Shown here: positions 1 through 64,000 of the stretch, piece after piece
How positions within the stretch are numbered: position 1 is the stretch's first letter
Layout: each line of letters starts with the position of its first letter
Source of the DNA: Polyangiales bacterium
Lineage (GTDB): Bacteria; Myxococcota_A; Polyangia; Polyangiales; Polyangiaceae
Assembly (NCBI GenBank): GCA_038230375.1
Contig: JBBRNJ010000005.1
Span: 32,001 to 96,000, forward strand
DNA length: 64,000 nt
Direction: 5' to 3'
The notes under the pieces: generated by a model
The model's database searches: none
Told to the model about the DNA's origin: nothing
Seen by the model: the letters and a program-made list of their open reading frames with translations, nothing else
Made by a program: the position numbers and the translations under genes

Positions 1-229
1 GGAGCCACAGCGTACCGGCCACGCCGAGCATCGCGAGCCCCACGCGCGATAGGTACGGCGCGTAGCGGTTCACCGCCTCTGTCTGGACCGCGTCGTCGCT
101 CGCGCCGACGAACTGGGCGTCACCGAACGCCACCGACGTGAGCGTGGGTACCACGATCGACGCCAGCGTCGACCCTGCGGCGCGCACCGCGAGCGCCCAG
201 CACACCTCCGGAGTGATCCGCTCGGTCAT
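1..229 (-). CDS. Hypothetical membrane protein, 5' part (runs off the window edge)
   Basis: Manual translation from ATG at 229: MTERITPEVCWALAVRAAGSTLASIVVPTL..., open to position 1. It starts 6 nt after the stop of the 236-832 gene. Confidence 0.5.
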   Translation of the reverse strand, partial: MTERITPEVCWALAVRAAGSTLASIVVPTLTSVAFGDAQFVGASDDAVQTEAVNRYAPYLSRVGLAMLGVAGTLWL

Positions 230-235
230 CGATTG

Positions 236-832
236 TTACCTGAGCTTCGTCACGTACCAGGAGCCGCGGTAGGCGGTCATCTCGCTTATCTCGATCGTGT
301 GCGTCTTGCCGTCCGCCATGAACGTGAGCCTGGAGTGCTTCACGCGCCACGCCGGCTTCTTCAGGTCGCTCTTCCGGGCCTTCGCGAGCTCCACGCCTGG
401 GCCGATCGCGAACGACGAGAACGTGGGCGCGCCGCCCTTCAGGCGCTTGTGGAGCCGATGAACGGTGCGCTTGAACGCGCCATCCACCTTCTTGTCCCAG
501 AGCTTGGCCGGGTCCTTCGCGTCCTTCAGCTCCTTGTAGGCGTCGCGTGGGTAGAGGAGATCCTTCGCCAGGTCCGGATTGTCCTGCGCGATGGCCTCCA
601 CGAGGTGCTTCATGCGCGTGCCGAGCTCCTCGCTCGAGGCGGGAGGCTGGAGATCGTCGGCGCTGCCGCCATCGGGGCCAAGGGCGCCGCCCTCTGCCGA
701 GCCGCCTTCCGACGACCCCGCCTCCATGCTGCCATCAGCGCTGTCGCCCACGGTCTTTGGCGTGCACGACGCGAGCGCGAGCAGGAGTATGGGCGTCAAC
801 ATGAGCACGGTCGAGAGGCGCGCCATCCCCAT
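236..832 (-). CDS. Hypothetical lipoprotein
   Basis: 3' part of ORF 236..1555. MGMARLSTVLMLTPILLLALASC is a signal peptide with lipobox, followed by a DGS/EGG-rich linker. Starts 5 nt after the serA stop. Confidence 0.7.
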   Translation of the reverse strand: MGMARLSTVLMLTPILLLALASCTPKTVGDSADGSMEAGSSEGGSAEGGALGPDGGSADDLQPPASSEELGTRMKHLVEAIAQDNPDLAKDLLYPRDAYKELKDAKDPAKLWDKKVDGAFKRTVHRLHKRLKGGAPTFSSFAIGPGVELAKARKSDLKKPAWRVKHSRLTFMADGKTHTIEISEMTAYRGSWYVTKLR

Positions 833-837
833 ATGCC

Positions 838-2055
838 TCACGCGAAGTTCGGCAGCGTCACCAGGTCTACGTGCAGCACTTCCTCGAACGCGCGGATCTC
901 CGTGAGGCAGGCCTCGCTCGGTCGTGAGATGACGCGGAGCTTCGCGCAGGCGGCCGTCCCGCCCTCGAACACGGTGTTGGTGACCTCCTCGACATTGATG
1001 CCGTGGCGCTTGATGACCGCGAGCACGTTCGCGAACGTGCCGACCTTGTCCAGCATGCGGATGACCAGGTGGAAGCGCGCGGCCGAGCCGTTCAGCACGT
1101 TCACGACGTTGGGCACTGTGCCCTCGCGCAGGAACGAGCGGATGACCCGCACGCACTCCGTGGCAATGGCGAGCTGCGCTTGATCCGTGGATGCGGCGAT
1201 GTGCGGCGTTCCGTAGACGAAGCCGCCACCATCCGGCCGCTCGAAGAGCTCGGACTTGAACTCCTTGCCGCTCTTCGGCTCGCTCGGGTAGACGTCCACC
1301 GCGGCGCGCAGGCCGCGCGTCTTCACGGCCTCCTTGAGGGCGTCGTAGTCGACCAGGCCTTCGCGCGCGAGGTTCAGGAACATGGCGCGCTTCGGCAGGA
1401 GCTCGAAGATGCGCGCGTTGATGATCTTCTTCGTGCGCTCCGTGAGCGCCAGGTGGACGGTCAGGATGTCCGACTTCTGCGCGAGCTCCTCGATGGAGGC
1501 GCAGTAGCCAACGCCCAGGTCCTGGGCGCGTGCCGGTGTGAGGCCGCGGCTCCACGCGATGGGGTGCAGACCGAACGCGCGCGCACGTGCGGCGACGTCC
1601 TTGCCGATGGCGCCCATGCCGGCGATGCCGATGGTGCGACCCTGCAGCCCCTCTGCGCGACCGTACTCGGCGCGCTCCCAGCGACCCGCGCGCAGCGAGG
1701 CGACCGCGTCGGGCAGGCGGCGATCGAGCGAGACGAGCATGCCGAGCACGAGCTCCCCGACGGCGGACGCGTTCTTGCCAGGGCAGTTCGCGACGTAGAT
1801 GCCGCGGCGGCTGGCTTCCTTCCCGTCGATCGTGTGGTGCTCGGCGCCAGCGCGCACGATGAGGTTCAGCTCCTTCGCGTTCTCGAGCGCCTCGGCCGAG
1901 ACCTCCGTGGAACGGACGACCAGGATGCCAGCGGTGGCGATGCGTGTCGCCAGGGTCTCGCGCGTGAGCTCGGGCTCGTACACGACCTCGAGTGACAGCG
2001 CGCGCAGCTCCTCGATGGCGCGCGGATGAAGCTTGTCGGCGATGAGAAGACGCAT
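838..2055 (-). CDS. serA: D-3-phosphoglycerate dehydrogenase family protein with C-terminal ACT domain
   Basis: GIAGMGAIG Rossmann motif, LNLARE, DVYPSEP, TPHIAAST, and ACT motif DKVGTFANVLAVIKRHGINV. Confidence 0.85.
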   Translation of the reverse strand: MRLLIADKLHPRAIEELRALSLEVVYEPELTRETLATRIATAGILVVRSTEVSAEALENAKELNLIVRAGAEHHTIDGKEASRRGIYVANCPGKNASAVGELVLGMLVSLDRRLPDAVASLRAGRWERAEYGRAEGLQGRTIGIAGMGAIGKDVAARARAFGLHPIAWSRGLTPARAQDLGVGYCASIEELAQKSDILTVHLALTERTKKIINARIFELLPKRAMFLNLAREGLVDYDALKEAVKTRGLRAAVDVYPSEPKSGKEFKSELFERPDGGGFVYGTPHIAASTDQAQLAIATECVRVIRSFLREGTVPNVVNVLNGSAARFHLVIRMLDKVGTFANVLAVIKRHGINVEEVTNTVFEGGTAACAKLRVISRPSEACLTEIRAFEEVLHVDLVTLPNFA

Positions 2056-2067
2056 GCGCCCGAAGTA

Positions 2068-2619
2068 CTACTTTTTAGGGGAAATGTCGCGTGGTTTTGG
2101 GACAAATCGCGCGTGATTCAGGAGCATGGATTCCGTCTCTTGCCCTGGCTCGGTCGCCGGCCGCAGGAAGCGCGCGAGGCTGGTCTGGGCGTGGCGCGTG
2201 AACTTCGCCTCGAACGGCCCACCGGGCAGAGCCGCCTTCACACATGTGTAGAGCGCGCCATCCGCGCCGACCGTCACACGCGCGGGATCGAGCTGCTCCT
2301 CCGTACCGTCCGAGAGCACCAGCGTGACGGGAGTCTCATCACCAATCTCCACGTCGTCTCTGGGGAGCAGGTGACGCACGAAGAACGGCGCGTCCTCGAC
2401 CGTGAGGTACGTCCAGTCGTAGCCGTTGGTGAGGATGTATCGCCCGTCGTCAGGATGGCGCGACACCCACGTGTGCATCGCCTGTTCGAGCTTCCGATGC
2501 TCCACCACCGCTCCCTCGTGCTCGAAGTGCCCATCCGCCTTGAGCACGATGGTGCTCTCCCGCGAACGCCCCTCGGGAGCGGGAAACCGGAAGAACTCGG
2601 GGTCGTCACCGGGCTTCAA
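2068..2619 (-). CDS. DUF1285-like hypothetical protein
   Basis: IVLKADGHFEHEG...YLTVEDAPFFV...GALYTCVK...AKFTRHAQ resembles DUF1285. TTG start. Confidence 0.6.
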   Translation of the reverse strand: MKPGDDPEFFRFPAPEGRSRESTIVLKADGHFEHEGAVVEHRKLEQAMHTWVSRHPDDGRYILTNGYDWTYLTVEDAPFFVRHLLPRDDVEIGDETPVTLVLSDGTEEQLDPARVTVGADGALYTCVKAALPGGPFEAKFTRHAQTSLARFLRPATEPGQETESMLLNHARFVPKPRDISPKK

Positions 2620-2677
2620 GACCTCCTGAGGATAGCAGTGCGCGCGCGCTCACGTACGGTCGGCCTCACGAACTGGG

Positions 2678-3340
2678 TCAGGGCCACGGGCAGACCGTGA
2701 ACGGTACGTCGCCGAGCACGGAGCCGGCCTCTGCGGTCAGCGCCGAGAGGGCGACCGTGAGCGTGCCTTCCGTCCGTGTCGCCGCGGCGAACCGGACCTC
2801 CCCGTAGCCGAGCGAGTTCGTCTGCGCTCCCGCCACGACGAAGGTCGTGGTCTGGACATAATCCTGGCGCGGATCGGGTGGACCCTCGCGGTCGACCTTC
2901 CACGTGCTGCCGCGCGCGACCGGCCACGTCCCTTGCATCTCGAGCTCGAGGCGGCGCTCGCCGGGCATCATGCGCAGCTCGCGTCTTCGTGGATCGTCGC
3001 CAAGGTCCGCGCACGAGACGGCCCTCTCGTAGATGTGCAAGCTGGAGACGTGGATGTCGAAGCCGTCCGTGTCGGTCGAGCACGAGCCCGTGCCCGTGAG
3101 CTTCGACGAGCACGCGCGCATCGGCCGATTCACGTACACCATCAGCGCAGAAACGGCCGTGAAGGGCCGGCCCGCCACGGTGCCCCGAAGGGTCGGCGCG
3201 ACCCTGGGCTTCTTCGCGGTGACCGGCGCCTGTTCGACCGGCGTGGTGTTGGCGTCCGGGTGGGCTGCGGCGGCCTCCGCACCGCAACCGGCGACAACGA
3301 TGAGCAAGGCACAGGGGATGAGGGCGCTTCTCATCCCCAT
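2678..3340 (-). CDS. Hypothetical lipoprotein
   Basis: Signal peptide with lipobox LIVVAGC; 220 aa with paired Cys. Confidence 0.6.
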   Translation of the reverse strand: MGMRSALIPCALLIVVAGCGAEAAAAHPDANTTPVEQAPVTAKKPRVAPTLRGTVAGRPFTAVSALMVYVNRPMRACSSKLTGTGSCSTDTDGFDIHVSSLHIYERAVSCADLGDDPRRRELRMMPGERRLELEMQGTWPVARGSTWKVDREGPPDPRQDYVQTTTFVVAGAQTNSLGYGEVRFAAATRTEGTLTVALSALTAEAGSVLGDVPFTVCPWP

Positions 3341-3491
3341 TGGACGTGGTGGCGCCGGGGTTCATTCTAGTGGCACGCCGAAGCCTCTCGGACGGCACGT
3401 GGGACAGCGAAATGGCCTCGAATTCCCCCGCGCCCGAACTATTTTTGGTCGTCGCCTTGCCGATGCGTATACATGGTGTATACCGCTTCTC

Positions 3492-4406
3492 ATGAGCAAC
3501 TCGCTGAACGTCCTCGTCACTGGCGCCACGGCCGGCATCGGCCGCTTCCTCTCCCTCGACCTCGCCAAGCGCGGTCATCGCGTGTTCGCCACCGGGCGTC
3601 GCGCCGATGCGCTCGAGTCGCTCCGCGAAGAGGCGGAGAAGCTCGGCCTCTCTATCGTCCCCGTCGTCCTCGACGTCACGAACGAGGCCACCATCGAGGC
3701 CGCCGCGAAGAGCGTGCACGAGACCTGTGGCGGCGCGCTCGACGTGCTCATCAACAACGCCGGCTACGGCCAGGCAGGCCCCCTGGCAGAGATGTCGGAC
3801 GAGACGCTCCGCAAGCAGTTCGACACGAACGTGTTCGGTGTCATGTCCGTCACGCGCGCGTTCCTGCCGCTGATGATGGCAAAGGGCGCTGGCACCGTCA
3901 TCAACGTCAGCAGCACCGGCGGTCTGCTGACCGCGCCGATGATGGGCGCGTACCACGCTTCCAAGTACGCGCTCGAGGCCATGTCCGACGCGCTCCGCAT
4001 GGAGCTCGCGCCGTTCGGCGTTCGCGTCGTTGTCATAGAGCCCGGGCCGATCAAGTCGGAGTTCACGGGCCGCACGCTCGCGGGTATCGCAGGCGGGGAA
4101 GGGACCTCGGCGTACGCCGCTGTCATCGCGAAGAGCGACGAGCTCGGCGCGCGCATGATGAAGATGTCGGCGGGTCCCGAGCACGTCGCGAAGGCGGTCC
4201 GCAAGGCGATCTTCTCGCGCTGGCCCCGCGCGCGTTACATCGCGCCGAGCTGGCATGCGCTTCCGTTCATGCTGCTTCCGTTCGTGCCGCAGCGCCTGAT
4301 CGACTTCGTGTTCAAGTCGCTCCTCGGCCTGAACAAGCGCCTCCCCGCGTCCAAGACCGAAGCAGCGCCCGTCAGCGGCAAGGTCCAGGTCGCGCGCGCC
4401 GCCTGA
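3492..4406 (+). CDS. Short-chain dehydrogenase/reductase
   Basis: TGATAGIG, DVLINNAG, YHASK catalytic motif; ATG at 3492. Confidence 0.9.
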   Translation: MSNSLNVLVTGATAGIGRFLSLDLAKRGHRVFATGRRADALESLREEAEKLGLSIVPVVLDVTNEATIEAAAKSVHETCGGALDVLINNAGYGQAGPLAEMSDETLRKQFDTNVFGVMSVTRAFLPLMMAKGAGTVINVSSTGGLLTAPMMGAYHASKYALEAMSDALRMELAPFGVRVVVIEPGPIKSEFTGRTLAGIAGGEGTSAYAAVIAKSDELGARMMKMSAGPEHVAKAVRKAIFSRWPRARYIAPSWHALPFMLLPFVPQRLIDFVFKSLLGLNKRLPASKTEAAPVSGKVQVARAA

Positions 4407-4421
4407 GGCGGCACGTCTGAC

Positions 4422-5033
4422 TCATCGAGCCGTAAGGAGCAGGTCGAGGAGCTCGTGCATCACCTTCTTCGCACGAGCGACCTTCTCCGGCGTGGCGGGC
4501 GCACCGCCGACGACGCCGCTTCCCGCGCCGAGCACCTCGAGCGAGATGCCTTCGAGCGCGGAGAGGATGGCGACGTAGAGCATGGGGTCGTTCCGCTTCT
4601 TGGTGGTCTTGTGGACCGCGTCGTCGATGATGCGGATCAGGTCCTCGCGGAAGCGACGGCGATGTGGCGCGAGCGGCGAATCGGACCGGACGGCCTGCTC
4701 GACGAGGACGCGGACGAGAGCGGCGTTCTCGACGTGGTAGTCCAGGTAGACGTCGAGCGCGTGCCTCACCGACGCGAGCGGATCCTTGTCGTCCTCGGCG
4801 GCGTTCCGCACCGCGCGGAGCAGCTCGGTCGTGGCGAGCTCGTAGATGGAAGCAAGCACGTCTTCCTTGCTGGAGAAGTACTTGTAGAACGTGCGGCGCG
4901 CGATCTTCGCCGCCTCGAGGATGTCCTCCACGCGGGCCTCGGTGAAGCCCTTCTTCGCGAAGACCAGGACGCCCGCGGCAAGGACGCCACCCTGGGTCAG
5001 CCGGGTCGCAAGGGAGGGGGCTGTGGTGCTCAT
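4422..5033 (-). CDS. TetR/AcrR family transcriptional regulator
   Basis: FAKKGFTEARVEDILEAAKIARRTFYKYFSSKEDV HTH; alternative start at 5078. Confidence 0.9.
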   Translation of the reverse strand: MSTTAPSLATRLTQGGVLAAGVLVFAKKGFTEARVEDILEAAKIARRTFYKYFSSKEDVLASIYELATTELLRAVRNAAEDDKDPLASVRHALDVYLDYHVENAALVRVLVEQAVRSDSPLAPHRRRFREDLIRIIDDAVHKTTKKRNDPMLYVAILSALEGISLEVLGAGSGVVGGAPATPEKVARAKKVMHELLDLLLTAR

Positions 5034-5080
5034 GTCCCCATCATCATCCTCCCCGCGTCTTCGCGCAATCGGATCCATAC

Positions 5081-5851
5081 ATGACGTATACCTCTACTGC
5101 CTCGCCGCTCTCCCGCCTGCTCCGCATGGTGGCGCCCGAGGGCTACCTGTACGAGGACGCCCACTACCTGGCGTGCGAGGTGGACCTGGATCCGCGCGTC
5201 GCGCGCCGCTTCGTCCCGTTCCCCCTCACCATGGGCCGCGCGCCCACGGCCACGATCTTCACGGCGTTCTTCCCGAAGAACAGCTTCGGCTCGGTCTACC
5301 GCGAGGCCGGTGTGTTCTTCCACGTGCGGCACGGCTTCCGTCGCGTGATCTTCTGCCCGTGGATGATCGTGGACGACGACGTCGCGCTCATCACTGGACG
5401 CGAGCTGCTCGGCTATCCGAAGAAGCTCGGCGAGATCGACTGGTCCCTCGAGGCCCGCGCTTCCGGAGCCGAGGAGGGAGCCCGTATACACGGCGTGGCG
5501 TCTCGTCGCGGCGCGGAGCTCATCACCATGCGCGGCACCCTGGGCGCGAAGGTGGCGTCGGCGCCGCCGGTGCTCGGTCGTCCGCACCGCAACGTGCGCG
5601 GGCCGATGGGGCTCGCGGTGCCCAAGCTGCTCGCGTTCACGCCGCACGAGGTCCCGATCGAAGTGCGCGAGGCGAACATCACGCTCACGGTGGGCGGCTC
5701 CGAGCGCGACCCGCTCCACGAGATGGGGCTCGGCGCGGTCCGTCGCTCGCTCCTCCACCGGGTGAACCTGGGCGGGCGCACGCTGCCGTTGCCGCTCCAC
5801 GCGGTGTCCCCGCTCTGGCACATGAAGCAATGGCTGTTTCGCGCGCTCTAG
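5081..5851 (+). CDS. Acetoacetate decarboxylase family protein
   Basis: YREAG and GRELLGYPKKLG (Schiff-base Lys motif). Confidence 0.85.
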   Translation: MTYTSTASPLSRLLRMVAPEGYLYEDAHYLACEVDLDPRVARRFVPFPLTMGRAPTATIFTAFFPKNSFGSVYREAGVFFHVRHGFRRVIFCPWMIVDDDVALITGRELLGYPKKLGEIDWSLEARASGAEEGARIHGVASRRGAELITMRGTLGAKVASAPPVLGRPHRNVRGPMGLAVPKLLAFTPHEVPIEVREANITLTVGGSERDPLHEMGLGAVRRSLLHRVNLGGRTLPLPLHAVSPLWHMKQWLFRAL

Positions 5852-5879
5852 GAACCAGAGTTTCAACAGGAGATCATCC

Positions 5880-6707
5880 ATGGGTACGAGGTCGGGATTC
5901 TACTTGGGCAAGCGCGTCGTCGTGACCGGCGCTGCATCGGGCATCGGCGAAGCAACAGCGCGTGAGCTCTGCATGCGCGGCGCGCGGCTCGTGCTCCTCG
6001 ACATCGACGCAGCGGGCCTCGCGCGTGTGGCCACAGCGATCGGAGATCTGGGCGGCGTCGTCGAGACACATGCGGTGGATCTGTCCAGCGAGGCGCAGGT
6101 CGTGGAAGCGGCCGCGGCGATCCTCGCGCGCGGTGACGTGGACGTGCTTGTGAACAACGCCGGTGTCGCGGTGGTGAAGCCGTTCGAGCGCACGTCCACG
6201 GTCGACTGGGAGTGGATCATGGGCGTCAACGTGCATGGCCCGCTGCGCCTCACGCGCGCGCTGCTCCCGCGCATGAAGGAGCGCGGCGTGGGGCACATCG
6301 TGGTCGTGGCCTCGCTCGCCGGGCTGATCGGCGCGCCTGGGATGGTGGCGTACAGCACGACCAAGTTTGCGATGGTGGGCTTCGCGGAGGCGCTGCGTCT
6401 GGAGCTCGCGCCGCACGGCATCGGCGTGACCACCGTGTGCCCTGGATACGTGCGCACGAACTTGCATCACGCCACGCGCTACGACAACCCGGGGTTCAAG
6501 CGCCTGCTGGACGAAGCGCCTGCGATCTATGGCATGAGCCGCGAGAGCGTCGCGCGCGCGCTCTGCAATGCGGTCGTGCGCAAGCGCCCGCTCATCGTCC
6601 TTGGTCCCGAGAAGATCGCGTTCTGGCTCAAGCGGTTCGTGCCGAGCGTTGGGTTCGCGCTATCGCGCCTGGTCGCGCGTCAGAGCGGCATCGCCGAGAG
6701 TCACTAG
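5880..6707 (+). CDS. Short-chain dehydrogenase/reductase
   Basis: TGAASGIG, DVLVNNAG, YSTTK; AGGAG RBS. Confidence 0.9.
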   Translation: MGTRSGFYLGKRVVVTGAASGIGEATARELCMRGARLVLLDIDAAGLARVATAIGDLGGVVETHAVDLSSEAQVVEAAAAILARGDVDVLVNNAGVAVVKPFERTSTVDWEWIMGVNVHGPLRLTRALLPRMKERGVGHIVVVASLAGLIGAPGMVAYSTTKFAMVGFAEALRLELAPHGIGVTTVCPGYVRTNLHHATRYDNPGFKRLLDEAPAIYGMSRESVARALCNAVVRKRPLIVLGPEKIAFWLKRFVPSVGFALSRLVARQSGIAESH

Positions 6708-6753
6708 CGAGTGGTCGTGGTAGAAGGATTCCCCTGATCGACCAGGGGGAGAC

Positions 6754-8934
6754 ATGACGTTCACGCGCCGCGCACTGATCACGTTCGTCACGCCGGTCCT
6801 GATCGTGCTGCTCGGCAGTCGCCTCATGTTGCCTCACGTCGCTGAGTTCGTGGCGGAGACGGGCGCGGCACCTGAGCGCTTCGGTGTCTTCGGGCTCGGC
6901 ATCTTCCCCTACGTGGCTGCATTCCAGCTGGTGGAGATCGTCGCGTTCCTGGTGCCTTCGCTCTCGCGCCGCCGTCACGGCGATCCGGCGCTGCGGGCGA
7001 AGCTCGATCTCGCTGTGGCCTTCGTGACACTCGGGCTCGCCGGCATGCAGGCGTGGTCGTTCGCGACGCAGCTCGCGACCCTCTCGAACGAGACGCGGTT
7101 CTACGTCGGCCGCGCCGACGTGCTGATCACGATGGTCACTCTGGTTGGCGGCGTCTGCGTGCAGGTGGTGGCTTCCAAGCTCATCACGCGCGCGGGGCTT
7201 GCGAATGGCGTCGCCGTGCTGCTGGTCGCGAACGTGTTCCAGCACGTAAGCGCGGACGTCGGGGTTCGGCTGCGCGCCACGCCACCGTCCCCGGGGAGCG
7301 GCGGCCTGCTGGGCATGTTCTTCAAGTCGCATGACGCCGCCTCGCCGCTCGAGATGGCGATCGTGTTCGGCGCGATAGCGATCGTCGTGATCGCAGCAGT
7401 CATCGCGCTTGCGCGCGCCACCGGCATGCGGCTCACGCCGGGCAACGTCCTTGGCGGGCCGTACCGCGGCGCGCATGCGCTGGTGCTCGAGCCCAGCTTC
7501 CCGGTCCCATCCAGCTCGTATGGTGCGTACGCGATCACCAACGCGCTCATCCTGTTCCCCGCGACCCTCGCGAACCTGAAGGTGCCTGGCTTCGCAGGCC
7601 TCGCCGGGCTTTCGGGAGGGCTCACGTTCTTCCCGCTCCTGCTCGTCGTGATGGTGTTGCTCGCGTTCTGGCTCCACCGGCCGGGAGAGCTCTCGGACCT
7701 CGCGGACCGGCTCGGCATCCAGTCCGATCCGAACGAGGCGCGGCGAGCCCTGGTGCACACGCTGTTGCCGTCGTACCTCTTCTTCTCTGTCGTGATCCTG
7801 GCTGGGCATGCTGCCGGCGTGGACGTGTCAGAGGCGCCCCTCGCGGTCGCTGTCGTCCTGGACCTCTATTTCTCTGTCCAGCGTGCGCGCGGGGCCACCA
7901 CGTGGGTGCCCGTGTGGGAAGAGCGTCGCGCGACCGCGGTGCCCGTGCTCCGCACCGTGCTCGCAGCGCGCGGCATCGAGACCGAGGTGAACGGAATGAG
8001 CCTGCTCTGGCTCATGCAGCTCTTCGCACCGTTCGCGCCTGCGGTGCTCCTGGTGAAGGAAGAGGACGCGGCGCGCGCAACGAGGATCCTCGCGAGCGGC
8101 GAGTTCGCGGAGGAGGCGCCGGTCGCCGAGGCCGTCACGGTGAAGGCGCCGGAGCTCGCGCCCGGTAGACGCGCAGTCTACCTTGCCGGCCTCGTCGCGC
8201 TCGCGGGTGTCGTTGCGTTCGTCGGCGCGCGCGCCCGGAGCGGCGGGTTCGACGAGGACGCGGCCAAGGACGTCGGTCCGCCCGCGCAGCTCACGCTCGT
8301 TCGCATCGACGACACGCGCGATCCGCTCGCGTCCATCCGCGACGAAGAGCTCCCCGATGGTGCAGGCATCAGCATCTACCTGGAGAACGCGCCCGCAGGT
8401 CCAGGCCAGAACATGCAGGTGCACTTTGCACGCATCGTGGCGCGCACGGGAGAGCCGAAGGCCGAGACCCGTGCGCGTTTGAACGGTTGGCTCGACAAGG
8501 TGAAGCTCGCGGAAAGTGACGAACCCGCGCGGTTCGCCCTCGAAGAGATACAGGATGTGGACGACGAGACGCGGAAGGTCACCTTCGTCGGCTACCGCAG
8601 CTTTCTGCTGACCGGCGCGCCGGAGCTCACGAACGCGGACGTCGAGGACGCGTCGGTCATCTTCGATCGTGACAGGCAGGAGCCCAGCGTGACCGTGATC
8701 CTCACGCCCGCGGGCGCGCGCCGGTTCGAGGAAGTGACGGGCCAGTGGGTGCAGCGACGCCTCGCGATCGTGCTGGACGGCGTGATCGAGAGCGCGCCCG
8801 TCATCAAGTCCAAGATTGGAGGCGGCCGCCTCACCATCACGATGGGCCGCGCCGAGCCCGAGAAGGCGCTCTTCGATGCCCAGCACCTCCAACGGAGCCT
8901 CCGAGGTTCCCGGGGCGCTGCCGGCGCACGCTGA
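6754..8934 (+). CDS. SecY-like 10-TM protein fused to a DUF2007-like domain, a TM helix and a SecD/SecDF P1-head domain
   Basis: FGLGIFPYVAA, ITRAGLANGVAVLL, LILFPATL and VAVVLDL align in order with SecY signatures. C-terminal RRFEEVT...RRLAIVLDGVIESAPVIKSKIGGG is the SecD P1-head signature. Confidence 0.8.
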   Translation: MTFTRRALITFVTPVLIVLLGSRLMLPHVAEFVAETGAAPERFGVFGLGIFPYVAAFQLVEIVAFLVPSLSRRRHGDPALRAKLDLAVAFVTLGLAGMQAWSFATQLATLSNETRFYVGRADVLITMVTLVGGVCVQVVASKLITRAGLANGVAVLLVANVFQHVSADVGVRLRATPPSPGSGGLLGMFFKSHDAASPLEMAIVFGAIAIVVIAAVIALARATGMRLTPGNVLGGPYRGAHALVLEPSFPVPSSSYGAYAITNALILFPATLANLKVPGFAGLAGLSGGLTFFPLLLVVMVLLAFWLHRPGELSDLADRLGIQSDPNEARRALVHTLLPSYLFFSVVILAGHAAGVDVSEAPLAVAVVLDLYFSVQRARGATTWVPVWEERRATAVPVLRTVLAARGIETEVNGMSLLWLMQLFAPFAPAVLLVKEEDAARATRILASGEFAEEAPVAEAVTVKAPELAPGRRAVYLAGLVALAGVVAFVGARARSGGFDEDAAKDVGPPAQLTLVRIDDTRDPLASIRDEELPDGAGISIYLENAPAGPGQNMQVHFARIVARTGEPKAETRARLNGWLDKVKLAESDEPARFALEEIQDVDDETRKVTFVGYRSFLLTGAPELTNADVEDASVIFDRDRQEPSVTVILTPAGARRFEEVTGQWVQRRLAIVLDGVIESAPVIKSKIGGGRLTITMGRAEPEKALFDAQHLQRSLRGSRGAAGAR

Positions 8935-8997
8935 GCTATCCGCGCCGGTTTGGCGAGCGGGTGACACGCCGCCTTCGCTACGGATAGGATCTGGGCC

Positions 8998-10698
8998 GTG
9001 TCCATCTCCACCGCACCAGGTTCCATGCTTGCGGGCCGATACCGGCTCGAGCAGAAGATCGGTCAGGGAGGCATGGGCGCTGTCTTCGTTGCGACAGACC
9101 TCACGCTCCATCGCCGCGTTGCGGTGAAGCTCCTGCGTCCGGAGACCGGCACCGACGCCGACACGCTGTCGCGCTTCGCGGCGGAGGCGCGGGCGGTGGC
9201 CATGCTCGGCAACCCTCACATCGTTCCGCTCTTCGACTTCCACGGCGGCGAGACGCCATTTCTCGTGATGGAGCTCGTGGAGGGCGAGAGCGTGCGCGCG
9301 CTCCTCGATCGCGAGCGGACGGTCCCACCGGAGCGGGCAGCGTTCATTGCAAGGCAGGTGCTCTCCGCGCTGGCGGCGGCGCATGCCATGGGCACCATTC
9401 ATCGCGACGTGAAGCCATCCAACATGATGCTCGTGCGCGGAGCGGCCGTGCCTGACCTCACGAAGCTCCTTGATTTTGGCGTTGCGAAGATGGCGGAGGC
9501 AGTCACGCGCGGGCACCGCACCGCGGAGGGCATGCTGCTCGGCACGCCGCAGTACATGGCGCCGGAGCAGGCGCTGGGCATGCCGGTGGATGCGCGCTCG
9601 GACGTCTATGCGGTGGGCGTGAGCATGTTCGAGATGCTCGCCGGGTACAACCCGTTCGCCAACGGCGACCTGGGCGTGATGCTCAACGCCGTGCGAGAGG
9701 TCGTCCCCCCGTCGCTCGATGCCGTGAGGCCCGACGTGCCTGCGGACCTTGCGCGCGTGGTCGCACGCGCACTGGAGAAGCGACCGGAGATGCGCTTCCC
9801 CACGGCCGCGGCGATGGCGGACGCGCTGGGTTCGTTCGCCCGGATGTCGCTCCCGGCGCCCGCGCCCGCCACGCTCTCCGCGGCTGGCTACGCAGGCGGA
9901 CCGCCCTCGTTCGGCGGCGGACCCACGCTCGCGACGGCGCCGCCGTCATTCGGTGGTGGGCCACCGCTCGTGGCGGCACCTCCATCGCTCGCACACTCTC
10001 CGGTGTTCGTGGCCACAGCACCTCTGCACCGCAACAACGGCGTGGTGCTCGGCGTCATCATCGGTGTGACAGGCGTCCTCCTCCTGGTCGGAGGTGCCGT
10101 TGCCGTGGTGCTCGTGCGTCAGCCGTCCTCCGTTCCCGGGGCCGGGTCCGAAGGCCCCGCGTCGGCTCCTGGCGTGATCGTTGTGACCGGCGCTCCCGCA
10201 ACGACAACGACATCGGCGGCAACGGCAGCGGGTACTTCGCCACACGCCCGTGGCGTCGTGTCCGCCGCGCCCGGTGTCGCCGCTCCGCTGCCCCAGAGCT
10301 GGGGCCCCGGTCTGCGGAAGCCTGGCAAGTGCCTCTGCTTGCCCACGGGCAATGCACCGACAAGTGAGGCGCTCTGCACGGCAAAGAGCGCCGTGCCGAG
10401 ATGCAAGTGCGAGCGGAGCGACGGCGTCACCGTGTGTCCGGTTCGGCATGACGCCGCGGGGGAGTGCCCCGCTGGCTCGACTCATCCGGTGCCGGGAGGC
10501 GCGACCGGCGGCGCCTGCGGCGGCTTCGTGGGTGACAGCCTGAAGGGCAAGATGCTCAACACGCCGGGCGTCGGCCTGTACACCTGTTTGCTCTGCGGAG
10601 AGACGCAGACGTTCTCCGGGCCTACTGGTTCGCCGTGCTCCGGCTTCAACAACCACGACGGCGCCCACTACACCGGCATCATGGATTGCACGCCCTGA
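8998..10698 (+). CDS. Membrane-anchored Ser/Thr protein kinase with Cys-rich extracytoplasmic domain
   Basis: GQGGMGAV, VAVK, HRDVKPSN, DFG, GTPQYMAPEQ; TM GVVLGVIIGVTGVLLLVGGAVAVVLV; 12 Cys in the C-terminal region. Confidence 0.92.
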   Translation: MSISTAPGSMLAGRYRLEQKIGQGGMGAVFVATDLTLHRRVAVKLLRPETGTDADTLSRFAAEARAVAMLGNPHIVPLFDFHGGETPFLVMELVEGESVRALLDRERTVPPERAAFIARQVLSALAAAHAMGTIHRDVKPSNMMLVRGAAVPDLTKLLDFGVAKMAEAVTRGHRTAEGMLLGTPQYMAPEQALGMPVDARSDVYAVGVSMFEMLAGYNPFANGDLGVMLNAVREVVPPSLDAVRPDVPADLARVVARALEKRPEMRFPTAAAMADALGSFARMSLPAPAPATLSAAGYAGGPPSFGGGPTLATAPPSFGGGPPLVAAPPSLAHSPVFVATAPLHRNNGVVLGVIIGVTGVLLLVGGAVAVVLVRQPSSVPGAGSEGPASAPGVIVVTGAPATTTTSAATAAGTSPHARGVVSAAPGVAAPLPQSWGPGLRKPGKCLCLPTGNAPTSEALCTAKSAVPRCKCERSDGVTVCPVRHDAAGECPAGSTHPVPGGATGGACGGFVGDSLKGKMLNTPGVGLYTCLLCGETQTFSGPTGSPCSGFNNHDGAHYTGIMDCTP

Positions 10699-10738
10699 GA
10701 TCCGCTGCATCATCCCATGGTCCGCTACACTGGTGCGG

Positions 10739-11812
10739 ATGGGCGCCGAACGCATCCCGGACATGGTACGGGCGCTCGCGAAAGAGGAGCGCCGCGTGCA
10801 GCTCCTCCACGATGCCGGTGTCTACATCACGCCCGTGCTGCTGGGGACCGCGATCTTCGCCGCGCTGCCCTGGTTGCTCAGCCTCGCGCTCTCGCCTCTC
10901 GTCATCCACAACCTCTATTCCGTCGGCGAGTACGGAACGGGAAGCTTCGAGCAACGCCCGTTCACGGCCACGCTCATCGGTGCCGTCATCGGCTTCGTCG
11001 GCACCATCGCGTGGCGCTTCTATCAGCAAGGCCCCGTGGAGATCGTGCTCGATGAAGAGGGCATCACGGAGACGGAGTGGGGCACGGCGCGCCTCACGAT
11101 CCCCTGGAAAGACGCCCGCGCGTGGAGCAAGGAGCAGGAGGCGCGATCGAAGTACGGGCAGCGTTACGAGCTCGCATGGCTCCGCATCGCGGCGCCGTCT
11201 GGTGAGATGATCGCGTTCAACAACGTGGATCGCGGGCTCCTAGTGCCCACGCTTCCTCGCCGGATGGTCGCGCGCCAGAACCTGCAGAAGCTCGTCGCGA
11301 TCGCGCGCGAGCTCCCGTCGCTCGACGCGAAGGCCTCCGATCCTCGCGTGCGCGAGGTCATGGGCGGACTCGCCATCCGCATCTTCCGCCCGCTGGGCAT
11401 GTTCCTCATCTTCTGGTCGATCGGCGCGATGGCCGCCGAGCTTGGCGACTTCCAGTACCCCATGTCCGGCTCGCGAGCCTTCGCGCTGCCGTCCGCCGCG
11501 ATCGGAAGCGCGGTGTTGTTCGCTGGCTCGTTCCTCCAGTTCATCGTCCCGCTGCGCCGCTACCTGCGCCTGCGACGACGAGTGGCGGAGGAGAAGACGA
11601 AGGCCGCGCGCGTCCCCGTTGGCGGCTACCGCGAGGCCGAAGTGCGTGACGATGGGCCTCGCGACGAGACGCTCCGCTACGAACGAATCCGCGTCCTCAC
11701 GGCGTTCTTCGCCTACGGCTTTGCTGTCGTCGCACTGACGGCGCTGCCATGGCTGTGGCGCATCGAGCACACCGCCCAGTGCGAAGCGCAGCAGCGCAGC
11801 TGCTGGGAGTAG
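10739..11812 (+). CDS. Hypothetical multi-pass membrane protein with a bacterial-PH-like segment
   Basis: Several TM segments; EIVLDEEGITE...TIPWKD looks like a bPH domain. Start placed at ATG 10739, 7 nt after TACACT. Confidence 0.6.
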   Translation: MGAERIPDMVRALAKEERRVQLLHDAGVYITPVLLGTAIFAALPWLLSLALSPLVIHNLYSVGEYGTGSFEQRPFTATLIGAVIGFVGTIAWRFYQQGPVEIVLDEEGITETEWGTARLTIPWKDARAWSKEQEARSKYGQRYELAWLRIAAPSGEMIAFNNVDRGLLVPTLPRRMVARQNLQKLVAIARELPSLDAKASDPRVREVMGGLAIRIFRPLGMFLIFWSIGAMAAELGDFQYPMSGSRAFALPSAAIGSAVLFAGSFLQFIVPLRRYLRLRRRVAEEKTKAARVPVGGYREAEVRDDGPRDETLRYERIRVLTAFFAYGFAVVALTALPWLWRIEHTAQCEAQQRSCWE

Positions 11813-11818
11813 GGGAGG

Positions 11819-13090
11819 TCAGAACCTTCCCAGGAGGGCGTCTTGGGGACTGCTCGTGGAGCCATTGGTGGTGGGCCGCATGCCGGGTCTCGGTGCGGTC
11901 CTCCATTTGAGTGCGGTATACATGCATAATCCGCCTACCCCGAGCGCGGTCGCGACCAGCAGCGCGAGGCCGGTACCACGCAACCACCGAGGGATGGCCG
12001 TCTTCGACTCGAGCGCGCGTTGTGGCGCGGCTGATGGAGTCGCCGGAAGCTCGTGGAACGCCCGCAGCTCCGCAGGCCTCTGCCGGAGCGTGCCCCGGTA
12101 CCGATCGCTGACGATGGTGCTGGCGAATGGGCTCGACGCTGGAGGCGACGTGGCAACGGCGGTCTGCGTCCAGGACACCGCCAGCATGCCGCGAGGGGAC
12201 AGGCGCTCGAGCGCGCGCTCCGACGTTCTCGTCCCCAGCGGAGCCAACGCAGCCCCGAGCTCCGCCGCGCTCTGGAAACGCTCTTCGGGCCGCTTGCGCA
12301 TGCAGCGCCGGACGACCCTCTCGAGCTCGTCCGGCACGTCCGCGCGGTGCTGTCGCATCGGCCGCGGTTCGCTCTGGAGGATCGCCGAGTACAGCGCGCC
12401 GACGTTCGGTGCCTCGAATGGCAGGGCGCCCGTCGCCAGCTCGTAGGCGATGACTCCGAGCGACCAGATGTCGGCCCGTGCGTCGACATCCTTGGAATTG
12501 CGAATCTGTTCGGGCGAGACAAACGCGGGCGAACCGATGATGGCGCCCGTTCGCGTCAGCTGGCCGCCCATGGGTGATGCCCCGACAGCCTTCGAGATGC
12601 CGAAGTCCAGGACCTTCACGCGCGCGCTGCGGCCCGGCTTCTGCTCGAGGAACAGGTTCGCGGGCTTCAGGTCACGATGAACGATACCGAGTGCGTGGGC
12701 AGCAGCGACGCCTTCGAGCGCCTGGAGCAAGAGGTCCGCCACACGCCACGCAGGCATCGAGCGCTCTGCCGCGAGCAGCGTTTCGAGGTCCTGCCCCACG
12801 AGCAGCTCCATCACCATGAAGGGCGTGCCATCCCGGAAGCACCCGGTGTCCATCACGCGCGCCACGTGATCGCTCTCGATCCGCGCGGAGTTGCGCGCCT
12901 CGTTCATGAACCGCCGGATCGTCTCGAGGTCCCTGCCGATCTTCGGCTTGACCACCTTGAGGGCCACTGACTGAGCGAGGTGCTGGTGGAACGCCTCGTA
13001 CACGATGCCCATCCCGCCTTGTCCGAGCACGCGTTCGATGCGGTATTTGCCATCGACCACCTGGCCAGGTTCGAAACTTGGCTGGTGCAT
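11819..13090 (-). CDS. Ser/Thr protein kinase
   Basis: GQGGMGIV, VALK, HRDLKPANLF, DFGISK, GSPAFVSPEQ; C-terminal TM. Confidence 0.92.
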   Translation of the reverse strand: MHQPSFEPGQVVDGKYRIERVLGQGGMGIVYEAFHQHLAQSVALKVVKPKIGRDLETIRRFMNEARNSARIESDHVARVMDTGCFRDGTPFMVMELLVGQDLETLLAAERSMPAWRVADLLLQALEGVAAAHALGIVHRDLKPANLFLEQKPGRSARVKVLDFGISKAVGASPMGGQLTRTGAIIGSPAFVSPEQIRNSKDVDARADIWSLGVIAYELATGALPFEAPNVGALYSAILQSEPRPMRQHRADVPDELERVVRRCMRKRPEERFQSAAELGAALAPLGTRTSERALERLSPRGMLAVSWTQTAVATSPPASSPFASTIVSDRYRGTLRQRPAELRAFHELPATPSAAPQRALESKTAIPRWLRGTGLALLVATALGVGGLCMYTALKWRTAPRPGMRPTTNGSTSSPQDALLGRF

Positions 13091-13140
13091 GAGACAAGGC
13101 TACGTGTGCGTAGCTGCGCTCCAAAACCCCGATGCCGTTC

Positions 13141-13155
13141 ATCGGTGAACGCGAT
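13141..13155. promoter_or_regulatory. Putative LysR-type binding site (ATCG-N7-CGAT)
   Basis: ATCGGTGAACGCGAT dyad with T-N11-A core between the divergent kinase and LysR genes; CATCGGTGA recurs at 13166-13174. Confidence 0.5.
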
Positions 13156-13193
13156 GGCGCGAACTCATCGGTGAGCAATGCTAGAATCATCTC

Positions 13194-14084
13194 GTGAAGA
13201 CCGACCTGGAGCTCCGGCATCTTCGCGTGTTCTTGACCGTGGTCGAGACCGGCACACACACGCGCGCGGCGCGTGCGCTCGGACTCTCGCAATCGACCGT
13301 GTCGGAGACGATGTTCGCGCTGGAGCGGGCGCTCGGTACGCCGCTATTTCGTAAGAACCGAAAGGGCGCCACGCTCACGCCCGCTGGCGCTGCGCTCCTT
13401 CCGTACGCGAAGCGGATGCTCGCGCTCACGAACGAGCTCGTCGCGAGTCTTGCGCGCCTCACGACCGACATCAACGCGACGCTGACGGTCTCCGCGGTGG
13501 AGTCGATCAACACGTACGTGCTTCCCGCCCATCTTGCGGCGCTGCGCGAGCACTGGCCGAAGGCGCGCATCGACGTGCGCGTGGCGACCTGTCCCGAGAT
13601 CCGCGAGGACGTCGCCGCGGGCAAGAGCGACATCGGCCTGATCCTGGAGGAAGATCTCTCCGCGAGCGAGGGCGTCGAGCTGGCCCACGAGCGATTCGCC
13701 GTGTTCGGAGCGCCAGGTCATCCGCTCTCGCGCGGGCGCGCATCACCCGAGCAGCTACGTCGCTTCGACTTCTACATGAGCGACGCTGCCGGCAGCTATC
13801 ATCGCGCACTGCGACACTACTTCGACGCCGCGCAGGTCCCACTGCCCCGAACACAAGGCCTGGGAACGGTCGAAGGTGTGAAGCGTGGAATCATGGCAGG
13901 TGGTTCGGCGCTCGGGCTGTTGCCGGCATATGCCGTCGCGCAAGAGCTAGAGGACGGTCTGGTTGTCGAGGTGCGTCCAAATCCAGGGCTGCCGCGGCTC
14001 GTGATGCGCGCGATCGTGGCTGGCCCACACCCCCCGATGGTGGAGGCGCTGATCGAGACACTGAAGTGCGAGAGTCCGACCTAA
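13194..14084 (+). CDS. LysR family transcriptional regulator
   Basis: LRHLRVFLTVVETGTHTRAARALGLSQSTVS HTH plus substrate-binding domain. Confidence 0.92.
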   Translation: MKTDLELRHLRVFLTVVETGTHTRAARALGLSQSTVSETMFALERALGTPLFRKNRKGATLTPAGAALLPYAKRMLALTNELVASLARLTTDINATLTVSAVESINTYVLPAHLAALREHWPKARIDVRVATCPEIREDVAAGKSDIGLILEEDLSASEGVELAHERFAVFGAPGHPLSRGRASPEQLRRFDFYMSDAAGSYHRALRHYFDAAQVPLPRTQGLGTVEGVKRGIMAGGSALGLLPAYAVAQELEDGLVVEVRPNPGLPRLVMRAIVAGPHPPMVEALIETLKCESPT

Positions 14085-14178
14085 TTGGTCGTTCCTTGCA
14101 CAATTTGAGCACCTTCGATCTCCACGTGAGCATCGTCCCGCCCAAAGATTCGCGGCATTAGGCCCTCGCTGCCGCGGC

Positions 14179-15477
14179 ATGGGTGTTGCTGCCTTCGTGG
14201 GGGCGCTTCCGTTCCGGAAGTGTCCACCTTGGGAGGTCCTCGTGGCATCTGGCTTTCGTCTCGTCGTCGCAGCGCTGCGCTCTGGCACGATAGATCAACG
14301 CTTCGGCACGGAGCACATCGTGCTCGGCCTCCGAAGCGCTCGCGCGTCGGGAACGCTGGTGTTCGGAGATGCGGGCACGCCTCGCGCGGAGCTCAGGTTC
14401 GAGGACGGTCTGATTCGAAAGGCGCGCTCGACGCTCGCGGCGTACCTCGGCGGCGTGCTCTACGAGCTCGGTCGCATCGACCAGGCCACGCTCAACTCGT
14501 CGCTGGCGCACGTTGCGCGAGTCCGACAGCTTCACGGCTCCGTCTTGCGCGCGCTGCTCGCCGTGGACAAGGACGACATCGAGGCGGGATTGCGCGAGCA
14601 GATCGAACGGCGACTCGCAGACCTCGTATCGTTGCCGCTCGGCACACCCTGGAAATTCCACGAGAACGAAGATCGGCTCGAAGGATTCGGCGGGCATGAC
14701 TGGCCGCTTGTCGATCCGATCGGCGGACTTTGGCGAGGCCTTCGGGATGGTGCACGTGAGTCGCTCGTCCAGGCGACGACGGCTCGCGCGGGCGATCACC
14801 GGTTCGTTCTCTCGTCGGCATTCGCGCCGCACGAGCTGGGGTTCGACATCGCGGAGATCCAGCTGGCCCGTTCGTTCGTCACTCCACGTCGTCTCGTGGA
14901 GCCTGCTGATCGCCACACGTCGAAGACGGCGGCCAATCTTCGCCACCTGCTGGTCGTTGCTGGCGTGCTGGAGGTGGCCGACGCGGGGAGGCCCGTGCTG
15001 AACACTCTGCCCGGCGGCATGCCCCGGAACTTCGCGTCCGAACAGCAGGCGCTGGAGGCCGTCCGAGCGCTCCTCGCCGCCGGAAAACAGGCGAATGCTC
15101 GCGCGACCGCGCTCGTGAGCCTGTCGCGGTTCGAAGACTCCGTGCCGTTGCGCATCGAGCTTGCGTGGGTCGAGGCCAACGGCGACGGAAGCGATACCCC
15201 CGCTCACGTCGCGAAGCAGCTCGAACGGTTCGACCAGCTCGCCAAGGAGTATCCGGATTCGCCGGACGTCTACTACTACCGCGGGCTCTTGTTCAGGCGA
15301 CAAGGGATGGCGTCGTTCGCATGTCGCGATCTCCGGAAGACGCTTGATTGTGAGCCTCGACATCGGGCCGCGACACTCGACCTCCGGCTCTTCAACGCCC
15401 GCCGCGAACGTGGTGCTTCGGTCGAGGACGCGCTCGGGATTACCACCTTGAACACCGCAGGGAAGCGCGTGGGATGA
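14179..15477 (+). CDS. DUF4388-like domain protein with C-terminal TPR-like helices (start uncertain)
   Basis: SGTLVF...LRFEDGLI...LGGVLYELGRID motif typical of myxobacterial DUF4388 proteins; YYYRGLLF...ACRDLRKTLDCEPRH is TPR-like. Confidence 0.55.
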   Translation: MGVAAFVGALPFRKCPPWEVLVASGFRLVVAALRSGTIDQRFGTEHIVLGLRSARASGTLVFGDAGTPRAELRFEDGLIRKARSTLAAYLGGVLYELGRIDQATLNSSLAHVARVRQLHGSVLRALLAVDKDDIEAGLREQIERRLADLVSLPLGTPWKFHENEDRLEGFGGHDWPLVDPIGGLWRGLRDGARESLVQATTARAGDHRFVLSSAFAPHELGFDIAEIQLARSFVTPRRLVEPADRHTSKTAANLRHLLVVAGVLEVADAGRPVLNTLPGGMPRNFASEQQALEAVRALLAAGKQANARATALVSLSRFEDSVPLRIELAWVEANGDGSDTPAHVAKQLERFDQLAKEYPDSPDVYYYRGLLFRRQGMASFACRDLRKTLDCEPRHRAATLDLRLFNARRERGASVEDALGITTLNTAGKRVG

Positions 15478-15481
15478 CGCG

Positions 15482-16651
15482 TCACGGCTCGGTGCTGCCC
15501 CCGAGCCAGCGGCGATTGATGCGGCTCCCGAGCGCCATTCCCGGCTTCTCCACGATGCGGAAGCTCAGATACGCCAAGGCTGCGGTGACAACCCAGCCCA
15601 GGATGATCTGATCCTGTCGCTCGTTCGGCGCCCAGTCCTTCAGGTATCCGCCCGCCATGCGCGTGGCGATGAAGAAGCCAAGGGGGTGCAGCAGATACGT
15701 CGAGAACGAGATCTGCCCCGCCTTCATGAGGAGCCGCGACGAGAACGCCTTTGCCACGAAGCCGTCCTCGCGAGACAGGATCCCGAACAGCGCCACGCCG
15801 CCAACGAAGGTCGAGAGATACGGCCACGCCCACTCCTCGTTCACGGAGAGAATGCGTCTCGCATAGTAGGGGAGCGCCAGGAAGACGAAGGCGAGCGACA
15901 CGAGCGCGAGCACGTCGAACAACCTGCGGAGGCGCGCATCGCGGGCCGGGCCCTTCTCCGCCGCGGCCTCTGGGAGAAGCCCGCCTGCGCGAAGGTCCGT
16001 GTAGACGAACGCTGCGAGCGAGCCCGTGAGAAACTCCCACAGCCTTCGCGGCAGATGGATCCAGACCATCGAGCCGTTGGGAAGATACTTGTCACCGAAC
16101 ATCCGCGCGGACACGACTGCGATCGCGATGATGACGAGATAGAGCGCGGCGCGCGCCGCGACGGAGCGCTTTGCATGACGCGCCCTCTGGTGGAGCACGA
16201 CCAGGATCGGGATCACCAGGTAGTACTCGCACTCGATCGGGATCGCCCACAGGATCCAGTGCGCTTCGCTCAACGTGAGATTGCCGAAGAGCATGTCCGG
16301 CCGGAGCTCGTTCAGGTACGCGAGCGGCACCACGTACGTGGCGATCAGCACCACGTACAGGTACGCCGGATAGATGCGAAAGATGCGGCGCACGAAGTAG
16401 CGTCCCCACAGCTGCGCGGGCTCCCACTTCTTGTACTCACGCTGGCGAAGCGCGTCCCATTCGGCCGCCCCTCCCACGGTCAGAAGGAAGGCGCTCAGGA
16501 CGAAGAAGATGGTCACGCCGTAGCCTGCCATCGGATCGAACGTGGTCTCCATCCGGTACCCGAGCATGTGCATCGACAGGTGGCCGTAGACGACGCAGAT
16601 GGAAGCGAAGCCGCGGAGCCCATCCAGAAACGGCGCGCGGAATCGGGGCAT
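15482..16651 (-). CDS. Acyltransferase family 3 (OafA/YrhL-like) membrane O-acyltransferase
   Basis: LDGLRGFA, FFVLSAFL, RRIFRIYPAY, LWAIPIECEYY, GQISFSTYLLH, VEKP. Confidence 0.9.
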   Translation of the reverse strand: MPRFRAPFLDGLRGFASICVVYGHLSMHMLGYRMETTFDPMAGYGVTIFFVLSAFLLTVGGAAEWDALRQREYKKWEPAQLWGRYFVRRIFRIYPAYLYVVLIATYVVPLAYLNELRPDMLFGNLTLSEAHWILWAIPIECEYYLVIPILVVLHQRARHAKRSVAARAALYLVIIAIAVVSARMFGDKYLPNGSMVWIHLPRRLWEFLTGSLAAFVYTDLRAGGLLPEAAAEKGPARDARLRRLFDVLALVSLAFVFLALPYYARRILSVNEEWAWPYLSTFVGGVALFGILSREDGFVAKAFSSRLLMKAGQISFSTYLLHPLGFFIATRMAGGYLKDWAPNERQDQIILGWVVTAALAYLSFRIVEKPGMALGSRINRRWLGGSTEP

Positions 16652-16761
16652 CTCCGCGCACGGTAGGCGATTTTCGCTGAATTTTCATGTGCCGTTGACG
16701 ACGTTGCCCACCCGCCCTAAACAACCTTCAAATCTTTTTGAAACCTTTGGGAGCATCCCCA

Positions 16762-17493
16762 ATGCAGTCCGCACCCATCCCCGAACAGAAGCGCCGCGAC
16801 TCGCACGAGAAGGAGCACGGCGAGGCGGTGCGCGCCATGTTCGACCGCATCGCGCCGACCTACGACGCCTTGAACCGCGTCATGTCGCTCGGCGTGGACG
16901 TGCGGTGGCGAAAGCGCGCCGTCCGTGAGCTCGAGAGCGCGCCGCCCGGCCCCATCCTGGACCTGTGCGCGGGCACGCTCGATCTGTCGAAGCTCGTCAG
17001 CGAGCGCATGCCTGACCGCGAGCTCACCGCGGGGGATTTCTCCGCCGAGATGCTGGAGCTCGGCAGGAACAAGGCAAAACGCGCACGCCGCGTGGTGTGC
17101 GACGCGATGGACCTTCCCTTCCCGGACCAGTCGTTCGCCGGCATCATCGCGGGCTTCGGCATCCGCAACGTGAGCAACACCGAGCTCTGCGCGAAGGAAG
17201 CGCGCCGCGTCCTCAAGAACGGCGGGCTCTTCGTCACGCTGGAGTTCTTCAAGCCGGAGAGCCTGCGTGCAAGGGCGTTCCACGGCGTCTACGCCCGCGC
17301 CGTTCTGCCCACGGTCGGCGCGGCGATCAGCGGCGAGCGCTCCGCATACGCGTACCTGGCCGAGAGCATGCAGGGCTTCCTCACGCGCCACGCGTATGAG
17401 GACGTGCTGCGAAACGCCGGCTTCACCAACGTCCGCGGGTACGAGCTCTTGCTCGGTATCGCGTCCATCGTGATCGCAGAGGTGTCGCCATGA
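16762..17493 (+). CDS. menG: Demethylmenaquinone methyltransferase (UbiE/MenG)
   Basis: MFDRIAPTYDALNRVMSLGVDVRWRK, LDLCAGT, FGIRNV, AYAYLAES. Confidence 0.9.
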   Translation: MQSAPIPEQKRRDSHEKEHGEAVRAMFDRIAPTYDALNRVMSLGVDVRWRKRAVRELESAPPGPILDLCAGTLDLSKLVSERMPDRELTAGDFSAEMLELGRNKAKRARRVVCDAMDLPFPDQSFAGIIAGFGIRNVSNTELCAKEARRVLKNGGLFVTLEFFKPESLRARAFHGVYARAVLPTVGAAISGERSAYAYLAESMQGFLTRHAYEDVLRNAGFTNVRGYELLLGIASIVIAEVSP

Positions 17494-18065
17494 AGAAGAT
17501 CGTCGTCGGCATCACGGGCGCAAGCGGCGCTCCCTACGCGCGCACGCTGCTCTCGTTCCTTGCGGACCGCCAGAAGACCGTGGGCGACATCGAGGTGGGC
17601 GTCTGTTACTCGCAGACCGCACCGGAGGTGTGGCAGCTGGAGTGCGGCGGCGACCTCCGCGAGGAGATCACCTTTCCCACCTGGGGCATGCGCGACTTCA
17701 AGGCGCCGTTCGCGAGCGGCAGCGCGGGCTGGCATGCGATGGTGGTCATCCCGTGCTCCATGGGCACGTGTGGGCGCATTGCCCACGGAATCAGCGACAC
17801 CCTGCTCACGCGCGCGGCCGACGTCATGATCAAGGAGAAGCGCCCCCTGGTGCTGGTCCCGCGCGAGACGCCGCTCTCCGTCATCCACCTGGAGAACCTC
17901 ACCGCGCTTGCACGCGCAGGCGCGACCATCATGCCGGCCATGCCCTCTTTCTACGGCAAGCCCGCGACCATCGACGATCTCGTGCGCTCCGTCTGCGCGC
18001 GCGTCCTGGATCACCTGGGCGTGCCGCAGGCCATCTCCCACAAGTGGGGTGAAAACAAATCATGA
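17490..18065 (+). CDS. ubiX: Flavin prenyltransferase UbiX
   Basis: VGITGASGAPY, ASGS, PCSMGT, RAADVMIKEKRPLVLVPRETP, MPSFY. Confidence 0.92.
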   Translation: MKKIVVGITGASGAPYARTLLSFLADRQKTVGDIEVGVCYSQTAPEVWQLECGGDLREEITFPTWGMRDFKAPFASGSAGWHAMVVIPCSMGTCGRIAHGISDTLLTRAADVMIKEKRPLVLVPRETPLSVIHLENLTALARAGATIMPAMPSFYGKPATIDDLVRSVCARVLDHLGVPQAISHKWGENKS

Positions 18066-18616
18066 CGCTGCTGCAGGACACGCTCGAGAGGGAAGGTCTC
18101 TGGTCCGTGCGCGAGGCGCGTCGTCGTGGCGATCTCGTGGCCGTCACGGCCGCGATGCCCGCCTTGCGCGCCGCTGATCTGCTCGCGCTCGGCGCGCTCG
18201 CGGATGAGATTCGCACCGTTGACGTCGGCGCTGACGTCCGCTTCTGCACGCAGGCCTCCGCGGCCGAGCGCGCTGCGTATCGCGGCGTTTTCGTACCGCG
18301 CGCCGGCAAGACGGGGTTCGATTTTCTTCGCGAGGTCGCCATCGCGCGCATCACCGCGAAGCCGGCCGCATGCGTGCGCGTGGACTGGGATGACGCGGGA
18401 TTCGAGCTGTCGCAGGTGGCGCTCGGCTTCGGCGCGAACGAGATCTGGGGCGCGCTCGCGAACAAGCGCGGGCTGCCGATCCTGGACGAAGAAATGAAGA
18501 AGGTGAAGGGCGAGGGCATGGTGTCGCTCCAGGCGCTGAAGCGTCGCGAGCTGTCCAGGCTCCTCTCCCACGTGGGTCGCAACGTCGTGTTCGTGGAGAC
18601 GTCAGATGCAGACTGA
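18062..18616 (+). CDS. Truncated MqnE/MqnC-like protein lacking the radical-SAM core
   Basis: N-terminal DLLALGALADEIR and C-terminal LREVAIARI...W...QVALGFGANEIWG match the termini of neighbouring MqnE/MqnC. No CxxxCxxC. Overlaps both flanking genes. Confidence 0.65.
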   Translation: MTLLQDTLEREGLWSVREARRRGDLVAVTAAMPALRAADLLALGALADEIRTVDVGADVRFCTQASAAERAAYRGVFVPRAGKTGFDFLREVAIARITAKPAACVRVDWDDAGFELSQVALGFGANEIWGALANKRGLPILDEEMKKVKGEGMVSLQALKRRELSRLLSHVGRNVVFVETSDAD

Positions 18617-19778
18617 GAAACCTCTTCCCACCTTCGAGTCCGTCGAGGCAAAGGTCCACCGCGGCGAACGCCTCACGTTTGACGACGGCATCACCCTGTT
18701 TCGCGAGCCGAACCTGCTCAAGGTGGGCTTGCTCGCGAACTCCGTGCGCGAGAAGCGCCACGGCGACCGCACCTACTTCAACAAGAACATGCGCATCGAG
18801 GTGACGAACGTCTGCGTCGCCAGCTGTCTGTTCTGCTCCTTCGCCAAGCTGGAAGAGCACATGCCCGGCGCGCACACCATGACCACGCAGGAGGCCTGGA
18901 AGGAGCTCGAGGATCGCATGGCCGACCCGCCGAGCGAGGTCCACGTGGTCAACGGCCTGCACCCCGGATTGCCGTTCACCTACTACGAGGAGCTGCTCCG
19001 CGGGTTCAAGCGCATCAAGCCCGACCTGCACCTGAAGTGCTTCACGGCGGTGGAGATCCACTTCTTCGCGGAGCTCTACAAGATGTCCTACGAGGAGGTT
19101 CTCACGAAGCTCCGTGCGGCGGGGCTCGACAGCCTGCCGGGGGGCGGCGCGGAGATCTTCCACCCGGAGGTGCGCACGCGCATCTCCAACGACAAGGCGA
19201 CCGCGGATCAGTACCTCCAGATCCATCGCGTGGCGCACAAGATGGGGATGAAGACGAACACGACGATGCTCTACGGGCACATCGAGACGTTCGAGCACCG
19301 CGTCGATCACATCCTCCGCGTGCGCGCCCTGCAGGACGAGACGGGTGGCTTCCAGGCGTTCATCCCGCTCGCCTTCCACCCCGATGGCAACGGCATGAAG
19401 AACCTGCCCGCGCCCACCGCCGTGGACGACCTGCGCACCGTCGCGGTGTCGCGCCTCATGCTCGACAACGTCGAGCACATCAAGGCGTACTGGGTCAGCA
19501 TGACGCCGGACGTCGCGCAGATCGCGCTCTCGTACGGCGCGGACGACATCGACGGCACCATTGTCCACGAGACCATCTACAAGGCGGCAGGCAGCACGTC
19601 GCCCAGCGGGCTGTCGTACGATGAGCTCGTGCGCCTCATCCGCGAGGCGGGTCGGACCCCCATCGAGCGCGACACGTTCTACAACGTGGTGAAGGAGCAC
19701 GCGAAGAGCGCCCTGCCCGAGGCCGCGATGAAGGTGCGTGACCGGAAACAGAACCGCCACCTGGAGGTGCTGTCATGA
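18606..19778 (+). CDS. mqnE: Aminofutalosine synthase MqnE (radical SAM)
   Basis: TNVCVASCLFCSF, EVHVVNGLHP, TAVEI, PGGGAEIF, TMLYGHIE, HIKAYW. Confidence 0.92.
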   Translation: MQTEKPLPTFESVEAKVHRGERLTFDDGITLFREPNLLKVGLLANSVREKRHGDRTYFNKNMRIEVTNVCVASCLFCSFAKLEEHMPGAHTMTTQEAWKELEDRMADPPSEVHVVNGLHPGLPFTYYEELLRGFKRIKPDLHLKCFTAVEIHFFAELYKMSYEEVLTKLRAAGLDSLPGGGAEIFHPEVRTRISNDKATADQYLQIHRVAHKMGMKTNTTMLYGHIETFEHRVDHILRVRALQDETGGFQAFIPLAFHPDGNGMKNLPAPTAVDDLRTVAVSRLMLDNVEHIKAYWVSMTPDVAQIALSYGADDIDGTIVHETIYKAAGSTSPSGLSYDELVRLIREAGRTPIERDTFYNVVKEHAKSALPEAAMKVRDRKQNRHLEVLS

Positions 19779-21739
19779 GCGACATCATTCGCGACGCAGC
19801 GCCAGGCGTCGTTCGCATCTCGAGTGTCGGGTACCTGAATGCGCGCCCCCTGGTGCAGGGGCTCGCGGAAGACCCGCGTTTTACCCTGGATTTCGCGCTC
19901 CCTAGCGAGGTCGCACGCCAGCTCGCCGAGGACGAAGCGGACGTTGCGCTCATGCCCGTCGCGGCAGCAGCGACCATGGGTGACGTGCGCATCGTGCCAG
20001 GCATGGCGATCGGCTCGCGAGGTCCCGTGCGCAGCGTCGCGATCTTCGGCGAGAAGCCCGTGGAGGAGCTCACCGAGGTCTGCCTGGATCTGTCGTCACG
20101 CACGAGCGTCGTGCTCGCGCGGCTCCTGCTGGCGAAGCGGAACCCCAAGGTTCGCTTCCTGGGAATGAAGGAAGCCGACGCGCGAAAGAACATCAGCGGC
20201 AGCCGCGGCGCGCTCATCATCGGTGATCCTGCCCTCACGATCGAAGGCAAGTACCCGCACGTGCTGGATCTGGCGTCCGCGTGGCGCGAGGTGACCGGCC
20301 TCCCCTTCGTATTCGCGGCATGGTGCACGCGCGGAGAAGCGCTCACCGCCGACCACGCGCAGGCATTCCTGGACGCAAAGCGCCGCGGAAAAGAAGCCTC
20401 CCGCGCGCTCGCAGAAGCGCACGCGAAGGCCACCGGCCTCGACGTCGCCTCGCTGGAGTCCTACCTGGCCAACGCCATCTCGTACGAGCTGGGCGAAGAA
20501 GAGCTCCACGGCCTCCAGCGCTTCTACGACGAAGCAGCAAGAGCCCACCTCCTCCCCAAGACAACAGTCACCCTGTTCAAGTCGGAGTCGATGTCGAAGT
20601 CGAAGTCGAAGTCGGAGTCGATGTCGAAGTCGGAGTCGATGTCGGAGTCGATGTCGTCGTCATCCCGGCCTTCCCTCGACACGCTCCTCATGCGCGCCGC
20701 AGCAGGTGACCGCCTCTCCATCGCCGAGGGCCTCCGCCTGAACGCAGACGCATCACTCTTCGACCTGGGCCTCGCCGCCGACGCCGTTCGCCAGCGGCGT
20801 CATCCAGACGGCGTGGTCACGTACATCGTGGATCGCAACGTCAACTACACCAACGTCTGCACCACCAGCTGCCGCTTCTGCGCGTTCTATAGGCCCGTGG
20901 GACATCCGGAGGGCTACACGCTCTCGCGCGAGGTCCTCGGCAAGAAGCTGCAAGAAGTGGTGGACGCCGGCGGCGTACAGATCCTGCTGCAAGGCGGACT
21001 GAACCCCGAGCTGCGCATCGGCTGGTACGAGGACCTCTTCCGGTGGATGAAGAGCGAGTACAAGCTCGGGCTCCACGCGCTGTCCCCGGAGGAGATCCTC
21101 TTCATCGGGCGTCAAGAGGACATGAGCGTGCGCACGGTGCTCGAGCGGTTGCACGCGGCAGGCCTGGACTCGGTCCCGGGTGGCGGCGCGGAGATCCTCG
21201 TCGATCGCGTTCGCCGCAAGATCGCCAAGACCAAATGCACGAGCGAAGAGTGGCTCGGCGTGATGCGCACGGCCCACCAGATGGGCCTGCGCTCCAGCGG
21301 CACCATGATGTACGGCACCACGGACACGGCGCGCGACCGCGTGCTGCACCTGGGCAAGCTGCGCGATCTTCAGGACGAGACCGGCGGCTTCACCGCGTTC
21401 TTCTGCTGGGATTTCCAGTACGAGACGGGCACGAAGATCGCGCCCGGCGAGAACGGCACGCTCCTCTATCTCCGGCAGCAGGCGCTCGCGCGCATCATGC
21501 TCGACAACTTCGATCACATCGGCGCCAGCTGGGTCACGCAAGGACCAGAGGTCGGTCAGGTCGCCCTCCGCTTCGGTGCGGACGACTTCGGCAGCGTGAT
21601 GTTCGAGGAGAACGTGGTCTCCAGCGCAGGCACCACGTTCCAGATGAACGCCGGCACCATGGAAGAGCGCATCCACGCCGCAGGCTTCAAGGCGGTCCGT
21701 CGCAACGTCCGCTACGACTGGCTGAGCGAGCCGTTCTGA
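19775..21739 (+). CDS. mqnA-mqnC: Fused chorismate dehydratase MqnA / cyclic dehypoxanthinyl futalosine synthase MqnC
   Basis: N-terminal VGYLNARPL, SRTSVVL, LIIGDPAL, GLPFVFAAW (MqnA); C-terminal DRNVNYTNVCTTSCRFCAF, LLQGG, SWVTQG, EENVVS (MqnC). Confidence 0.9.
   Translation: MSDIIRDAAPGVVRISSVGYLNARPLVQGLAEDPRFTLDFALPSEVARQLAEDEADVALMPVAAAATMGDVRIVPGMAIGSRGPVRSVAIFGEKPVEELTEVCLDLSSRTSVVLARLLLAKRNPKVRFLGMKEADARKNISGSRGALIIGDPALTIEGKYPHVLDLASAWREVTGLPFVFAAWCTRGEALTADHAQAFLDAKRRGKEASRALAEAHAKATGLDVASLESYLANAISYELGEEELHGLQRFYDEAARAHLLPKTTVTLFKSESMSKSKSKSESMSKSESMSESMSSSSRPSLDTLLMRAAAGDRLSIAEGLRLNADASLFDLGLAADAVRQRRHPDGVVTYIVDRNVNYTNVCTTSCRFCAFYRPVGHPEGYTLSREVLGKKLQEVVDAGGVQILLQGGLNPELRIGWYEDLFRWMKSEYKLGLHALSPEEILFIGRQEDMSVRTVLERLHAAGLDSVPGGGAEILVDRVRRKIAKTKCTSEEWLGVMRTAHQMGLRSSGTMMYGTTDTARDRVLHLGKLRDLQDETGGFTAFFCWDFQYETGTKIAPGENGTLLYLRQQALARIMLDNFDHIGASWVTQGPEVGQVALRFGADDFGSVMFEENVVSSAGTTFQMNAGTMEERIHAAGFKAVRRNVRYDWLSEPF
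20581..20658 (+). repeat. Hexamer tandem repeat (GTCGGA/GTCGAT/GTCGAA) x12-13 encoding the SKSKSESM linker
   Basis: Directly visible: gtcgga gtcgat gtcgaa gtcgaa gtcgaa gtcgga gtcgat gtcgaa gtcgga gtcgat gtcgga gtcgat gtcgtc. Confidence 0.9.
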
Positions 21740-21758
21740 GGCGCGCAATACGGGGAAT

Positions 21759-23003
21759 ATGCACGCAACTATCCTCCACGCAGATGGCCTGATTCGCGGA
21801 GATCTCGGCGATCTCCTCGACGCGGCCGTCGTGCTGGATGAGGCGCATCGCGTGCTCGACGTAGGCCCCGCCGGCGAGATCCTTCCGCGGCACGCAGGCG
21901 CGAAGATCACGAAGGTCCAGGGCGTCATCGCGCCGTTCCTGGTCAACGCGCACACGCACGTCGAGCTGTCCGCGCTTCGCGGCAAGGTGCCGGGCGGCCA
22001 CGGCTTCGTTCCGTGGGTGGACAAGCTCGTCACGTCGCGCCCGTTCATGACGGAAGAGGACGAGAGCGAAGGCATCTACTCTGGCGTCGCGGAGCTCGCG
22101 CGCGCGGCCACGTCGGCCGTGGGCGAGGTGACCAACGGCCTTGCCGCGGCGCGTGCCCTCTCCGCCGAAGGCATGTCCGTCATGCTCTTCCACGAGATGT
22201 TCGGCGTGCTCGAGGAGCCGGCCGTGAAGGCCGCACATGAGCTGCTCGACACCGCCAGGAAATGGCGCGCGGACATCGCGGCGGAGCCTGGCCTGCGCCG
22301 GGTGCGCCACACGCCTTCGCCCCACACGCTGTACACCACGCACGCAGCCGCGGTCCGCATCCTGTGTGATGCCGCGCGCGATGCAGGAGCGCGCGTCACG
22401 ATCCACCTTGCCGAACATCCTGCCGAACGCAGCGCGATCGAGCTGGGCTCCGGGCCTTCCGTCTCGTGGATGCAGTCGCGCCTGAAGATCGCCGAGTCCG
22501 CGTTCAGCTTCCCGCGTCGCCCGCTCTTCGACGTGGCCGCGGAGCTGGGCGTCCTGCGCGACAACACGCTGCTCGTGCACCTGACCGACGCAAAGCCGCA
22601 AGAGCTCGCGCGCGTGCGTGACGCGGGCGCGCATCCGGTCCTCTGCCCGCGGTCGAACCTCTTCATCGAGACACGCCTGCCGCCGCTCCTCACCATGCTG
22701 GAGCTGGGCCTGGAGCCTGCCCTGGGCACGGACTCGCTCGCGTCCAACGCATCGCTCGACGTGCTGATGGAGGCGCGCGCGCTCCGCGATCGCTTCTCCG
22801 GCGTGGACGCGTCGCGCCTCCTGCGCATGGCCACCTGGAACGGCGCTGTTGCGCTTGATTTCCCGGGTCTTGGTCGCATCGCGAAGGGTGCGTCGCCAGG
22901 AATCTTCGCGGTCTCCGGCGATCTCGCGGGCGCGTCGCCCTCTTCCTTCCTGCTCAACCACACAAGCGCCGCGCGGGAAAAGCTCGCGCCTCCGAACCCT
23001 TAA
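21759..23003 (+). CDS. Amidohydrolase, probable aminodeoxyfutalosine deaminase
   Basis: NAHTHVELS, SPHTLYT, IHLAEHPAE, CPRSN, LGTDSLASN; lies within the mqn cluster. Confidence 0.8.
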   Translation: MHATILHADGLIRGDLGDLLDAAVVLDEAHRVLDVGPAGEILPRHAGAKITKVQGVIAPFLVNAHTHVELSALRGKVPGGHGFVPWVDKLVTSRPFMTEEDESEGIYSGVAELARAATSAVGEVTNGLAAARALSAEGMSVMLFHEMFGVLEEPAVKAAHELLDTARKWRADIAAEPGLRRVRHTPSPHTLYTTHAAAVRILCDAARDAGARVTIHLAEHPAERSAIELGSGPSVSWMQSRLKIAESAFSFPRRPLFDVAAELGVLRDNTLLVHLTDAKPQELARVRDAGAHPVLCPRSNLFIETRLPPLLTMLELGLEPALGTDSLASNASLDVLMEARALRDRFSGVDASRLLRMATWNGAVALDFPGLGRIAKGASPGIFAVSGDLAGASPSSFLLNHTSAAREKLAPPNP

Positions 23004-23016
23004 GATCTCGCCGCCC

Positions 23017-23892
23017 ATGATGCTCGCAAAGAAGCTGCGCACGTACTCGGAGCTCGTCTCCTTCTCCCACACCATCTTCGCGATGCCCTTTGCGGCGAGC
23101 GCCGTCGTGCTCTCGCTGGGCGTGCCGCACGAAGACCTGTCCGTGAAGAAGGTCGCTCTCATGATCGTCTGCATGGTCGCGGCGCGCACCAGCGCCATGG
23201 CGTTCAACCGCTGGGCGGACCGCGACATCGACGCAGAGAACCCGCGCACCAAGCTGCGGCACATTCCAAAGGGTGAGGTCTCTGCGAAGGAGGGCCTGCT
23301 CCTTGCGCTCGGGTCAGGCGCGGTGTTCTTGCTCTGCGCGTCGCTCATCGGCTTCTGGCCCATGGTGCTGGCGCCTGTCGTCCTCGCGGTGCTCCTCGGG
23401 TACTCGCTCGCAAAGCGCTTCACCTGGGGCGCGCATGCGTGGCTCGGCGTCGCGCTCTCGCTCGCGCCAGGCGGCGCGTGGATCGGCATGGGCGCCGCAC
23501 CGTCGTGGGGCATCCTCTCGCTCATGGGCGGCGTGGTCACGTGGCTCTTCGGGTTCGACGTCCTCTACGCGCTCCAGGACGAAGCGTTCGACAGGGGCAA
23601 GGGCCTGCACTCCGTGCCTGCGCGCTTCGGTACGAAGGGCACGCTCGTACTGTCAGCGCTCGCCCACGTGCTCACCATCACGGGCTTCGCGTACGCAGGG
23701 ATCGCCCTGCATCGCGGCGCCCCGTATTTCGTCGGCGTTGCGGTGTGCGGGTTGCTCCTCACGTACGAGCATCTGCTGGTCGGCAAGGGCAACCTCGCCA
23801 AGATCAACAAGGCGTTCTTCGACATGAACGCCTGGGTGTCGGTTGGCTTCTTCGCGCTCACGCTGACGGACGAATTCCTGCGCCGCCGGTGA
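23017..23892 (+). CDS. ubiA: UbiA-like polyprenyltransferase (MqnP)
   Basis: FSHTIFAMPFA, ARTSAMAFNRWADRDIDAENPRT, YSLAKRFT, GFDVLYALQD, AFFDMN. Confidence 0.88.
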   Translation: MMLAKKLRTYSELVSFSHTIFAMPFAASAVVLSLGVPHEDLSVKKVALMIVCMVAARTSAMAFNRWADRDIDAENPRTKLRHIPKGEVSAKEGLLLALGSGAVFLLCASLIGFWPMVLAPVVLAVLLGYSLAKRFTWGAHAWLGVALSLAPGGAWIGMGAAPSWGILSLMGGVVTWLFGFDVLYALQDEAFDRGKGLHSVPARFGTKGTLVLSALAHVLTITGFAYAGIALHRGAPYFVGVAVCGLLLTYEHLLVGKGNLAKINKAFFDMNAWVSVGFFALTLTDEFLRRR

Positions 23893-23899
23893 GTGCGGC

Positions 23900-25315
23900 T
23901 CATCGCTTCGGTGCGGCCTGGTCGATTCGCGCGCGAAGAGCGCGTATCTCGGCGAGCGTGCGCGGACGCGGGAGCCGCAGGTCGAGGCCGAAACCGGCGT
24001 ACTCGGCGGTCGTGTAGTGACGGATTCGAAAGCCATCCTCGGCGCGCGTATGCGGCTTCTTCTTCCTCCGCTTCGCGTTGCTTCGCATCCGCAGCCCGGC
24101 GGCGATCTCGCGGCGCGCGGCCCTGGCATCGCCGCAGGCGAGCAAGGCCCACGCAAGGTCGGCGTGATGGCTCGCTTCAGTCGGCTCGAGCCGCACCGCG
24201 GCGCGCGCATGCAAAAGCGCGGTCGCTGGCGGCGCGACCTTGGTCGACAGGATGAAGCGCGCGCATACGACGTGCGCGTTCTGGTCGTGCGAATTCTCCT
24301 TGGCAGCGAAGGTGAGATCGGCGAGCGCCGAAGCGTGGTCGCCGAGGAGCGCGTGAGCCTCGGCGCGGCAGATCAAGAAGTAGGCTTGCTTCGGATCGGA
24401 CTTCAGCGCGGCGGAGGCGTCGGGGAGGGCGGCACGCGCGTCTCCCTCCCAGAGCGCACAGATCGCGCGCGCATAGCGGGAATAGGTGGAATACGTCGCC
24501 GAAGTTCGCTCGATCTCCTCCGTGAGGTATCGCCGCGCGTTGGCCCAATCGCCGCGCCTGGCGTGGTGAAACGCGCGCTCCGACCACGCTGCCGGGTGGT
24601 TCGGCTCCTCCAGAAGGACGGCGTCGATCTCGCCGAGAAGCCTCGCCTCGTCGCCGATGAGCCGCAGGACTGCGAGACGCTCGCGATGAAGACCGCCCCG
24701 GTGGTGGCGTGTGCACCGAAGGGCCCTCCCGAATTCCAGGAAGGCTTCTTCGAGGCGGCCCATCTCGAGGAGAAGGCGAGCGCGCCCAGCGCGTGACAAC
24801 ACGTCCTTCGGATCAACGCCGACCGCGCGGTTGTAGTCCGCCAGCGCGAGCGCAAGGTCGCCGTGGGACATGTACTGGTCCGCGCGTCCTCGATAGTAGC
24901 CCACGTTCGTGGGCTCGAGAGCGAGCGCCTGCGTGTGGGAAGCAATGGCCTCCTCGTGCCACAAGCGAAGGAGGTAACCGTGCTGGTGATGCGCCGCCCC
25001 ACAGAGCGGATCGAGCTCGAGCGCCCGCTCCACGTTCATAAGGGCGGCCCGTTCGTCGCGCCAGAGCGTCTCCGATGCAAGATGCACGAGCGCAAGAGCA
25101 AGCTCACGCTCGGCCGCCGCCACGCGATCCTTCGGGCTCACATACGACGAAGACTCCTCTTCCTCCTCCGCCTCCTCGATGTGAGGATCGAGCTCTATGA
25201 CGACGTCGCCATCGCGCTCGTCGGCGACGTCGCGAGGTTCCCCGCCGTCGATCGCGAATAGCTTCGGCTTCGGCGGCTTCGCGCCTCCGCGGCTCTTCGA
25301 ATGGTCGTCGTCCAC
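23900..25315 (-). CDS. Tetratricopeptide repeat protein
   Basis: Repeated TPR motifs (ALELDP, ALADYNRAVGVDP, ALADLTFA). GTG start at 25315, 6 nt after TATGAT. Confidence 0.75.
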   Translation of the reverse strand: MDDDHSKSRGGAKPPKPKLFAIDGGEPRDVADERDGDVVIELDPHIEEAEEEEESSSYVSPKDRVAAAERELALALVHLASETLWRDERAALMNVERALELDPLCGAAHHQHGYLLRLWHEEAIASHTQALALEPTNVGYYRGRADQYMSHGDLALALADYNRAVGVDPKDVLSRAGRARLLLEMGRLEEAFLEFGRALRCTRHHRGGLHRERLAVLRLIGDEARLLGEIDAVLLEEPNHPAAWSERAFHHARRGDWANARRYLTEEIERTSATYSTYSRYARAICALWEGDARAALPDASAALKSDPKQAYFLICRAEAHALLGDHASALADLTFAAKENSHDQNAHVVCARFILSTKVAPPATALLHARAAVRLEPTEASHHADLAWALLACGDARAARREIAAGLRMRSNAKRRKKKPHTRAEDGFRIRHYTTAEYAGFGLDLRLPRPRTLAEIRALRARIDQAAPKR

Positions 25316-25371
25316 CTGGTGATCATACACCCATGCGACCAGACGTCCTCGTCGTGAGTATGATGGTTCCC

Positions 25372-26451
25372 GTGCGGCATGTTCACACCCTCGTGGCACT
25401 CGCAGCCGTAGTCGGTTGCAAGAATGGAGCGGACGCGACGCCGCTCGTCGCGCCGGGATCTGTCACGCTGATGACCCTCAACATCGCCAGCGGCGCTGGT
25501 GACCACTTCCGCACGGCGGAGAACCGCACAAAGCAGAGCGCCTTTGTCGCGCGATCAGGGGCGCAGCTGGTCGGGCTCCAGGAGGTGGACGTGGGGGTGG
25601 ACCGCTCCGGAAAGATCGATACGGCTGCAAGCGTCGCTGCCTCATTGGGGTTCGGGACCTGCACGTTCGCGGTCGACGCTTCTCCGCACATGAGCCCCGA
25701 CGGAACGCGCCTCACGCGTTGCACCGGTGGCTCCATCGTCTTCGGCATGGGCTTTCGCGCCGACGACCCGTTCGCAGCCGACGCCGCCGGCAACCCGAGC
25801 GGCATCATGGATAGTGACCCGTCGCTCAACCCGACCGGTGTCGATCGCAGTCCGGACGCCTTCTACGGCAACGCGCTCATCGTCAGCGCTCCGTGGGAAG
25901 TCGAAGCGACCTACACCGTCGCGCTTCCAATTGACGCTCTTGGTCCGAGCGCCCCCGCGGCGCTGCTCGAACGACTGGCGCAGGAAGGCCCGCCCGACGA
26001 CGCGATCGCCGCCCTTGCGGAGCACAACGTCGCCACGCGACGCCAGAGAGGCGTCGAGCCGCGCTCCGCCCTCGTGGTGCGCGTCCGCAAACCTGGGACG
26101 ACGGCGATCTCGGTCATCACGACACATCTCGAGTCGTCAGGATCGAGCGATCTGCGAAGAGCGCAGCTCGACGCGGTGGTCGCCATCGCGCGCGGCGAAC
26201 AGCGGAAGAGCAACCATGACGTGGCCGTGATGGGCGACTTCAACATGTCCGTCACCGATGCAGAGCCTACCCTCGCCGCCGCCGACTTCGTGCGCGCGAC
26301 GCCGCCAGAGGCGAACGCCGACATCGACCAGATGTGGATCGATCCGTCGCTCGTCGCTGACGCGACCAGGCGTGTGCCAACGGAGGGAGTGACGGATCAC
26401 GCGTTCGCCGCGCTGGCGACCGTCCGCGCAGATGGTAGCTCAAACCGGTGA
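25372..26451 (+). CDS. Endonuclease/exonuclease/phosphatase family lipoprotein
   Basis: Lipobox VVGC; MTLNI, GLQEVD, YGNAL, TTHL, MGDFN, IDQMW, TDH. Confidence 0.85.
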   Translation: MRHVHTLVALAAVVGCKNGADATPLVAPGSVTLMTLNIASGAGDHFRTAENRTKQSAFVARSGAQLVGLQEVDVGVDRSGKIDTAASVAASLGFGTCTFAVDASPHMSPDGTRLTRCTGGSIVFGMGFRADDPFAADAAGNPSGIMDSDPSLNPTGVDRSPDAFYGNALIVSAPWEVEATYTVALPIDALGPSAPAALLERLAQEGPPDDAIAALAEHNVATRRQRGVEPRSALVVRVRKPGTTAISVITTHLESSGSSDLRRAQLDAVVAIARGEQRKSNHDVAVMGDFNMSVTDAEPTLAAADFVRATPPEANADIDQMWIDPSLVADATRRVPTEGVTDHAFAALATVRADGSSNR

Positions 26452-27489
26452 CCTCGCCGCGGCCCACTCGGCGAGGGTGCCGAGCACCGACTCAGCGTGC
26501 CCCGCGGCATTGCGCTTCGCCCACGGCTCGAACTTCGAAAACGTCTGCGTGCCGCTCACCGGTCCCTTCGCATCGGCCGGATACGGTCCCGAGACCGCCG
26601 CGTACCAGGTCGGCCCCTTCGCCTTCTTGAACCGCCACACGTACAGCACGTTCGCGCCGCGGGTGAACGTCGCTCTCTTCTCGAGCGCCGCTGGCAGCGC
26701 GCCGAGCTCACTCGGATGCGCCAGCCATTGCGAGACGTCGGCCGCGGCAAAGGCGTCGAGCGTCGCGTGCGCTTTCGGAAAGCGCTTGCCGAACCCAAGG
26801 GCGTGCATCTGCTCGTAGAGTGGCACCCGCGTCTCAGGGTTCGCAGCGAGCCGCGCGACGATCGCGGGCAACACCTTTTGTTTCAAGCGCATCAGAGAGA
26901 TCGCCGCGAACGCTGCGACCCAGTCGTCCGAGAATGTCATGGCACGCTCGAGGCATGGGAGCACGTCTTTCGCGGGCAGCCACCCCGCGAAGTCGAGCAG
27001 CAGCGCGGTGAGCGCTCGCAGCTGCAAGAAGCCGTCGTCGGTCCTGGGCTTGCCGCGCTCCTGTTTTTCGAAATCTTCGACATTGGCTTCGAGCGCGCCG
27101 AGCAGATTCCCGGAGACACGTGCCAGCCCCTTGCGCGACACCTGCCCTTCGGCCACCGCGGTCAACAGGACGTTGCCCATGTCGATGAAGTCGCCAGTCG
27201 AATTGCCCGCCGCGAGCAACCACTCTGGAAAGTACTTGTCGGCCCACGTGGCGAGCCTGGGCAACTCCCAGTACAAGCGTTGGTACGTGCGTCTGGGCCA
27301 ACCGTGCGCGACCACGAGGTCGTTGAACGCTCTGGCGCTCTTCGCCGTGCCGATCGTGGCAAGGAGCGCAAGGAGCACGAGAAAGGCCAGGCGGACGGAC
27401 GCGCTGCCAGCTTCGTACTCGGCCAGCGCCAACGCCACGTGCGCCGGTTCGGGCTTGTCCCAGAGCTTCTGAATTTGCGTCTCGGTCAT
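26440..27489 (-). CDS. Hypothetical protein (helical-repeat-like)
   Basis: 349-aa ORF with coding-like composition, downstream of map on the same strand. Confidence 0.6.
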   Translation of the reverse strand: MTETQIQKLWDKPEPAHVALALAEYEAGSASVRLAFLVLLALLATIGTAKSARAFNDLVVAHGWPRRTYQRLYWELPRLATWADKYFPEWLLAAGNSTGDFIDMGNVLLTAVAEGQVSRKGLARVSGNLLGALEANVEDFEKQERGKPRTDDGFLQLRALTALLLDFAGWLPAKDVLPCLERAMTFSDDWVAAFAAISLMRLKQKVLPAIVARLAANPETRVPLYEQMHALGFGKRFPKAHATLDAFAAADVSQWLAHPSELGALPAALEKRATFTRGANVLYVWRFKKAKGPTWYAAVSGPYPADAKGPVSGTQTFSKFEPWAKRNAAGHAESVLGTLAEWAAARSPV

Positions 27490-27531
27490 ACACCTTGGTG
27501 TAACCGCTTGCCCAAGACACGTGAAGGCGAT

Positions 27532-28281
27532 TCACGCCGTCAGGATCTCGTGGCCGGTGGCTGTCACCAGCACCGTGTGCTCGAACTGCGCCGAGAGCGC
27601 TCCGTCGAGCGTCACGATCGTCCATCCGTCGTCCAGCGTTCGTACCTCCGCGCCGCCCAGGTTCACCATCGGCTCCACCGTGAGCACCATGCCTGCGCGC
27701 AGGCGTGGACCCGTTCCCGCTCTTGCGGTGTGCGAGACGTGTGGATCCTGGTGCATCGATCGCCCGATGCCGTGGCCGCCCAGCTCCGACACCACAGTGC
27801 ATCCTTCACGCTTCGCGATCTCCATGATCGCGCCGCCGATGTCTCCGAGCCGGCAGCCTTCGCGGATCACGCTGACGCCAGCGTCCCTGCACGCAAGAGC
27901 GACCGCGACCACGTGACGCGCCTCTTTGCACGGCTCACCGATGAAGAACGTGGCCGACGTGTCCCCGTGGAAGCCGCGGAGCTTGGTGGTCACGTCCACG
28001 TTCACGATGTCACCGTCAACGAGCACATCCGCGCTACTCGGGATGCCGTGACACACGACGTGGTTCCGGCTGGTGCATACCGCGGCAGGAAAGCCCTGAT
28101 ACCCGAGCTGGCTCGGCGTGCCGCCTCTCCGCTTCGTGTCCGCGCGCACCCATGCGTCGACGTCTGCGGTCGACACGCCCACGCGCAGACGCTCGCCAAC
28201 GTGCAAAAGCGTGCCCGCGGCCGCGCGCCCCGCCTCACGGAGTAGCTCGATTTCTCGGCCCGCGTAGATCTCGATGCCCAT
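27532..28281 (-). CDS. map: Type I methionine aminopeptidase
   Basis: [25 protein letters not shown]...HQDP, TVEPM, SAQFEHT. Confidence 0.95.
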
Positions 28282-28367
28282 GCAGCTCTTCTACGGAGCG
28301 CGGACGCACGCGACCAATACCTTCTCGATCTTGGTGCGGGGATGGCGCGCTTTGCTATGGTCGAGGC

Positions 28368-28679
28368 ATGAGCCTCGCGCAGCTTCGCTACTTCAAGGTC
28401 GTCGCCGAAGAGGGCTCGGTCACGCGCGCCGCCACGATTCTCCATGTGTCGCAGCCGCCGCTCAGCCGACAGATGAGGGCGCTGGAAGACGAGCTGGGCA
28501 CGCCCCTCTTCCGTCGCAACGCGCGCGGCGTGTCGCTGTTGCCGGCGGGCGAGCGTTTCCTCGAACACACGACGCACATCCTGGCTCGCATCGACGCCGC
28601 GGTGGCCGACCTCCGCGCCAAGAGCGCGACCACCACGGACCTGGCGACTCCTGCGGGTGCGCGCGGCCTCACACCGTGA
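28368..28679 (+). CDS. LysR-type HTH-only regulator (103 aa)
   Basis: [44 protein letters not shown], then ends after the linker helix. Confidence 0.8.
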
Positions 28680-29131
28680 GGTGGGCGCCGGGGTATTGTG
28701 GGCTCGTCGTCGTGAGCGTCATCCTGGGCGCTGCATGTGCGGGGCAGCCGCCGCCGCCCACCGTGGAGCTCGTCGCGGAGCGCCCGGTCGTGGGCATCGA
28801 TGGCGGCGTGGACGGATCGAGCGGCGCGAGCGACGGAGGCACGTACACCGCGAACGCGTCCAGTCAGTTCGCGCTGGGCGAGGATGCCTTGAAGCAGAAC
28901 GATCTCGTCACCGCCGAGCGGCTCTTCCGCGACGTGAAGGAGCACTATCCGTACTCCCGGTACGCGGTCCTGGCGGAGGTCCGCTTCGGGGACATCGCCG
29001 TGTTGCGCGGCGACAACGCTTCGGCCGCGCGCATCTATCGCCAGTGGCTCCACGACCACCGCAGCGATCAGGAGCTGATGAGGGAAGTGCGCGTGAAGCT
29101 CGACGACGCCGCAAAGCCGCCGGCGCGGTGA
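28676..29131 (+). CDS. BamD/YfiO-like TPR lipoprotein (short)
   Basis: Lipobox [28 protein letters not shown]...[12 protein letters not shown] overlap with the upstream stop. Confidence 0.65.
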
Positions 29132-29186
29132 AAGTTCGGCTCCTCGGCCCTCGACGAACACGCATCTCATCGTGTTACCGTGGGCC

Positions 29187-31199
29187 ATGGCACAAGCGCG
29201 GGCAGCCGGGGCGGGATGGGTCTCCAGTGTGACGTGGCGGACGCTGCGGGTCGCGCTGACTATGATGTCGCTCGCGACGCTCGGCGCGTGTGGTGGTGCG
29301 CCGCCACCGCCCCCGAAGGTCGTCACCGTGACGCCAGCTCCACCGCCTGCACCCACGCCGGATTCGCCGCCCGCCGTGTCCGCCACGCGACCCGCGAACG
29401 TGGTCGCGTGGGTGCACCTGGACAATCTCAAGGCGTGGATGCTCTTCGTGGGCCTGAACCAGGACAAGGCCCCGGATGAGGATCTCATGAAGGGCGTGTA
29501 CAAGGGCCTCGAGATAGTCGACATCTCGCGCCCCTTCGACGCAGCCGCCACCATGATCTCCGAGGACGACTTCGAGCTCGCGGTCACCATTCCGATCAAG
29601 GACAAGCAGAAGTTCCTGGACGAGGTCGCGAAGAACGCAGAGGTGACGGAGCGCAAGTCGCGCTACGTGATCACCGACAAGAAGAAGGAGCCGCCCAAGG
29701 ACGACGGCGCCGGCACCACGCCCGCGCCTCCGCCCGAGCCCAAGGAGCCCAAGAAGAAGGGCCCGATGGACAACAAGGTCATCGCGTGTGACTTCATCGC
29801 CTCCCCGCCGACCGCGGTGTGCGGCACCGACGCGGGCCTCACGCAGATGGGGCCGTGGCTGCGCTCGCAGCCCAAACCAAAGCGCGGCGACCTTGCGATC
29901 GAGATCTACGCAGCGCCCATGCGCACGATGATGCTCGCCGCGATCAAGAAGACGCAGGACGCAAGCACTCCGAGCGTTGCCGATCCGCAGGCCGATGCCG
30001 AGACGCAGCGCAAGAAGGCCGAGGACGACCTCAAGGCCGCGACCAACATGAACGACCTGATCCGCGAGCTGGATGGCGTCCGCATGTCCGCCGCGCTCAA
30101 GGGCTCGGAGCTCGAGCTGGACTTCGCCACGTCGTTCCAGGGTGTGGAGTCCGGGTGGGTGAAGCCGCTGTTCGCTCGGCCCTCTGGCGTGGGGCGGCCC
30201 GACCTGCTCTTCAAGCTCACGGAGAACGCGAGCGCCGCCTTCTACTCGCAGGGCGCAGGCCCCATCCCCGATCTCCTGGGCTCGTACGACCCGTGGACGG
30301 ATCTCACCGGCTCCGAACACGACAAGGCCGTCGCGTGGAACGAGGAGATCAAGAAGCTGCTCAACGCGCCCTACGGCGTGGCCTACGGCATCGATCTCTC
30401 GCGCGTGTCCGCGGCGCTCGCCGAGCTGAAGAAGGCGAAGGAGCCCGACAAGGCGAAGAAGGCGCTCGCGGCGGCCGTCGATGGGTACGTGCTCGGCGCG
30501 GTGTCCGTGGACGTGGTCACACTGCAGCGCCTTGCGCGCGAAGGCGTTCGCCTGGGTGAGCTCGCAAAGAAGGCGTCCGCCGCGCAGAACCCGGCGTCGG
30601 TGAGCGCGGACAAGTCGCTCACCACATTTCGTCCGGCGCCCGCTGGGCTGGCCCTGCCGAAGGGCAGCTTCTTCGTGGACGACACGAAGACGGTGGCAGG
30701 CAAGACACCCAAGGCACCTTCCAAGAAGGAGGTGAAGACCTCCGGTCTCTGCTTCGCCGACGGCGCGACCACGTTCATGCTCTTCGGTCTCGCCGACGAG
30801 CGGACGTACGCCGCGACCGCGAAGGAGATCCTCACGCGCAAGACCACGCCTCGCGCGCTCGATCCGCTCCTCACGCAGAAGGGCATCATCCTGGGCGGCC
30901 AGATCACGTCGCTCATCGGCGCGTTTGGTTCGCACGAGCTCTTGCTCAAGGACCCGGGCAAGCTCGACAAGGTGTCTCGCGACAAGCTCGTTCTCGACCT
31001 CGAGGGCGATCTCGCCGCGCCCAAGCTCCCCATCCCGTTCGCGCTGTCCGCCAATCGCGAGGGCGCCGGTGGCGTGCTCGCATTCGACGTGAAGGGAGAC
31101 AAGGCCGCGTTCGCGACGATCTTCTCGCACGCGCTGGAAGGCATGGGCGCGCTGCTCATGCTGCCCCTCCTGATGGCCATGATGGCCGCAACGCCATAG
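29187..31199 (+). CDS. Hypothetical lipoprotein (start uncertain)
   Basis: LATLGAC lipobox, Pro-rich linker, strong GC3 bias. Confidence 0.7.
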   Translation: MAQARAAGAGWVSSVTWRTLRVALTMMSLATLGACGGAPPPPPKVVTVTPAPPPAPTPDSPPAVSATRPANVVAWVHLDNLKAWMLFVGLNQDKAPDEDLMKGVYKGLEIVDISRPFDAAATMISEDDFELAVTIPIKDKQKFLDEVAKNAEVTERKSRYVITDKKKEPPKDDGAGTTPAPPPEPKEPKKKGPMDNKVIACDFIASPPTAVCGTDAGLTQMGPWLRSQPKPKRGDLAIEIYAAPMRTMMLAAIKKTQDASTPSVADPQADAETQRKKAEDDLKAATNMNDLIRELDGVRMSAALKGSELELDFATSFQGVESGWVKPLFARPSGVGRPDLLFKLTENASAAFYSQGAGPIPDLLGSYDPWTDLTGSEHDKAVAWNEEIKKLLNAPYGVAYGIDLSRVSAALAELKKAKEPDKAKKALAAAVDGYVLGAVSVDVVTLQRLAREGVRLGELAKKASAAQNPASVSADKSLTTFRPAPAGLALPKGSFFVDDTKTVAGKTPKAPSKKEVKTSGLCFADGATTFMLFGLADERTYAATAKEILTRKTTPRALDPLLTQKGIILGGQITSLIGAFGSHELLLKDPGKLDKVSRDKLVLDLEGDLAAPKLPIPFALSANREGAGGVLAFDVKGDKAAFATIFSHALEGMGALLMLPLLMAMMAATP

Positions 31200-31208
31200 C
31201 CGCAACCC

Positions 31209-32540
31209 GTGCGCCACCGGCCTGCATTCATCTTCGTCGCGCTGCTTGGCCTTGCCGCGTGCAAGGATCCGCCCAGCGCGGGCGACAAGCCGGTGACGAA
31301 GCCGCGCCTCGACGCCGCCGCGCGCTCGTCAGCGTCCGCTGCGTGGGAGGACACCATCGGCCCCATCCCCGGCAGCGAGGCGGACGCCGCACCGCCTCTC
31401 GCCTCCGCCAGCTCCGCCGCTCCGGCCGATGCCGGACCTTCCTTTCTCGATTCGCTCGACGCTGGCGCGGGCGCATGCCGTCGCGTGCGCGGGCCCGAGA
31501 AGATGCAGTTCGTCGGACCCGCGAAGCTCGACGTGATCGGACAGGAGCTCCGCCTTGTCACGAACGACCTCGGCCGCCCCAAGGTCGTGAAGATCCCGAT
31601 CGGTCCCGTGCCTCCCGCTTCTGCGCCCAACCCCGACCTGCCGCGGCCCGCGTCCACGTACGGCACCACGTGGCCGCCGTGCGCCGTCGCCGGATCAGTT
31701 GCATTCTGCACGGGTCGCAACGGCAGCATCACCCGCACCGACCTTGCGACCACGCCGCCGTCGCCGAAGGAGATCGCGAAGGGTCGTCCCTCCACCCGCA
31801 TCTCCGCGGCGCAGCTCGGCACGCACACCGTCGCCGCCTACCTGGACGAGAAGCAGACCTCCGAAGGGCGCACGGTGCAGGCGTGGCTCATCCTCAGTGA
31901 TGGAGATCATGATGGCGACCCCGTGCGTCTCTCGGACGACGGCAGCGGCGCCACGTTCGTCGAGCTGGCCTCGCGAGGCAGCTCTGTGATTGCCATGTAC
32001 CTGGATGCTCGCTCTGCCATGGTGCCCATCCACGAACGCATGATCACCCTGAAAAATGGGGCGATCGAGCTCTCCAAGGACCACGTCGTCGCTGTCGGCG
32101 GCGCGCCGGAGCGCGGCATCGCTGGTGATATCGCGACCTCGCCGAAGCAAATGTTCTTCCTCATCCCCATGCCGCCGGACGCGCTCACGTTCGGCATGGC
32201 GACCATCAAGCTCTCGGACCCGCCGAAAGACGATGAGAAGATGAGCTTCTCGATGTACCCCAACGGGCTCGACCCGGCGCCGCTCGTCGCCACCGTTGGA
32301 CAGGCACCCATCCGCGTCGCCAGGGTTCGCCCCCTGGACAAGGCGCCCACCGCTCCGCGCGGGCTGGAGCTCGGCACGCTGGGCGATGACGGCGCTTTCA
32401 CGGGCCTCGGCATCATCACGGCCGTGCCGAGCAAACAGGCGATCACGGATCTCGACATTGTCGTGGACGGCGCCGGCGCCATCTGGCTCCTCTACGGCGA
32501 CGCCAAGGACACCTGGCTCGAACGCCGCGTCTGCCCGTAG
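31209..32540 (+). CDS. Hypothetical lipoprotein (beta-rich)
   Basis: LGLAAC lipobox and DAG-rich linker. Confidence 0.7.
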   Translation: MRHRPAFIFVALLGLAACKDPPSAGDKPVTKPRLDAAARSSASAAWEDTIGPIPGSEADAAPPLASASSAAPADAGPSFLDSLDAGAGACRRVRGPEKMQFVGPAKLDVIGQELRLVTNDLGRPKVVKIPIGPVPPASAPNPDLPRPASTYGTTWPPCAVAGSVAFCTGRNGSITRTDLATTPPSPKEIAKGRPSTRISAAQLGTHTVAAYLDEKQTSEGRTVQAWLILSDGDHDGDPVRLSDDGSGATFVELASRGSSVIAMYLDARSAMVPIHERMITLKNGAIELSKDHVVAVGGAPERGIAGDIATSPKQMFFLIPMPPDALTFGMATIKLSDPPKDDEKMSFSMYPNGLDPAPLVATVGQAPIRVARVRPLDKAPTAPRGLELGTLGDDGAFTGLGIITAVPSKQAITDLDIVVDGAGAIWLLYGDAKDTWLERRVCP

Positions 32541-32581
32541 AAGTCTGGCGAGCGGGCGCAGCGGGTAGTAGGCTTCGAGCC

Positions 32582-33829
32582 ATGCTCAAGAAGATTGCTT
32601 GCATTGCTTTGTTCGCGGTCGTCCCCGCCATCTCCGTGGCCGCGTGCTCCAGCTCGTCGAGCGGCCCCGGCGTGGCAGATGACGCTGGCTCCGACGCGCT
32701 CGCCACGGTCGACGCCGGCGGAAATACCGACGCCTCCCCTGTCGACGCAGGCCTGCAGCCGCTCAACTGGGGATGGATGAACATCCCGGGCGCGAAGTGC
32801 CGCGACGGCTCCGATACCGGCATCGGCATCAACCTGAACCCCGCCTCCACGAAGGTCATGATCTTCCTCGAGGGCGGCGGCGCGTGCTTCAACAGCACCA
32901 CGTGCAATGGCAACCCGTTCAAGTACGCGGAGACCGATTTCGTCGCCGGGTTGAAGGCCGCCGGCGCGTCGGGCTTCAATGGCTCGTTCGACAAGGACAA
33001 GACGAACGGCATCATGAGCCGCGGCGACATGAACAATCCGGTCAAGGACTGGAACATGATCTACGTCCCGTACTGCACCGGTGACATCCACGGCGGCGTG
33101 AACCCCGCGGGCATGGTGACGGGCGTCACCGGGGTTCAGCAGTTCGTGGGCCGCAAGAACATCGATCTCGATCTCGCGGCCATCAAGGCGCTGCTCCCGA
33201 GCACGTCAGAGGTGCTCCTCACCGGTATGAGTGGCGGCGGCTTCGGCACCGTCATGAGCTACGATCAGGTCGCCACGTTCTGGGGCGCCATCCCGGTCAC
33301 CATGATCGACGACTCGGGCCCGCCCATGCCGGCGCCCACGCTCGCGCCATGCCTCCAGTCGCAGCTCGTCAGCATCTGGGGCCTCGACAAGGGCGTCCTT
33401 GCCGACTGCGGTGCTGACTGCGTTGGCGATGGCGGCATCGACACCGGTAACTTTGGCATCAACGTGATGAAGCACCTGGGCAAGAAGTATCCGACCCGAA
33501 AGTTCGGCCTCATCGAGTCCACGGGTGACGTGACCATCACGTCGTTCTTCGGCTTCGGCAACAACGGCGCGTGCGGCGGCGGCTTCAACCCCGTGCTCGA
33601 GACGGACTTCGTGGATGGCCTCCTCGCGCTCCGCACGCAGATGGCCTTCGACCCGAACTTCGGCACGTTCTACTTCGGCGGCACGGACCACCAGGCGCAC
33701 ACGTCGTACGAAGGTCAGCTCGACGAGCGCATGAGCACCGACGCGCTCGACGGCGGCGTGGGCCCCACGGCCCTGTACGACTGGACCGCGAAGATGCTCG
33801 CTGGCACCGTCACCAACGTCGGTCCGTGA
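32582..33829 (+). CDS. Pectinacetylesterase/Notum-family hydrolase lipoprotein
   Basis: CRDGSDTG, FLEGGGAC, YVPYCTGDIH, GMSGGGFG nucleophile elbow, IDDSGP. Confidence 0.88.
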   Translation: MLKKIACIALFAVVPAISVAACSSSSSGPGVADDAGSDALATVDAGGNTDASPVDAGLQPLNWGWMNIPGAKCRDGSDTGIGINLNPASTKVMIFLEGGGACFNSTTCNGNPFKYAETDFVAGLKAAGASGFNGSFDKDKTNGIMSRGDMNNPVKDWNMIYVPYCTGDIHGGVNPAGMVTGVTGVQQFVGRKNIDLDLAAIKALLPSTSEVLLTGMSGGGFGTVMSYDQVATFWGAIPVTMIDDSGPPMPAPTLAPCLQSQLVSIWGLDKGVLADCGADCVGDGGIDTGNFGINVMKHLGKKYPTRKFGLIESTGDVTITSFFGFGNNGACGGGFNPVLETDFVDGLLALRTQMAFDPNFGTFYFGGTDHQAHTSYEGQLDERMSTDALDGGVGPTALYDWTAKMLAGTVTNVGP

Positions 33830-34563
33830 GCCCGACGCAAGACACGAAGGACACCCGCGCCTACTACGACGAGTTCTCCAGGTCCTACGAGGCGCACAGG
33901 CGCCCGAACGATCCGCACGGCTATCACGCGCTGATCGACGACCTGGAGCTCGACCTCGTCGAGAAGCTCGGGCGCGGCAAGGACGTGCTCGAGTGCGGGT
34001 GCGGCACGGGGCTCCTGCTCGATCGCATCGCGCGCTTCGCGAAGACCGCGAAGGGCGTGGACCTGTCCCCCGGCATGCTGGAGAAGGCAACGGAGCGTGG
34101 CCTCTGCGTGAAAGAGGGAAGCATCACAGCGCTCCCCTACGACGACGAGTCCTTCGACGTGGCGTGCTCCTTCAAGGTGCTCGCCCATGTGCCCGATCTG
34201 GGCCTCGCGCTCTCCGAGATGGCGCGCGTAACCCGTCCCGGTGGCGTGGTCATCGCCGAGCTGTACAACGCGCTGAGCCTCCGCGCGCTGCTGAAGCGCT
34301 TCGGCCCCAGCGGCGCCATCTCCAGCCGCACCAAAGAAAGTGCAGTTTACACGCGATTCGATCCGCCCTGGATTTTGCCGCGGATCCTGCCGCCCGGCAC
34401 GCGGCTCGAGAAGACCCGCGGAGTCCGCATCGTGACGCCGGGTGCCTTCGCCATGCGCAACGTGGTGGGTCAAAAGGTGTTCCGCGCAGCCGAGTTCATG
34501 CTCGCGGACACGCCCGCGCGCTACTTCGGCGGCTTCTACGTCGCCGTCATCCGCAAAGATTGA
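33826..34563 (+). CDS. Class I SAM-dependent methyltransferase
   Basis: VLECGCGTG, GVDLSPGML, LPYDDESFD, EMARVTRPGG; GTGA coupling. Confidence 0.88.
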   Translation: MSPTQDTKDTRAYYDEFSRSYEAHRRPNDPHGYHALIDDLELDLVEKLGRGKDVLECGCGTGLLLDRIARFAKTAKGVDLSPGMLEKATERGLCVKEGSITALPYDDESFDVACSFKVLAHVPDLGLALSEMARVTRPGGVVIAELYNALSLRALLKRFGPSGAISSRTKESAVYTRFDPPWILPRILPPGTRLEKTRGVRIVTPGAFAMRNVVGQKVFRAAEFMLADTPARYFGGFYVAVIRKD

Positions 34564-34579
34564 CCGGGTAAAAGGGGCG

Positions 34580-34607
34580 TTGACGGGGGCGGGCGCGCCA
34601 CTAGAGT
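34580..34607 (+). promoter_or_regulatory. Sigma70-like promoter (TTGACG-N16-TAGAGT), probably leaderless
   Basis: The -10 box ends 7 nt before ATG 34615. Confidence 0.5.
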
Positions 34608-34614
34608 GCCCGTC

Positions 34615-35856
34615 ATGTCGAAGCCTCTCCTTGGTCTCAGCGTCATTCTCGTCACGGGCGCGGTGTTCGTTGCTTGCTCGAGCACGAGCACCACCAACAA
34701 CGTCGCTGCCGAGACCGATGGTGGCGGTGACGGCGACACGCCGATGTGGGACGGCGGCGAACCCGACGCGGCTTCCGCGGATGCTGGCTTTCCGGCAAAC
34801 ACGTGGACGTGGATCGACGTGCCCGGCGCGAAGTGCCGCGACGGCTCCTCCACCGGCATCGGCGTGAACCTGAGCCCCGGCTCCACCAAGACCGTCATGT
34901 TCCTCGAGGGCGGCGGCGCATGCTTCAACTCCGCCACCTGCGGCCAGAACCCGTCCAAGTTCAGCGGCGCGGACTTCAAGGCGTACGTGGGGATGGGCGG
35001 GCCCGCCGGCTCCGGGGGCGGCAAGTCGGGGACGTCGTTCGGCATCCTGGCGCGGGCGGACATGAAGAACCCGGTCAAGGACTGGAACATGATCTACGTC
35101 CCGTACTGCACGGGTGACATCCACGGCGGCAACAACCTCGCGGGCATGGTCGCGGGCGTCAGCGGCACGCAGCAGTTCGTCGGTCGCAACAACGTGAAGC
35201 TCGCGCTCGAGCAGACCAAGACGCTCGTCCCCAGCACCGACAAGGTGCTCCTCACGGGCGCCAGCGGCGGCGGCTTCGGCGCGCTCATGGCCTACGATCA
35301 GGTCGCCACGTTCTGGGGCTCGGTCCCGGTCACCATGATCGACGACTCGGGTCCGCCCATGGCCGATCCATTCCTGCCGTCGTGCATGCAGACGCTCGTC
35401 GCGAGTCTCTGGGGCCTCGACAAGAGCGTGCTGGCCGACTGCGGTCCGGATTGCCAGGGTGACGGCGGAGCGATCGACACTGCGCACTGGGGTATCAATG
35501 CGGTGAAGCACCTCGCAAAGAAGTACCCCGACCGCGTGCTCGGTCTGGTGGAGTCCACCGGCGACCTCACCATCTCGTCGTTCTTCGGCTTCGGCGCGTC
35601 GAACTGCACGGCGTTCCAGCCCGTGCTCGAGCCGGACTTCACGAGCGGCCTGCTCGACATCCGGGCCCAGCTCGCGTTCGACAAGAACTTCGGCACGTTC
35701 TATTTCGGCGGCGCGGACCACCAGGCGCACACGTCGTACGAGAACGCGCTCGACACACGGATGAGCACGGACGCGATGGATGGCGGCGCCCCGATCTCGC
35801 TCGCGGATTGGACCACGCAGATGGTGAACGGCACCGTCACCAACGTTGGGCCCTGA
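34615..35856 (+). CDS. Pectinacetylesterase/Notum-family hydrolase lipoprotein (paralog of 32582..33829)
   Basis: CRDGSSTG, FLEGGGAC, YVPYCTGDIH, GASGGGFG; long identical peptide blocks shared with the upstream copy. Confidence 0.88.
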   Translation: MSKPLLGLSVILVTGAVFVACSSTSTTNNVAAETDGGGDGDTPMWDGGEPDAASADAGFPANTWTWIDVPGAKCRDGSSTGIGVNLSPGSTKTVMFLEGGGACFNSATCGQNPSKFSGADFKAYVGMGGPAGSGGGKSGTSFGILARADMKNPVKDWNMIYVPYCTGDIHGGNNLAGMVAGVSGTQQFVGRNNVKLALEQTKTLVPSTDKVLLTGASGGGFGALMAYDQVATFWGSVPVTMIDDSGPPMADPFLPSCMQTLVASLWGLDKSVLADCGPDCQGDGGAIDTAHWGINAVKHLAKKYPDRVLGLVESTGDLTISSFFGFGASNCTAFQPVLEPDFTSGLLDIRAQLAFDKNFGTFYFGGADHQAHTSYENALDTRMSTDAMDGGAPISLADWTTQMVNGTVTNVGP

Positions 35857-35896
35857 AAAGGCCTTTTCCGCCCCACGAACGTCTATACTGTCCGTG

Positions 35897-38800
35897 ATGC
35901 GTGCGTTCATCCGGGTCTCGAAGTTTGCTCTGTTGTTCGGCGCGTTCGCGCTTGCTGCGTTCCTTGCACTGCGCCTTCGGGGTGGTGGTTTGTGGGATGG
36001 GCTCGCGCCGGCGCAGGCCTCCAACGGCAGCACGTCGCACACGCCAGCGAACTACGACCTCACGCAGCTGCGCGTCGTCAACGAGGTCCTGAAGACCATC
36101 CGCGATCGCTATGTCGATCCGAAGCGCGTGAAGCCGAAGGACATGCTCTTGTCGGCGCTCAACTTCGTGCAGCGCGACGTGGCGCAGGTCATCGTGTTGC
36201 ACGAGGAAAACCAGCCCACCGTGAAGATCCGCGTGGACACGCAGGAGCGCGAGTTCCGCGTGGACAACGTGCTCGGCCCTTGGGACGTGTCCGCGCGCCT
36301 CCGTGAGATCTTCGCGTTCGTGCAGGAGAACCTGCGCGGCACAGAGGTGGACCTCCGCGAGGTCGAGTACGCGGCCTGCAACGGCATGCTCCACACGCTC
36401 GACCCGCACAGCGTGCTGCTGTCGCCGGAGGCCTACAAGGAAATGAACCTGTCGACGAGCGGCCAGTTCGGCGGCCTCGGCATTGTCATCTCCATTCGCG
36501 ATCAGGAGCTCACGGTCATCAACCCCATGCCGAACACGCCGGCGGGGCGCGCGGGCATCCTCAAGTACGACCGCATCGTGAAGATCAACAACGAGGCCAC
36601 GCTGAACATGGGCCTCAACGAGGCCGTGAACCACCTGCGCGGCGCGCCCAACACCAAGGTCACGGTCTGGATTCGCCGCGACGGCCAGAGCGGCTGGAAG
36701 GAGCCGCGCCCGTTCGAGCTCCAGCGCGAGACCATCAAGGTGCAGAGCGTCGATCACAAGCTGCTCGACGGGAACATCGGCTACGTGCGCCTGAAGCAGT
36801 TCCAGGCGAACACGTCCGCGGATCTCGACGCGGCGCTCGCGGACATGAAGAAGAGCGGTGAGCTCAAGGGCCTCGTGCTCGATCTGCGCGGCAACCCCGG
36901 CGGTCTGCTCGACCAGGCAGCGCGTGTCGCGGACAAGTTCATCGCAACCGGTCCCATCGTCGCCACTGTCGGCAATCCCACGGAGGAGCGCGAGGAGAAG
37001 GTCGCCCATCCGGACGGCACAGAGCCGAACTACCCGATCGCGCTGCTCATCAACGGCTCCTCTGCGAGCGCGAGCGAGATCGTCGCAGGCGCACTGAAGA
37101 ACCACGATCGCGCCGTGCTCATCGGCGAGACGTCGTTCGGCAAGGGCTCCGTGCAGCTGGTCTTCACGGACCTGCCCGACAAGGCCGCGCTGAAGCTCAC
37201 CATCGCGCAGTACCTCACCGAGCCGGGCGATATCTCCATCCAGGGCACGGGCGTCACGCCGGACATCGCGCTGGACCCGATGACCGCGGACCTGAAGGAG
37301 ATGGACCTCACGGTGGACAGCGGCATGGTGAAGGAGCGCGATCTGGCGCGCACGCTGTCGAACACCGCGCACATCCGCGAGGGTCAGAAGCCCACGGAGT
37401 CGCTCCGCTACGAGCTCTCGGATTCGCTCCGTCGTGAGCTGCGTGAGCGCGGCGGCGACCCGGACGAGGTGCTCGGACCGGACTTCCCGAACAAGGATTT
37501 CCCCGTGAAATTCGCGCACGATTTCGTCGCGAAGGTGCAGTCGGGCAAGCGCCCCGAGCAGGTCCGCGCCGCGAAGCAGCTCATCGCGGATACGCGCATG
37601 GCGGAGATCGCGAAGGTCGAGGCGGACCTCAAGGCGATCGGAATCGACTGGACGGACGCGCCCGCGGATGTGCCGCAGGCGGGCCTCTCCGACACCGCGC
37701 CCAACGTCGAGGTGAAGCTCGAGACCGACAACCCGCAGAACGAGGTCGTCGCAGGCGAGCAGATGACGCTGAAGCTCTCGCTCACGAACAAGGGCACTGT
37801 GCCGCTCTACCGCCTGAGCGCGGTGACGAAGAGCGACAACGGCATGTTCGACAACAAGGAGCTCATCATCGGCTCGCTCGAGCCCGGCAAGACCAAGACG
37901 GCCGCGGTGCCGCTCGGCTGGTGCGAGACGGAGGGCAAGAAGGCCGGCTCCACCGCGCAGTCGCCGAAGGACGCGCCACGCGTGTGCAAGACGCCCAAGG
38001 ACACGAACGCCCGCGTCGACGGCATCACTCTCAAGTTCGACGAGGCGCGCGGCCGCGTGCCCAAGGAGTCCAAGCTCCGCGTCACCGTGAAGTCGCTCGA
38101 GCGCCCGACGTTCGCGTACAGCTACCAGATCGTCGACAACCGCAAAGGCAACGGCGACGGTCGCGTGCAGAAGGGTGAGAACCTCACCATGTACGTGTCC
38201 GTGAAGAACATCGGCAAGGGCAAGAGCTTCGAGACGCAGGCCAACCTGCGAAACCTCTCTGGCGACGGCCTGCTCCTGCACGAGGGGCGCTACGATCTCT
38301 CCAACATGCAGCCCGGTGAGGTGCGGAAGGTGTTCTTCACCTTCGACGTGGAGCAGCAGCTCCAGGACACCGAGGCAAAGGTGGAGTTCTCCATCTCCGA
38401 CCGCGACCTCCGCGAGACGGTGACGGAGAAGGTTCGCATGCAGCTGACCACGCCCATCACAGTCACCGCGGCGACGGGAACGATGCACGCGAAAGCGGCG
38501 ACTGCGGATCTCTTCGAGGCACCGGAGTCAGGCGCGCGCGTCTTCGCGAAGCTTCCCCAGGCAAGCACCGTGAACGTGCTCGCACGCGCAGGGGAGTTCG
38601 TGAAGCTCTCACTCGGAGACAATCGCTTCGGGTTTGCTCGCGCGGCGGAGCTCGATCAAGGGGCTGGTAGCACGACCGAGGTTGCATTCGAGGATGCGAT
38701 GCAGCGCCTTCCCCCGTCGATAGACGTGCCCGCGCCGGTGCTGGCGACCCGCGACACACACCTGCTCCTGAAGGGAGCTGTCAGCGACGGTGATCGCCTG

Positions 38801-39049
38801 CTGGATGGCTACATCTTCGTCGGTTCGAAGAAGCTGTTCTACCGCTCGAACCGCAACGGCACCGACCCCAAGCGTATGATCCTGGACGCGGATTTGCCGC
38901 TTCGTCCAGGCGTGAACGTCGTCACTGTCGTCGCGCGCGAGACCACCGATACGGTCGGTCGGAAGACGTTCATCGTGCGCCGGGACGGTCCCGAGGGCGA
39001 GCTCCTGGCCACGCCCAAGACAGAAGAGGAAGACGGCGGCGACGACTGA
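35897..39049 (+). CDS. S41 (tail-specific/Prc-like) serine peptidase, MXAN_5808-type, with C-terminal extension
   Basis: LDPHS, GLGI (PDZ), DLRGNPGGLL, SASASEIVAGAL, GKGSVQ; long Ig/SH3-like C-terminus. Confidence 0.88.
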   Translation: MRAFIRVSKFALLFGAFALAAFLALRLRGGGLWDGLAPAQASNGSTSHTPANYDLTQLRVVNEVLKTIRDRYVDPKRVKPKDMLLSALNFVQRDVAQVIVLHEENQPTVKIRVDTQEREFRVDNVLGPWDVSARLREIFAFVQENLRGTEVDLREVEYAACNGMLHTLDPHSVLLSPEAYKEMNLSTSGQFGGLGIVISIRDQELTVINPMPNTPAGRAGILKYDRIVKINNEATLNMGLNEAVNHLRGAPNTKVTVWIRRDGQSGWKEPRPFELQRETIKVQSVDHKLLDGNIGYVRLKQFQANTSADLDAALADMKKSGELKGLVLDLRGNPGGLLDQAARVADKFIATGPIVATVGNPTEEREEKVAHPDGTEPNYPIALLINGSSASASEIVAGALKNHDRAVLIGETSFGKGSVQLVFTDLPDKAALKLTIAQYLTEPGDISIQGTGVTPDIALDPMTADLKEMDLTVDSGMVKERDLARTLSNTAHIREGQKPTESLRYELSDSLRRELRERGGDPDEVLGPDFPNKDFPVKFAHDFVAKVQSGKRPEQVRAAKQLIADTRMAEIAKVEADLKAIGIDWTDAPADVPQAGLSDTAPNVEVKLETDNPQNEVVAGEQMTLKLSLTNKGTVPLYRLSAVTKSDNGMFDNKELIIGSLEPGKTKTAAVPLGWCETEGKKAGSTAQSPKDAPRVCKTPKDTNARVDGITLKFDEARGRVPKESKLRVTVKSLERPTFAYSYQIVDNRKGNGDGRVQKGENLTMYVSVKNIGKGKSFETQANLRNLSGDGLLLHEGRYDLSNMQPGEVRKVFFTFDVEQQLQDTEAKVEFSISDRDLRETVTEKVRMQLTTPITVTAATGTMHAKAATADLFEAPESGARVFAKLPQASTVNVLARAGEFVKLSLGDNRFGFARAAELDQGAGSTTEVAFEDAMQRLPPSIDVPAPVLATRDTHLLLKGAVSDGDRLLDGYIFVGSKKLFYRSNRNGTDPKRMILDADLPLRPGVNVVTVVARETTDTVGRKTFIVRRDGPEGELLATPKTEEEDGGDD

Positions 39050-39164
39050 CGTCTCAACGCCCCGCCTGTAGGCGAGACGTGCACATCACCGCATCGAAAT
39101 CGGCCCATTCACGCCGTTTCGTTTGAAGGGTGCAGGTCGAGTGGTACTTTTGTACGTGGGGCAC

Positions 39165-39971
39165 ATGGATTCGAAGACGCCGTCATTTGGTGAGTTGGAC
39201 CTGGGTTGGGACGAGGTCTCGGAGACCGCGACCCCCGTGTCCGGCGTGCGCCAGGCGCGCATCGTTCCCGGACTCGCGGCGCGCGACAGCAGTCGGCCTC
39301 TCGCAAGCGCAGACATGACGCGCATCGGTGACTCGCCACTCGAGGCCGGCATGCTCGAGGCCGACCCGCGCTCGGCCGGTACCATGGAAGATCCGCGACT
39401 GGATCAGGTGCGCGCGCTCTATGCGCGTGGGGATACCGCCGCCGCGCTCGCGTTCGCAGAGAAGATGAGCAGCGACAAACCGGCTGCTCTGCCTCCGGCC
39501 GCGCGCCGGTCCTCACCGCCTTCGCAGCCCGTCAGGCAACCCGTCAGTCAACCCGTCAGGCAACCCGTCAGTCAACCCCCCCCCGGTAGCGCGCGATCGT
39601 TCGCTCAGACGGTGACTGCTGCCGTGCGTACTGCGCCGTTGCCACGCGCGCCCGAGCCGTACGCGGACATCCAGGATGAGGGTGCGCCGGCCGACCATCC
39701 CTCCGACCACGAACACGGGACTGCGATCTTCGCTGCCGGCGCAGGCGAGGCGCTCATGCAGGTCGCGTCGCTCACCGGAACGCCGTACATCGCGATGGCG
39801 TTGCAAGAGGTCCAGCGCTTGCCGCTCGATCCGCGCGCAGGCTTCCTCATGTCCATCATCGATGGCGCGTCCACCATCCCTGACCTGTGCGATCTGGCAG
39901 GAATGCCGGAAGATGAGGTCGTGAGCGTTCTCACCGAGCTCGCGCGCCACAAGGTGATCGCGTTCAAGTAG
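39165..39971 (+). CDS. Hypothetical protein with low-complexity middle and winged-helix-like C-terminus
   Basis: C-terminal LDPRAGFLMSIIDGASTIPDLCDLAGMPEDEVVSVLTEL motif common in myxobacterial proteins. Confidence 0.6.
   Translation: MDSKTPSFGELDLGWDEVSETATPVSGVRQARIVPGLAARDSSRPLASADMTRIGDSPLEAGMLEADPRSAGTMEDPRLDQVRALYARGDTAAALAFAEKMSSDKPAALPPAARRSSPPSQPVRQPVSQPVRQPVSQPPPGSARSFAQTVTAAVRTAPLPRAPEPYADIQDEGAPADHPSDHEHGTAIFAAGAGEALMQVASLTGTPYIAMALQEVQRLPLDPRAGFLMSIIDGASTIPDLCDLAGMPEDEVVSVLTELARHKVIAFK
39525..39578 (+). repeat. 12-bp tandem repeat CARCCCGTCAGK x4.5 (QPVR/QPVS)
   Basis: cagcccgtcagg caacccgtcagt caacccgtcagg caacccgtcagt caaccc. Confidence 0.85.
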
Positions 39972-39998
39972 AGCGTGGTAAAACGGCGAGCCGAACCC

Positions 39999-40757
39999 AT
40001 GCGGCTCCACATCAACATCGACCACGTCGCCACGCTTCGAAACGCCCGCGGGACTCCATATCCGGACCCTGTGCAGGCGGCGCAGATCTGTCTCGAGTCC
40101 GGCGCGGACGGTATCACTGCGCACCTGCGCGAGGACCGTCGCCACATCAAGGATGGTGATGTGGCCGCGCTGCGCGAGCTCCTCGTGGGAAAGCTGCTCA
40201 ACCTGGAGATGGCTGCAACGGACGAGATGGTGGCGATCGCGCTCAAGATCAAACCCAACGTCGTGTCGCTGGTGCCCGAGCGGCGTGAGGAGCGCACGAC
40301 GGAGGGCGGCCTCGACGTGGCGGCGGGCGGCGATGCACTCCGCGGCAAGGTGCAGAAGCTGGTGGCTGCGGGCATCAAGGTGAGCATGTTCATCGCTGCC
40401 GACCCTGCGCAGATCGACGCCTCGAAGGCGATCGGCGCGACGCAGGTGGAGCTGCACACCGGCGACTACGCGCACGCGTTCGGCGACATCTCGGGAGAGG
40501 ACGAGAGCGTGCGCAACGAGCTGATTCGCCTTGCCGCAGGCGCGGCGTATGCAAGCCGCACGGGCGTGGACGTTGCGGCAGGGCACGGCCTCACGCAGGA
40601 CAACGTGGGCCCGCTCATGGAGATCCCGCAGATCGAGGAGCTCAACATCGGGCATGCCGTGATCGCGGACGCCATCTTCATGTCGCTCGCTGGCGCCGTT
40701 CGGGCCATGCGCGCCCGCATCGACGAGGGGCTCGCGAATCGGAGGCTGCACTCGTGA
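39999..40757 (+). CDS. pdxJ: Pyridoxine 5'-phosphate synthase
   Basis: NIDHVATLRNAR, HLREDRRHI, LNLEMA, TTEGGLDV, ELHTG, AGHGL, ELNIGH. Confidence 0.95.
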   Translation: MRLHINIDHVATLRNARGTPYPDPVQAAQICLESGADGITAHLREDRRHIKDGDVAALRELLVGKLLNLEMAATDEMVAIALKIKPNVVSLVPERREERTTEGGLDVAAGGDALRGKVQKLVAAGIKVSMFIAADPAQIDASKAIGATQVELHTGDYAHAFGDISGEDESVRNELIRLAAGAAYASRTGVDVAAGHGLTQDNVGPLMEIPQIEELNIGHAVIADAIFMSLAGAVRAMRARIDEGLANRRLHS

Positions 40758-41140
40758 TCGTCGGCCTTGGCATCGACGTGTGCTCGATCGAGCGCATGCG
40801 CGTGGCCATCGGCCGGCATGGCGACAGGTTCTGGGCTCGCATCTGCAGCGATCGCGAGCGCGCTTCGCTCGGCACACGCGCGACGGGCAATCAGGCCCCG
40901 ACAGCGCTCGCGGCGCGCTTCGCCGTGAAGGAGGCATTCTCCAAGGCGCTGGACGGTGCGCGTGGCGTCGGCTGGCACGAGGTGGAGATCATCAATCAGC
41001 CGAGCGGGCGTCCCGTGCTCGAGCTCTCGGGCAAGGCCCTCACGCGTGCGCACGCATTCGGCGCCGACACATGGCATGTCTCGATCACGCATGACGCAGG
41101 CATTGCCGCTGCGGTCGTCATCCTGGAGAAGCGAACATGA
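40754..41140 (+). CDS. acpS: Holo-[acyl-carrier-protein] synthase
   Basis: GLGIDVCSIER, ARFAVKEAFSKAL, VSITHD. Confidence 0.93.
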   Translation: MIVGLGIDVCSIERMRVAIGRHGDRFWARICSDRERASLGTRATGNQAPTALAARFAVKEAFSKALDGARGVGWHEVEIINQPSGRPVLELSGKALTRAHAFGADTWHVSITHDAGIAAAVVILEKRT

Positions 41141-42696
41141 TTCCCGTGCTCACCCGCGAAGAGGCCCGCGCGTTCGATGCCCACGCCATCGCGTCGGACG
41201 TGCCAAGCATCGTGCTCATGGAGAATGCGGGCAGGGGAGCCACGGACGTGCTCATCCGCGAGCTGGATGCGCGCGGTCTCCACGGCCTCATCCTTGTCCT
41301 GTGCGGTGCCGGCAACAATGGCGGAGACGGCTATGTGGTCGCGCGACACCTCTTGACGCGCGGGCGCGACGTCCGCCTCATTGCGTGGAGGGGACGCGAT
41401 GGCAACCTCACGCCCGACGTGGCCGTCCACCACGCTGCATTCCTGGGCGCGGGGGGCGGTGTGTCTTCCGGCTCCGAGCTCGACGCCACGCTCGACGCAG
41501 CAGAGGTGGTGGTCGATGCGCTCTTCGGTACTGGCCTCGACAGACCCATCGAGGGCCGATCCGCCGACGTCATCGCGAAGATCAACGAGCGCGGTGCCTT
41601 CACGTTTGCGCTCGATCTTCCCTCCGGTCTCTGTGCCGACACGGGGCGCACGCTGGGCATCTGCGTGCGAGCAGACGCCACGGCCACGTTCGCCTTCCAG
41701 AAGCGAGGGCTGATGACCCAGATCGGGCGGGCATGCGCAGGCAAGGTCACCATCGTGGACATCGGCGTGCCGCCGCACCTGTCGGAGCCTGCAGGCGCGC
41801 ACGCGACCACCCTGGCTGACGTCAAGCAGACCCTCGCTCGTCGCCCGGTCGGCGCACACAAGTACACCGCGGGTCACGTCGCGATCCTCGGTGGTCGTCT
41901 CGGTACGCTCGGGGCCGCGCTCCTGGCGTCGCACGCGGCGATGCGCGCAGGTGCAGGCGCGGCGACCATCGTGACGTGGCCGGATGCCGCGGCGGCCGCA
42001 GCCGCAAGAGTGACCGAGGTGATGACCGCGCCGATCGAGGGCGACTCGTCGGAGATGCGCAGCGCGTCCGTCATCGCGCAATTCGGGACCAAGCGGGCGG
42101 CGGTGGTGGGTCCTGGTTTCGGCACGGGCGAGCTCGCACGGCAGGTGGTGGAGCAAGCCGTCATGCATTCGGGATGTCCGCTCGTGATCGACGCGGACGG
42201 GCTCACTGCGTTTGCAGGTCGCGCGTCCTCGCTTGCGGTCGCGGAGGGGCGCGCGGTGCTCACGCCGCACGAAGGCGAGCTGGCGCGCTTGCTGGGCGTG
42301 ACCAGCGCAGAGATCGCAGCAGACAGGTACGCGTTCGTGCTGCGTGCCGCGCGCGAGACAAAGTGCGTCGTGCTCCTGAAGGGAGCGTTCACGCTGATCG
42401 CAAGCCCCGAGGGAGACATCGTCGTCAACCAGACAGGCGGACCCGCGCTCGCGACCGCCGGCGCGGGGGACGTGCTGGCCGGCATCATCGGCGCGCTGCT
42501 CTGCACGCTCACGCCATTTGACGCCGCGTGGGTCGGCGCGTTCCTGCACGGCACAGCGGCGGATGAATGGTCCGCGGAGAACGGCGATCGCGGCCTGCTT
42601 GCGCACGAGGTAGCAGACCGTGTGCCGCGCGTTCTCGCCCACACGCTCTGTGTCCGAGAGGACGCTGGCGCAGCCGGATCTTCCCAGAAAGCGTAG
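41137..42696 (+). CDS. nnr: Bifunctional NAD(P)H-hydrate epimerase/dehydratase
   Basis: LMENAG, GAGNNGGDG, DALFGTG, DLPSG, HKYTAG, VGPGFG, IDADGL, LTPHEGE, LATAGAGDVLAG. Confidence 0.93.
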   Translation: MIPVLTREEARAFDAHAIASDVPSIVLMENAGRGATDVLIRELDARGLHGLILVLCGAGNNGGDGYVVARHLLTRGRDVRLIAWRGRDGNLTPDVAVHHAAFLGAGGGVSSGSELDATLDAAEVVVDALFGTGLDRPIEGRSADVIAKINERGAFTFALDLPSGLCADTGRTLGICVRADATATFAFQKRGLMTQIGRACAGKVTIVDIGVPPHLSEPAGAHATTLADVKQTLARRPVGAHKYTAGHVAILGGRLGTLGAALLASHAAMRAGAGAATIVTWPDAAAAAAARVTEVMTAPIEGDSSEMRSASVIAQFGTKRAAVVGPGFGTGELARQVVEQAVMHSGCPLVIDADGLTAFAGRASSLAVAEGRAVLTPHEGELARLLGVTSAEIAADRYAFVLRAARETKCVVLLKGAFTLIASPEGDIVVNQTGGPALATAGAGDVLAGIIGALLCTLTPFDAAWVGAFLHGTAADEWSAENGDRGLLAHEVADRVPRVLAHTLCVREDAGAAGSSQKA

Positions 42697-42716
42697 TCAT
42701 TTCAGGGCGCAGGCCG

Positions 42717-42732
42717 TGGCACTTGGGTTGCT
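42717..42732 (+). promoter_or_regulatory. Sigma54 (-24/-12) promoter upstream of the ECF sigma gene
   Basis: TGGCAC-TTGGG-TTGCT matches the TGGCAC-N5-TTGCW consensus. Confidence 0.75.
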
Positions 42733-42758
42733 CTAACCAGCGAGCACGAGGACCCACG

Positions 42759-43340
42759 ATGCCCAAGAACGCTTCTGCCACTCCTTCTCCTTCCGACCGC
42801 CCCGCAAAGGCACCCCGCCCCTGCATGGCACTCCGCGACGAGCTCACGCTCGTGTTGCCGGAGCTGCGTGCGAGAGCGATGAAGCTGACGCGCGATTCGG
42901 TCGCGAGCGACGACCTGGTGCAGGACACAGTCGTGCGTGCGCTGTGCTTCGAGAAGCAGTTCATCCAGGGTACGAACGTGCGCGCGTGGCTGGGCACGGT
43001 GCTCTTCAGCGTGTTCGTATCGCGCTACCGCCGCAAGAAGCGCGAGCAGCGCGCCGCGGTCGCGCTCGCGGCGGATCCGTGTGCGTGGACGACGCCGCAA
43101 GGCTTCACCGCACCGGACTGCGGCTCGCTGGCGCCCGCAATGAAGGTGAAAGTCGAGACGCTGCCGCCGGCGTTCCGTGACGTGGTGTGCCTGGTGGATC
43201 TCCAGGAGCGGTCGTACCGTGATGCGGCGACGGAGCTCGGCGTGCCCGTGGGCACCGTGATGAGCCGCCTGCACCGCGGCCGCCGCCTGCTCGCGGAGAG
43301 CCTGGCGCAGCCGGGTACCGAACAGAAACACGCCGCGTGA
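42759..43340 (+). CDS. ECF RNA polymerase sigma factor
   Basis: DDLVQDT, GTNVRAWL, LPPAFRDVV...SYRDAATELGVPVGTVMSRLHRGR. Confidence 0.92.
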   Translation: MPKNASATPSPSDRPAKAPRPCMALRDELTLVLPELRARAMKLTRDSVASDDLVQDTVVRALCFEKQFIQGTNVRAWLGTVLFSVFVSRYRRKKREQRAAVALAADPCAWTTPQGFTAPDCGSLAPAMKVKVETLPPAFRDVVCLVDLQERSYRDAATELGVPVGTVMSRLHRGRRLLAESLAQPGTEQKHAA

Positions 43341-43361
43341 GGATCGCGACGAGCGGACGCA

Positions 43362-44996
43362 TCACGCGTAGATCGGCCGCGCGGGAAGCTCGAGGACGCC
43401 GTGGCTCGGGGCACTTACTTCACGGTGCCGCTCCTTCGTCTGGCCTTTGATCTTGAGCCCCACGCCCTGGACTTCGGCGTTGAGCGAGAGCCCACCGGAT
43501 GTCTCCACGGAGGAGTAGGCCTCGGCCTTTGCCTGCGCACCTGGACCGAACACACCCATCGCGCCCGGAAGGTCGGCCGCTGCGACCAAGGCCATGGCTC
43601 GAACCAGGTCTGCGTTGCTCCCGTTCCAGCCCTTCACTTCGAGGGTGCGGGTACTCACGAATTGCTCCGCGCCAGCGCCGCCACCGTTTGACCTCTGGGT
43701 GGCGACGCCAAGACCAAGCTGCACACCGGTCGCGCGTTCGCTCTTGAGCGTCACGGTTCGAGCGCCGCTCTTCAACTGTCCCTGAAGATTCATCAGTGAT
43801 GCGCCCGGGTCCGACAGGAGCCGTGCGGAGTCGACGTGCTCAGGCAAGGCGTAGACCATTGAGAACTTCACGCTCACGTCCTCCTGATGGTTCACGGCCA
43901 GCCCGTTCATCGGTAAGCCGGCAGGCTGCTCTCGGTTGCCTGATGCCCGGGCCAGCCCAGCTCCGCCGGTCCCCGAAACTCGTCCAGATGTCTCGAGCGC
44001 GATCTCCACGGTCGTCGCGCGCCCGCCTTCGAAGTGGATCGTCGACGAGACCTTTTCCGCTGGCAAGCCCTGAAGTGCCGCGCCCATGGCGGCCCTCGCA
44101 CCCTCGGCGCCTGACGCCTTGTTGATCTCCGCGGAGAGAACGCCCGAGACTGTGACGTCGCTGATGTGCGAGCGCAGGAACGCCGTGTCCGCCGCGTTCA
44201 TCACGCCGTGGTTGCGGAGCTGCTGCGCGCCTTCGAGCATCGGGTTGTATGCAGCCATGCCGTAACGCAGGACGCATTCGGTGAGCTTCTTCGCATCCGC
44301 GGCGGTGCTCACCTGGAATGTGATCTTGGCGCCGGCCGCGGCCTGGGCTTTGGCCTCCATGAATCCGCCCTTCTTGATTGCGGTCGCTCCCAGCTCGCCG
44401 CTTGCCTCGACCTTGAACGCTCCGTCCTCGCCGCGCGTCACCTTCACGCTGACTTGCTCTTCAGTTCCGCCTCTACCCACGCCGAGCTCGATGGAGCCGG
44501 TGATCTCGTAGGTGTCGTTCTTCTGGAGCGCGGCGACCTTGCTGGGTGGGGACTGCGCGAGCGTCATGAGATCGACCTGTCGTGATGCCTGTGCCATGTC
44601 CTGGACGACGCTCACGATGGGTGCCTGAGCCTTCACGCGAGCAAGGTCGAAGCCCAGCTCCACGCCATGGTGCGGCGCGTTGCATTCGCTCACGCGGCCG
44701 TCCAGGTCGAGCTGCTCCAGCAGACGCTCACCGGGTAGCTGACTGGTACGCCGGCCCAGAGCGCGGAGCGTGGCGCCGTCCGGCTCACCCGTGGTTGGAA
44801 GGCCTTCGCTACGCTGAAAAGAGGTGAGGCCCTCCTTCATGGTCCTTGGCGTATATCGATCGGTGCCAGCGAGCTCGTTGAGGAGCGCGAGGGCCTTCGG
44901 GGTGACGTCGTTCGAGCGGATGGTTCGCTCGCGCTCCTCCGCCTCCCGCGTCGTGGTGTCCGTATCCGAGCTGCGCGAACGATCGACGATGGTCAT
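43362..44996 (-). CDS. Peptidoglycan-binding-domain protein with large unknown C-terminal region (candidate secreted effector)
   Basis: TMKEGLTSFQRSEGLPTTGEPDGATLRAL matches PG_binding_1; no Sec signal; S/T-rich polar N-terminus. Confidence 0.7.
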   Translation of the reverse strand: MTIVDRSRSSDTDTTTREAEERERTIRSNDVTPKALALLNELAGTDRYTPRTMKEGLTSFQRSEGLPTTGEPDGATLRALGRRTSQLPGERLLEQLDLDGRVSECNAPHHGVELGFDLARVKAQAPIVSVVQDMAQASRQVDLMTLAQSPPSKVAALQKNDTYEITGSIELGVGRGGTEEQVSVKVTRGEDGAFKVEASGELGATAIKKGGFMEAKAQAAAGAKITFQVSTAADAKKLTECVLRYGMAAYNPMLEGAQQLRNHGVMNAADTAFLRSHISDVTVSGVLSAEINKASGAEGARAAMGAALQGLPAEKVSSTIHFEGGRATTVEIALETSGRVSGTGGAGLARASGNREQPAGLPMNGLAVNHQEDVSVKFSMVYALPEHVDSARLLSDPGASLMNLQGQLKSGARTVTLKSERATGVQLGLGVATQRSNGGGAGAEQFVSTRTLEVKGWNGSNADLVRAMALVAAADLPGAMGVFGPGAQAKAEAYSSVETSGGLSLNAEVQGVGLKIKGQTKERHREVSAPSHGVLELPARPIYA

Positions 44997-45002
44997 GCGC
45001 TC

Positions 45003-45029
45003 TCATCGGCCGCTCACGCGCGCAGTTGC
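45003..45029 (-). promoter_or_regulatory. Sigma28-like promoter GCAAC-N14-GCCGATGA
   Basis: The -10-like GCCGATGA ends 6 nt before ATG 44996; the same motif precedes the translocon operon. Confidence 0.6.
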
Positions 45030-45054
45030 GTGTCACCCGCGTTCTTGCGTCGAA

Positions 45055-45606
45055 TCAGCGAGGGTGCGGTGCCCACGGCACGTCGTCGACCTTCGCGGCG
45101 TGGTTCTCGTACCGCGCGAGGGTGAAGAGCAGATCGCTCAGGCGATTGAGGTAGATGACGAGCGCAGCGCGCGGCGTGGCGTCATCGATGGAAAGCAGTG
45201 CGCGCTCGGCGCGTCGACACACCGTGCGCGAGAGGTGAAGGCGTGCGGCGACCTCCGAGCCACCGGGCAAGATGAAGGTCTTCAGCGGAGGCAGCGGCTT
45301 CTCCGCGTCGTCGATGGCGCGCTCGAGGCGCTCGTAGTCGGCCTGGTCGAGGAGCTGCATCTTCAAGCTCTCCTCCTTGCCCGGCACGGTTGCGAGCTCC
45401 GCGCCGAGCGTGAAGAGATCCACCTGCACGCGCGCGAGCACCTCGTCCGTGAAGGACGAAGGCTTCGCCGTGCGCACGAGACCAAGCGTCGCGTTGAGCT
45501 CGTCGACGGTGCCGTAGGCCTCGACGCGAGGCACGTTCTTCTTCACGCGCCCCCCGCCAAAGAGCCCCGTATCGCCGCCGTCGCCGGTCTTCGTGTAGAT
45601 GCGCAT
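45055..45606 (-). CDS. pduO: Cob(I)alamin adenosyltransferase, PduO-type
   Basis: MRIYTKTGDGGDTGL, EAYGTVDELN, FILPGG, RTVCRRAER, YLNRLSDLLF. Confidence 0.93.
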   Translation of the reverse strand: MRIYTKTGDGGDTGLFGGGRVKKNVPRVEAYGTVDELNATLGLVRTAKPSSFTDEVLARVQVDLFTLGAELATVPGKEESLKMQLLDQADYERLERAIDDAEKPLPPLKTFILPGGSEVAARLHLSRTVCRRAERALLSIDDATPRAALVIYLNRLSDLLFTLARYENHAAKVDDVPWAPHPR

Positions 45607-45681
45607 GACGGCGGAGTATAGCCATCGATGTCCACGAAGAGGCTGTTTTCCAGGGGGATCGACGAAATCGTACGGTGCCAA

Positions 45682-45708
45682 GCAACCCACGCCCATGGCG
45701 GTCGATGG
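45682..45708 (+). promoter_or_regulatory. Sigma28-like promoter GCAAC-N14-GTCGATGG
   Basis: 40 nt upstream of ATG 45749; same spacing and flanks as the 45003-45029 copy. Confidence 0.55.
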
Positions 45709-45748
45709 GGGTGCATCGGCGCAAGTCGCCACCACCGTCGAGGACCAC

Positions 45749-45979
45749 ATGTCGAACGAGCACGAGGACCGGACTCATCGTCTGAAACAGCTAGACGCAG
45801 CCATCGATGCACAGGACGAAGCGATGAACGCGGTCCGGGCTCACGCCGCAGAGCTCAGCGCGCAAGGAGTCGAGCTGCCTGCTGGTCCGCTCCTCGCGGA
45901 GCTCGATGCCGTCATCGAGAAAGCCATCACGTCCGCACGCACGAACCCCACCACCGTCCACTACGGCCTCCGGGCCTGA
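45749..45979 (+). CDS. Small helical protein, first gene of the translocon-like operon
   Basis: GAGGA RBS, 76 aa, coiled-coil N-half, ends ...HYGLRA. Confidence 0.65.
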   Translation: MSNEHEDRTHRLKQLDAAIDAQDEAMNAVRAHAAELSAQGVELPAGPLLAELDAVIEKAITSARTNPTTVHYGLRA

Positions 45980-45991
45980 AAGAGAACCGTC

Positions 45992-46609
45992 ATGACCATC
46001 AACGCCTCCAGTCCTCTGCTCAACCATCCCCTCGCCAACACTGGCGCCGCCGGAGCCGGCAACAACGTCAACATCGACTGCATCAGCGTCGACAGCATCA
46101 TGGCGTACTGCGCTACCCGCATGAACGACCTCGACCTGATGCTGCGTTCGAAGATGCAGCAACAGACGAACCAGAACAACGTGTCGAAGCAGTGGTCCGA
46201 TCTCCAGGGCCTGATGCAACACTGCGCCGGAGCCGGCATCGTGAAGGGCGGAGATCAGTCGGGCAACAAGGCCGTCTCCGACCAGCTGCTCGCTCAGTAC
46301 AACGCGACCACCGATCCTGCGCTCCGGATCAAGCTCGGCGATGCCTTCACCAAGTTCACGGGCAAGAACATCGCGGATGGCCCGGTGGCCAATCCGGAGC
46401 CTAAAGACCCGGTGTCCGCGTCGGATTTTGCGGGCTTCATCGAGGAGATCAAGACGGATGCCGGCTCCGTCTCGCAGGGCTCGGACCTGGCGATGGTCGA
46501 GATCCAGAGCCTTGTCAGCCAGCGCCAGCAGGCGATGCAGCTCACCTCGCAGATGCTCCAGTCGGAGAGCGAGATCGCCAAGAACATCCTCGGCAACACG
46601 GGGCGCTGA
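45992..46609 (+). CDS. T3SS tip/filament-like protein (EspA/SseB/Bsp22-like)
   Basis: N-terminal helix RMNDLDLMLRSKMQQQ and C-terminal helix DLAMVEIQSLVSQRQQAMQLTSQML...KNILGN typical of the hydrophilic translocator/filament class. Confidence 0.65.
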   Translation: MTINASSPLLNHPLANTGAAGAGNNVNIDCISVDSIMAYCATRMNDLDLMLRSKMQQQTNQNNVSKQWSDLQGLMQHCAGAGIVKGGDQSGNKAVSDQLLAQYNATTDPALRIKLGDAFTKFTGKNIADGPVANPEPKDPVSASDFAGFIEEIKTDAGSVSQGSDLAMVEIQSLVSQRQQAMQLTSQMLQSESEIAKNILGNTGR

Positions 46610-46611
46610 AG

Positions 46612-46989
46612 ATGAACCCCGTCGACCACGCCCTCGCGATCGACGCTGTGTATGCGGCCGGTCGCTGGCTCCTCCAGAACGACCGGCCGCGTGAGGCGGT
46701 CGACATTTTTCGCACCATCATGCTTGCTGCGCCGACGGACGAGCGCGGCTGGCTCGGGCTGGCCGAGGCGCACGACACGCTCGGCGAGCATACGAAGGCG
46801 CTCGAGCTCTTGCGGCTCGCGCCCGACGCAACAGGTCCCCGCGCGCGCATCGCGCTCTGCATGGCGCGCGCGCTCCGCCATGCCGGCGAAGACGCGGCGG
46901 ACACCTACGAGCTCGCGGCGGACCTCGCGTTGGCCGAGAGCGCTGACGATCTCCTCAACCTAGTTCGATTCGAGAAGGCGCAGTCATGA
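46612..46989 (+). CDS. Class II T3SS translocator chaperone (SycD/LcrH/CesD-like TPR protein)
   Basis: AVYAAGRWLLQNDRPREAVDIFRTIMLAAPTDERGWLGLA; 125 aa; sits directly before the translocators. Confidence 0.7.
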   Translation: MNPVDHALAIDAVYAAGRWLLQNDRPREAVDIFRTIMLAAPTDERGWLGLAEAHDTLGEHTKALELLRLAPDATGPRARIALCMARALRHAGEDAADTYELAADLALAESADDLLNLVRFEKAQS

Positions 46990-48305
46990 GCCCCAGTATC
47001 CAGACCCAGGTGCCGCGCACCGCATCGCTGTCCCCGATCACGTCTGGCGCGACGGTCGCGCAGGCGGGCGCACCTCCCTCCGTGCTCCCCACGCCGTCCG
47101 CGTTGAACCTCCCCGACGCGTTGTCGGCGCTCCTTGCACTGCAGTCTGGTGTGTCGAGCGCACAGCAGGCGCAGGGCCAGGCCGATGCGAAGGTGAAGAG
47201 CGCGGCGCGCGACCTCGCAGAGACGACGCGCAAGTCGCACATCAAGCAGGCCATTGACGCCGCAAACGAGGCGAAAAAGCACGCCGATGACGGCGGCACA
47301 TTTGGCTTCATCACCGACCACATCGGTGTCGTTGGCCTCATCGGGCTGTGCACGGGCCAGTTCTATCTCGTCGCAGAAGACATGGCCGCGCACGCCGCGC
47401 AGAAGAACAATCAGTCGACCAGCGCGCTTGGCGTCGGCGCTGCGCTCGTCGGTGGCCCGCTCGGTGCGGGCCTCGAGCTGGGCATCGAGAAGGGACTCCC
47501 CGAGGACTGGACGAAGCCCATGGAGGAGCTGCCGAGCGTGAAGGACGACGACGTACGTGTCGCGAACAAGGTCGCGCTCACCATCGTGATGGCAGAGGCA
47601 ATGGCAGCAGCCACGGTGGCCTCCGGCGGTGCTGCCGCGCCCACGTACATCGCGCTGGCAGGCATCATGGTCTCCACAGCGACCGAGGTCGGCGACGAGA
47701 CCGGTCTGACGAAGAAGGTGTTCAAGAGCGACGCTGCGACCGCCTCGATGGTCGGCCATCTCACTGGAGCAGCGCTTGGCGCGGCCGCCGGCTTTGCGTC
47801 GGCGTCGAGCGCGTGGAGCTACGTATCGGCGAGCGGTCAGGCCCTCGCTGTCACTGCGCAGGCAAGCCAGCAGACGGGTCTGACGAAGGAACTGGTCGGC
47901 GAGGACGCAGACAAGGTGACGCTCGGTCTCACCATCGCTGGAACGGCTGCCGTTGCAGTGGGTAGCGCCGGTGGCATTCTCTCGGGCCCGGGAGACAAGA
48001 AGCCGAAGGTCGATCGGATGGTCGAGCACGGCAAGAGCGCGAAGCAGATCCTCGACGGCGGAGACCAGGTCTACCGCGGCGTCAACGCGATCGAGCGCGC
48101 GCACTTCGAGCACGTCGCTGGCGTCGAGAACATCGAAGCCAAGCGCCAGAAGCAGCTGATGCAGCGCATCGAGATGGCGATTGACGGCATCATCGACGAC
48201 CTCAAGGAGGCGCAGAAATCACAGAAGCGCGCGACCGAGACCATCCAGGGCGCGATCCAGACCGCCCAGCAGACCACCACCATCGCCATCGGAATGAAAG
48301 GTTGA
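46986..48305 (+). CDS. Major hydrophobic translocator-like protein (SctE: YopB/SseC class)
   Basis: Polar N-terminus, coiled coil, Gly/Ala-rich hydrophobic core (AAATVASGGAAAP...LAGIMV), C-terminal coiled coil; no Sec signal. Confidence 0.7.
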   Translation: MSPSIQTQVPRTASLSPITSGATVAQAGAPPSVLPTPSALNLPDALSALLALQSGVSSAQQAQGQADAKVKSAARDLAETTRKSHIKQAIDAANEAKKHADDGGTFGFITDHIGVVGLIGLCTGQFYLVAEDMAAHAAQKNNQSTSALGVGAALVGGPLGAGLELGIEKGLPEDWTKPMEELPSVKDDDVRVANKVALTIVMAEAMAAATVASGGAAAPTYIALAGIMVSTATEVGDETGLTKKVFKSDAATASMVGHLTGAALGAAAGFASASSAWSYVSASGQALAVTAQASQQTGLTKELVGEDADKVTLGLTIAGTAAVAVGSAGGILSGPGDKKPKVDRMVEHGKSAKQILDGGDQVYRGVNAIERAHFEHVAGVENIEAKRQKQLMQRIEMAIDGIIDDLKEAQKSQKRATETIQGAIQTAQQTTTIAIGMKG

Positions 48306-48312
48306 GACCATC

Positions 48313-49014
48313 ATGAACTCGTTCGCCATCCAGGCCCGCGCTGTTTCCACCACCAGCCCCGTCGACAAAGCAACGAGCGTTGGCGGCGCCGCTCCCGCAC
48401 CGCCGGCATCCGCGCTGCCCACGCCGGAGTTCTCGGGCGACGTTGCGACGGCGCTCGCGCAGCTGATGCTGAAGAGCGAATTCGTTCGCAAGAACCTCGC
48501 GCACGAGGAGCGCAAGGTCGCCGAGGCGGGAATGAAGTCTGCGCAGGAAGCGCAGATCAAGGAGCTCACTACAGAGGCGGACAAGAAGCTCGACGCCGCG
48601 ACGGAAGCAGCCGTCGGTACGATCGGCAATGGCGTTCTATGCGCCAGCACTGCGGCCATGGACATCGCAACGACGAACGGGCCGAACGAACCGCGAAAGG
48701 ACGTCTCGCTGAACGGCGCAAAGATGGACCGACGGGCGGTCTCGCTGGCGTCTGACCGCGACTTTGGAAAGGGAGCTGGAGGCGTCTTCGAAGGGTCCAT
48801 GAAGCTCGACGCCGCCGCAAAGGACCACGAGGCGAGCAAGGCAAACATCCGCGCGAAGGCCGATGAAAACCTCGCCAGCGCGTGGAAAAACAGCATCGAC
48901 GACGCGAAGGACGCGCGACAGGACGCGCAGGAACGCATCGGCCGCGTCCACGATTGGCTGAAGTCACTGGAAGAGACGACGGCGCAGACGACGATGAGCG
49001 CCATCAAGGCGTGA
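48313..49014 (+). CDS. Minor translocator-like protein (SctB: YopD/SseD class)
   Basis: 233 aa, helical, one weakly hydrophobic segment, amphipathic C-terminal helix ending TTMSAIKA; follows the SctE-like gene. Confidence 0.6.
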   Translation: MNSFAIQARAVSTTSPVDKATSVGGAAPAPPASALPTPEFSGDVATALAQLMLKSEFVRKNLAHEERKVAEAGMKSAQEAQIKELTTEADKKLDAATEAAVGTIGNGVLCASTAAMDIATTNGPNEPRKDVSLNGAKMDRRAVSLASDRDFGKGAGGVFEGSMKLDAAAKDHEASKANIRAKADENLASAWKNSIDDAKDARQDAQERIGRVHDWLKSLEETTAQTTMSAIKA

Positions 49015-49043
49015 GAGGTCTCGCGACGCTCCGTAGCGCGTGG

Positions 49044-50168
49044 CTAGGCCTGGAACATCTTCGCGACTTGCTCGTTCAGCGCGACTTCCGTCACGCCCTT
49101 TGCTGCCGCGAGCTCCTTCATGAGCAGGCTCTTTGCTTGATCGAGGAGGCGCCGCTCACCGAAGGACAGGTCCTTGTCGAACTTGAGCCGGTACATGTCG
49201 CGAAGCACCTTCGCCACTTCGTGCGGGGAGCCGCTCTTGATCATCTCCGTGTAGGCACGGAAGCGACGGCTCCACGGCTGCAGGTCAACGGCGACCTCGC
49301 GCGCGCGCATGGTGTCGAGCACGCCATCGGCCTCTTTCGGGCTCATGACGCTGCGCAGACCAGACGGCGATGACACGGGGACCATCACGCGCATGCCGTT
49401 GTCCAGGATGCGAAGGACGTAGAACTCGCCCTTCATGCCGCCGAGCTCGCGCTCCTCAACGGCGATGACCTCGCCGAGGCCATGCTTCGGGTGCACTGCC
49501 TTGTCGCCCATCTTGAGCTTCAGCGGCTTCGTCTGCACCGGCATGATCGGCGCGGTGACTGCGAACGGCGAGAGCCGCGGCGGACGGTTCGGCTGCGGAG
49601 GCGGAGCGGAGTTCGGCTTGCCGTTCGGGCCGGTCGCATTGTTCGCACGCGCGACCTGGATGGGTGCCGGAGGCGGCATCATCGAAGCGGGCCGCGGACC
49701 GACCATCGTCGAGGGCCCGGGTCGGGAGATCGCGGACGGAGGGGGTGACTTCACCAGCGTGGGCCCGGTGGAGATCACGGGCTGGTGCATCTTGCGCGGC
49801 GGCGGCGGCTTCTCCGCCTTCTTCTTGCCCTTCGGCTTGGGCACGAGGACGGGGGAGCTATGCGTGGCGGTCGACTTCACGCCCGCGGACTTTGCGGCAG
49901 CCGGCAGCTCGACCGCCTTGGCGGTGGCCGACTTGGCGGCTGCGGCGGCCTTGGATTCGACGGGCTTCGGCGTGGGTTTGGCAGGCTTGGGGGACTGTTT
50001 CACTTCTGGTTTCGAACCTTTGGCCTTGTTATTCGAGATGGCCCCCGCCTTCGATTCACTCTTCGCGCCCGATTTCGTCGCCTTGGGGTCGACCTTCGCC
50101 GTCTTGGACCCGCTCTTGGAGGCGACCGTCTTGCTCTTGTCGCCCTTTTGCACGGCCTTGCCCTTCAC
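49044..50168 (-). CDS. cdnL: CarD/CdnL family transcription factor with long basic N-terminal extension (probably begins at 50295 across a frameshift)
   Basis: GDKAVHPKHGLG, VMVPV, PWSRRFRAY, VLRDMYRL...KDLSFGERRLL; about 210 aa K/A/P/S-rich N-terminal tail. Confidence 0.85.
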   Translation of the reverse strand: MKGKAVQKGDKSKTVASKSGSKTAKVDPKATKSGAKSESKAGAISNNKAKGSKPEVKQSPKPAKPTPKPVESKAAAAAKSATAKAVELPAAAKSAGVKSTATHSSPVLVPKPKGKKKAEKPPPPRKMHQPVISTGPTLVKSPPPSAISRPGPSTMVGPRPASMMPPPAPIQVARANNATGPNGKPNSAPPPQPNRPPRLSPFAVTAPIMPVQTKPLKLKMGDKAVHPKHGLGEVIAVEERELGGMKGEFYVLRILDNGMRVMVPVSSPSGLRSVMSPKEADGVLDTMRAREVAVDLQPWSRRFRAYTEMIKSGSPHEVAKVLRDMYRLKFDKDLSFGERRLLDQAKSLLMKELAAAKGVTEVALNEQVAKMFQA

Positions 50169-50385
50169 GATTTTTTTCAGAATTTACTTTGGATGTCGAC
50201 GACTTACGAACACCCGCTGCGGCCTTCTGGCTTGCGGCCGGGCTCTTCTTGGCAGAGGGGTGGCGTGCGGCGGGACGTGCGTTGGGGGGCGCCATGTGCA
50301 GGGGGCCGCGTAGCATTTTTCGGGGGTCGTCGTCAATGGGTGACCCCTGAAGGCAGCAGCGCGATTGGGCGGTTGGAGGCCCTGC

Positions 50386-51426
50386 CTAACGCATAATTTC
50401 CGAGATGTGAGCGTCAAGAGCCGTGTGGATGCCGGCCCCGAGTTTCTCGACCTGGAACGCCGCTCCCCAGGTCAGGGCATCGGCTGCCGCAGAGACGGTC
50501 GGCGGCTCCACGGGTGCGTCCAGCCCGAGCAGGCGTCCGAGGGCGTTCTGGCAGATGACATTGGTCGCGGCGGACAGGCGCTCCGCCGCGGCCGGTGCAT
50601 CGTTGCCGAATGCTCCAAGGAGCACGAGGCGCACGCGCAAGGTCTTCCCGGCGAGCGCGACGGAGAGTCCCGCGCCAGTGCACGCACCCAGCAGGCCGCC
50701 CAGCGCGCCCTTCCACTCGCCCTCGAACGGCCCAGGGGCGAGCGCGAGCAGCTCCCCGGGCGGAAGCCGGCGCTCGGCAAGCCCGACCAGCGGCTCCTGA
50801 GCGATGGCAGGCCTGGAGCGCTTCAGCTTCCCTTCGGAGAAGGCCTCGAACGCGCGGAGCGGACCGAAGCGCCCGGCCTCGAGGGCGACAGCCTCGCGCC
50901 CGAACGTGGCGAGCTGCACACGCGTGTCACCGACGTTGCCGAACGCGCGGACGATCGGCGGGTGCGCCAGGTCCACGGCGCGCCCCTCGATCTCGCCACG
51001 GCGCTGCAGCGCTGCCTCGATACGCGCTGGGTCGAACACGCCGCGCGCCGCATACAGCGTTGCGTCGCCATAGTCGGCAACCACGAGCTCCTTCAGCTGT
51101 CGGAGATCGACGCCGCCATGCGCCGCCGCGAACGCGCTGAGACGCGCCTCCGGGAAGATCTCCGCCAGCACGCCCGCGAGCTGCGGCGCCGCGGCGATCT
51201 CTCGAAGCTTCGCCCGGATCACCCAGCGCAGCCCCGAGCCGGAGACACATGCGAGCAGATCGCGATTCGTCACCAGGTCCTGATCGGGCTGCGCGGGCTG
51301 CGGCTTTGGCGCGGACGCACAGCCGTCCAGTCCGCTCAGCGCAAGCGCCCCGCCCAGCGCGGACGACAAGAGCGCCGACAGCACGCGCCTTCGCGAGACG
51401 CCGCTCTCGTTGTCCGCCTCCGTCAC
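50386..51426 (-). CDS. Hypothetical Tat-exported lipoprotein
   Basis: SRRRVLSALL twin-arginine-like motif, hydrophobic stretch, LDGC lipobox; coupled to the tyrS stop. Confidence 0.65.
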   Translation of the reverse strand: MTEADNESGVSRRRVLSALLSSALGGALALSGLDGCASAPKPQPAQPDQDLVTNRDLLACVSGSGLRWVIRAKLREIAAAPQLAGVLAEIFPEARLSAFAAAHGGVDLRQLKELVVADYGDATLYAARGVFDPARIEAALQRRGEIEGRAVDLAHPPIVRAFGNVGDTRVQLATFGREAVALEAGRFGPLRAFEAFSEGKLKRSRPAIAQEPLVGLAERRLPPGELLALAPGPFEGEWKGALGGLLGACTGAGLSVALAGKTLRVRLVLLGAFGNDAPAAAERLSAATNVICQNALGRLLGLDAPVEPPTVSAAADALTWGAAFQVEKLGAGIHTALDAHISEIMR

Positions 51427-52673
51427 GGCTTGATGGTGACGTACGCGAACTTGCGGTTCTTGGAGCCCACGCGCAGCAGGTAGCGCTTGCCACGCTCGAG
51501 CCCGAGCTTGGCATCCGTGACGCGGACCTGGTCCACCTCCACGCCGCCTTGCTCCACCATGCGCTTGCCGTCACTCGTGGAGCTCACCAGTTTGGCCTCC
51601 GAGAGCGCCTTCGCGATCCACAGCGTGGGGCCCTCGCACGCGAGCGTGTGCTCAGCCACGTCTTCCGGGATCGCGTCGCCGCTGTAGACGCGCGCGAACT
51701 CCGCGGCGGCCTCCGTGGCCTTCGCCTCGTCGTGGAAGCGCGTGATGATCTCCTTCGCGAAGAGCGCCTTGATCACCATGGGACTCTTGCCTGTCGTGCG
51801 TTCTTCCTTGAGCGCTGCGATCTCGGCGTTCGTCTTGGCCGAGAGCAGCTCGAAGTAACGGAAGATGACGTCGTCGTCGATCTGCATCACCTTGCGATGC
51901 ATCGACAGCGGCTCCTCCATGAGGCCGATGTAGTTGTCCGCGCTCTTGCTCATCTTCTTGCCGGTGACCTTGCCGTTCACGAGCTTCGCGTCCGTGCCTT
52001 CGAGGATGGGCGTGGTCATCACCATCTGCGGACGCAGGCCGTACTTCGGCATGAGGTCGCGACCCACGAGCAGGTTGAACAGCTGGTCGGTGCCGCCGAG
52101 CTCGATGTCGCAGTCGAGCGCGACGGAGTCGTAGCCCTGGAGCAGCGGGTACAGGAACTCGTGCTGGTAGATCGGCTTCTCGTCCGCGAAGCGCTGACCG
52201 AAGTCGTTGCGCTCCAGCATGCGCGAGACGGTCATCTTCGCCATGAGCTCCACCATCTCACCCGGAGTCAGCTTGTCGATCCACTCCGCGTTGCTCCGTA
52301 GCTCGGTGCGCGCGGGGTCCAGGATCTTGAAGGCTTGCTCGGTGTAGGTCTTGGCGGCGGCGCGCACGTCGTCGCGAGAGAGGCGCGGCCGCAGATCGTT
52401 CTGGCCGGTAGGATCGCCCACCATGGCGGTGAACTCGCCCACGAGCAGGATCGCAGTGTGGCCCAGGTCCTGGAACTGGCGCATCTTCTGGAGCAGCACC
52501 GCGTGTCCCAGGTGCAGGTCGGGCCGCGTGGGATCGAAGCCCGCCTTCACGCGCAGCGGCTTGCCCGAAGCGTGTGATTCACGCAGACGGGCTTCGAGCT
52601 CGGCGCGGACCACGAGGTCCACGACGCCACGGGTGACGGTCGCCATCTGTTCGTCGACGGGTGCGAAGCTCAT
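51423..52673 (-). CDS. tyrS: Tyrosine--tRNA ligase
   Basis: GFDPTRPDLHLGH, YPLLQGYDS, GGTDQ, KMSKS, C-terminal S4 domain. Confidence 0.96.
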   Translation of the reverse strand: MSFAPVDEQMATVTRGVVDLVVRAELEARLRESHASGKPLRVKAGFDPTRPDLHLGHAVLLQKMRQFQDLGHTAILLVGEFTAMVGDPTGQNDLRPRLSRDDVRAAAKTYTEQAFKILDPARTELRSNAEWIDKLTPGEMVELMAKMTVSRMLERNDFGQRFADEKPIYQHEFLYPLLQGYDSVALDCDIELGGTDQLFNLLVGRDLMPKYGLRPQMVMTTPILEGTDAKLVNGKVTGKKMSKSADNYIGLMEEPLSMHRKVMQIDDDVIFRYFELLSAKTNAEIAALKEERTTGKSPMVIKALFAKEIITRFHDEAKATEAAAEFARVYSGDAIPEDVAEHTLACEGPTLWIAKALSEAKLVSSTSDGKRMVEQGGVEVDQVRVTDAKLGLERGKRYLLRVGSKNRKFAYVTIKP

Positions 52674-52708
52674 CGGGCACGCTTCTTACTAGAAGCGGGA
52701 CGATTTCA

Positions 52709-53029
52709 TCAATCGTCGTCGCCGTCGTCACCGCCGGTGATGGCCAGGTGGCGGCTGTTGTTCACGAGCTCCTTCAGATCCTTGCCGACCTTGAAGAAGG
52801 GGAGACGCTTCGGCGGAACCGGGACGGGCGCGCCCGTGCGCGGGTTGCGCCCGGAGTAGGCCTTGTAGGGACGAACGGTGAAGGAGCCGAAGCCTCGAAT
52901 CTCGATGCCTTCGCCCTGCTGCAGCGCCTCGGTCATCGCCTCGAAAACGCAGTTCACGACGAGCTCGGCGCGGGCCTTCGTGAGCTTGCCCCGTTCCGCC
53001 ATCGCGTCGATGAGTTCACTCTTCGTCAT
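52709..53029 (-). CDS. ihfB: Integration host factor beta / HU family DNA-binding protein
   Basis: MTKSELI, IEIRGFGSF, GRNPRTG, PFFKVGKDLKELVN. Confidence 0.88.
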   Translation of the reverse strand: MTKSELIDAMAERGKLTKARAELVVNCVFEAMTEALQQGEGIEIRGFGSFTVRPYKAYSGRNPRTGAPVPVPPKRLPFFKVGKDLKELVNNSRHLAITGGDDGDDD

Positions 53030-53153
53030 GCTGTTCTCCCGCCTTCCCAGCAAAAACACGCGCGCGCAGCGCTTTCAATCTTCCACTACATCGAATTTGC
53101 CCTGGAACGTCAACCTCTTCCGCAGGGCCTGTCGCAGGTGGTGTCCAGCTGTG

Positions 53154-55364
53154 TCACGGCCGAAGAGTCAGCGCATCCAGGTCCATGGTGAGGTGCGGGG
53201 CTGAGCGCGCTCGGTCGTGCGGCGCGTCCTGGGGCGGTGGCCTTGTCACGGTCACCTCCACATGGGCCTCCCGACCGTGAGTTGTGCGTGGCCACGGCCT
53301 GAGAACGACCTGCGCGGGTGGCAGATCCACGCACGTTCCTTCAGGCGGATCGGGGGCGCTGAGGGAGACCGGCCCTTGCTCCGTAGGCACCTGCACCGTC
53401 ATCCTGGCACCCGTGCCGCTCCCGCGGATGCGGACCGACAGCCAGAGCGGCCCCGACACGGGAACAGGCAGCGCGATCTTCACACCCGACACTCCGACCT
53501 CGCCCGCCGTGATCCGGAGCACGCGCCCGTTCGATGCGCACCCACCCGACGCCCACGCCGGAAGCGCGTAGGCGTCTTCCACGGGGCGGAGCGCCTGGGA
53601 CAGTGCAGGCCACTCGTTCTCCGACTCGAACCGGTAGCCCGCAGCCCCGTCGGCGCGTGGTGGAGGCACGTTGAAGGGCGTCAGTCGTGGCGCTGCGCCC
53701 GACTCTCCGCGCTCGTATCGAAACGTGGGGGGTGAGCCGAGCGCGTCGTAGAGCAGGCGATCGGACGCGTCACCACGGAGGCGCGCGACGACGACGCCGG
53801 TCTTCGCGCCATGCGCGTCCGCGTCGACCGCCGGATCGTGGCCCAGCAAGAAGCCGTGGTCCGTGTCCACCAGGACCAGGCCATGCGTGACGCCGGCGGC
53901 GACGAGCGCGTCCCGCTCGAACATGGGGCGCCCTCCTTCGCGGTCCGCGAGCAGCCGATGATCGTGGGATGCGTGAACGGCGAACCCCGCAAGGCCCACG
54001 CCCAACAATACCGTCGCGACACGCGTGTAAGATACACGCTTCAGGCGCTCCATGAGCGCGTGAGCGCCCAGCGCGAAGAGCACGTGCGACAGCGGCAGCA
54101 CGTCCGCGTAGAAGCGCGCGCCACCGCCGGGATAGTTGCCGTCGAAGTAGAACGGGGCGTAGGCCAGAACGAACAGGAAGAAGATGGCGACGCCGAGGCG
54201 CGACGCGGCCCGCGTGCGCGGCGTCCACACCAGCAAGACGAGCGCGAGCGGCTCCACGTTCTGCACGTCGGTCAGATGCGACCGAAGCCTCCGCAGGGTG
54301 ACACCCAGCGCCGAGACCAGGCCGTAGCCGCCTTCCAGCCGCGCGCGCACGAAGTCGCCGTGCTCGAACATGCACCCGACGTCTGCACCGAACCCGTAGC
54401 GGAAGCAGGTGGCAGGGCCGTCACTGCGTGCATAATACAACTGTTGGGCGGAGGCCCAGGGCGAGCCGGCGACTGCATCCTGCGAGGCAAGCAGCAGCGT
54501 GAGCCCGGGCAAGAGGCCCAGCGCGAAGTCGAACAGGGACGCGTGTCTCTTCGCGCGGAGAAGCAGGACGATCGTGACGAGCGCGATCGGCGGCGCAGAG
54601 GCAAGGCGCGTGGCGCCGAGCATGCCGATGCACAGGCCCGAGACCAGCGCGTGCGCGAGGAAGCCGGACGCGCCCGGTGACTCCTGGCAGCGTGCGGCCG
54701 TGAGCGCGAAGGACAGCGCGGTGGCGACCAGCAGCGCCGCGAGCCCGTGCGACATGGTGTCTGCCGTGTGGTACCGCATGGCCGCGCACAGCACCTGCGC
54801 GAGCGCCGCTACCCGCACGACCTGGCTCTTCGCCGCGGCGTCCAGGCTGGTGCGCTCGCACATCTCACGTGCGAGGCGCGCCGTCGCGAAGACCAGCGCG
54901 AACGCGAGCACCGGTCCCACGACCATGGGCGCGCCGAGCCGCACGCCGAGGGAGAGCACGACCGGATAGCCCGGAGGGAATAGCCCCGCGAGGGTCCCCT
55001 CCGTGTCGTCGTAGAGGAGGAACCGCCCGCGGAAGCTCTCGCTCGGGACGGGTATGTGCGACCCGAAGTGTCCGGAGGCGAGGGCGCGCGCCTGGTGCAG
55101 ATATGCAGTCGCGTCGATGATGCGCGGTCCGCCGCGCAGGTAGAACGCCACGTAGCCGAGAGACAGGAACGCTGCGACGAACGCGCATGCAGTCAGCCAC
55201 GCGCGCTCGCTCACGTTCGGCAGGAAGAGGAGCCGCTCTGCCTTCGCGCGCGCAAGCACCAGGGCGCCGAGCCCCGTCGCGAGCGCGGCCCATGCAACGG
55301 CATCCCCTGGCGCGCCCCAGTGGCCAAGCAGGTTGACCAGCCACGGCGTCATTCCGTCAGCCAC
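53154..55364 (-). CDS. Polytopic membrane protein, GT-C-fold glycosyltransferase-like
   Basis: Acidic motif after the N-terminal TMs (IDATAYLHQAR), FPPGYP, many TMs, GARFY, soluble C-terminal domain. Confidence 0.65.
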   Translation of the reverse strand: MADGMTPWLVNLLGHWGAPGDAVAWAALATGLGALVLARAKAERLLFLPNVSERAWLTACAFVAAFLSLGYVAFYLRGGPRIIDATAYLHQARALASGHFGSHIPVPSESFRGRFLLYDDTEGTLAGLFPPGYPVVLSLGVRLGAPMVVGPVLAFALVFATARLAREMCERTSLDAAAKSQVVRVAALAQVLCAAMRYHTADTMSHGLAALLVATALSFALTAARCQESPGASGFLAHALVSGLCIGMLGATRLASAPPIALVTIVLLLRAKRHASLFDFALGLLPGLTLLLASQDAVAGSPWASAQQLYYARSDGPATCFRYGFGADVGCMFEHGDFVRARLEGGYGLVSALGVTLRRLRSHLTDVQNVEPLALVLLVWTPRTRAASRLGVAIFFLFVLAYAPFYFDGNYPGGGARFYADVLPLSHVLFALGAHALMERLKRVSYTRVATVLLGVGLAGFAVHASHDHRLLADREGGRPMFERDALVAAGVTHGLVLVDTDHGFLLGHDPAVDADAHGAKTGVVVARLRGDASDRLLYDALGSPPTFRYERGESGAAPRLTPFNVPPPRADGAAGYRFESENEWPALSQALRPVEDAYALPAWASGGCASNGRVLRITAGEVGVSGVKIALPVPVSGPLWLSVRIRGSGTGARMTVQVPTEQGPVSLSAPDPPEGTCVDLPPAQVVLRPWPRTTHGREAHVEVTVTRPPPQDAPHDRARSAPHLTMDLDALTLRP

Positions 55365-57649
55365 ACGTGATAGTCGACGAAGTCCTCCGGGCCGTCGTTC
55401 TTCACCTCGAACGAGAGGTCTCCGGCGGTGATGAGCGACGGATCGATCAGGATGGGCACCTCGCGCCAGCCCTCGGTGTGCTCGAACGCGAGCGCGCCGA
55501 CCACCTGACCCGCGAGCAGCACGGTGATCTTTGATTTACCTTCTGGCGCCGTGCGAAATACGAGATGCGCGCGTTTGCCGGGGACCAGGTTGCGCAACGT
55601 GAAGCGCTCGCTGCGACCGCCCGCGAGCCTGCGGCCCGCGTCGAACATGTCAAGGTGCGGGTTCGCCGGGTCCGGAAGGATGTGCATGTCCGTCCACCCG
55701 CCAGCGGGATGCGGGAACTGGTAGCCGTGTGCCTTCTCGCTCACGAGGTCGGCGACGTCCACCTCGTCGATCACCTGCACGTCGTCGTCCGGCAGCGCGC
55801 GGATGTGATCACCCACGCCGAGCGCATGCCAGTCCGCGCGATAGGCGACGTGCTCGTAGCCGCCGCAGATGACGTTGCCCTCCACGGGGAAGCGCTCGAT
55901 CACGCCGCTCGAGAACCACGTGGGCAAGACGCCCCACCACGTGGGAAAGATCGCGAGGATGTCCGGTCGCTCCGCCGCAGGCATGCGCTCGATGAGCTCC
56001 AGCGTGGCCGGCAGTCCTTGCACTCCGGCGCGCGCGAACGGGAGCTCGTGGTACCCGCCAAGGCCGATGATGTCGAGGCCGGGCGCATCGGACGCGTAGA
56101 GGATGGCGCCAGCGTCACCCACGAGCACGCGGTGAGGGCTCTGCGTCTTGAGCCAGCGGCCCATCACCACGTGCTGATCGCGGATGTTCCGGCACGCGCG
56201 GCCGAAGAACCATCGCTGATCGCGCATCTTCGGGGCCTGGTGATCGTAGGCAACGAAGACGAGCGCCATGCAGGCGACTGCGCGCAGCGGGCGGATGAAG
56301 AAGAACGCCGCGCACGCGACGCCGACGAGCACCGCGAGCGCCCACGAGAACCGGAACTCGGGCGCAGTGTTCGCCTGGCGTGTAGCGATCCCGATCACCT
56401 GGAACGCGAGCGCGCCAACGACCGTGACCGCCGCGACGTTAGGGCGTCCTCGTAGTCCGCGCATGAGGCCGGATACACCGAGCGCGGCGCAGACCAGGAG
56501 CCACGCGACCGCGGGCATGGTGTAGCGCTCGTTCTGCCAGCGGACCTGACCATTGAACGCAACGAGCACGAGCCACATCCCGATCTGCGCCCACAGGATG
56601 AGCGCGTATCTGCGCGTCTCCGGCATGGCCACGGCGAGCAGCGCGAGCGCCGGGATGATGATGCCGTAGCCCGCCTTGTCGGCGAAGTGGTACTCGACGT
56701 TACGAAGGACGGCGTAGCGAAGGTTGAAGAGGTAGTCCGCGAGCTTCTCGTCTGGGGTCAGGAACGGGCTGTTCATGGCAAGCTTCACGATGGCGCCGTT
56801 CGCGCTGAACTCGCCCGTGAGCGCACGATTCAAGATCGCCTGCGCCACGACAATGCCTCCGCCCGGAAGACCGACGCGCACGAGCGAGAGCACCGCGGCG
56901 AGCCGCCCACGCGAGAAGAGACGGAGCGCGATGGCCAGCCCGAAGACGGCGATGGTGCCCGTGGCCTCCGGGCGCGTGACGATCATGAGTGCGCCCGTCA
57001 CGCCGAGCAACCAGCTGCCGCGCTTGATGCGTCGCGCATTCGCCGGACCGTTCTGCGCGACCAGGCGATCGAGGTCGAGCCACGCGGCGAGCGCCACCGC
57101 CCACGTCGCCACGAAGATCGCGACCTCCATCCCGCTCCAGAACGACCAGTTCAGCGCGCCCACGCCCAGCAAGAACGGCGCCGCGAGGTACGACGATGCG
57201 CGCGCCCAGGCGTCGTCCTTCGACCGCATCGTGAGGAAGAGCCGGCGCACTACCAGCAGCGTCCCGAACACGCACACCATCGCGAGCACCGCAGCCCAGA
57301 TCATGAGCCGTTGCTCGCGGAAGCCCACGAGCCACCCCAGCGCGAGCACGAACGGATAGAGGAGGCTCGTGTTGCCGGAGGAGTAGCCGTTGCCGACGAC
57401 CCACTCGAACGGGTGGCCGAGCGCGGTCGAGCGGGCGTAGTCGAAGTGGATGAAGACGTCGTCGAGGGGCGCGCTCCACTCGCCGCCCGTCTGCTTCAGC
57501 ATGTAGCCGTAGAACGCGCGCGCGCAGAGGATCGTCGAGAGCGCGGACCACAGCACGTAGGCGCCACGGTCGAGCCGCAAAAGAACGTGAGTCAACGGCG
57601 CGAGCCGGTTCGTCCACGCGATGATTCTCGGGCGACCCAGGAGGCTCAC
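55349..57649 (-). CDS. Polytopic membrane protein, GT-C-fold glycosyltransferase-like
   Basis: PLDDVFIHFDYAR, GNTSLLYP, SGMEV, TRPE, GDAGAI...DIIGL; GTG start after AAGGAG. Confidence 0.7.
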   Translation of the reverse strand: MSLLGRPRIIAWTNRLAPLTHVLLRLDRGAYVLWSALSTILCARAFYGYMLKQTGGEWSAPLDDVFIHFDYARSTALGHPFEWVVGNGYSSGNTSLLYPFVLALGWLVGFREQRLMIWAAVLAMVCVFGTLLVVRRLFLTMRSKDDAWARASSYLAAPFLLGVGALNWSFWSGMEVAIFVATWAVALAAWLDLDRLVAQNGPANARRIKRGSWLLGVTGALMIVTRPEATGTIAVFGLAIALRLFSRGRLAAVLSLVRVGLPGGGIVVAQAILNRALTGEFSANGAIVKLAMNSPFLTPDEKLADYLFNLRYAVLRNVEYHFADKAGYGIIIPALALLAVAMPETRRYALILWAQIGMWLVLVAFNGQVRWQNERYTMPAVAWLLVCAALGVSGLMRGLRGRPNVAAVTVVGALAFQVIGIATRQANTAPEFRFSWALAVLVGVACAAFFFIRPLRAVACMALVFVAYDHQAPKMRDQRWFFGRACRNIRDQHVVMGRWLKTQSPHRVLVGDAGAILYASDAPGLDIIGLGGYHELPFARAGVQGLPATLELIERMPAAERPDILAIFPTWWGVLPTWFSSGVIERFPVEGNVICGGYEHVAYRADWHALGVGDHIRALPDDDVQVIDEVDVADLVSEKAHGYQFPHPAGGWTDMHILPDPANPHLDMFDAGRRLAGGRSERFTLRNLVPGKRAHLVFRTAPEGKSKITVLLAGQVVGALAFEHTEGWREVPILIDPSLITAGDLSFEVKNDGPEDFVDYHVWLTE

Positions 57650-57774
57650 GGGCTCCTTAGTAGTACGGGGCCGACCCTGGAGGGAACCTGCACGCGGGCC
57701 CTTCGGCTGTGCTTGCTCACGCCTGGTTCTCCGGTTCTCTGACTCCGGTCCACATGCTAGGGTCGGCGCCGTCG

Positions 57775-60495
57775 ATGGTTCTGTGGCGTGGCCGATCGGT
57801 AGCTTTCTCGCTTGTCTTCGTGGCGATCTCCATGGCGCCCGCGGTGACGCACGCGCAGGCTCCGAGCCCGACACCCACGCCATCACCAGCGCCGCCTTCG
57901 CCGCCCTCCCAGCCTCAGGATGACAATCCTGGCGCTACCTCGGTGCCGCGCGGCGCGTCTGGCTCGATCATCACGGCGCCAAAGGACCAGCCACCGCCGC
58001 CGCCACCGGCCCCCGTGGTGGTCACCCCGCCCACGCTGAAGCGCGATGACGGCGCCGAGTATCCGCACCAGGCGATCGTCGACAAGATCAAGGACCCCGT
58101 CACCGTGGGCCTCATCCTGGAGGTCGACGCGACGGGCGTCGTGAAGAAGGTCACCGTGGAGGCCGCCGCGGGTCACGGCTTCGACGAGGCAGCCGTTGCC
58201 GCCGCGCAGAAGCTCGTGTTCGAGCCCGCCACGAAGAACGGCAGGCCGATCGCCGCCAAGATCCGGCACAAGTACGCCTTCGCACCGCCGCCCTCGCGCA
58301 TCGTCGGCAAGGTCGCCTCGGACTCCAAGGACAAGGGGATCGCGCGCGCCATCGTCACGGTCACGGCGGATGGCAAGCCCGGCGACAAGCGCACCATCAC
58401 CACCGACGACAGCGGCGCATGGAAGGTGGAGGGGCTTTCAGCCGGCACCTATCACGTCACCGTGCAGGCGCAGGGCTACGCCACGCGAGAGTCCGACGAG
58501 GAGGTCGACCCCGGCACCGAGATCGACCTCACGCTGCGCCTCACGCGCCCGAACCAGAAGCCCGTCGCGCAGCCCGGCGACGAGCCGCTCGAGCAGGTCG
58601 AGGTCAAGGTCGATCGACCCCCGCGCGAGGTCGTGAAGCGCACGCTCGACCAGCGCGAGATCAGCCGCATCCCCGGCACCGGCGGTGACGCGCTCAAATC
58701 GTTGCAGAACCTTCCAGGCGTCGCGCGCTCGCCGGGGCTCGGCGGTCTGCTCATCGTCCGCGGCTCAGCGCCGCAAGACACGCAGGTCTTCATCGACGGC
58801 ACGGCGATCCCGCTCGTGTACCACTTTGGCGGCCTCTCCAGCGTCGTGCCCACGGAGTCGCTCGATCGCATCGACTTCTATCCCGGCAACTTCAGCTCGC
58901 AGTACGGCCGCGCGCTCGGCGGCATCGTGGACGTCGGCATCAAGGACCCAGAGACCAAGGACAAGAAGATCCACGGCCTCGCGCAGGCCGACCTCATCGA
59001 CGCGCGCATGCTCGCTCAGGGTCCCATTGGTGACACCGGCCTCAAGTTCCTCGTCGCTGGACGCCGCAGCTACTTCGACCTGTGGCTGAAGCCCGTGCTC
59101 GAGCAGACCGGCGCAGGCGTCACGGCGGCGCCGGTCTATTACGACTACCAGGCGCTCGTGCAGAAGGACTTCTCGTCCCGTCAGAGCCTGCGCCTCATGC
59201 TCTTCGGGTCCGACGACAACCTCAAGATCTTGACGAGCCAGGTCAACGGCAGCGACCCGCAGCTCGGCGGTGGTATCGGACTCCACACCGCGTTCTGGCG
59301 CCTGCAGGCGCGATACAAGAACAGGATCAACGACTCGACCGAGCTCCGCGTCACCGGCGCCGTGGGCCAGGACACGATCGACTTCAACATCGGCGACAAC
59401 TACCTGCGCATCTCCACGGTGCCCATCTCCACGCGCATCGAGCTCGCCCAGAAGCTCGCGCAGGGCGTGACGATGAACTTCGGTATCGACTGGGCCTATA
59501 CGCCTTACGACGTGGCCGTGCGCTTCCCGCCGCCCACGAGACCGGGCGAGCCACCGGGCGGTCCGTTCCTCACGCGCCCGCCGCTCGAGCAGCACGTGAA
59601 GGACTCGAACTACACGCCGGCCTTCTACGAAGAGCTGGAGCTCACGCCATGGCGCGGTAGCCGCATCGTTCCGGGCGTGCGCGTGGACTACACGAAGAGC
59701 AGCAAGTCGTGGGATCTGCAGCCGCGCTTCGTGGTGCGCCAGGATCTCACGACCGGCTTCCCGCGCACCACCGTCAAGGGCGGCGCCGGCATCTACAGTC
59801 AGCCGCCCACCCCGCAGCAGTCGGACTCTGTCTTCGGAAACCCCGGCGTCCGCTCGCAGCGCTCCACCCAGTACGACGTCGGCGTGGAGCAAGAGATCAC
59901 GCGGCCCGTCGAGATCGCAACGGATGTATATTACAAGCAACTGGACTACCTGATCGTCCAGGGGCTGGGCAATGCCGGCACCGGCGCGGCCTACGGCATC
60001 GAGACGCTCGTTCGCTGGAAGCCCGACAAGCGCTTCTTCGGATGGCTGGCGTACACGATCGGCCGGAGCGAGCGGCGCGACGGTCCTGGGCAACCGCTGC
60101 GCGAGACGCAGTACGATCAGACGCACATCCTCACCGTGCTCGGCAGCTACCGCCTGGGCTGGGGCTTCGAGTTCGGCGCGCGCTTCCGGCTGGTCTCCGG
60201 CAACCTGTACACGCCCGCCAACGGCTCCATCTACGACGAGGGCGTTGGCGCGTATCTCCCGCTCACCTCGTACCCGCCGTACAACACGCGCTTGCCCATG
60301 TTCCACCAGCTGGACCTACGCGTGGACAAGGTATGGACGGCGCCGAACTCCAAGTTCTCCATCTATGCGGACATCCAGAACGTCTACAACCACGGCAACG
60401 TGGAGGGCGTGAGCAACAACTTCAACAGCACGCAGAGAGTCTACGCGACGGGCATCCCCATCCTGCCCAGCATCGGCGTGAGGGGAGAACTGTGA
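57775..60495 (+). CDS. TonB-dependent receptor with N-terminal TonB-C-terminal-like and carboxypeptidase-regulatory-like domains
   Basis: YPHQA...VDATGVV...FDEAAVAAAQKLVFEPA (TonB_C); LQNLPGV, YHFGG, YGRALGGIV plug; barrel with HQLDLRVDK. Confidence 0.9.
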   Translation: MVLWRGRSVAFSLVFVAISMAPAVTHAQAPSPTPTPSPAPPSPPSQPQDDNPGATSVPRGASGSIITAPKDQPPPPPPAPVVVTPPTLKRDDGAEYPHQAIVDKIKDPVTVGLILEVDATGVVKKVTVEAAAGHGFDEAAVAAAQKLVFEPATKNGRPIAAKIRHKYAFAPPPSRIVGKVASDSKDKGIARAIVTVTADGKPGDKRTITTDDSGAWKVEGLSAGTYHVTVQAQGYATRESDEEVDPGTEIDLTLRLTRPNQKPVAQPGDEPLEQVEVKVDRPPREVVKRTLDQREISRIPGTGGDALKSLQNLPGVARSPGLGGLLIVRGSAPQDTQVFIDGTAIPLVYHFGGLSSVVPTESLDRIDFYPGNFSSQYGRALGGIVDVGIKDPETKDKKIHGLAQADLIDARMLAQGPIGDTGLKFLVAGRRSYFDLWLKPVLEQTGAGVTAAPVYYDYQALVQKDFSSRQSLRLMLFGSDDNLKILTSQVNGSDPQLGGGIGLHTAFWRLQARYKNRINDSTELRVTGAVGQDTIDFNIGDNYLRISTVPISTRIELAQKLAQGVTMNFGIDWAYTPYDVAVRFPPPTRPGEPPGGPFLTRPPLEQHVKDSNYTPAFYEELELTPWRGSRIVPGVRVDYTKSSKSWDLQPRFVVRQDLTTGFPRTTVKGGAGIYSQPPTPQQSDSVFGNPGVRSQRSTQYDVGVEQEITRPVEIATDVYYKQLDYLIVQGLGNAGTGAAYGIETLVRWKPDKRFFGWLAYTIGRSERRDGPGQPLRETQYDQTHILTVLGSYRLGWGFEFGARFRLVSGNLYTPANGSIYDEGVGAYLPLTSYPPYNTRLPMFHQLDLRVDKVWTAPNSKFSIYADIQNVYNHGNVEGVSNNFNSTQRVYATGIPILPSIGVRGEL

Positions 60496-61640
60496 TGCGG
60501 ATCGCAAGAGCTCTCACGAAGGTCCTCGTCGCGTCCGTGCTTGCGGGGGCCGCGCTTGCCTCCGTCGTCGGCACGTCGGCGTGCGGCACCGGGTTCGACC
60601 CCGTGAGCAAGCTCCAGGGCGTCCGCATCCTGGCCACCAAGGCCGACAAGCCGTTCGCGCATCCGGGTGACACCGTGAACCTCACCATGCTCGTGGCGGA
60701 CGGCCGCGCCGACAAGACGCGCCCCGTCACGGTGTCATGGATACCTGCAGTCTGCACCAACCCGAAGTCGGACTTGTATTATGCATGCTTCGCGCCCCAG
60801 TACGGGTCGGATGGCGGCGCGTCGGACGCGAGCCTCGCGCTCTCGGAGGGCGGCACATCTGCAGCTGGTGGCGACGCAGGGGATGCGGGACCGCAGGCTC
60901 CCGTCTCGAACTCGGGCGCCGGCGCCCTTGCGTCGATCATCGCCAAGATCCCGCCGCACACCAACCTGACGCCGTTCCTTCCGCAGGGCAACACCTACTC
61001 GTTCCAGGTGCCCGCGGACATCGTGTCGTCCCACGTGCCAACGCCCGGCGCAGCGCGCCCCTATGGTCTTGCCATCCTCTTCAACTACGCGTGCGCGGGC
61101 CACCTCGAGCTCGTCCCTTTCGATGGCTCGGGCAACCCTCTCCAGATCCCCATCGGCTGCTACGACGACTTCGGCGAGCAGGTGAAGGTGGACGACGGCG
61201 TCTTCGGTCTGCTCCGCGTGTACAGCTACAATGATGTCAGCAACGCCAATCCCGTGATCGACAGCCTCACGCAGGACGACGCGGCGGTCGACCTCAGGGC
61301 GGGCATCACGCTCGACCACTGCACCGAATCGCGTCGTCGCGACTGCAAGAAGATCAAGCTCACGCCGGTGGTCTCGGAGACGTCGTGGGAGCTGAACCCG
61401 GACTCGAACGACGGGCAGGGCAACATCCAGCACGAAGAGATCTGGGTCGACTACTACTCGACCATCGGCGACCTGGGCGACGACGCGCGCCTCCTCTATG
61501 ACGTGGGCGCTGGCAAGATCAAGAAGCCCGAGGTGGACTTCCAGGCGCCGAGCGATCCCGGGGAGGGAACCCTGTACGTGGTCGTCCACGACAACCGCGG
61601 CGGTGTCGAATGGCTCGTGGTTCCGCTACATGTGAAGTAG
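60495..61640 (+). CDS. Hypothetical lipoprotein associated with the TonB-dependent receptor
   Basis: TSAC lipobox; RILATKADKP...VVHDNRGGVEW; TGATG overlap. Confidence 0.75.
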   Translation: MRIARALTKVLVASVLAGAALASVVGTSACGTGFDPVSKLQGVRILATKADKPFAHPGDTVNLTMLVADGRADKTRPVTVSWIPAVCTNPKSDLYYACFAPQYGSDGGASDASLALSEGGTSAAGGDAGDAGPQAPVSNSGAGALASIIAKIPPHTNLTPFLPQGNTYSFQVPADIVSSHVPTPGAARPYGLAILFNYACAGHLELVPFDGSGNPLQIPIGCYDDFGEQVKVDDGVFGLLRVYSYNDVSNANPVIDSLTQDDAAVDLRAGITLDHCTESRRRDCKKIKLTPVVSETSWELNPDSNDGQGNIQHEEIWVDYYSTIGDLGDDARLLYDVGAGKIKKPEVDFQAPSDPGEGTLYVVVHDNRGGVEWLVVPLHVK

Positions 61641-62368
61641 TGGAGAAGAGAACGCTCGCCACCAGCATCGGCGCGATCATCCTTGCCGCCATCGCGCTCT
61701 CCGCGTGCGGGCCGAGCTCCGACACCAGCGTGCTGCGTGCGCAGGACAAGAAGCTCCCGGACGGCGTGACCTTCGACCCGACGAGCTTGATGACGGACTC
61801 GGCCTTCGTGGACACCACCCCCGCGGACGTCGCAGCGCTCCTGCAGTTCCTCAAGAAGACGCCCTACGACTCGTCGAGCTTCCTCGCGACCTATGCATCC
61901 AACGGCGTGACGGCGCCGCTCGCGATCGTGCGCGCCTCGCGCAAGTACAGGCTCAATCCGATCGTATTTCTCGCACATGCGGAGCGCGCGCAAGGGCTCA
62001 TCGGCTCGCGTGCGTATCCATTCCCGTCAACGCGGGTGGAGTTCGTGTTCCAGTGCGGATGCACGGCGCCGGGGCAGTGCGATCTTGCCGTGGGCGGGTT
62101 CGACAAGCAGGTCGACTGTCTTGGGCGATCGCTGCGCGCAAACCTGGATCAGCTCACGGGGCCGAACCAGGCGACCGACGGCGGATGGGCGATCGGCGCT
62201 GCGACCAAGACTGTCGACGGTGCGCTCGTCACACCGCAGTCCAACGCGACCGCGGCGCTCTACCAGTACCTGCCGGTCCTGGGAGACGCATCGAGCGGCA
62301 ACCAGGCGTACTTCACCATCTACACGCTCTACGCGACCGCGCTCTCCTACTTCGATCCTGGGGGTTGA
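61640..62368 (+). CDS. Lipoprotein with putative lysozyme-like ('hemagglutinin'-annotated) domain
   Basis: ALSAC lipobox; YRLNPIVFLAHAERAQGLI...GC...GFDKQV...NATAALYQYLP. Confidence 0.55.
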   Translation: MEKRTLATSIGAIILAAIALSACGPSSDTSVLRAQDKKLPDGVTFDPTSLMTDSAFVDTTPADVAALLQFLKKTPYDSSSFLATYASNGVTAPLAIVRASRKYRLNPIVFLAHAERAQGLIGSRAYPFPSTRVEFVFQCGCTAPGQCDLAVGGFDKQVDCLGRSLRANLDQLTGPNQATDGGWAIGAATKTVDGALVTPQSNATAALYQYLPVLGDASSGNQAYFTIYTLYATALSYFDPGG

Positions 62369-62413
62369 AGGTCCAGGTCGGGGTCGGGGTCGAGGTCTGA
62401 GTCGGGGTCGGAG
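62369..62413. repeat. Intergenic hexamer repeat (GGGGTC-like) between convergent genes
   Basis: aggtc caggtc ggggtc ggggtc gaggtc tgagtc ggggtc ggag. Confidence 0.75.
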
Positions 62414-62422
62414 CGCTTGGGT

Positions 62423-63541
62423 TCAGAGGACGCTGAGCGTCTTGATGGCGTCGACGGCGATCTGGCCTGCGGACAGGATCGCCTCGTCCTCGGGGCGGCC
62501 TGCGAGGTGCGCGCGCACGCGTCCGAACGCCTCGAGGTACACGCGCTCGCGGCCAAGGCCTGCGGCCACGCCGTTGCTGCCGCGGAAGGTCCGCTCCGCA
62601 GTCGTGATGGCGCGCTCCCATCCCACGCCGTAGCGATCACGAAGGAGCCTCACCACGGTCACGAAGTCCGCGCCGTCGGTCATGGCCATGGCGGCCACGT
62701 GGCGCGTGCCGAGCTCGCGCTTGCGGAGCGGCTTCAGGAAACCATGCCGCTCTTCGAGGAGGAGGGCGAAGCCTTCCTGGTCGTCCACGCCCCGCGCCGT
62801 GCCGATCTGGAAGATGCCGAGCTTGGCGTGGGCAGCGCGCCCGCGCGGGATCGCGTGGGCCTCGATCTCGTGCAGCACGGTGCGGTCGACGTCCTCGCGC
62901 GACAGCATCCGTCCTGTGGCGATGAAGACATTGTGCTCGCCCACCGCCGCGAGGGCTGCCAGCTGCGGCTGCACCACCACGGTGAAGGGCAGGCGGAGCT
63001 GCGCGATCGCCTCCTCCATGCGCACGAGCAGCGAGCCAGGCACGCGCGCGTCGCTCTGCGTGGTCTCCTCGATGGCGTCATCCGGAGTGAGCGCGGCCCA
63101 CTCGCGCCCAAGCTCGTCGGCGCGCGCCTCCAGCGTGCCGCCCTTCATTCCGGCGGCGTAGCGCTCACGTGCAAGCGCGCCGAGCGTGTCCGTGCCGACC
63201 GATTCCGCGATGCGGGCCTCGAGCGCGAGCTCACTGGCGCGCGCCGCGTACACCTCGTGCACGGGCGACCCTTCCTCCACGAAGCGGGCAGCCATGCGCT
63301 CGAGCGCCTTCACCAGCTGCGAGTGATCCGTGCGTGCGTACGACCAGCGAGGCGCGACCTCGGAGCCCGTGGTGAACGCGGAGAGCAACCTGGCGCGTTC
63401 CTGCGCTGCGTTCCGCGGCGTCGCCGCTCCAAGGAGCCGGATCGCGCCCATCGCCTCCGAGAGCACCTTGTCTGCGCGAAGGAAGGGGGCCCTCAGGTCC
63501 GCCTGGGTGTTCTTGCGAATCGCGACGACGCGCTTTTTCAC
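62423..63541 (-). CDS. DUF1704 family (QEGLA-motif) metallopeptidase-like protein
   Basis: VLHEIEAH (HExxxH), DQEGFA, YLEAF. Confidence 0.8.
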   Translation of the reverse strand: MKKRVVAIRKNTQADLRAPFLRADKVLSEAMGAIRLLGAATPRNAAQERARLLSAFTTGSEVAPRWSYARTDHSQLVKALERMAARFVEEGSPVHEVYAARASELALEARIAESVGTDTLGALARERYAAGMKGGTLEARADELGREWAALTPDDAIEETTQSDARVPGSLLVRMEEAIAQLRLPFTVVVQPQLAALAAVGEHNVFIATGRMLSREDVDRTVLHEIEAHAIPRGRAAHAKLGIFQIGTARGVDDQEGFALLLEERHGFLKPLRKRELGTRHVAAMAMTDGADFVTVVRLLRDRYGVGWERAITTAERTFRGSNGVAAGLGRERVYLEAFGRVRAHLAGRPEDEAILSAGQIAVDAIKTLSVL

Positions 63542-63601
63542 ATCGTGGAGACTACCTCAATCGGCCGCCCCGCAATCGTTCAATCGTCTATAGTGCGCCC
63601 A

Positions 63602-63621
63602 CCGGATCGTCCTCGATCCGG
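63602..63621. promoter_or_regulatory. Perfect 8-bp inverted repeat in a divergent intergenic region
   Basis: CCGGATCG-TCCT-CGATCCGG. Confidence 0.4.
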
Positions 63622-63645
63622 GGGTATGGCGCAGGGAGTGATGCT

Positions 63646-64000
63646 TTGAAGAAAAACTACGTTCTCGACACGAACATCCTTCTTCACGATCCGCGCGCGA
63701 TCTTTCGCTTCGACGACAACAACGTCGTCATCCCGATCTACTGCATCGAAGAGGTCGACAATTTCAAGCGCGAGGGCTCCGAACGCGGGCGCAACGCACG
63801 CACGATCGCGCGGCTCCTCGACGAGCTTCGCGAGACCGGCGGCTCTCTCTCCAAGGGCGTGACCCTCGAGAACGGCGGCCACCTCAAGGTGGCGGTCCCG
63901 ACCAAGCGTCCCGAGCTCCCGAGCGCGATCGACAAGGCTGCGATGGACAACGCCATCCTGCAGACCGCGTTCGAGGTGCGCGAAGAGGACGGCGGCAGGC
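63646..64000 (+). CDS. phoH: PhoH2 family protein (N-terminal PIN domain), truncated by the window end
   Basis: TTG start after GGAG; KKNYVLDTNILLHDP...VVIPIYCIEEVDNFK...GRNAR...DNAIL. Confidence 0.85.
   Translation, partial: MKKNYVLDTNILLHDPRAIFRFDDNNVVIPIYCIEEVDNFKREGSERGRNARTIARLLDELRETGGSLSKGVTLENGGHLKVAVPTKRPELPSAIDKAAMDNAILQTAFEVREEDGGR

Follow-up and report, generated by a model that had tools for sequence, protein, structure and literature searches.

The 544-amino-acid protein encoded at this locus has no recognizable signal peptide and a long, strand-rich body, and the question it raises is where such a protein goes and what it does there. [quoted passage not shown] The gene is real: the GC content of its reading frame is 0.79 at third codon positions (GC3) versus 0.50 at second positions (GC2), and an orthologue with 85% identity lies at the corresponding locus of a congeneric genome. 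It is flanked by a cobalamin adenosyltransferase gene and a convergent ECF sigma factor gene (42759-43340). What we take to be a sigma-54-like site (window 42716-42730, plus strand) was considered as the driver of the 544-aa gene and rejected, as it precedes the ECF gene instead. The features of the locus are collected in Table 1. As developed below, the combination of a predicted barrel that lacks a signal peptide with a promoter shared with T3SS needle-tip genes suggests that the protein may be a pore exported into other cells.

Table 1. Features of the locus, with positions in the window
Feature	Positions	Strand	Remark or basis
544-aa gene	43362..44996	-	Single-gene unit
N terminus, polar, S/T/R-rich, without signal peptide (residues 1-32)	44901..44996	-	Hydropathy
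PG_binding_1-like domain (residues ~33-82)	44751..44900	-	Pfam match, residues 50-80 = 44757-44849
Variable linker (residues 83-150)	44547..44750	-	Alignments
Family-defining domain (residues 151-526)	43419..44546	-	12 predicted amphipathic strands, predicted beta-barrel
Promoter-like motif GCAAC-N12-CGGCCGATGA before 544-aa gene	45003..45029	-	Leaderless-like; start codon 33 nt from motif start
Second motif copy, before translocon-like operon	45682..45708	+	Upstream alignment
76-aa first cassette gene	45749..45979	+	Counterparts in G001, G082, G183
205-aa tip-like protein	45992..46609	+	Role inferred from position; weak PF04888 match, E=0.02
TPR chaperone, SycD/LcrH-like	46612..46989	+	TIGR02552 E=1.6e-8, below cut-off
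439-aa SctE-like hydrophobic translocator	46986..48305	+	Congener counterpart PF04888 E=0.0014
233-aa SctB/SseD-like translocator	48313..49014	+	NF052420 E=2e-5, below cut-off

The N terminus is as the preliminary description had it, polar and rich in Ser, Thr, and Arg (4 S, 6 T, and 6 R in the first 30 residues), and no hydrophobic signal stretch was found there. Signal peptides were called by judging hydropathy rather than with a dedicated predictor; on this basis none was present in the 15 family N termini examined, which contain 0 to 3 L/I/F/W in residues 2-26. The polar N terminus may represent a type III export signal. The PG_binding_1 motif that had been noticed is also present but weak: it covers profile positions 27-57 of PF01471 and, at 24.3 bits, just exceeds the cut-off of 23. 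This is the sole Pfam match on the protein; no NCBIfam model matched, and neither a catalytic family nor an XVIPCD was found with Pfam. Homologues from genus g82 cover nearly the full PF01471 profile at 38-41 bits, and 7 of 16 members exceed the cut-off, one of them with the domain at the C terminus; the other nine have long helical N termini, and two members show weak apolipoprotein-like N-terminal matches below the cut-off. The argument that a peptidoglycan-binding module would point to bacterial prey is accordingly weak: fewer than half of the members carry the domain, and it could bind the wall of the producer itself.

The claim that the gene carries the same promoter motif as the translocon operon held up, and the motif is kept before both genes in the congener. 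In the form GCAAC-N12-CGGYCGATGR, it was derived from the regions upstream of the barrel gene and the cassette in two genomes. The genome of the window (the own genome, G000) contains 16 exact copies, against 0-1 at six other spacings; since the motif was defined from four sites, two of them in this genome, 14 of the 16 are independent. A reversed-motif control gave 0 copies, and the counts elsewhere were 16 in G001, 10 in G082, 7 in G183, 4 in G211, and 0 in G360. The motif precedes the barrel gene in all five carriers from the Polyangiaceae-level family, despite a different gene locus in genus g82, and the start codon often lies 33-34 nt downstream of the motif start. A longer version with an upstream TCGACG element was discarded, as it fits just the two sites it came from. 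Matches in G113 and G098 consist of repeated 27-mers that are nearly identical and in several cases sit at contig ends; they probably belong to a mobile element rather than to a regulon.

Promoters recognized by sigma-28 (FliA/WhiG) have the -10 sequence GCCGAT and a 15-nt spacer, and the motif, which can be read as GCAA-N15-GYCGATG, agrees with this consensus in its spacing. A second FliA/WhiG-like sigma factor (TIGR02479, E=4e-26, under the cut-off) is encoded in 151 of 201 family genomes, directly before a copy of the motif in G000, G001, G183, G091, and G209; it may be a late regulator devoted to the myxobacterial T3SS. At the own-genome locus (G000:C18:21930-23013) the sigma gene is followed by a motif-led SctI-like gene, the product of which matches three SctI models weakly (E 0.018-0.057). 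The motif is absent upstream of the five flagellin-family genes and of sctV, sctJ, sctN, sctR, and sctU, in keeping with a late class. Of the 16 own-genome sites, seven are followed by first genes that we read as encoding T3SS parts or signal-less polar proteins; judged by the N termini, five sites head lipoprotein-like genes and four head cytoplasmic genes, including one for ComF; an FHA-sigma54 activator is also part of the regulon. The promoter is thus not T3SS specific, and its regulon extends beyond the T3SS. ComF and presumably DprA-like genes are motif led (G000:C32:82294, G000:C138:3831, and L071), a hint that killing and DNA uptake may be controlled together. Five further motif-led genes encode proteins with polar N termini, no signal peptide, and no family match (G000:C20:32070-33029, C47:13841-14848, C162:~611, C50:~33268, and C32:36271-37236) and are candidate effectors; those on C20 and C47 look paralogous.

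Non-flagellar SctV, SctJ, SctN, SctR, and SctU are encoded singly on five contigs (C17, C22, C93, C97, and C119) among unrelated neighbors and are separate from the flagellar genes on C21. SctR exceeds its cut-off, SctV scores 687.7 against 692, and SctJ, SctN, and SctU are best matched by T3SS models at scores under the cut-off. SctC was not found in this 94% complete genome. The four secretins found there correspond best to PilQ, to GspD (two of them), and to a Tad-type architecture, and none reaches the TIGR02516 cut-off. A flagellar cluster (G000:C21:42000-64700 and C3), with FlhA, FliA, and the five flagellin-family genes, is also present in this Myxococcota genome. Across the family of the 544-aa protein, non-flagellar T3SS core genes occur in six of seven carrier genomes. 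In G360 the sole match to the SctV model scores 561 bits, below the cut-off and below the FlhA of the own genome (592); it may be FlhA, and the T3SS may be lacking there. G262 has an SctV over the cut-off. SctR exceeds its cut-off in all five carriers from the Polyangiaceae-level family and also in 67 of the 201 genomes of that family, with many more near it, so its co-occurrence with the barrel gene carries little weight.

The cassette beside the barrel gene (45749-49014) encodes chaperone-, SseD-, and SseC-like proteins, all called below curated cut-offs. It occupies the slot between carD and cobA in G000, G001, G082, and G183, which represent two genera, and it does so in both orientations (L001 6244-9362, L092 5411-8521, and L093 5807-8940 in the relatives). 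Its proteins are only 28-47% identical even between congeners, whereas the flanks in G000 and G001 are 90% identical DNA, suggesting a hypervariable cassette that is exchanged or invertible. In G082, a gene for a 306-aa protein with an eCIS-core domain (PF13699) directly follows the cassette (L092 4468-5388). The barrel gene adjoins the cassette in genus g1. As to co-occurrence of the two, put forward as a check in the preliminary description, an SctE-like gene was found in two of the five further carriers searched and was not found in G360, G211, and G262.

Overall, the proposal of a T3SS substrate stands in part. The lack of a signal peptide in 15 of 15 N termini, the shared promoter, and the core genes in most carriers are consistent with it; the presence of the promoter before lipoprotein-like and cytoplasmic genes and the commonness of SctR in the family weaken it. 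The rival that survives best, though we regard it as unlikely, is that the protein is not a T3SS weapon against bacteria at all but belongs to a sigma-28-like surface or competence regulon and leaves by another route (a type VI or contractile system, vesicles, or lysis), or else is a T3SS effector directed at eukaryotes. The ComF, DprA-like, lipoprotein, and FHA-sigma54 activator genes of the regulon and the possible absence of a T3SS from G360 fit the former, and the action of classical translocons on eukaryotic membranes, as stated in the accessible text of PMC3459982, fits the latter. Against export by another route are the position of the barrel gene beside the cassette in genus g1, the polar and unstructured N termini throughout the family (the 544-aa protein has 9 S/T in residues 2-26, and 8 are reached by 3.9% of 2,477 proteins of the genome), and the 16 members scanned, G360 and G262 included, none of which carries a Pfam marker of another secretion system.

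What would be exported is defined by residues ~151-526, which characterize an unnamed protein family with at least 16 full-length members, mostly from Myxococcota. A phmmer search of 1.84 billion representatives gave 10 matches. Apart from the query, seven of these align over the body, with 29-53% identity, while two have the peptidoglycan-binding domain alone in common with it. Further members came from searching genomes and from profiles: three proteins of genus g82, two from other families, and three more. The gene is present in at least 5 of 201 family genomes; two members lie outside this Polyangiaceae-level family, and 4 of 401 phylum genomes gave a match, the own genome included and one match being dropped. 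These counts are lower bounds, as only 3-6 candidates were scored per genome. Named members belong to the Myxococcaceae/Myxococcales, one member on an 8.5-kb contig is labelled Longimicrobium, a metagenome scan returned one truncated locus, and among RNA runs no holder was listed. Leave-group-out HMMs recovered eight of nine groups at 120-214 bits and G262 at 26.7, while shuffles keeping the alternating pattern reached at most 18 bits. P0006, P0008, G020, and G040 were dropped as members, the common part being the peptidoglycan-binding domain only, as was G358, a Glu/Thr/Ala repeat artefact. Word-based protein searches gave two matches each from the 544-aa query and one alignment and five from another; the best ESM Atlas values (0.78 and 0.89) reflected low recognition and no family, and the best PDB sequence match had E=0.062. 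The own genome yielded no paralogue, the next best match having E=0.008, and no neighboring immunity gene is conserved at the loci compared. In the literature searched, largely the main text of open-access papers, we found no paper on the barrel family, the promoter motif, or the cassette.

Structure prediction suggests that this domain is a barrel. The best AlphaFold2 model of residues 147-544, built from a 19-row alignment, has a pLDDT of 71.6 and a pTM of 0.71, the other four models having pLDDT values of 61-63; a single-sequence fold with a pLDDT of 37.6 was not taken into searches. The model contains twelve strands of 12-23 residues, grouped 4+4+2+2 with helical pairs between the groups (three helical insertions). 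The two Gly/hydrophobic peptides quoted in the preliminary description begin at residues 165 and 501, and the alternating pattern that it described is real: hydropathy has a period of 2 in 11 of the 12 predicted strands (p<=0.013 in column shuffles of the alignment), strand 10 being the exception (p=0.35). Across the alignment, one strand face consists to ~70% of Val/Ala/Leu/Gly/Ile and the other of Gly/Glu/Ser/Thr/Lys. When the model was compared with 48,161 chains by VIA-align, 12-stranded outer-membrane barrels came out on top (Z 13-15, rmsd 3.3-4.6 A over 180-240 residues, 6-12% identity). The Foldseek comparison proposed earlier likewise gave membrane barrels exclusively among the matches listed, at TM-scores of at most 0.28 of the query, so the match to a barrel is partial; a viral fold library gave no usable match (TM <=0.24). 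By this prediction the protein would function as membrane barrels do. It does not belong to the canonical outer-membrane proteins or to the autotransporters, since it lacks both a signal peptide and the terminal aromatic signal (no C-terminal F/W/Y in any of the 19 rows). The members contain 2.1-5.2% F+W+Y, compared with 11.6% in a TonB-dependent receptor from the window.

The way in which the strands meet those of known barrels bears on which face would point outward. For all but one of the 13 highest-ranking VIA matches, the alignment is restricted to model strands 2-12 or 1-11; residues 1-164 of the 179 of the designed 12-strand barrel 9fdg meet strands 2-12, and the chain end of 4rl8 falls at strand 11. 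This shift by one strand implies a barrel of the opposite hand to those made by BAM. The turn geometry of OmpA served to orient the hydrophobic face of the model. Of the 19 rows, 15 have a turn after strand 2 that fits the x-D-G type, and this type sits on the trans side of designed barrels according to the accessible part of a report on their design (10.1101/2020.10.22.346965). Taken together, the strand offset, the x-D-G turn rules, and the OmpA geometry place the hydrophobic face outside in the model. The alignment ranges and turns suggest a hydrophobic exterior and a hand reversed relative to BAM-inserted proteins; a barrel of the usual hand, its hydrophobic face turned inward, would be compatible with an identical strand pattern.

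Two other readings of the same strands were weighed. Proteins of the MACPF/gasdermin type build pores from long hairpins contributed by several subunits, and if the 544-aa protein did likewise the closed 12-strand monomer would be a modelling artefact. Strands of 20-23 residues in 4+4+2+2 groups with helical pairs between them, the low aromatic content, and Gly/Ala-rich hairpin tips drawn as helices (in the single-sequence model of pLDDT 37.6, and thus very weak) would suit such a protein, but no family of this kind appears among the best 50 VIA matches or the Foldseek matches listed, and the best model closes on itself at a pTM of 0.71, making this quite unlikely. Alternatively, reverse closure would give a soluble tube with a hydrophobic lining that extracts lipid from prey membranes or carries it. 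This geometry agrees just as well with the strand pattern, the polar E/K/S/T face would suit a solvent-exposed sheet too, an aromatic girdle is absent, two members have the apolipoprotein-like N termini noted above, and AlphaFold2 may favor membrane-type barrels. The strand offset nevertheless points to a hydrophobic exterior, and a face made mostly of Ala/Gly/Val cannot fill a 12-strand lumen without cargo; we consider the lipid tube distinctly improbable. Least probable of all is that the T3SS delivers the protein to the periplasm of the producer, where the barrel would enter the outer membrane and the peptidoglycan-binding domain would hold its own wall, as an OmpA-like tether or as an exit channel in place of SctC, for although SctC is not among the four secretins found, the barrel is the size of those of autotransporters and FapF, which pass unfolded chains, and no immunity gene would be needed, the barrel gene is present in 5 of 201 family genomes against 67-162 for SctR and 151 for the sigma factor, variable N termini and fast divergence resemble those of an effector, and the wall-binding domain is missing from 9 of 16 members.

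We tentatively favor the reading that the protein leaves late through the T3SS and, on its own, inserts into a contacted cell as a monomeric barrel pore; its export, its membrane insertion, and its target are all inferred. In this model the 544-aa protein would belong to the late substrates of a non-flagellar T3SS whose genes are scattered and which lacks a secretin. The T3SS-linked sigma-28-like factor would transcribe the barrel gene, the translocon cassette, and the inner-rod gene, and the protein would be exported unfolded by way of its polar N terminus. At the contacted cell, twelve long amphipathic strands rich in Ala/Gly/Val would insert as a monomeric beta-barrel, as the predicted fold suggests, and the polar Glu/Lys/Ser/Thr lumen would act as a hole or an entry port. 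The chain ends and all three helical insertions would remain on the arrival side, where an interchangeable N-terminal module (the peptidoglycan-binding domain or long amphipathic helices) may hold the barrel. For members with the peptidoglycan-binding module, the likeliest site would be a membrane beside a bacterial cell wall. That all of the more novel elements hold together, namely an opposite-hand, single-chain, self-inserting 12-stranded pore, a secretin-less but translocon-bearing T3SS, a prey-wall anchor, and hence a new class of antibacterial pore, is rather doubtful. If true, type III killing of bacteria would gain its first named substrate. The locus offers a concrete candidate substrate and a testable mechanism for T3SS-dependent prey lysis, the promoter motif lists further candidates, and the translocon-like cassette is hypervariable. 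A one-chain barrel inserting without BAM would bear on membrane-protein folding and nanopore design.

Among known barrels, NalP (1uyo), AIDA-I (4mee), BrkA (3qq2), the COG4313 channel (4rl8), NanC (2wjr), and FapF (5o65) likewise have 12 antiparallel amphipathic strands, which are predicted here. The model differs from these 12-stranded outer-membrane barrels in its one-strand offset, strands of up to 23 residues, and three helical insertions, and the protein differs in lacking a signal peptide and a terminal aromatic and in containing 2-5% aromatics. Autotransporters (type Va) have a signal peptide and a C-terminal Autotransporter domain that ends in the last strand; the 544-aa protein has no such signal by hydropathy and no match to that domain in Pfam and NCBIfam, and the strand register of its model is offset. 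An even-stranded, amphipathic, antiparallel barrel, as in BAM-inserted proteins, is also predicted here, but the Sec signal, beta-signal, and aromatic girdles are absent. Alpha-haemolysin, aerolysin, MACPF/CDC proteins, and gasdermins have aromatic-poor amphipathic hairpins with Gly-rich tips and an arrival-side cap, and they form multi-subunit barrels. The predicted hairpins and cap resemble theirs, whereas here one chain would give all 12 strands; beta-pore-forming toxin families are not among the PDB-sequence, Foldseek, or VIA matches listed, which does not exclude a relationship. With type III substrates the protein shares the absence of a Sec signal and a polar low-complexity N terminus, which is suggestive rather than specific.

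The closest described system is the needleless T3SS* of Myxococcus xanthus (mxan_2434-2464), which, in the accessible text, is also non-flagellar, lacks its own secretin, and coexists with a Tad-type system; it forms one cluster without a translocon, whereas here the core is spread over five contigs and accompanied by a tip-, chaperone-, and translocator-like cassette. M. xanthus requires T3SS* to lyse bacterial prey (PMC12075869), and the T3SS* effectors are treated as hypothetical (PMC12075869, PMC12428579), as far as the accessible portions of these papers go, and bradymonabacteria are proposed, in the available text of PMC11509652, to act similarly. Abby and Rocha describe myxobacterial T3SSs without secretin, needle, tip, or translocon, the last two perhaps missed, again in the accessible text (PMC3459982). 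Since prey lysis by T3SS* is in print, an antibacterial role for a myxobacterial T3SS is not new; the preliminary description had called bacterial prey unusual for a translocon-bearing T3SS. HopAJ1 of Pseudomonas syringae carries a peptidoglycan-binding domain. From the accessible parts of the respective papers, the Xanthomonas X-Tfes are secreted proteins aimed at peptidoglycan (PMC7777525), and HopAJ1 and HopP1 are lytic transglycosylases co-regulated with a plant-directed T3SS (PMC3338808), so that possession of a wall-binding module does not decide which cells are targeted. These proteins are described there as enzymes; the 544-aa protein has neither a catalytic family match nor an XVIPCD. 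Secreted pore formers are a known kind of protein, and the unusual part of this locus, as far as the accessible literature goes, is a translocon-like cassette together with a predicted barrel.

Follow-up and report, generated by a model that had tools for sequence, protein, structure and literature searches.

What do two nearly identical promoter-like motifs do on either side of an ordinary metabolic gene? The question is raised by a 64,000-nucleotide stretch (the window) of a Polyangiaceae-like genome of 9.0 Mb and 67% GC, designated G000, in which the first-pass annotation had described two GCAAC-N14-GYCGATG sites flanking pduO; both the positions and the letters were confirmed. On the minus strand, 45029-45004 reads GCAAC-TGCGCGCGTGAGCG-GCCGATG, with the ATG of a 544-aa gene at 44996, 7 nt further on, and on the plus strand, 45682-45707 reads GCAAC-CCACGCCCATGGCG-GTCGATG. 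As predicted promoters of a sigma factor that we call sigma-T3, the first (45003..45029, minus strand) has its -35 GCAAC at 45029-45025, a 14-nt spacer and the -10 GCCGATGA at 45010-45003, with a weight-matrix score of 25.0; the second (45682..45708, plus strand), that of a translocon operon, has its -35 GCAAC at 45682-45686 and the -10 GTCGATGG at 45701-45708, scores 28.2, and stands 41 nt from the first ATG. The minus-strand transcript is probably leaderless, judging by the ATG 7 nt past GATG. These were the only 2 motif matches in the window, and 100 shuffles of it gave a mean of 0.11 matches, none of them having 2. Between the promoters, pduO itself (45055..45606, minus strand), encoding a cobalamin adenosyltransferase (Cob_adeno_trans, E 6.6e-59), is a bystander.

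The scan of the whole genome that had been proposed for this pattern gave a sharp peak at a single spacer length, with 29 matches when the spacer is 14 nt and 2-10 for each of the lengths 10-13 and 15-18. A weight matrix, seeded blind to position and then used to score sites throughout G000, placed 19 sites at 25.0-33.5, separated by a 10-bit gap from the next best at 15.3. The 19-site motif is GCAAC-N14-G(C/T)CGATGG (consensus GCAACC-N11-CGGCCGATGGG), and its -35 is GCAAC at 19/19 sites, not the TAAAG/TCAAG of the sigma28 type. All 19 lie outside called genes, although intergenic DNA makes up only 8% of the genome by the gene calls made in this analysis. A start codon follows GATG by 6-8 nt at 14/19 sites in G000 and at 17/23 in the same-genus genome G001, the chance expectation for an ATG at offsets 7-8 being 2.4%; this spacing fits leaderless transcripts, and most of the 19 sites look leaderless. 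The motif could alternatively be read as a site bound by an activator, or as part of translation initiation, as a GGGAG-like stretch often stands directly ahead of the ATG; however, so strict a spacing between two elements resembles that of sigma promoters, and the same sequence is seen at five sites in G000 that stand 29-58 nt before the next called ATG, so that we regard this reading as extremely unlikely. The 14-nt spacing between the 5-mer -35 and the -10 is the same as in the P. aeruginosa fliC promoter. The -10 is GCCGATGG in G000 and GCCGATAA(G) in G028, G029, G037 and G170; in several families it is exactly GCCGATAA, the sigma28 -10 consensus in PMC12784957. Overall, it is likely that GCAAC-N14-G(C/T)CGATGG serves as promoter for sigma-T3, a FliA/WhiG-family paralog dedicated to this motif.

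The strict pattern had no match in 23 same-family genomes of other genera, because both the -10 and the spacer vary there, and a looser pattern, G(C/A)AAC-N14/15-xxCGA, was then used across relatives with its own controls. In an order-wide tally the motif was found in 93 of 101 genomes, with 428 matches against about 54 for the reversed sequence, which is a weak control; G227 is among the genomes tallied, and none of our claims draws on this tally. It is to be noted that the compared genomes are kin and not independent samples. A loose scan of the Labilithrix luteola genome gave 34 matches, of which most of the 30 inspected fall within genes, and loose scans therefore need gene context. Separately, GCAAC-N18-xxCGA(T/C) has 16 matches within 60 nt of starts in G000, versus 2-7 at most other spacers, and is possibly a separate, ECF-type regulon.

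Five plus-strand genes follow the second promoter in the window. The first, of 76 aa (45749..45979), has no family match and sits in the lcrG position of lcrGVH-yopBD; a small gene holds this first position in 9/9 related loci. It is followed by a 205-aa protein called tip-like by its position (45992..46609; a weak SseC match at E 0.02 only), with homologs in 10 of 41 genomes, by a SycD/LcrH-like TPR translocator chaperone (46612..46989; TIGR02552, E 1.6e-8, below the curated cut-off), by a 439-aa major translocator-like protein (46986..48305) with three hydrophobic segments by hydropathy and no family match, and by a 233-aa minor translocator-like protein (48313..49014; NF052420 SseD, E 2e-5, below cut-off). 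A small gene, a tip protein, a TPR chaperone and two translocators make up the layout of lcrGVH-yopBD, the tip and translocator assignments being drawn from weak matches together with gene order. Nine related loci show this order over the length that each of them covers, and the motif is found upstream of the operon in 8/9 relatives (control 1.5%). The earlier proposal of a shared promoter and a translocon operon is supported.

The minus-strand promoter precedes a 544-aa protein (43362..44996, minus strand) that is a candidate secreted T3SS effector. It has no hydrophobic N-terminus by hydropathy, has a peptidoglycan-binding domain at 50-80 (PG_binding_1, E 3.6e-5), and has 10 matches among 1.84 billion representatives. 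Its single-sequence fold was unusable (pLDDT 38), and Foldseek returned generic barrels only; from a 9-row alignment, the C-terminal part was modelled as a beta-barrel (mean pLDDT 56), the best match of the model being an autotransporter barrel (Z 15.9, rmsd 3.8, 216 residues aligned).

The first-pass annotation had gone further, proposing that the divergent pair links the operon to this candidate effector gene. The arrangement is not conserved in G001, the nearest relative. Both promoters are present there, including the site upstream of the 544-aa ortholog, and pduO is 98% identical, without divergent flanks; the translocon cassette lies in the opposite orientation (tandem) and has no DNA similarity to that of the window, and its flanks are 90% identical. 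Because the cassette has been replaced and inverted in so close a relative, the divergent layout across pduO is incidental, and a divergent-promoter logic was rejected. As an observation on the cassette itself, the segment 45622-49042 has been exchanged and inverted relative to G001, the tip protein being 28% identical amid flanks of 90% DNA identity, which suggests exchange under diversifying selection. The cassette is flanked by a gene of the CarD family (49044-50168, minus strand) whose product is extended at its N-terminus by a long stretch rich in Lys and Pro.

Which sigma factor reads the motif? G000 has three FliA-like genes, namely flagellar FliA on contig C21, sigma-T3 on C18 (C18:22318-23013), and a further paralog on C55. 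For sigma-T3, the best NCBIfam match is TIGR02479 (E 4e-26; 92 bits, below the cut-off of 189.6), and the best PDB matches, at E 5e-33 and 3e-31, are WhiG-type/FliA sigmas. In a tree that also held 9 FliA and 11 C55-type rows, both of which are separate, the sigma-T3 clade had support of 100/98. It was found in 39 of 41 genomes; of note, G007 (98% complete) has no sigma-T3 match and yet has a degenerate motif match at comF, and G025 (70% complete) has the motif and no sigma-T3 match. The -35 helix carries an invariant SKSW..R, as opposed to VTESR..Q in flagellar FliA. Within this helix, the invariant R215 aligns with P. aeruginosa Q228, and R89 (81/85 alignment rows) aligns with P. aeruginosa R97. 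In the accessible text on the P. aeruginosa protein, Q228 is a -35 specificity determinant, and R97 reads the extended -10 (PMC12784957). The changed helix would thus allow sigma-T3 to read GCAAC alongside a flagellar FliA that reads T(C/A)AAG within one cell. The sigma28 geometry (5-mer, 14 nt, GCCGAT) is retained, and sigma-T3 keeps the residue that reads the extended -10.

Gene neighborhood points to the same factor. One of the 19 G000 sites lies just past the sigma-T3 stop codon on C18, 7 nt before a 106-aa rod-like gene. Across relatives, the motif occurs within 150 nt past the sigma stop in 15/17 loci with an adjacent rod-like gene versus 1/22 without (control 1.4%), and in further loci (79 of 80, one being too short; some duplicate earlier genomes) in 30/37 with the rod-like gene versus 1/42 without. 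In G100, a genome of another class, the sigma gene sits before rod-like and sctJ genes. The sigma-T3 gene of G000 has no motif upstream of itself; in L344 (G114 C106), from a genome of another class, the sigma-T3-like gene is preceded by GCAAC-N14/15 motifs, which suggests autoregulation there.

The most obvious rival reader is flagellar FliA itself, which scores over its family cut-off at C21:63180 and whose promoters have the same spacer and GCCG core. Nevertheless, the flagellin, flgM and other flagellar-cluster promoters carry T(C/A)AAG-N14-(G/C)CCGT; for TCAAG-N14-GCCGTT, 25 sites were counted, against 2-10 when the spacer was changed, and the GCAAC matrix scores every one of the 25 below -5. 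Furthermore, the motif is kept in four genomes (G022, G028, G030, G034; 95-97% complete) that have neither flagellin nor a FliA over the cut-off. With a TCAAG regulon of its own, and the motif present where flagellin and FliA are missing, FliA was rejected as the reader, and the chance that it fills this role is very small. For reference, the flagellar cluster of G000 occupies C21:30100-64700 (partly L009, L010) and C3 (L014-L016), with four flagellins and the regulon of ~25 TCAAG-N14-GCCGTT sites. The idea of a FliA/WhiG-like sigma as reader, put forward in the first-pass annotation, therefore holds for a sigma28-family paralog and not for flagellar FliA, which has its own motif; a sigma28-family factor, the lack of which had been named as counter-evidence, is present, with TIGR02479 as the best family of sigma-T3 and FliA also in the genome.

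A second rival is that an ECF sigma or the C55 paralog reads the motif, the synteny of sigma-T3 being coincidental. The AAC of the -35 is ECF-like, an ECF sigma gene adjoins the 544-aa gene, and the C55 paralog is without an assigned regulon. Against this, there is no site upstream of that ECF gene, the -10 matches sigma28, and a partner gene under the motif, described below, models onto sigma-T3. The C55 paralog occurs in only 17/41 genomes and is absent from several motif-bearing ones; G028, G029 and G030 have none at E 1e-18. It was disfavoured as the reader for its absence from motif-bearing genomes, and we hold this rival as a whole to be very improbable. The C55 paralog (L036:1924-2541; G000 C55:56921-57541) is missing a portion of region 3 and groups in a clade of its own; its gene is two genes away from pilMNOPQ.

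With sigma-T3 as the preferred reader, we turn to what it may control. G000 has a second export set, sctV, J, L, N, Q, R, S, T and U, apart from the flagellar copies and spread over nine contigs. Here SctV, J and L score best against T3SS models; for the SctQ candidate, which is truncated where its contig ends, the top-scoring model is FliN. The core genes are almost completely dispersed, standing singly or in pairs between housekeeping genes (C17, C119, C9, C22, C43, C93, C11, C3, C97). A motif-based scan for SctC in the 94%-complete assembly found four secretin-like genes, namely two GspD, one PilQ and a fourth in a Tad-like locus, and no dedicated SctC among them. The expectation of a fliA-like sigma near the sct genes was not borne out, as the sct genes are scattered and sigma-T3 stands before a single rod-like gene; in the larger T3SS cluster of M. 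xanthus, a FliA-like gene is presumably annotated. The export-apparatus genes of G000 have no motif upstream. The sites head, instead, the 106-aa rod-like gene, which resembles the needle/rod family (feature score 0.97; PF09392 on 36% of its cluster), a needle-like operon (a weak look-alike) and a ruler-like gene (TIGR02514, E 0.002), along with the translocon operon and orphan genes. In this respect, the prediction that the motif would locate scattered T3SS and orphan genes is supported.

In three cases, a site heads an orphan gene followed by a signal-peptide gene (L022:1070-2634, L023:1179-2848, L030:611-2484). The pairs on C20 and C47 are paralogous (E 1e-76 and 1e-40), with two more copies of the second gene elsewhere, and all three look like antibacterial effector/immunity pairs. 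Other sites head several lipoproteins, a response regulator, an FHA-sigma54 activator, comF, and a gene before dprA; lipoproteins and regulators together make up roughly half of the targets in G000, and the FHA-sigma54 activator and a TPR lipoprotein are targeted again in other families. The earlier notion of a regulon of late substrates is accordingly too narrow for a set that takes in rod-, needle- and ruler-like genes, lipoproteins, regulators, comF and dprA. In some genomes the motif also stands before genes that by sequence appearance are mobile-element nucleases or transposases (L063, L064, L400, L404, L409), and in G195 one identical copy occurs 7 times among 12 matches; mobile elements may tap the sigma-T3 regulon.

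One target may bear directly on the control of sigma-T3. After the needle-like gene lies the gene (C32:36817) for a 139-aa small orphan protein, the partner, with a low-complexity N-terminus and a conserved C-terminal domain. It has no Pfam family (no FlgM match for 70 members) and no PDB match, and the FlgM of G000 is missed by a profile of the partner family. The gene was found in 30 of 41 genomes, and the motif lies within 900 nt upstream in 26/30 loci, as compared to 5 and 1 of 30 for wrong spacers. The modelled complex with sigma-T3 had an ipSAE of 0.89 versus 0.00 for the best control, a mark reached by 116/157 solved and 2/215 mismatched pairs, which is a rough guide for the alignments used; its runs agreed in at least 97% of contacts, with a partner pLDDT of at least 75, and the modelled interface falls on conserved sigma-T3 residues 117-143. 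The model supports binding, and the partner, a candidate FlgM-like anti-sigma, probably binds sigma-T3. That it inhibits sigma-T3 and is exported via the T3SS is plausible, and is proposed because of the analogy to FlgM.

The motif is also a regular companion of two DNA-processing genes, which were identified by TIGR00201 (comF) and TIGR00732 (dprA), both under cut-off. A comF match was obtained in 38 genomes, and of the 30 loci returned, 23 have the motif upstream; for dprA, matched in 39 genomes, it lies within 100 nt upstream in 21 of the 30 returned. The wrong-spacer controls gave 0, 0, 1 and 0 of 30. In G000, G001 and G018, it is about 900 nt upstream of dprA. Further Polyangiales comF loci have it in 6/7, plus G029, and those of other Myxococcota in only 2/18. 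By sequence, comF, dprA and the partner gene are among the most conserved motif targets. The regulon does not extend to competence in full; the motif was found at just 2/30 comEC loci (starts estimated from partial alignments) and in none of the 130-nt upstream regions of comEA and comM in G000, and a full competence regulon was rejected.

These findings bring up a different reading of the regulon, in which sigma-T3 is primarily a DNA-uptake or stress-state sigma that recruited the T3SS genes later and can do without them, with no export of the partner. Six genomes with sigma-T3 give no SctV match, and sigma-T3 is therefore not T3SS-specific; all six keep the motif at comF or dprA. In 13/30 partner loci, moreover, no needle-like gene was found ahead, and in most of these the motif lies close to, and directly ahead of, the partner. 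On the other hand, comEC is outside the regulon, and the G100 synteny, together with the rarity of the comF motif outside Polyangiales, suggests that sigma-T3 was tied to the T3SS before it was tied to comF. We thus consider the DNA-uptake reading unlikely, although it is the most probable of the rivals.

Our preferred, T3SS-centred model runs as follows. Sigma-T3 would turn on the secreted parts of the T3SS, i.e., the rod-, needle- and ruler-like genes, the tip/translocon operon and variable orphan genes, the last including effector/immunity-like pairs as candidate effectors. It would also turn on comF, dprA, the FHA-sigma54 activator, lipoproteins and its own partner (C32:36817), and export of the partner through the T3SS would act as an assembly checkpoint. 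Such an exported anti-sigma checkpoint is plausible by analogy, and so is a reading in which neighbours are killed and their DNA is taken up. The full scenario is offered tentatively, as a possibility: that Polyangiales use a duplicated FliA with a T3SS-exported anti-sigma to gate an antibacterial needle/translocon T3SS, that comF and dprA are licensed by this switch as well, whereby DNA released from attacked neighbours is protected and recombined, and that rapidly swapped translocon and effector cassettes are part of the cargo. If true, it would be a living regulatory trace of the flagellum-to-injectisome transition in Polyangiales. The regulon itself, being readable from sequence, would be useful in a large group of soil and sludge predators, most of them uncultured, for locating T3SS parts that lie scattered and orphan substrates that escape homology searches. 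It suggests that an early-branching injectisome lineage, described as having neither needle nor translocon, took over the sigma/anti-sigma logic of the flagellum, and it links the T3SS to natural-transformation genes, a coupling known for the Vibrio T6SS. The cultured L. luteola DSM 27648 carries sigma-T3 and has the motif before rod-like, needle-like, comF and dprA-operon genes, and each step is therefore testable.

How does this system compare with known ones? It resembles FliA/FlgM in its promoter geometry, GCCGAT -10, extended -10 arginine, secreted type III substrates and a partner gene within the regulon. In contrast to FliA, sigma-T3 reads a GCAAC -35, has the SKSW..R helix, and belongs to a separate clade that coexists with FliA; its targets are injectisome-type and DNA-processing genes, and its partner is not a FlgM homolog. 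In Bordetella, the sigma factor BtrS is of the ECF type. As far as its accessible literature goes, BtrS, with the secreted anti-sigma BtrA/BspR, is likewise dedicated to an injectisome; unlike BtrS, sigma-T3 is FliA-derived, the export-gate genes are outside its regulon, and secretion of its partner is proposed by analogy. The streptococcal ComX regulon places comF and dprA under an alternative regulator; the sigma-T3 motif is similarly found at comF and dprA and, unlike in the ComX case, not at comEC/comEA. The myxobacterial non-flagellar T3SS, according to the accessible portion of PMC3459982, has no dedicated secretin, is clustered in Cystobacterineae, and has no detectable needle, tip or translocon; in what could be accessed of PMC10849154, too, it is described as being without needle and translocon, and the available part of PMC11821767 places conserved T3SS homolog sets mainly in Myxococcaceae bins. 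The present system shares with that of PMC3459982, as there described, its non-flagellar nature, and may share the absence of a dedicated secretin, none having been identified among the four secretin-like genes of the 94%-complete assembly; it differs in having its core spread over nine contigs and in the presence of needle-, tip- and translocon-like genes. In Vibrio cholerae, TfoX/QstR couples competence and T6SS (accessible text of PMC6783263 and PMC6237807), and the likeness is in a contact-dependent weapon co-regulated with transformation genes; here, unlike there, the weapon is a T3SS, the regulator is a sigma28 paralog, comEC, comEA and comM are without the motif, and a coupling of killing with transformation is a prediction. 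A literature search, partial for subscription papers, returned no description of sigma-T3, its motif or its regulon, and sigma-T3 looks like a relative of flagellar FliA, in Polyangiales, that has not been described before.

Follow-up and report, generated by a model that had tools for sequence, protein, structure and literature searches.

Conserved L-P-x-P Core in Two Translocator-Like Proteins of a Polyangiaceae Bacterium, a Predicted Class II Chaperone-Binding Site

Results and Discussion

The Operon and Its Products

The window analyzed here is a 64,000-nucleotide stretch of one contig of a Polyangiales bacterium, in which a small ORF and genes for products of 205, 125, 439, and 233 aa form a tightly packed plus-strand operon. 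At its head lies a candidate ORF of 76 aa (45749..45979, +), whose start is taken to be an internal ATG of the ORF 45599..45979. The C-terminal 64 aa of this product gave no significant match to family models, small ORFs occupy the equivalent position in two other genomes (G001 and G022), and in position it would match an LcrG-type tip chaperone. There follow a hydrophilic, SctA-like tip/filament-like protein of 205 aa (45992..46609, +), a 125-aa TPR chaperone of the SycD/LcrH (class II) type (46612..46989, +), a 439-aa protein resembling the major hydrophobic translocators of the SctE/YopB/SseC type (46986..48305, +), and a 233-aa protein resembling the minor translocators of the SctB/YopD/SseD type (48313..49014, +). 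The final two genes carry the peptides of interest, PPSVLPTP at residues 30–37 of the 439-aa protein (47073..47096, +) and PASALPTP at residues 31–38 of the 233-aa protein (48403..48426, +), exactly where a previous sequence-only reading had placed them. A cobalamin adenosyltransferase gene (45055..45597, −; PF01923) on the left and carD (49044..50168, −; PF21095/PF02559) on the right lie outside the system and flank what proves to be a conserved site. A scan for promoters and terminators yielded no signal above shuffled sequence. One DNA run, which may be the source, covers the region piecewise with 0–4 differing letters, one piece spanning the sctB–carD junction and none the left junction.

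The tip–chaperone–major–minor order, together with hydrophobic segments that lie between coiled-coil helices, is what is expected of a translocon cassette. The same order is found in lcrV-sycD-yopB-yopD, and in SseB-SscA-SseC-SseD and EspA-EspD-EspB a tip or filament protein of ~200 aa likewise precedes the chaperone and the two translocators. The SctE-like protein has five hydrophobic segments (KD 1.3–1.6) and a model with long N- and C-terminal helices. Its top matches in the Atlas are SseC-family and SctE clusters at 0.94–0.90, with low recognition; the protein itself gave no significant match to Pfam or NCBIfam and the direct matches of its family are weak, while one homologue (P0003) carries PF04888. 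The SctB-like protein has a single, moderately hydrophobic segment around residue 100 (KD 1.18) and matches the SseD model NF052420 with E 2e-5 and 24.7 bits, below the cut-off of 130; SseD is matched by 20 of its 41 homologues and SctB_pilot by 12 of the 41. All of the translocon HMM matches fall below curated cut-offs, including the weak SseD, SseC, SseB, and EspA matches that liken the cassette to the SPI-2/LEE translocons, from whose hosts that of the window differs in being environmental and not a known pathogen.

The tip protein is modeled as helical (pLDDT 84), and its top VIA-align matches are flagellins, the IpaB coiled coil, and FliD with Z about 10, a value that is undiscriminating for helical bundles. 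Among its Atlas neighbors are clusters where EspA makes up 12% of the members and LcrV 12%, and its profile matches the SctF needle gene in a further locus (L137) with E 2e-10. Foldseek searches with the tip and SctE models returned no match at E ≤ 0.001; the SctE, SctB, tip, and needle-like profiles, run against PDB sequences, gave no convincing T3SS match, and a related-loci search with the SctE query returned nothing. The SycD/LcrH-type TPR gene directly precedes the translocator genes, and all 37 of its aligned homologues match TIGR02552 (LcrH_SycD; best E 6e-20), the window's own protein with 34 bits, which is below the curated cut-off of 104.8. Against the PDB, the best natural matches of the chaperone profile are SycD, AcrH, and PcrH.

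Register and Conservation of the Motif

Class II chaperones recognize a P/V-x-L-x-x-P motif, three residues of which occupy three pockets of the TPR groove, according to the portions of PMC3443056 available to us. In that register the window's peptides are the hexamers SVLPTP (S32-V-L34-P-T-P37, 47079–47096) and SALPTP (S33-A-L35-P-T-P38, 48409–48426), with Leu at position 3 and Pro at position 6, the two anchors that they have in common with the YopD:SycD, PopD:PcrH, and IpaB:IpgC motifs as given in the same portions of that source. The sequence-only reading had proposed the longer pattern P-x-S-x-L-P-T-P as a variant chaperone-binding motif; the idea of a variant site holds up as a prediction, with the pattern drawn too long and in the wrong register.

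What homologues conserve is the L-P-x-P core. Counting strict L-P-x-P within residues 15–50, and including the window's proteins in the first set of loci, we find it in 23 of 38 SctE-like homologues, where 500 shuffles give a mean of 2.4 and a maximum of 7, and in 14 of 38 SctB-like homologues, or 14 of 37 when one with an uncertain start is left out (shuffles: mean 1.4, maximum 5). The same region of the tip (0/43) and chaperone (0/38) homologues contains none. In the second locus set the core is present in 12/23 SctE-like and 10/23 SctB-like proteins, and a library of homologues of the large protein, which overlaps the genome-derived set, shows it in 31 of 51 after exclusion of 11 of 62 as N-terminally incomplete. 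As background, 52 of 3539 ORFs in the genome carry L-P-x-P, and 12 of 138 with Pro-rich N-termini. In an alignment of 70 homologues, L34 and P35 of the SctE-like protein are conserved in at least 90%, and the SctB-like alignment (A5) also has the consensus LPxP. The full P-x-S-x-L-P-T-P, by contrast with its core, occurs in one of 38 SctE-like and one of 38 SctB-like proteins, both of them the window's own; the leading P-x is not conserved, and the exact 8-mer is restricted to the window's genome.

Across the families the consensus reads (S/D)-L-L-P-x-P; its anchor Leu falls at residue 27–37 of the large and 29–42 of the small protein. Position 4 is almost invariably Pro, and among homologues with the anchor, position 6 is Pro in 23/33 SctE-like and 14/19 SctB-like proteins. 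Speaking against the motif, P0065 and P0067, two of the four close homologues of the SctB-like protein, carry Ala where the anchor Leu should stand. Position 1 is Ser in both window proteins and mostly Ser, Asp, or Ala in homologues, with Pro or Val in 5/33 SctE-like and 3/19 SctB-like anchored proteins. Since position 1 is not Pro or Val, the motif is, as judged from the alignments, a modest variant of P/V-x-L-x-x-P and not a strict member of it.

Could two Ala/Pro-rich N-termini simply look alike by chance? Shuffling residues 15–50 of both window N-termini produces an ungapped 8-mer with at least six identities in 89 of 3000 trials, so that six identities in eight arise in about 3% of shuffles, and the exact 8-mer is, as noted, unconserved. 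The core, however, lies far above the shuffle maxima in both families and recurs in the second locus set. Its conservation in homologues makes the motif real, though the match within the window is only modestly beyond chance. Chance is refuted for the L-P-x-P core and is a fair account of the additional P-x-S and T identities; as an explanation of the motif it is very improbable.

Three further possibilities were considered. The DNA over the two motif cores agrees at 16 of 18 bases with two codons differing, and high-GC codon bias could explain the matching bases beyond those two codons, so copying at the DNA level was not adopted. A tendency of the two motifs within a genome to resemble each other at positions −4 to −1, one of seven stretches tried, reached p 0.0014 in the first set once the window was left out (n = 17), gave p 0.15 in the new set (n = 9), and p 0.0008 when pooled (n = 26); with relatedness uncontrolled, we treat such tuning as an unreplicated hint. 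Finally, the canonical-looking PLLNHP at residues 8–13 of the tip protein is, by eye, unconserved in the N-termini of its homologues.

The two translocator-like proteins had been described as otherwise dissimilar. This did not survive comparison of their families, which hhalign joins over 92 C-terminal columns (probability 98.1, E 1e-13). The shared motif still supports the assignment of a translocon, but because the two families are detectably homologous, this support is less independent than had been claimed.

The Chaperone Pockets and the Chlamydia Precedent

We mapped the three pockets by ungapped alignment of 37 chaperone homologues to SycD, in which H109 is unmapped. The equivalent of Y40 is Tyr in 35/37, that of F59 is Phe or Leu in 37/37, that of L74 is Leu in 26/37, and that of G75 is Gly or Ala in 37/37, so that the pockets for Leu3 and Pro6 are largely retained. 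The position-1 pocket is altered: Y47 is mostly replaced by Leu or Phe, Q81 by Glu or Asp in 37/37, and F44 mostly by His. In comparison with the SycD-type motif, position 4 is here almost fixed as Pro and position 1 is free, with differences at the pocket residues Y47, Q81, and F44; the position-1 pocket appears to be the one that has changed most, in step with the motif. The window's own chaperone deviates still more at pocket positions, which speaks against the proposal, with R18 for F44, E52 for A78, and L67 for Y93. A complex prediction for the chaperone and SctE residues 15–60 scored 0.21 (mark 0.32) and was used neither for nor against the proposal.

The closest precedent is in Chlamydia. 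In the portions of PMC4068993 and PMC4536800 available, PSLPTP (aa 120–125) of C. pneumoniae CopD and PELPKP (aa 166–171) of CopB bind LcrH_1, alanine at the three anchors abolished LcrH_1 binding, P120A abolished CopD binding, and C. trachomatis has Ala at motif position 1. The LPTP of CopD is identical to that of the window, and in both cases the two hydrophobic translocators carry L-P-x-P beside a class II chaperone. Judged against these reports, the window differs in having Ser and not Pro at position 1, in placing the motif at residues 30–38 and not 120–170, and in that no SctC was found. Given the effect of P120A, the Ser at position 1 counts against the proposal. CopD and CopB give the L-P-x-P form a precedent; what is new here is the freedom of position 1. 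T3SS loci are scattered in Chlamydia too (PMC3459982, in the text available); in the window's family the scattering extends down to single genes.

Among 76 Classed Loci, the Motif Is Confined to Cassettes with a Full-Length Chaperone

Eighty-one loci were examined and 76 classed, five having no tip plus translocator matches in the fetched stretch; a chaperone gene was called full-length when it spans at least 98 codons and short at 83–94 codons. Strict L-P-x-P is present in at least one translocator of 41 of the 54 cassettes with a full-length chaperone, in none of the eight with a short chaperone, and in none of the 14 with no chaperone. For 11 of those 14 the large gene's start could be located; five of them belong to other families within the order. 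The remaining 13 of the 54 lack a strict L-P-x-P in both translocators. One locus (L054) is probably misfiled among the full-length chaperones. A tree computed with the motif region removed shows five changes of chaperone state, and there are three well-supported contrasts between chaperone and motif (five on all branches), none reversed, a number too small for significance in a sign test. Among at most 150 candidates scored per genome, 10 genomes with chaperone-less cassettes showed no family-level chaperone elsewhere; their best E is 3e-11, in long ORFs, whereas most full-length chaperones of the cassettes score between 1e-29 and 1e-48.

These data bear on a second explanation, in which L-P-x-P would be a structural or export element, such as a cap ahead of the first long helix or part of an N-terminal export signal that the two paralogues owe to a shared ancestor, and not a peptide that binds the groove. 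The C-terminal homology of the families fits this explanation, as do the near-fixed distance of the Leu from the start of the SctE-like protein (residues 27–37), just before the model helix 42–101, and the cassettes that have a full chaperone and no motif. Against it, none of the 22 cassettes whose chaperone is short or missing has the motif, though their genomes retain the translocator genes; the tip proteins, which should be exported too, have it in 0/43; and the core equals a binding site tested in Chlamydia, as far as the cited portions go. We consider a purely structural or export role improbable.

The L-P-x-P core is real and, with a probability that we put at roughly 0.8, a class II chaperone-binding site, as predicted from its presence in the two translocator families only and its tracking of the chaperone gene. 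On this reading, the L-P-x-P peptides would be the chaperone-binding sites of two hydrophobic T3SS translocators. The 125-aa TPR chaperone may bind either of them by the extended hexapeptide, whose Leu3 and Pro6 would fill two conserved pockets and whose Ser, Asp, or Ala of position 1 would meet the altered third pocket; the chaperone would hold the hydrophobic translocators soluble and apart until export. With less certainty, the translocators would be exported by a dispersed non-flagellar apparatus and, together with the 205-aa tip protein, might assemble a pore in a contacted cell. The motif would extend the recognition rule, in that L-x-x-P is kept while position 1 drifts with its pocket, and the chaperone-less cassettes provide a natural test of that rule.

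Spread and Turnover of the Cassette

The 205-aa tip protein used as a query finds matches in 46 of the 151 genomes of the window's Polyangiaceae-like family, and a tip profile in 77 of the 151, of which 74 are strong after three weak C-terminal matches are dropped. We fetched 42 loci and then 33 more, and the tip–chaperone–large–small order recurs throughout both sets. The cassette of tip, SycD-like chaperone, SctE, and SctB is present in about half of the 151 Polyangiaceae-like genomes. In a phylum-wide sample of 251 genomes, the tip profile matches 20, namely, 12 of the family including the window's own, five of the same order, and three weakly beyond it.

In a genome of the same genus (G001), the cassette sits at the same site and is inverted. 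Its proteins are 25–35% identical to those of the window, whereas seven flanking proteins are 85–98% identical, among them the cobalamin adenosyltransferase at 98% and CarD at 95%. An inverted and divergent cassette between near-identical flanks points to whole-cassette replacement, as would be expected for parts that touch a target. Among 43 loci of the first set, seven have the orientation of the window and 20 the opposite one, 15 have no anchor gene in view, and one (L034, scored as window-like by the script) is ambiguous.

A Dispersed Export Apparatus

In the window's genome (G000; 9.0 Mb, 94% complete, 179 contigs), flagellar genes cluster on contig C21, and a second export set comprises sctV (C17), sctR (C93), sctU (C97), sctN (C22), sctS (C11), sctT (C3), sctJ (C119), and, at a contig end, sctQ (C43), each gene standing alone among unrelated ones. 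Six of the products (R, T, U, V, N, and J) have their best scores as non-flagellar Sct proteins; for S and Q the assignment is ambiguous, with fliQ and fliN scoring slightly higher, and SctR alone passes its equivalog cut-off. In a tree of SctV (FastTree, 81 rows, midpoint root), the protein groups with Polyangiaceae records (61–66% identity) in a Myxococcota clade including Archangium, on the non-flagellar branch, a placement that underlies the family assignment. In another genome (G070), a single contig holds the tip gene at 1.30 Mb, sctV at 3.07 Mb, and sctR at 6.39 Mb, which argues that the dispersal is not an assembly artifact. In two genomes (G099 and G155), sctV is a few genes upstream of the cassette.

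Could the cassette serve the flagellar export system? The window's genome does have flagellar genes, in the C21 cluster, and the tip model resembles the D0/D1 helices of flagellin with the Z of about 10 given above. Three genomes (G070, G130, G091), however, carry the cassette and have just one match each for SctV/FlhA and SctR/FliP, in either case of the non-flagellar type, and genomes whose best match is only at the FlhA level mostly have no cassette. We give a flagellar role hardly any credence.

Candidates for further parts were found through other genomes. In three of them (G124, G085, and G146), genes downstream of the cassette encode a TPR protein, a hairpin protein of ~170 aa, and a rod-like protein of ~105 aa, and in G146 also a possible ruler. 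The window's genome has single copies of the TPR gene (C119), the hairpin or needle-like gene (C32), the rod-like gene (C18), and a gene assigned by eye as ruler-like (C50). The C-terminus of the hairpin protein aligns with that of the tip protein (96%), and since the tip profile in turn matches SctF, "needle-like" is a transitive call; PF09392 (SctF) has no direct match in the window's genome. Rod-like homologues match SctI (E 5e-4) and needle models (E 1.6e-4), both below cut-off. The hairpin gene is present in 73 of the 74 tip-positive genomes and four others, with two weak matches dropped, and an SctV-like gene (E ≤ 1e-120) in 70 of the 74 and 22 others, counts in which related genomes are not independent.

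No dedicated SctC was recognized in the window's 94% complete genome, nor any SctC over cut-off in five further near-complete genomes. Of the four secretins in the window's genome, three belong by gene context to a type IV pilus, a T2SS, and a Tad system, and one is scored as GspD. This orphan GspD-like secretin (C71) was considered as the T3SS secretin and rejected; close copies (E below 1e-199) occur in at least seven of the 151 genomes, two of them tip-negative.

A translocon-derived module with no true injectisome, involving export to the periplasm only, a hybrid Tad/T2SS route, or a relic, would agree with these secretin results, with the transitive nature of the needle call, and with the M. 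xanthus T3SS*, which works together with a Tad apparatus according to the available part of a 2023 review (PMC10433427). The frames, however, are open at the conserved site across many genera, and the cassette co-occurs almost perfectly with needle-like and SctV genes that lie on other contigs. We regard the lack of a true injectisome as unlikely, though deserving serious consideration. A module of this kind would be compatible with the chaperone-binding role of the motif.

Relation to Myxobacterial Type III Secretion Systems

Previous descriptions of myxobacterial systems, cited here from partial texts, provide the context. Abby and Rocha describe Myxo systems with no secretin, needle, tip, or translocon and note that fast-evolving tip and translocon homologues may have escaped detection (PMC3459982); the 2023 review similarly gives T3SS* no needle and no translocon (PMC10433427), and myxobacterial T3SSs have been called degenerate and found mainly in Myxococcales (PMC10196010). 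The available text of PMC11509652 and PMC11821767 makes no mention of a translocon for the myxobacterial group. A search of titles and abstract openings, mostly outside the subscription journals, found no description of a Polyangiaceae translocon. A dispersed, translocon-bearing T3SS in a myxobacterial family is apparently undescribed.

The window's system shares with the Myxo T3SS and T3SS*, as far as those texts describe them, the Myxococcota SctV clade (Archangium; FastTree support 100), the lack of a dedicated secretin, and LcrH-like chaperones. It differs in that those systems are clustered and described as free of needle, tip, and translocon (PMC3459982, PMC10433427, in part), whereas here the genes are dispersed and include a translocon cassette as well as tip-, needle-, rod-, and ruler-like genes. 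A T3SS* defined as a single cluster free of tip and translocon does not describe it. The systems described as free of needle and translocon (PMC3459982 and PMC10433427, in the portions available) had left delivery puzzling and supported a late acquisition of the translocon; with a translocon cassette widespread in a related family of myxobacteria, the question becomes testable.

Tentatively, and at somewhat less than even odds, about half of the family may possess a working contact-dependent injectisome in pieces, with lone export, rod, needle, and ruler genes set among housekeeping genes, a borrowed secretin, and a translocon cassette that changes quickly, undergoing replacement and inversion at one fixed site, the whole belonging within the myxobacterial T3SS clade and used on prey or competitors. 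The translocon could then predate a dedicated secretin, and T3SS* could be reduced or under-annotated. In this scheme, we infer chaperone binding, secretion, passage of the outer membrane, and the target. The value of the motif would be that of a marker for translocon-bearing dispersed T3SSs, with the genomic context outweighing the motif itself, and dispersal down to single genes would be easily missed by cluster-based detection.

Results and Discussion

The translocon cassette of the window (tip, SycD-like chaperone, SctE and SctB; 45749-49014) has a counterpart at the equivalent site of a genome of the same genus (G001, contig C344, locus L018), where its orientation is inverted. The cassette proteins of the window and L018 share only 25–35% identity, whereas the flanking proteins are 85–98% identical, and this divergence, together with the inversion, suggests replacement of the whole cassette. 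In the G124 assembly, which is 89% complete with 4% contamination, three differing cassettes are found (L027, L169 and L187); these may be genuine paralogues or may result from bin mixing.

Near the cassette, on the minus strand, 43362-44996 encodes a protein of 544 aa that includes a peptidoglycan-binding domain; the gene is located between an ECF sigma gene and an adenosyltransferase gene. Its counterpart in G001 is 85% identical. This protein is a possible candidate for a secreted substrate.

Cassettes at 14 loci (L049, L056, L183, L185, L186, L190, L192, L194, L196 and L255-L259) retain tip, SctE and SctB genes but contain neither a recognized chaperone gene nor the L-P-x-P motif, the putative chaperone-binding site of the translocators. 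In one clade (L060, L063, L172, L174, L178, L179, L182 and L184), the chaperone is reduced to approximately two TPRs, the translocators are devoid of the motif, and the N-terminus of SctB is shortened.

In G000, the genome of the window, non-flagellar T3SS genes each occur singly amid housekeeping genes on contigs C93 (sctR), C11 (sctS), C3 (sctT), C97 (sctU), C17 (sctV), C22 (sctN), C119 (sctJ), C43 (sctQ), C32 (needle-like), C18 (rod-like) and C50 (ruler-like). With neighbors named by eye, sctU lies behind an obg-like gene, sctN has a dnaJ-like gene nearby, and sctJ precedes an ABC ATPase. A second, stand-alone GspD-like secretin is encoded on C71 (L081:2421-4844); close copies occur in at least 7 of the 151 genomes of the family, a distribution that does not follow the cassette. 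The flagellar genes fliF, fliG, fliI, flgE, fliP-R, flhB and flhA are clustered on C21 (46000-65000, L020).

Close to sctV in an Archangium record, a 185-aa gene (L090:1592-2146) encodes a C-terminal hairpin. The tip profile picks up its product at E 3e-5, and the SctF model does so weakly, at E 0.04. On these profile matches, the Myxococcales clusters described as needle-less may include a gene resembling those for the needle or the tip. The needle-like gene is followed, in both G000 and G102, by an approximately 140-aa gene of no known family (L201:3818-4234, L200:9583-10002).
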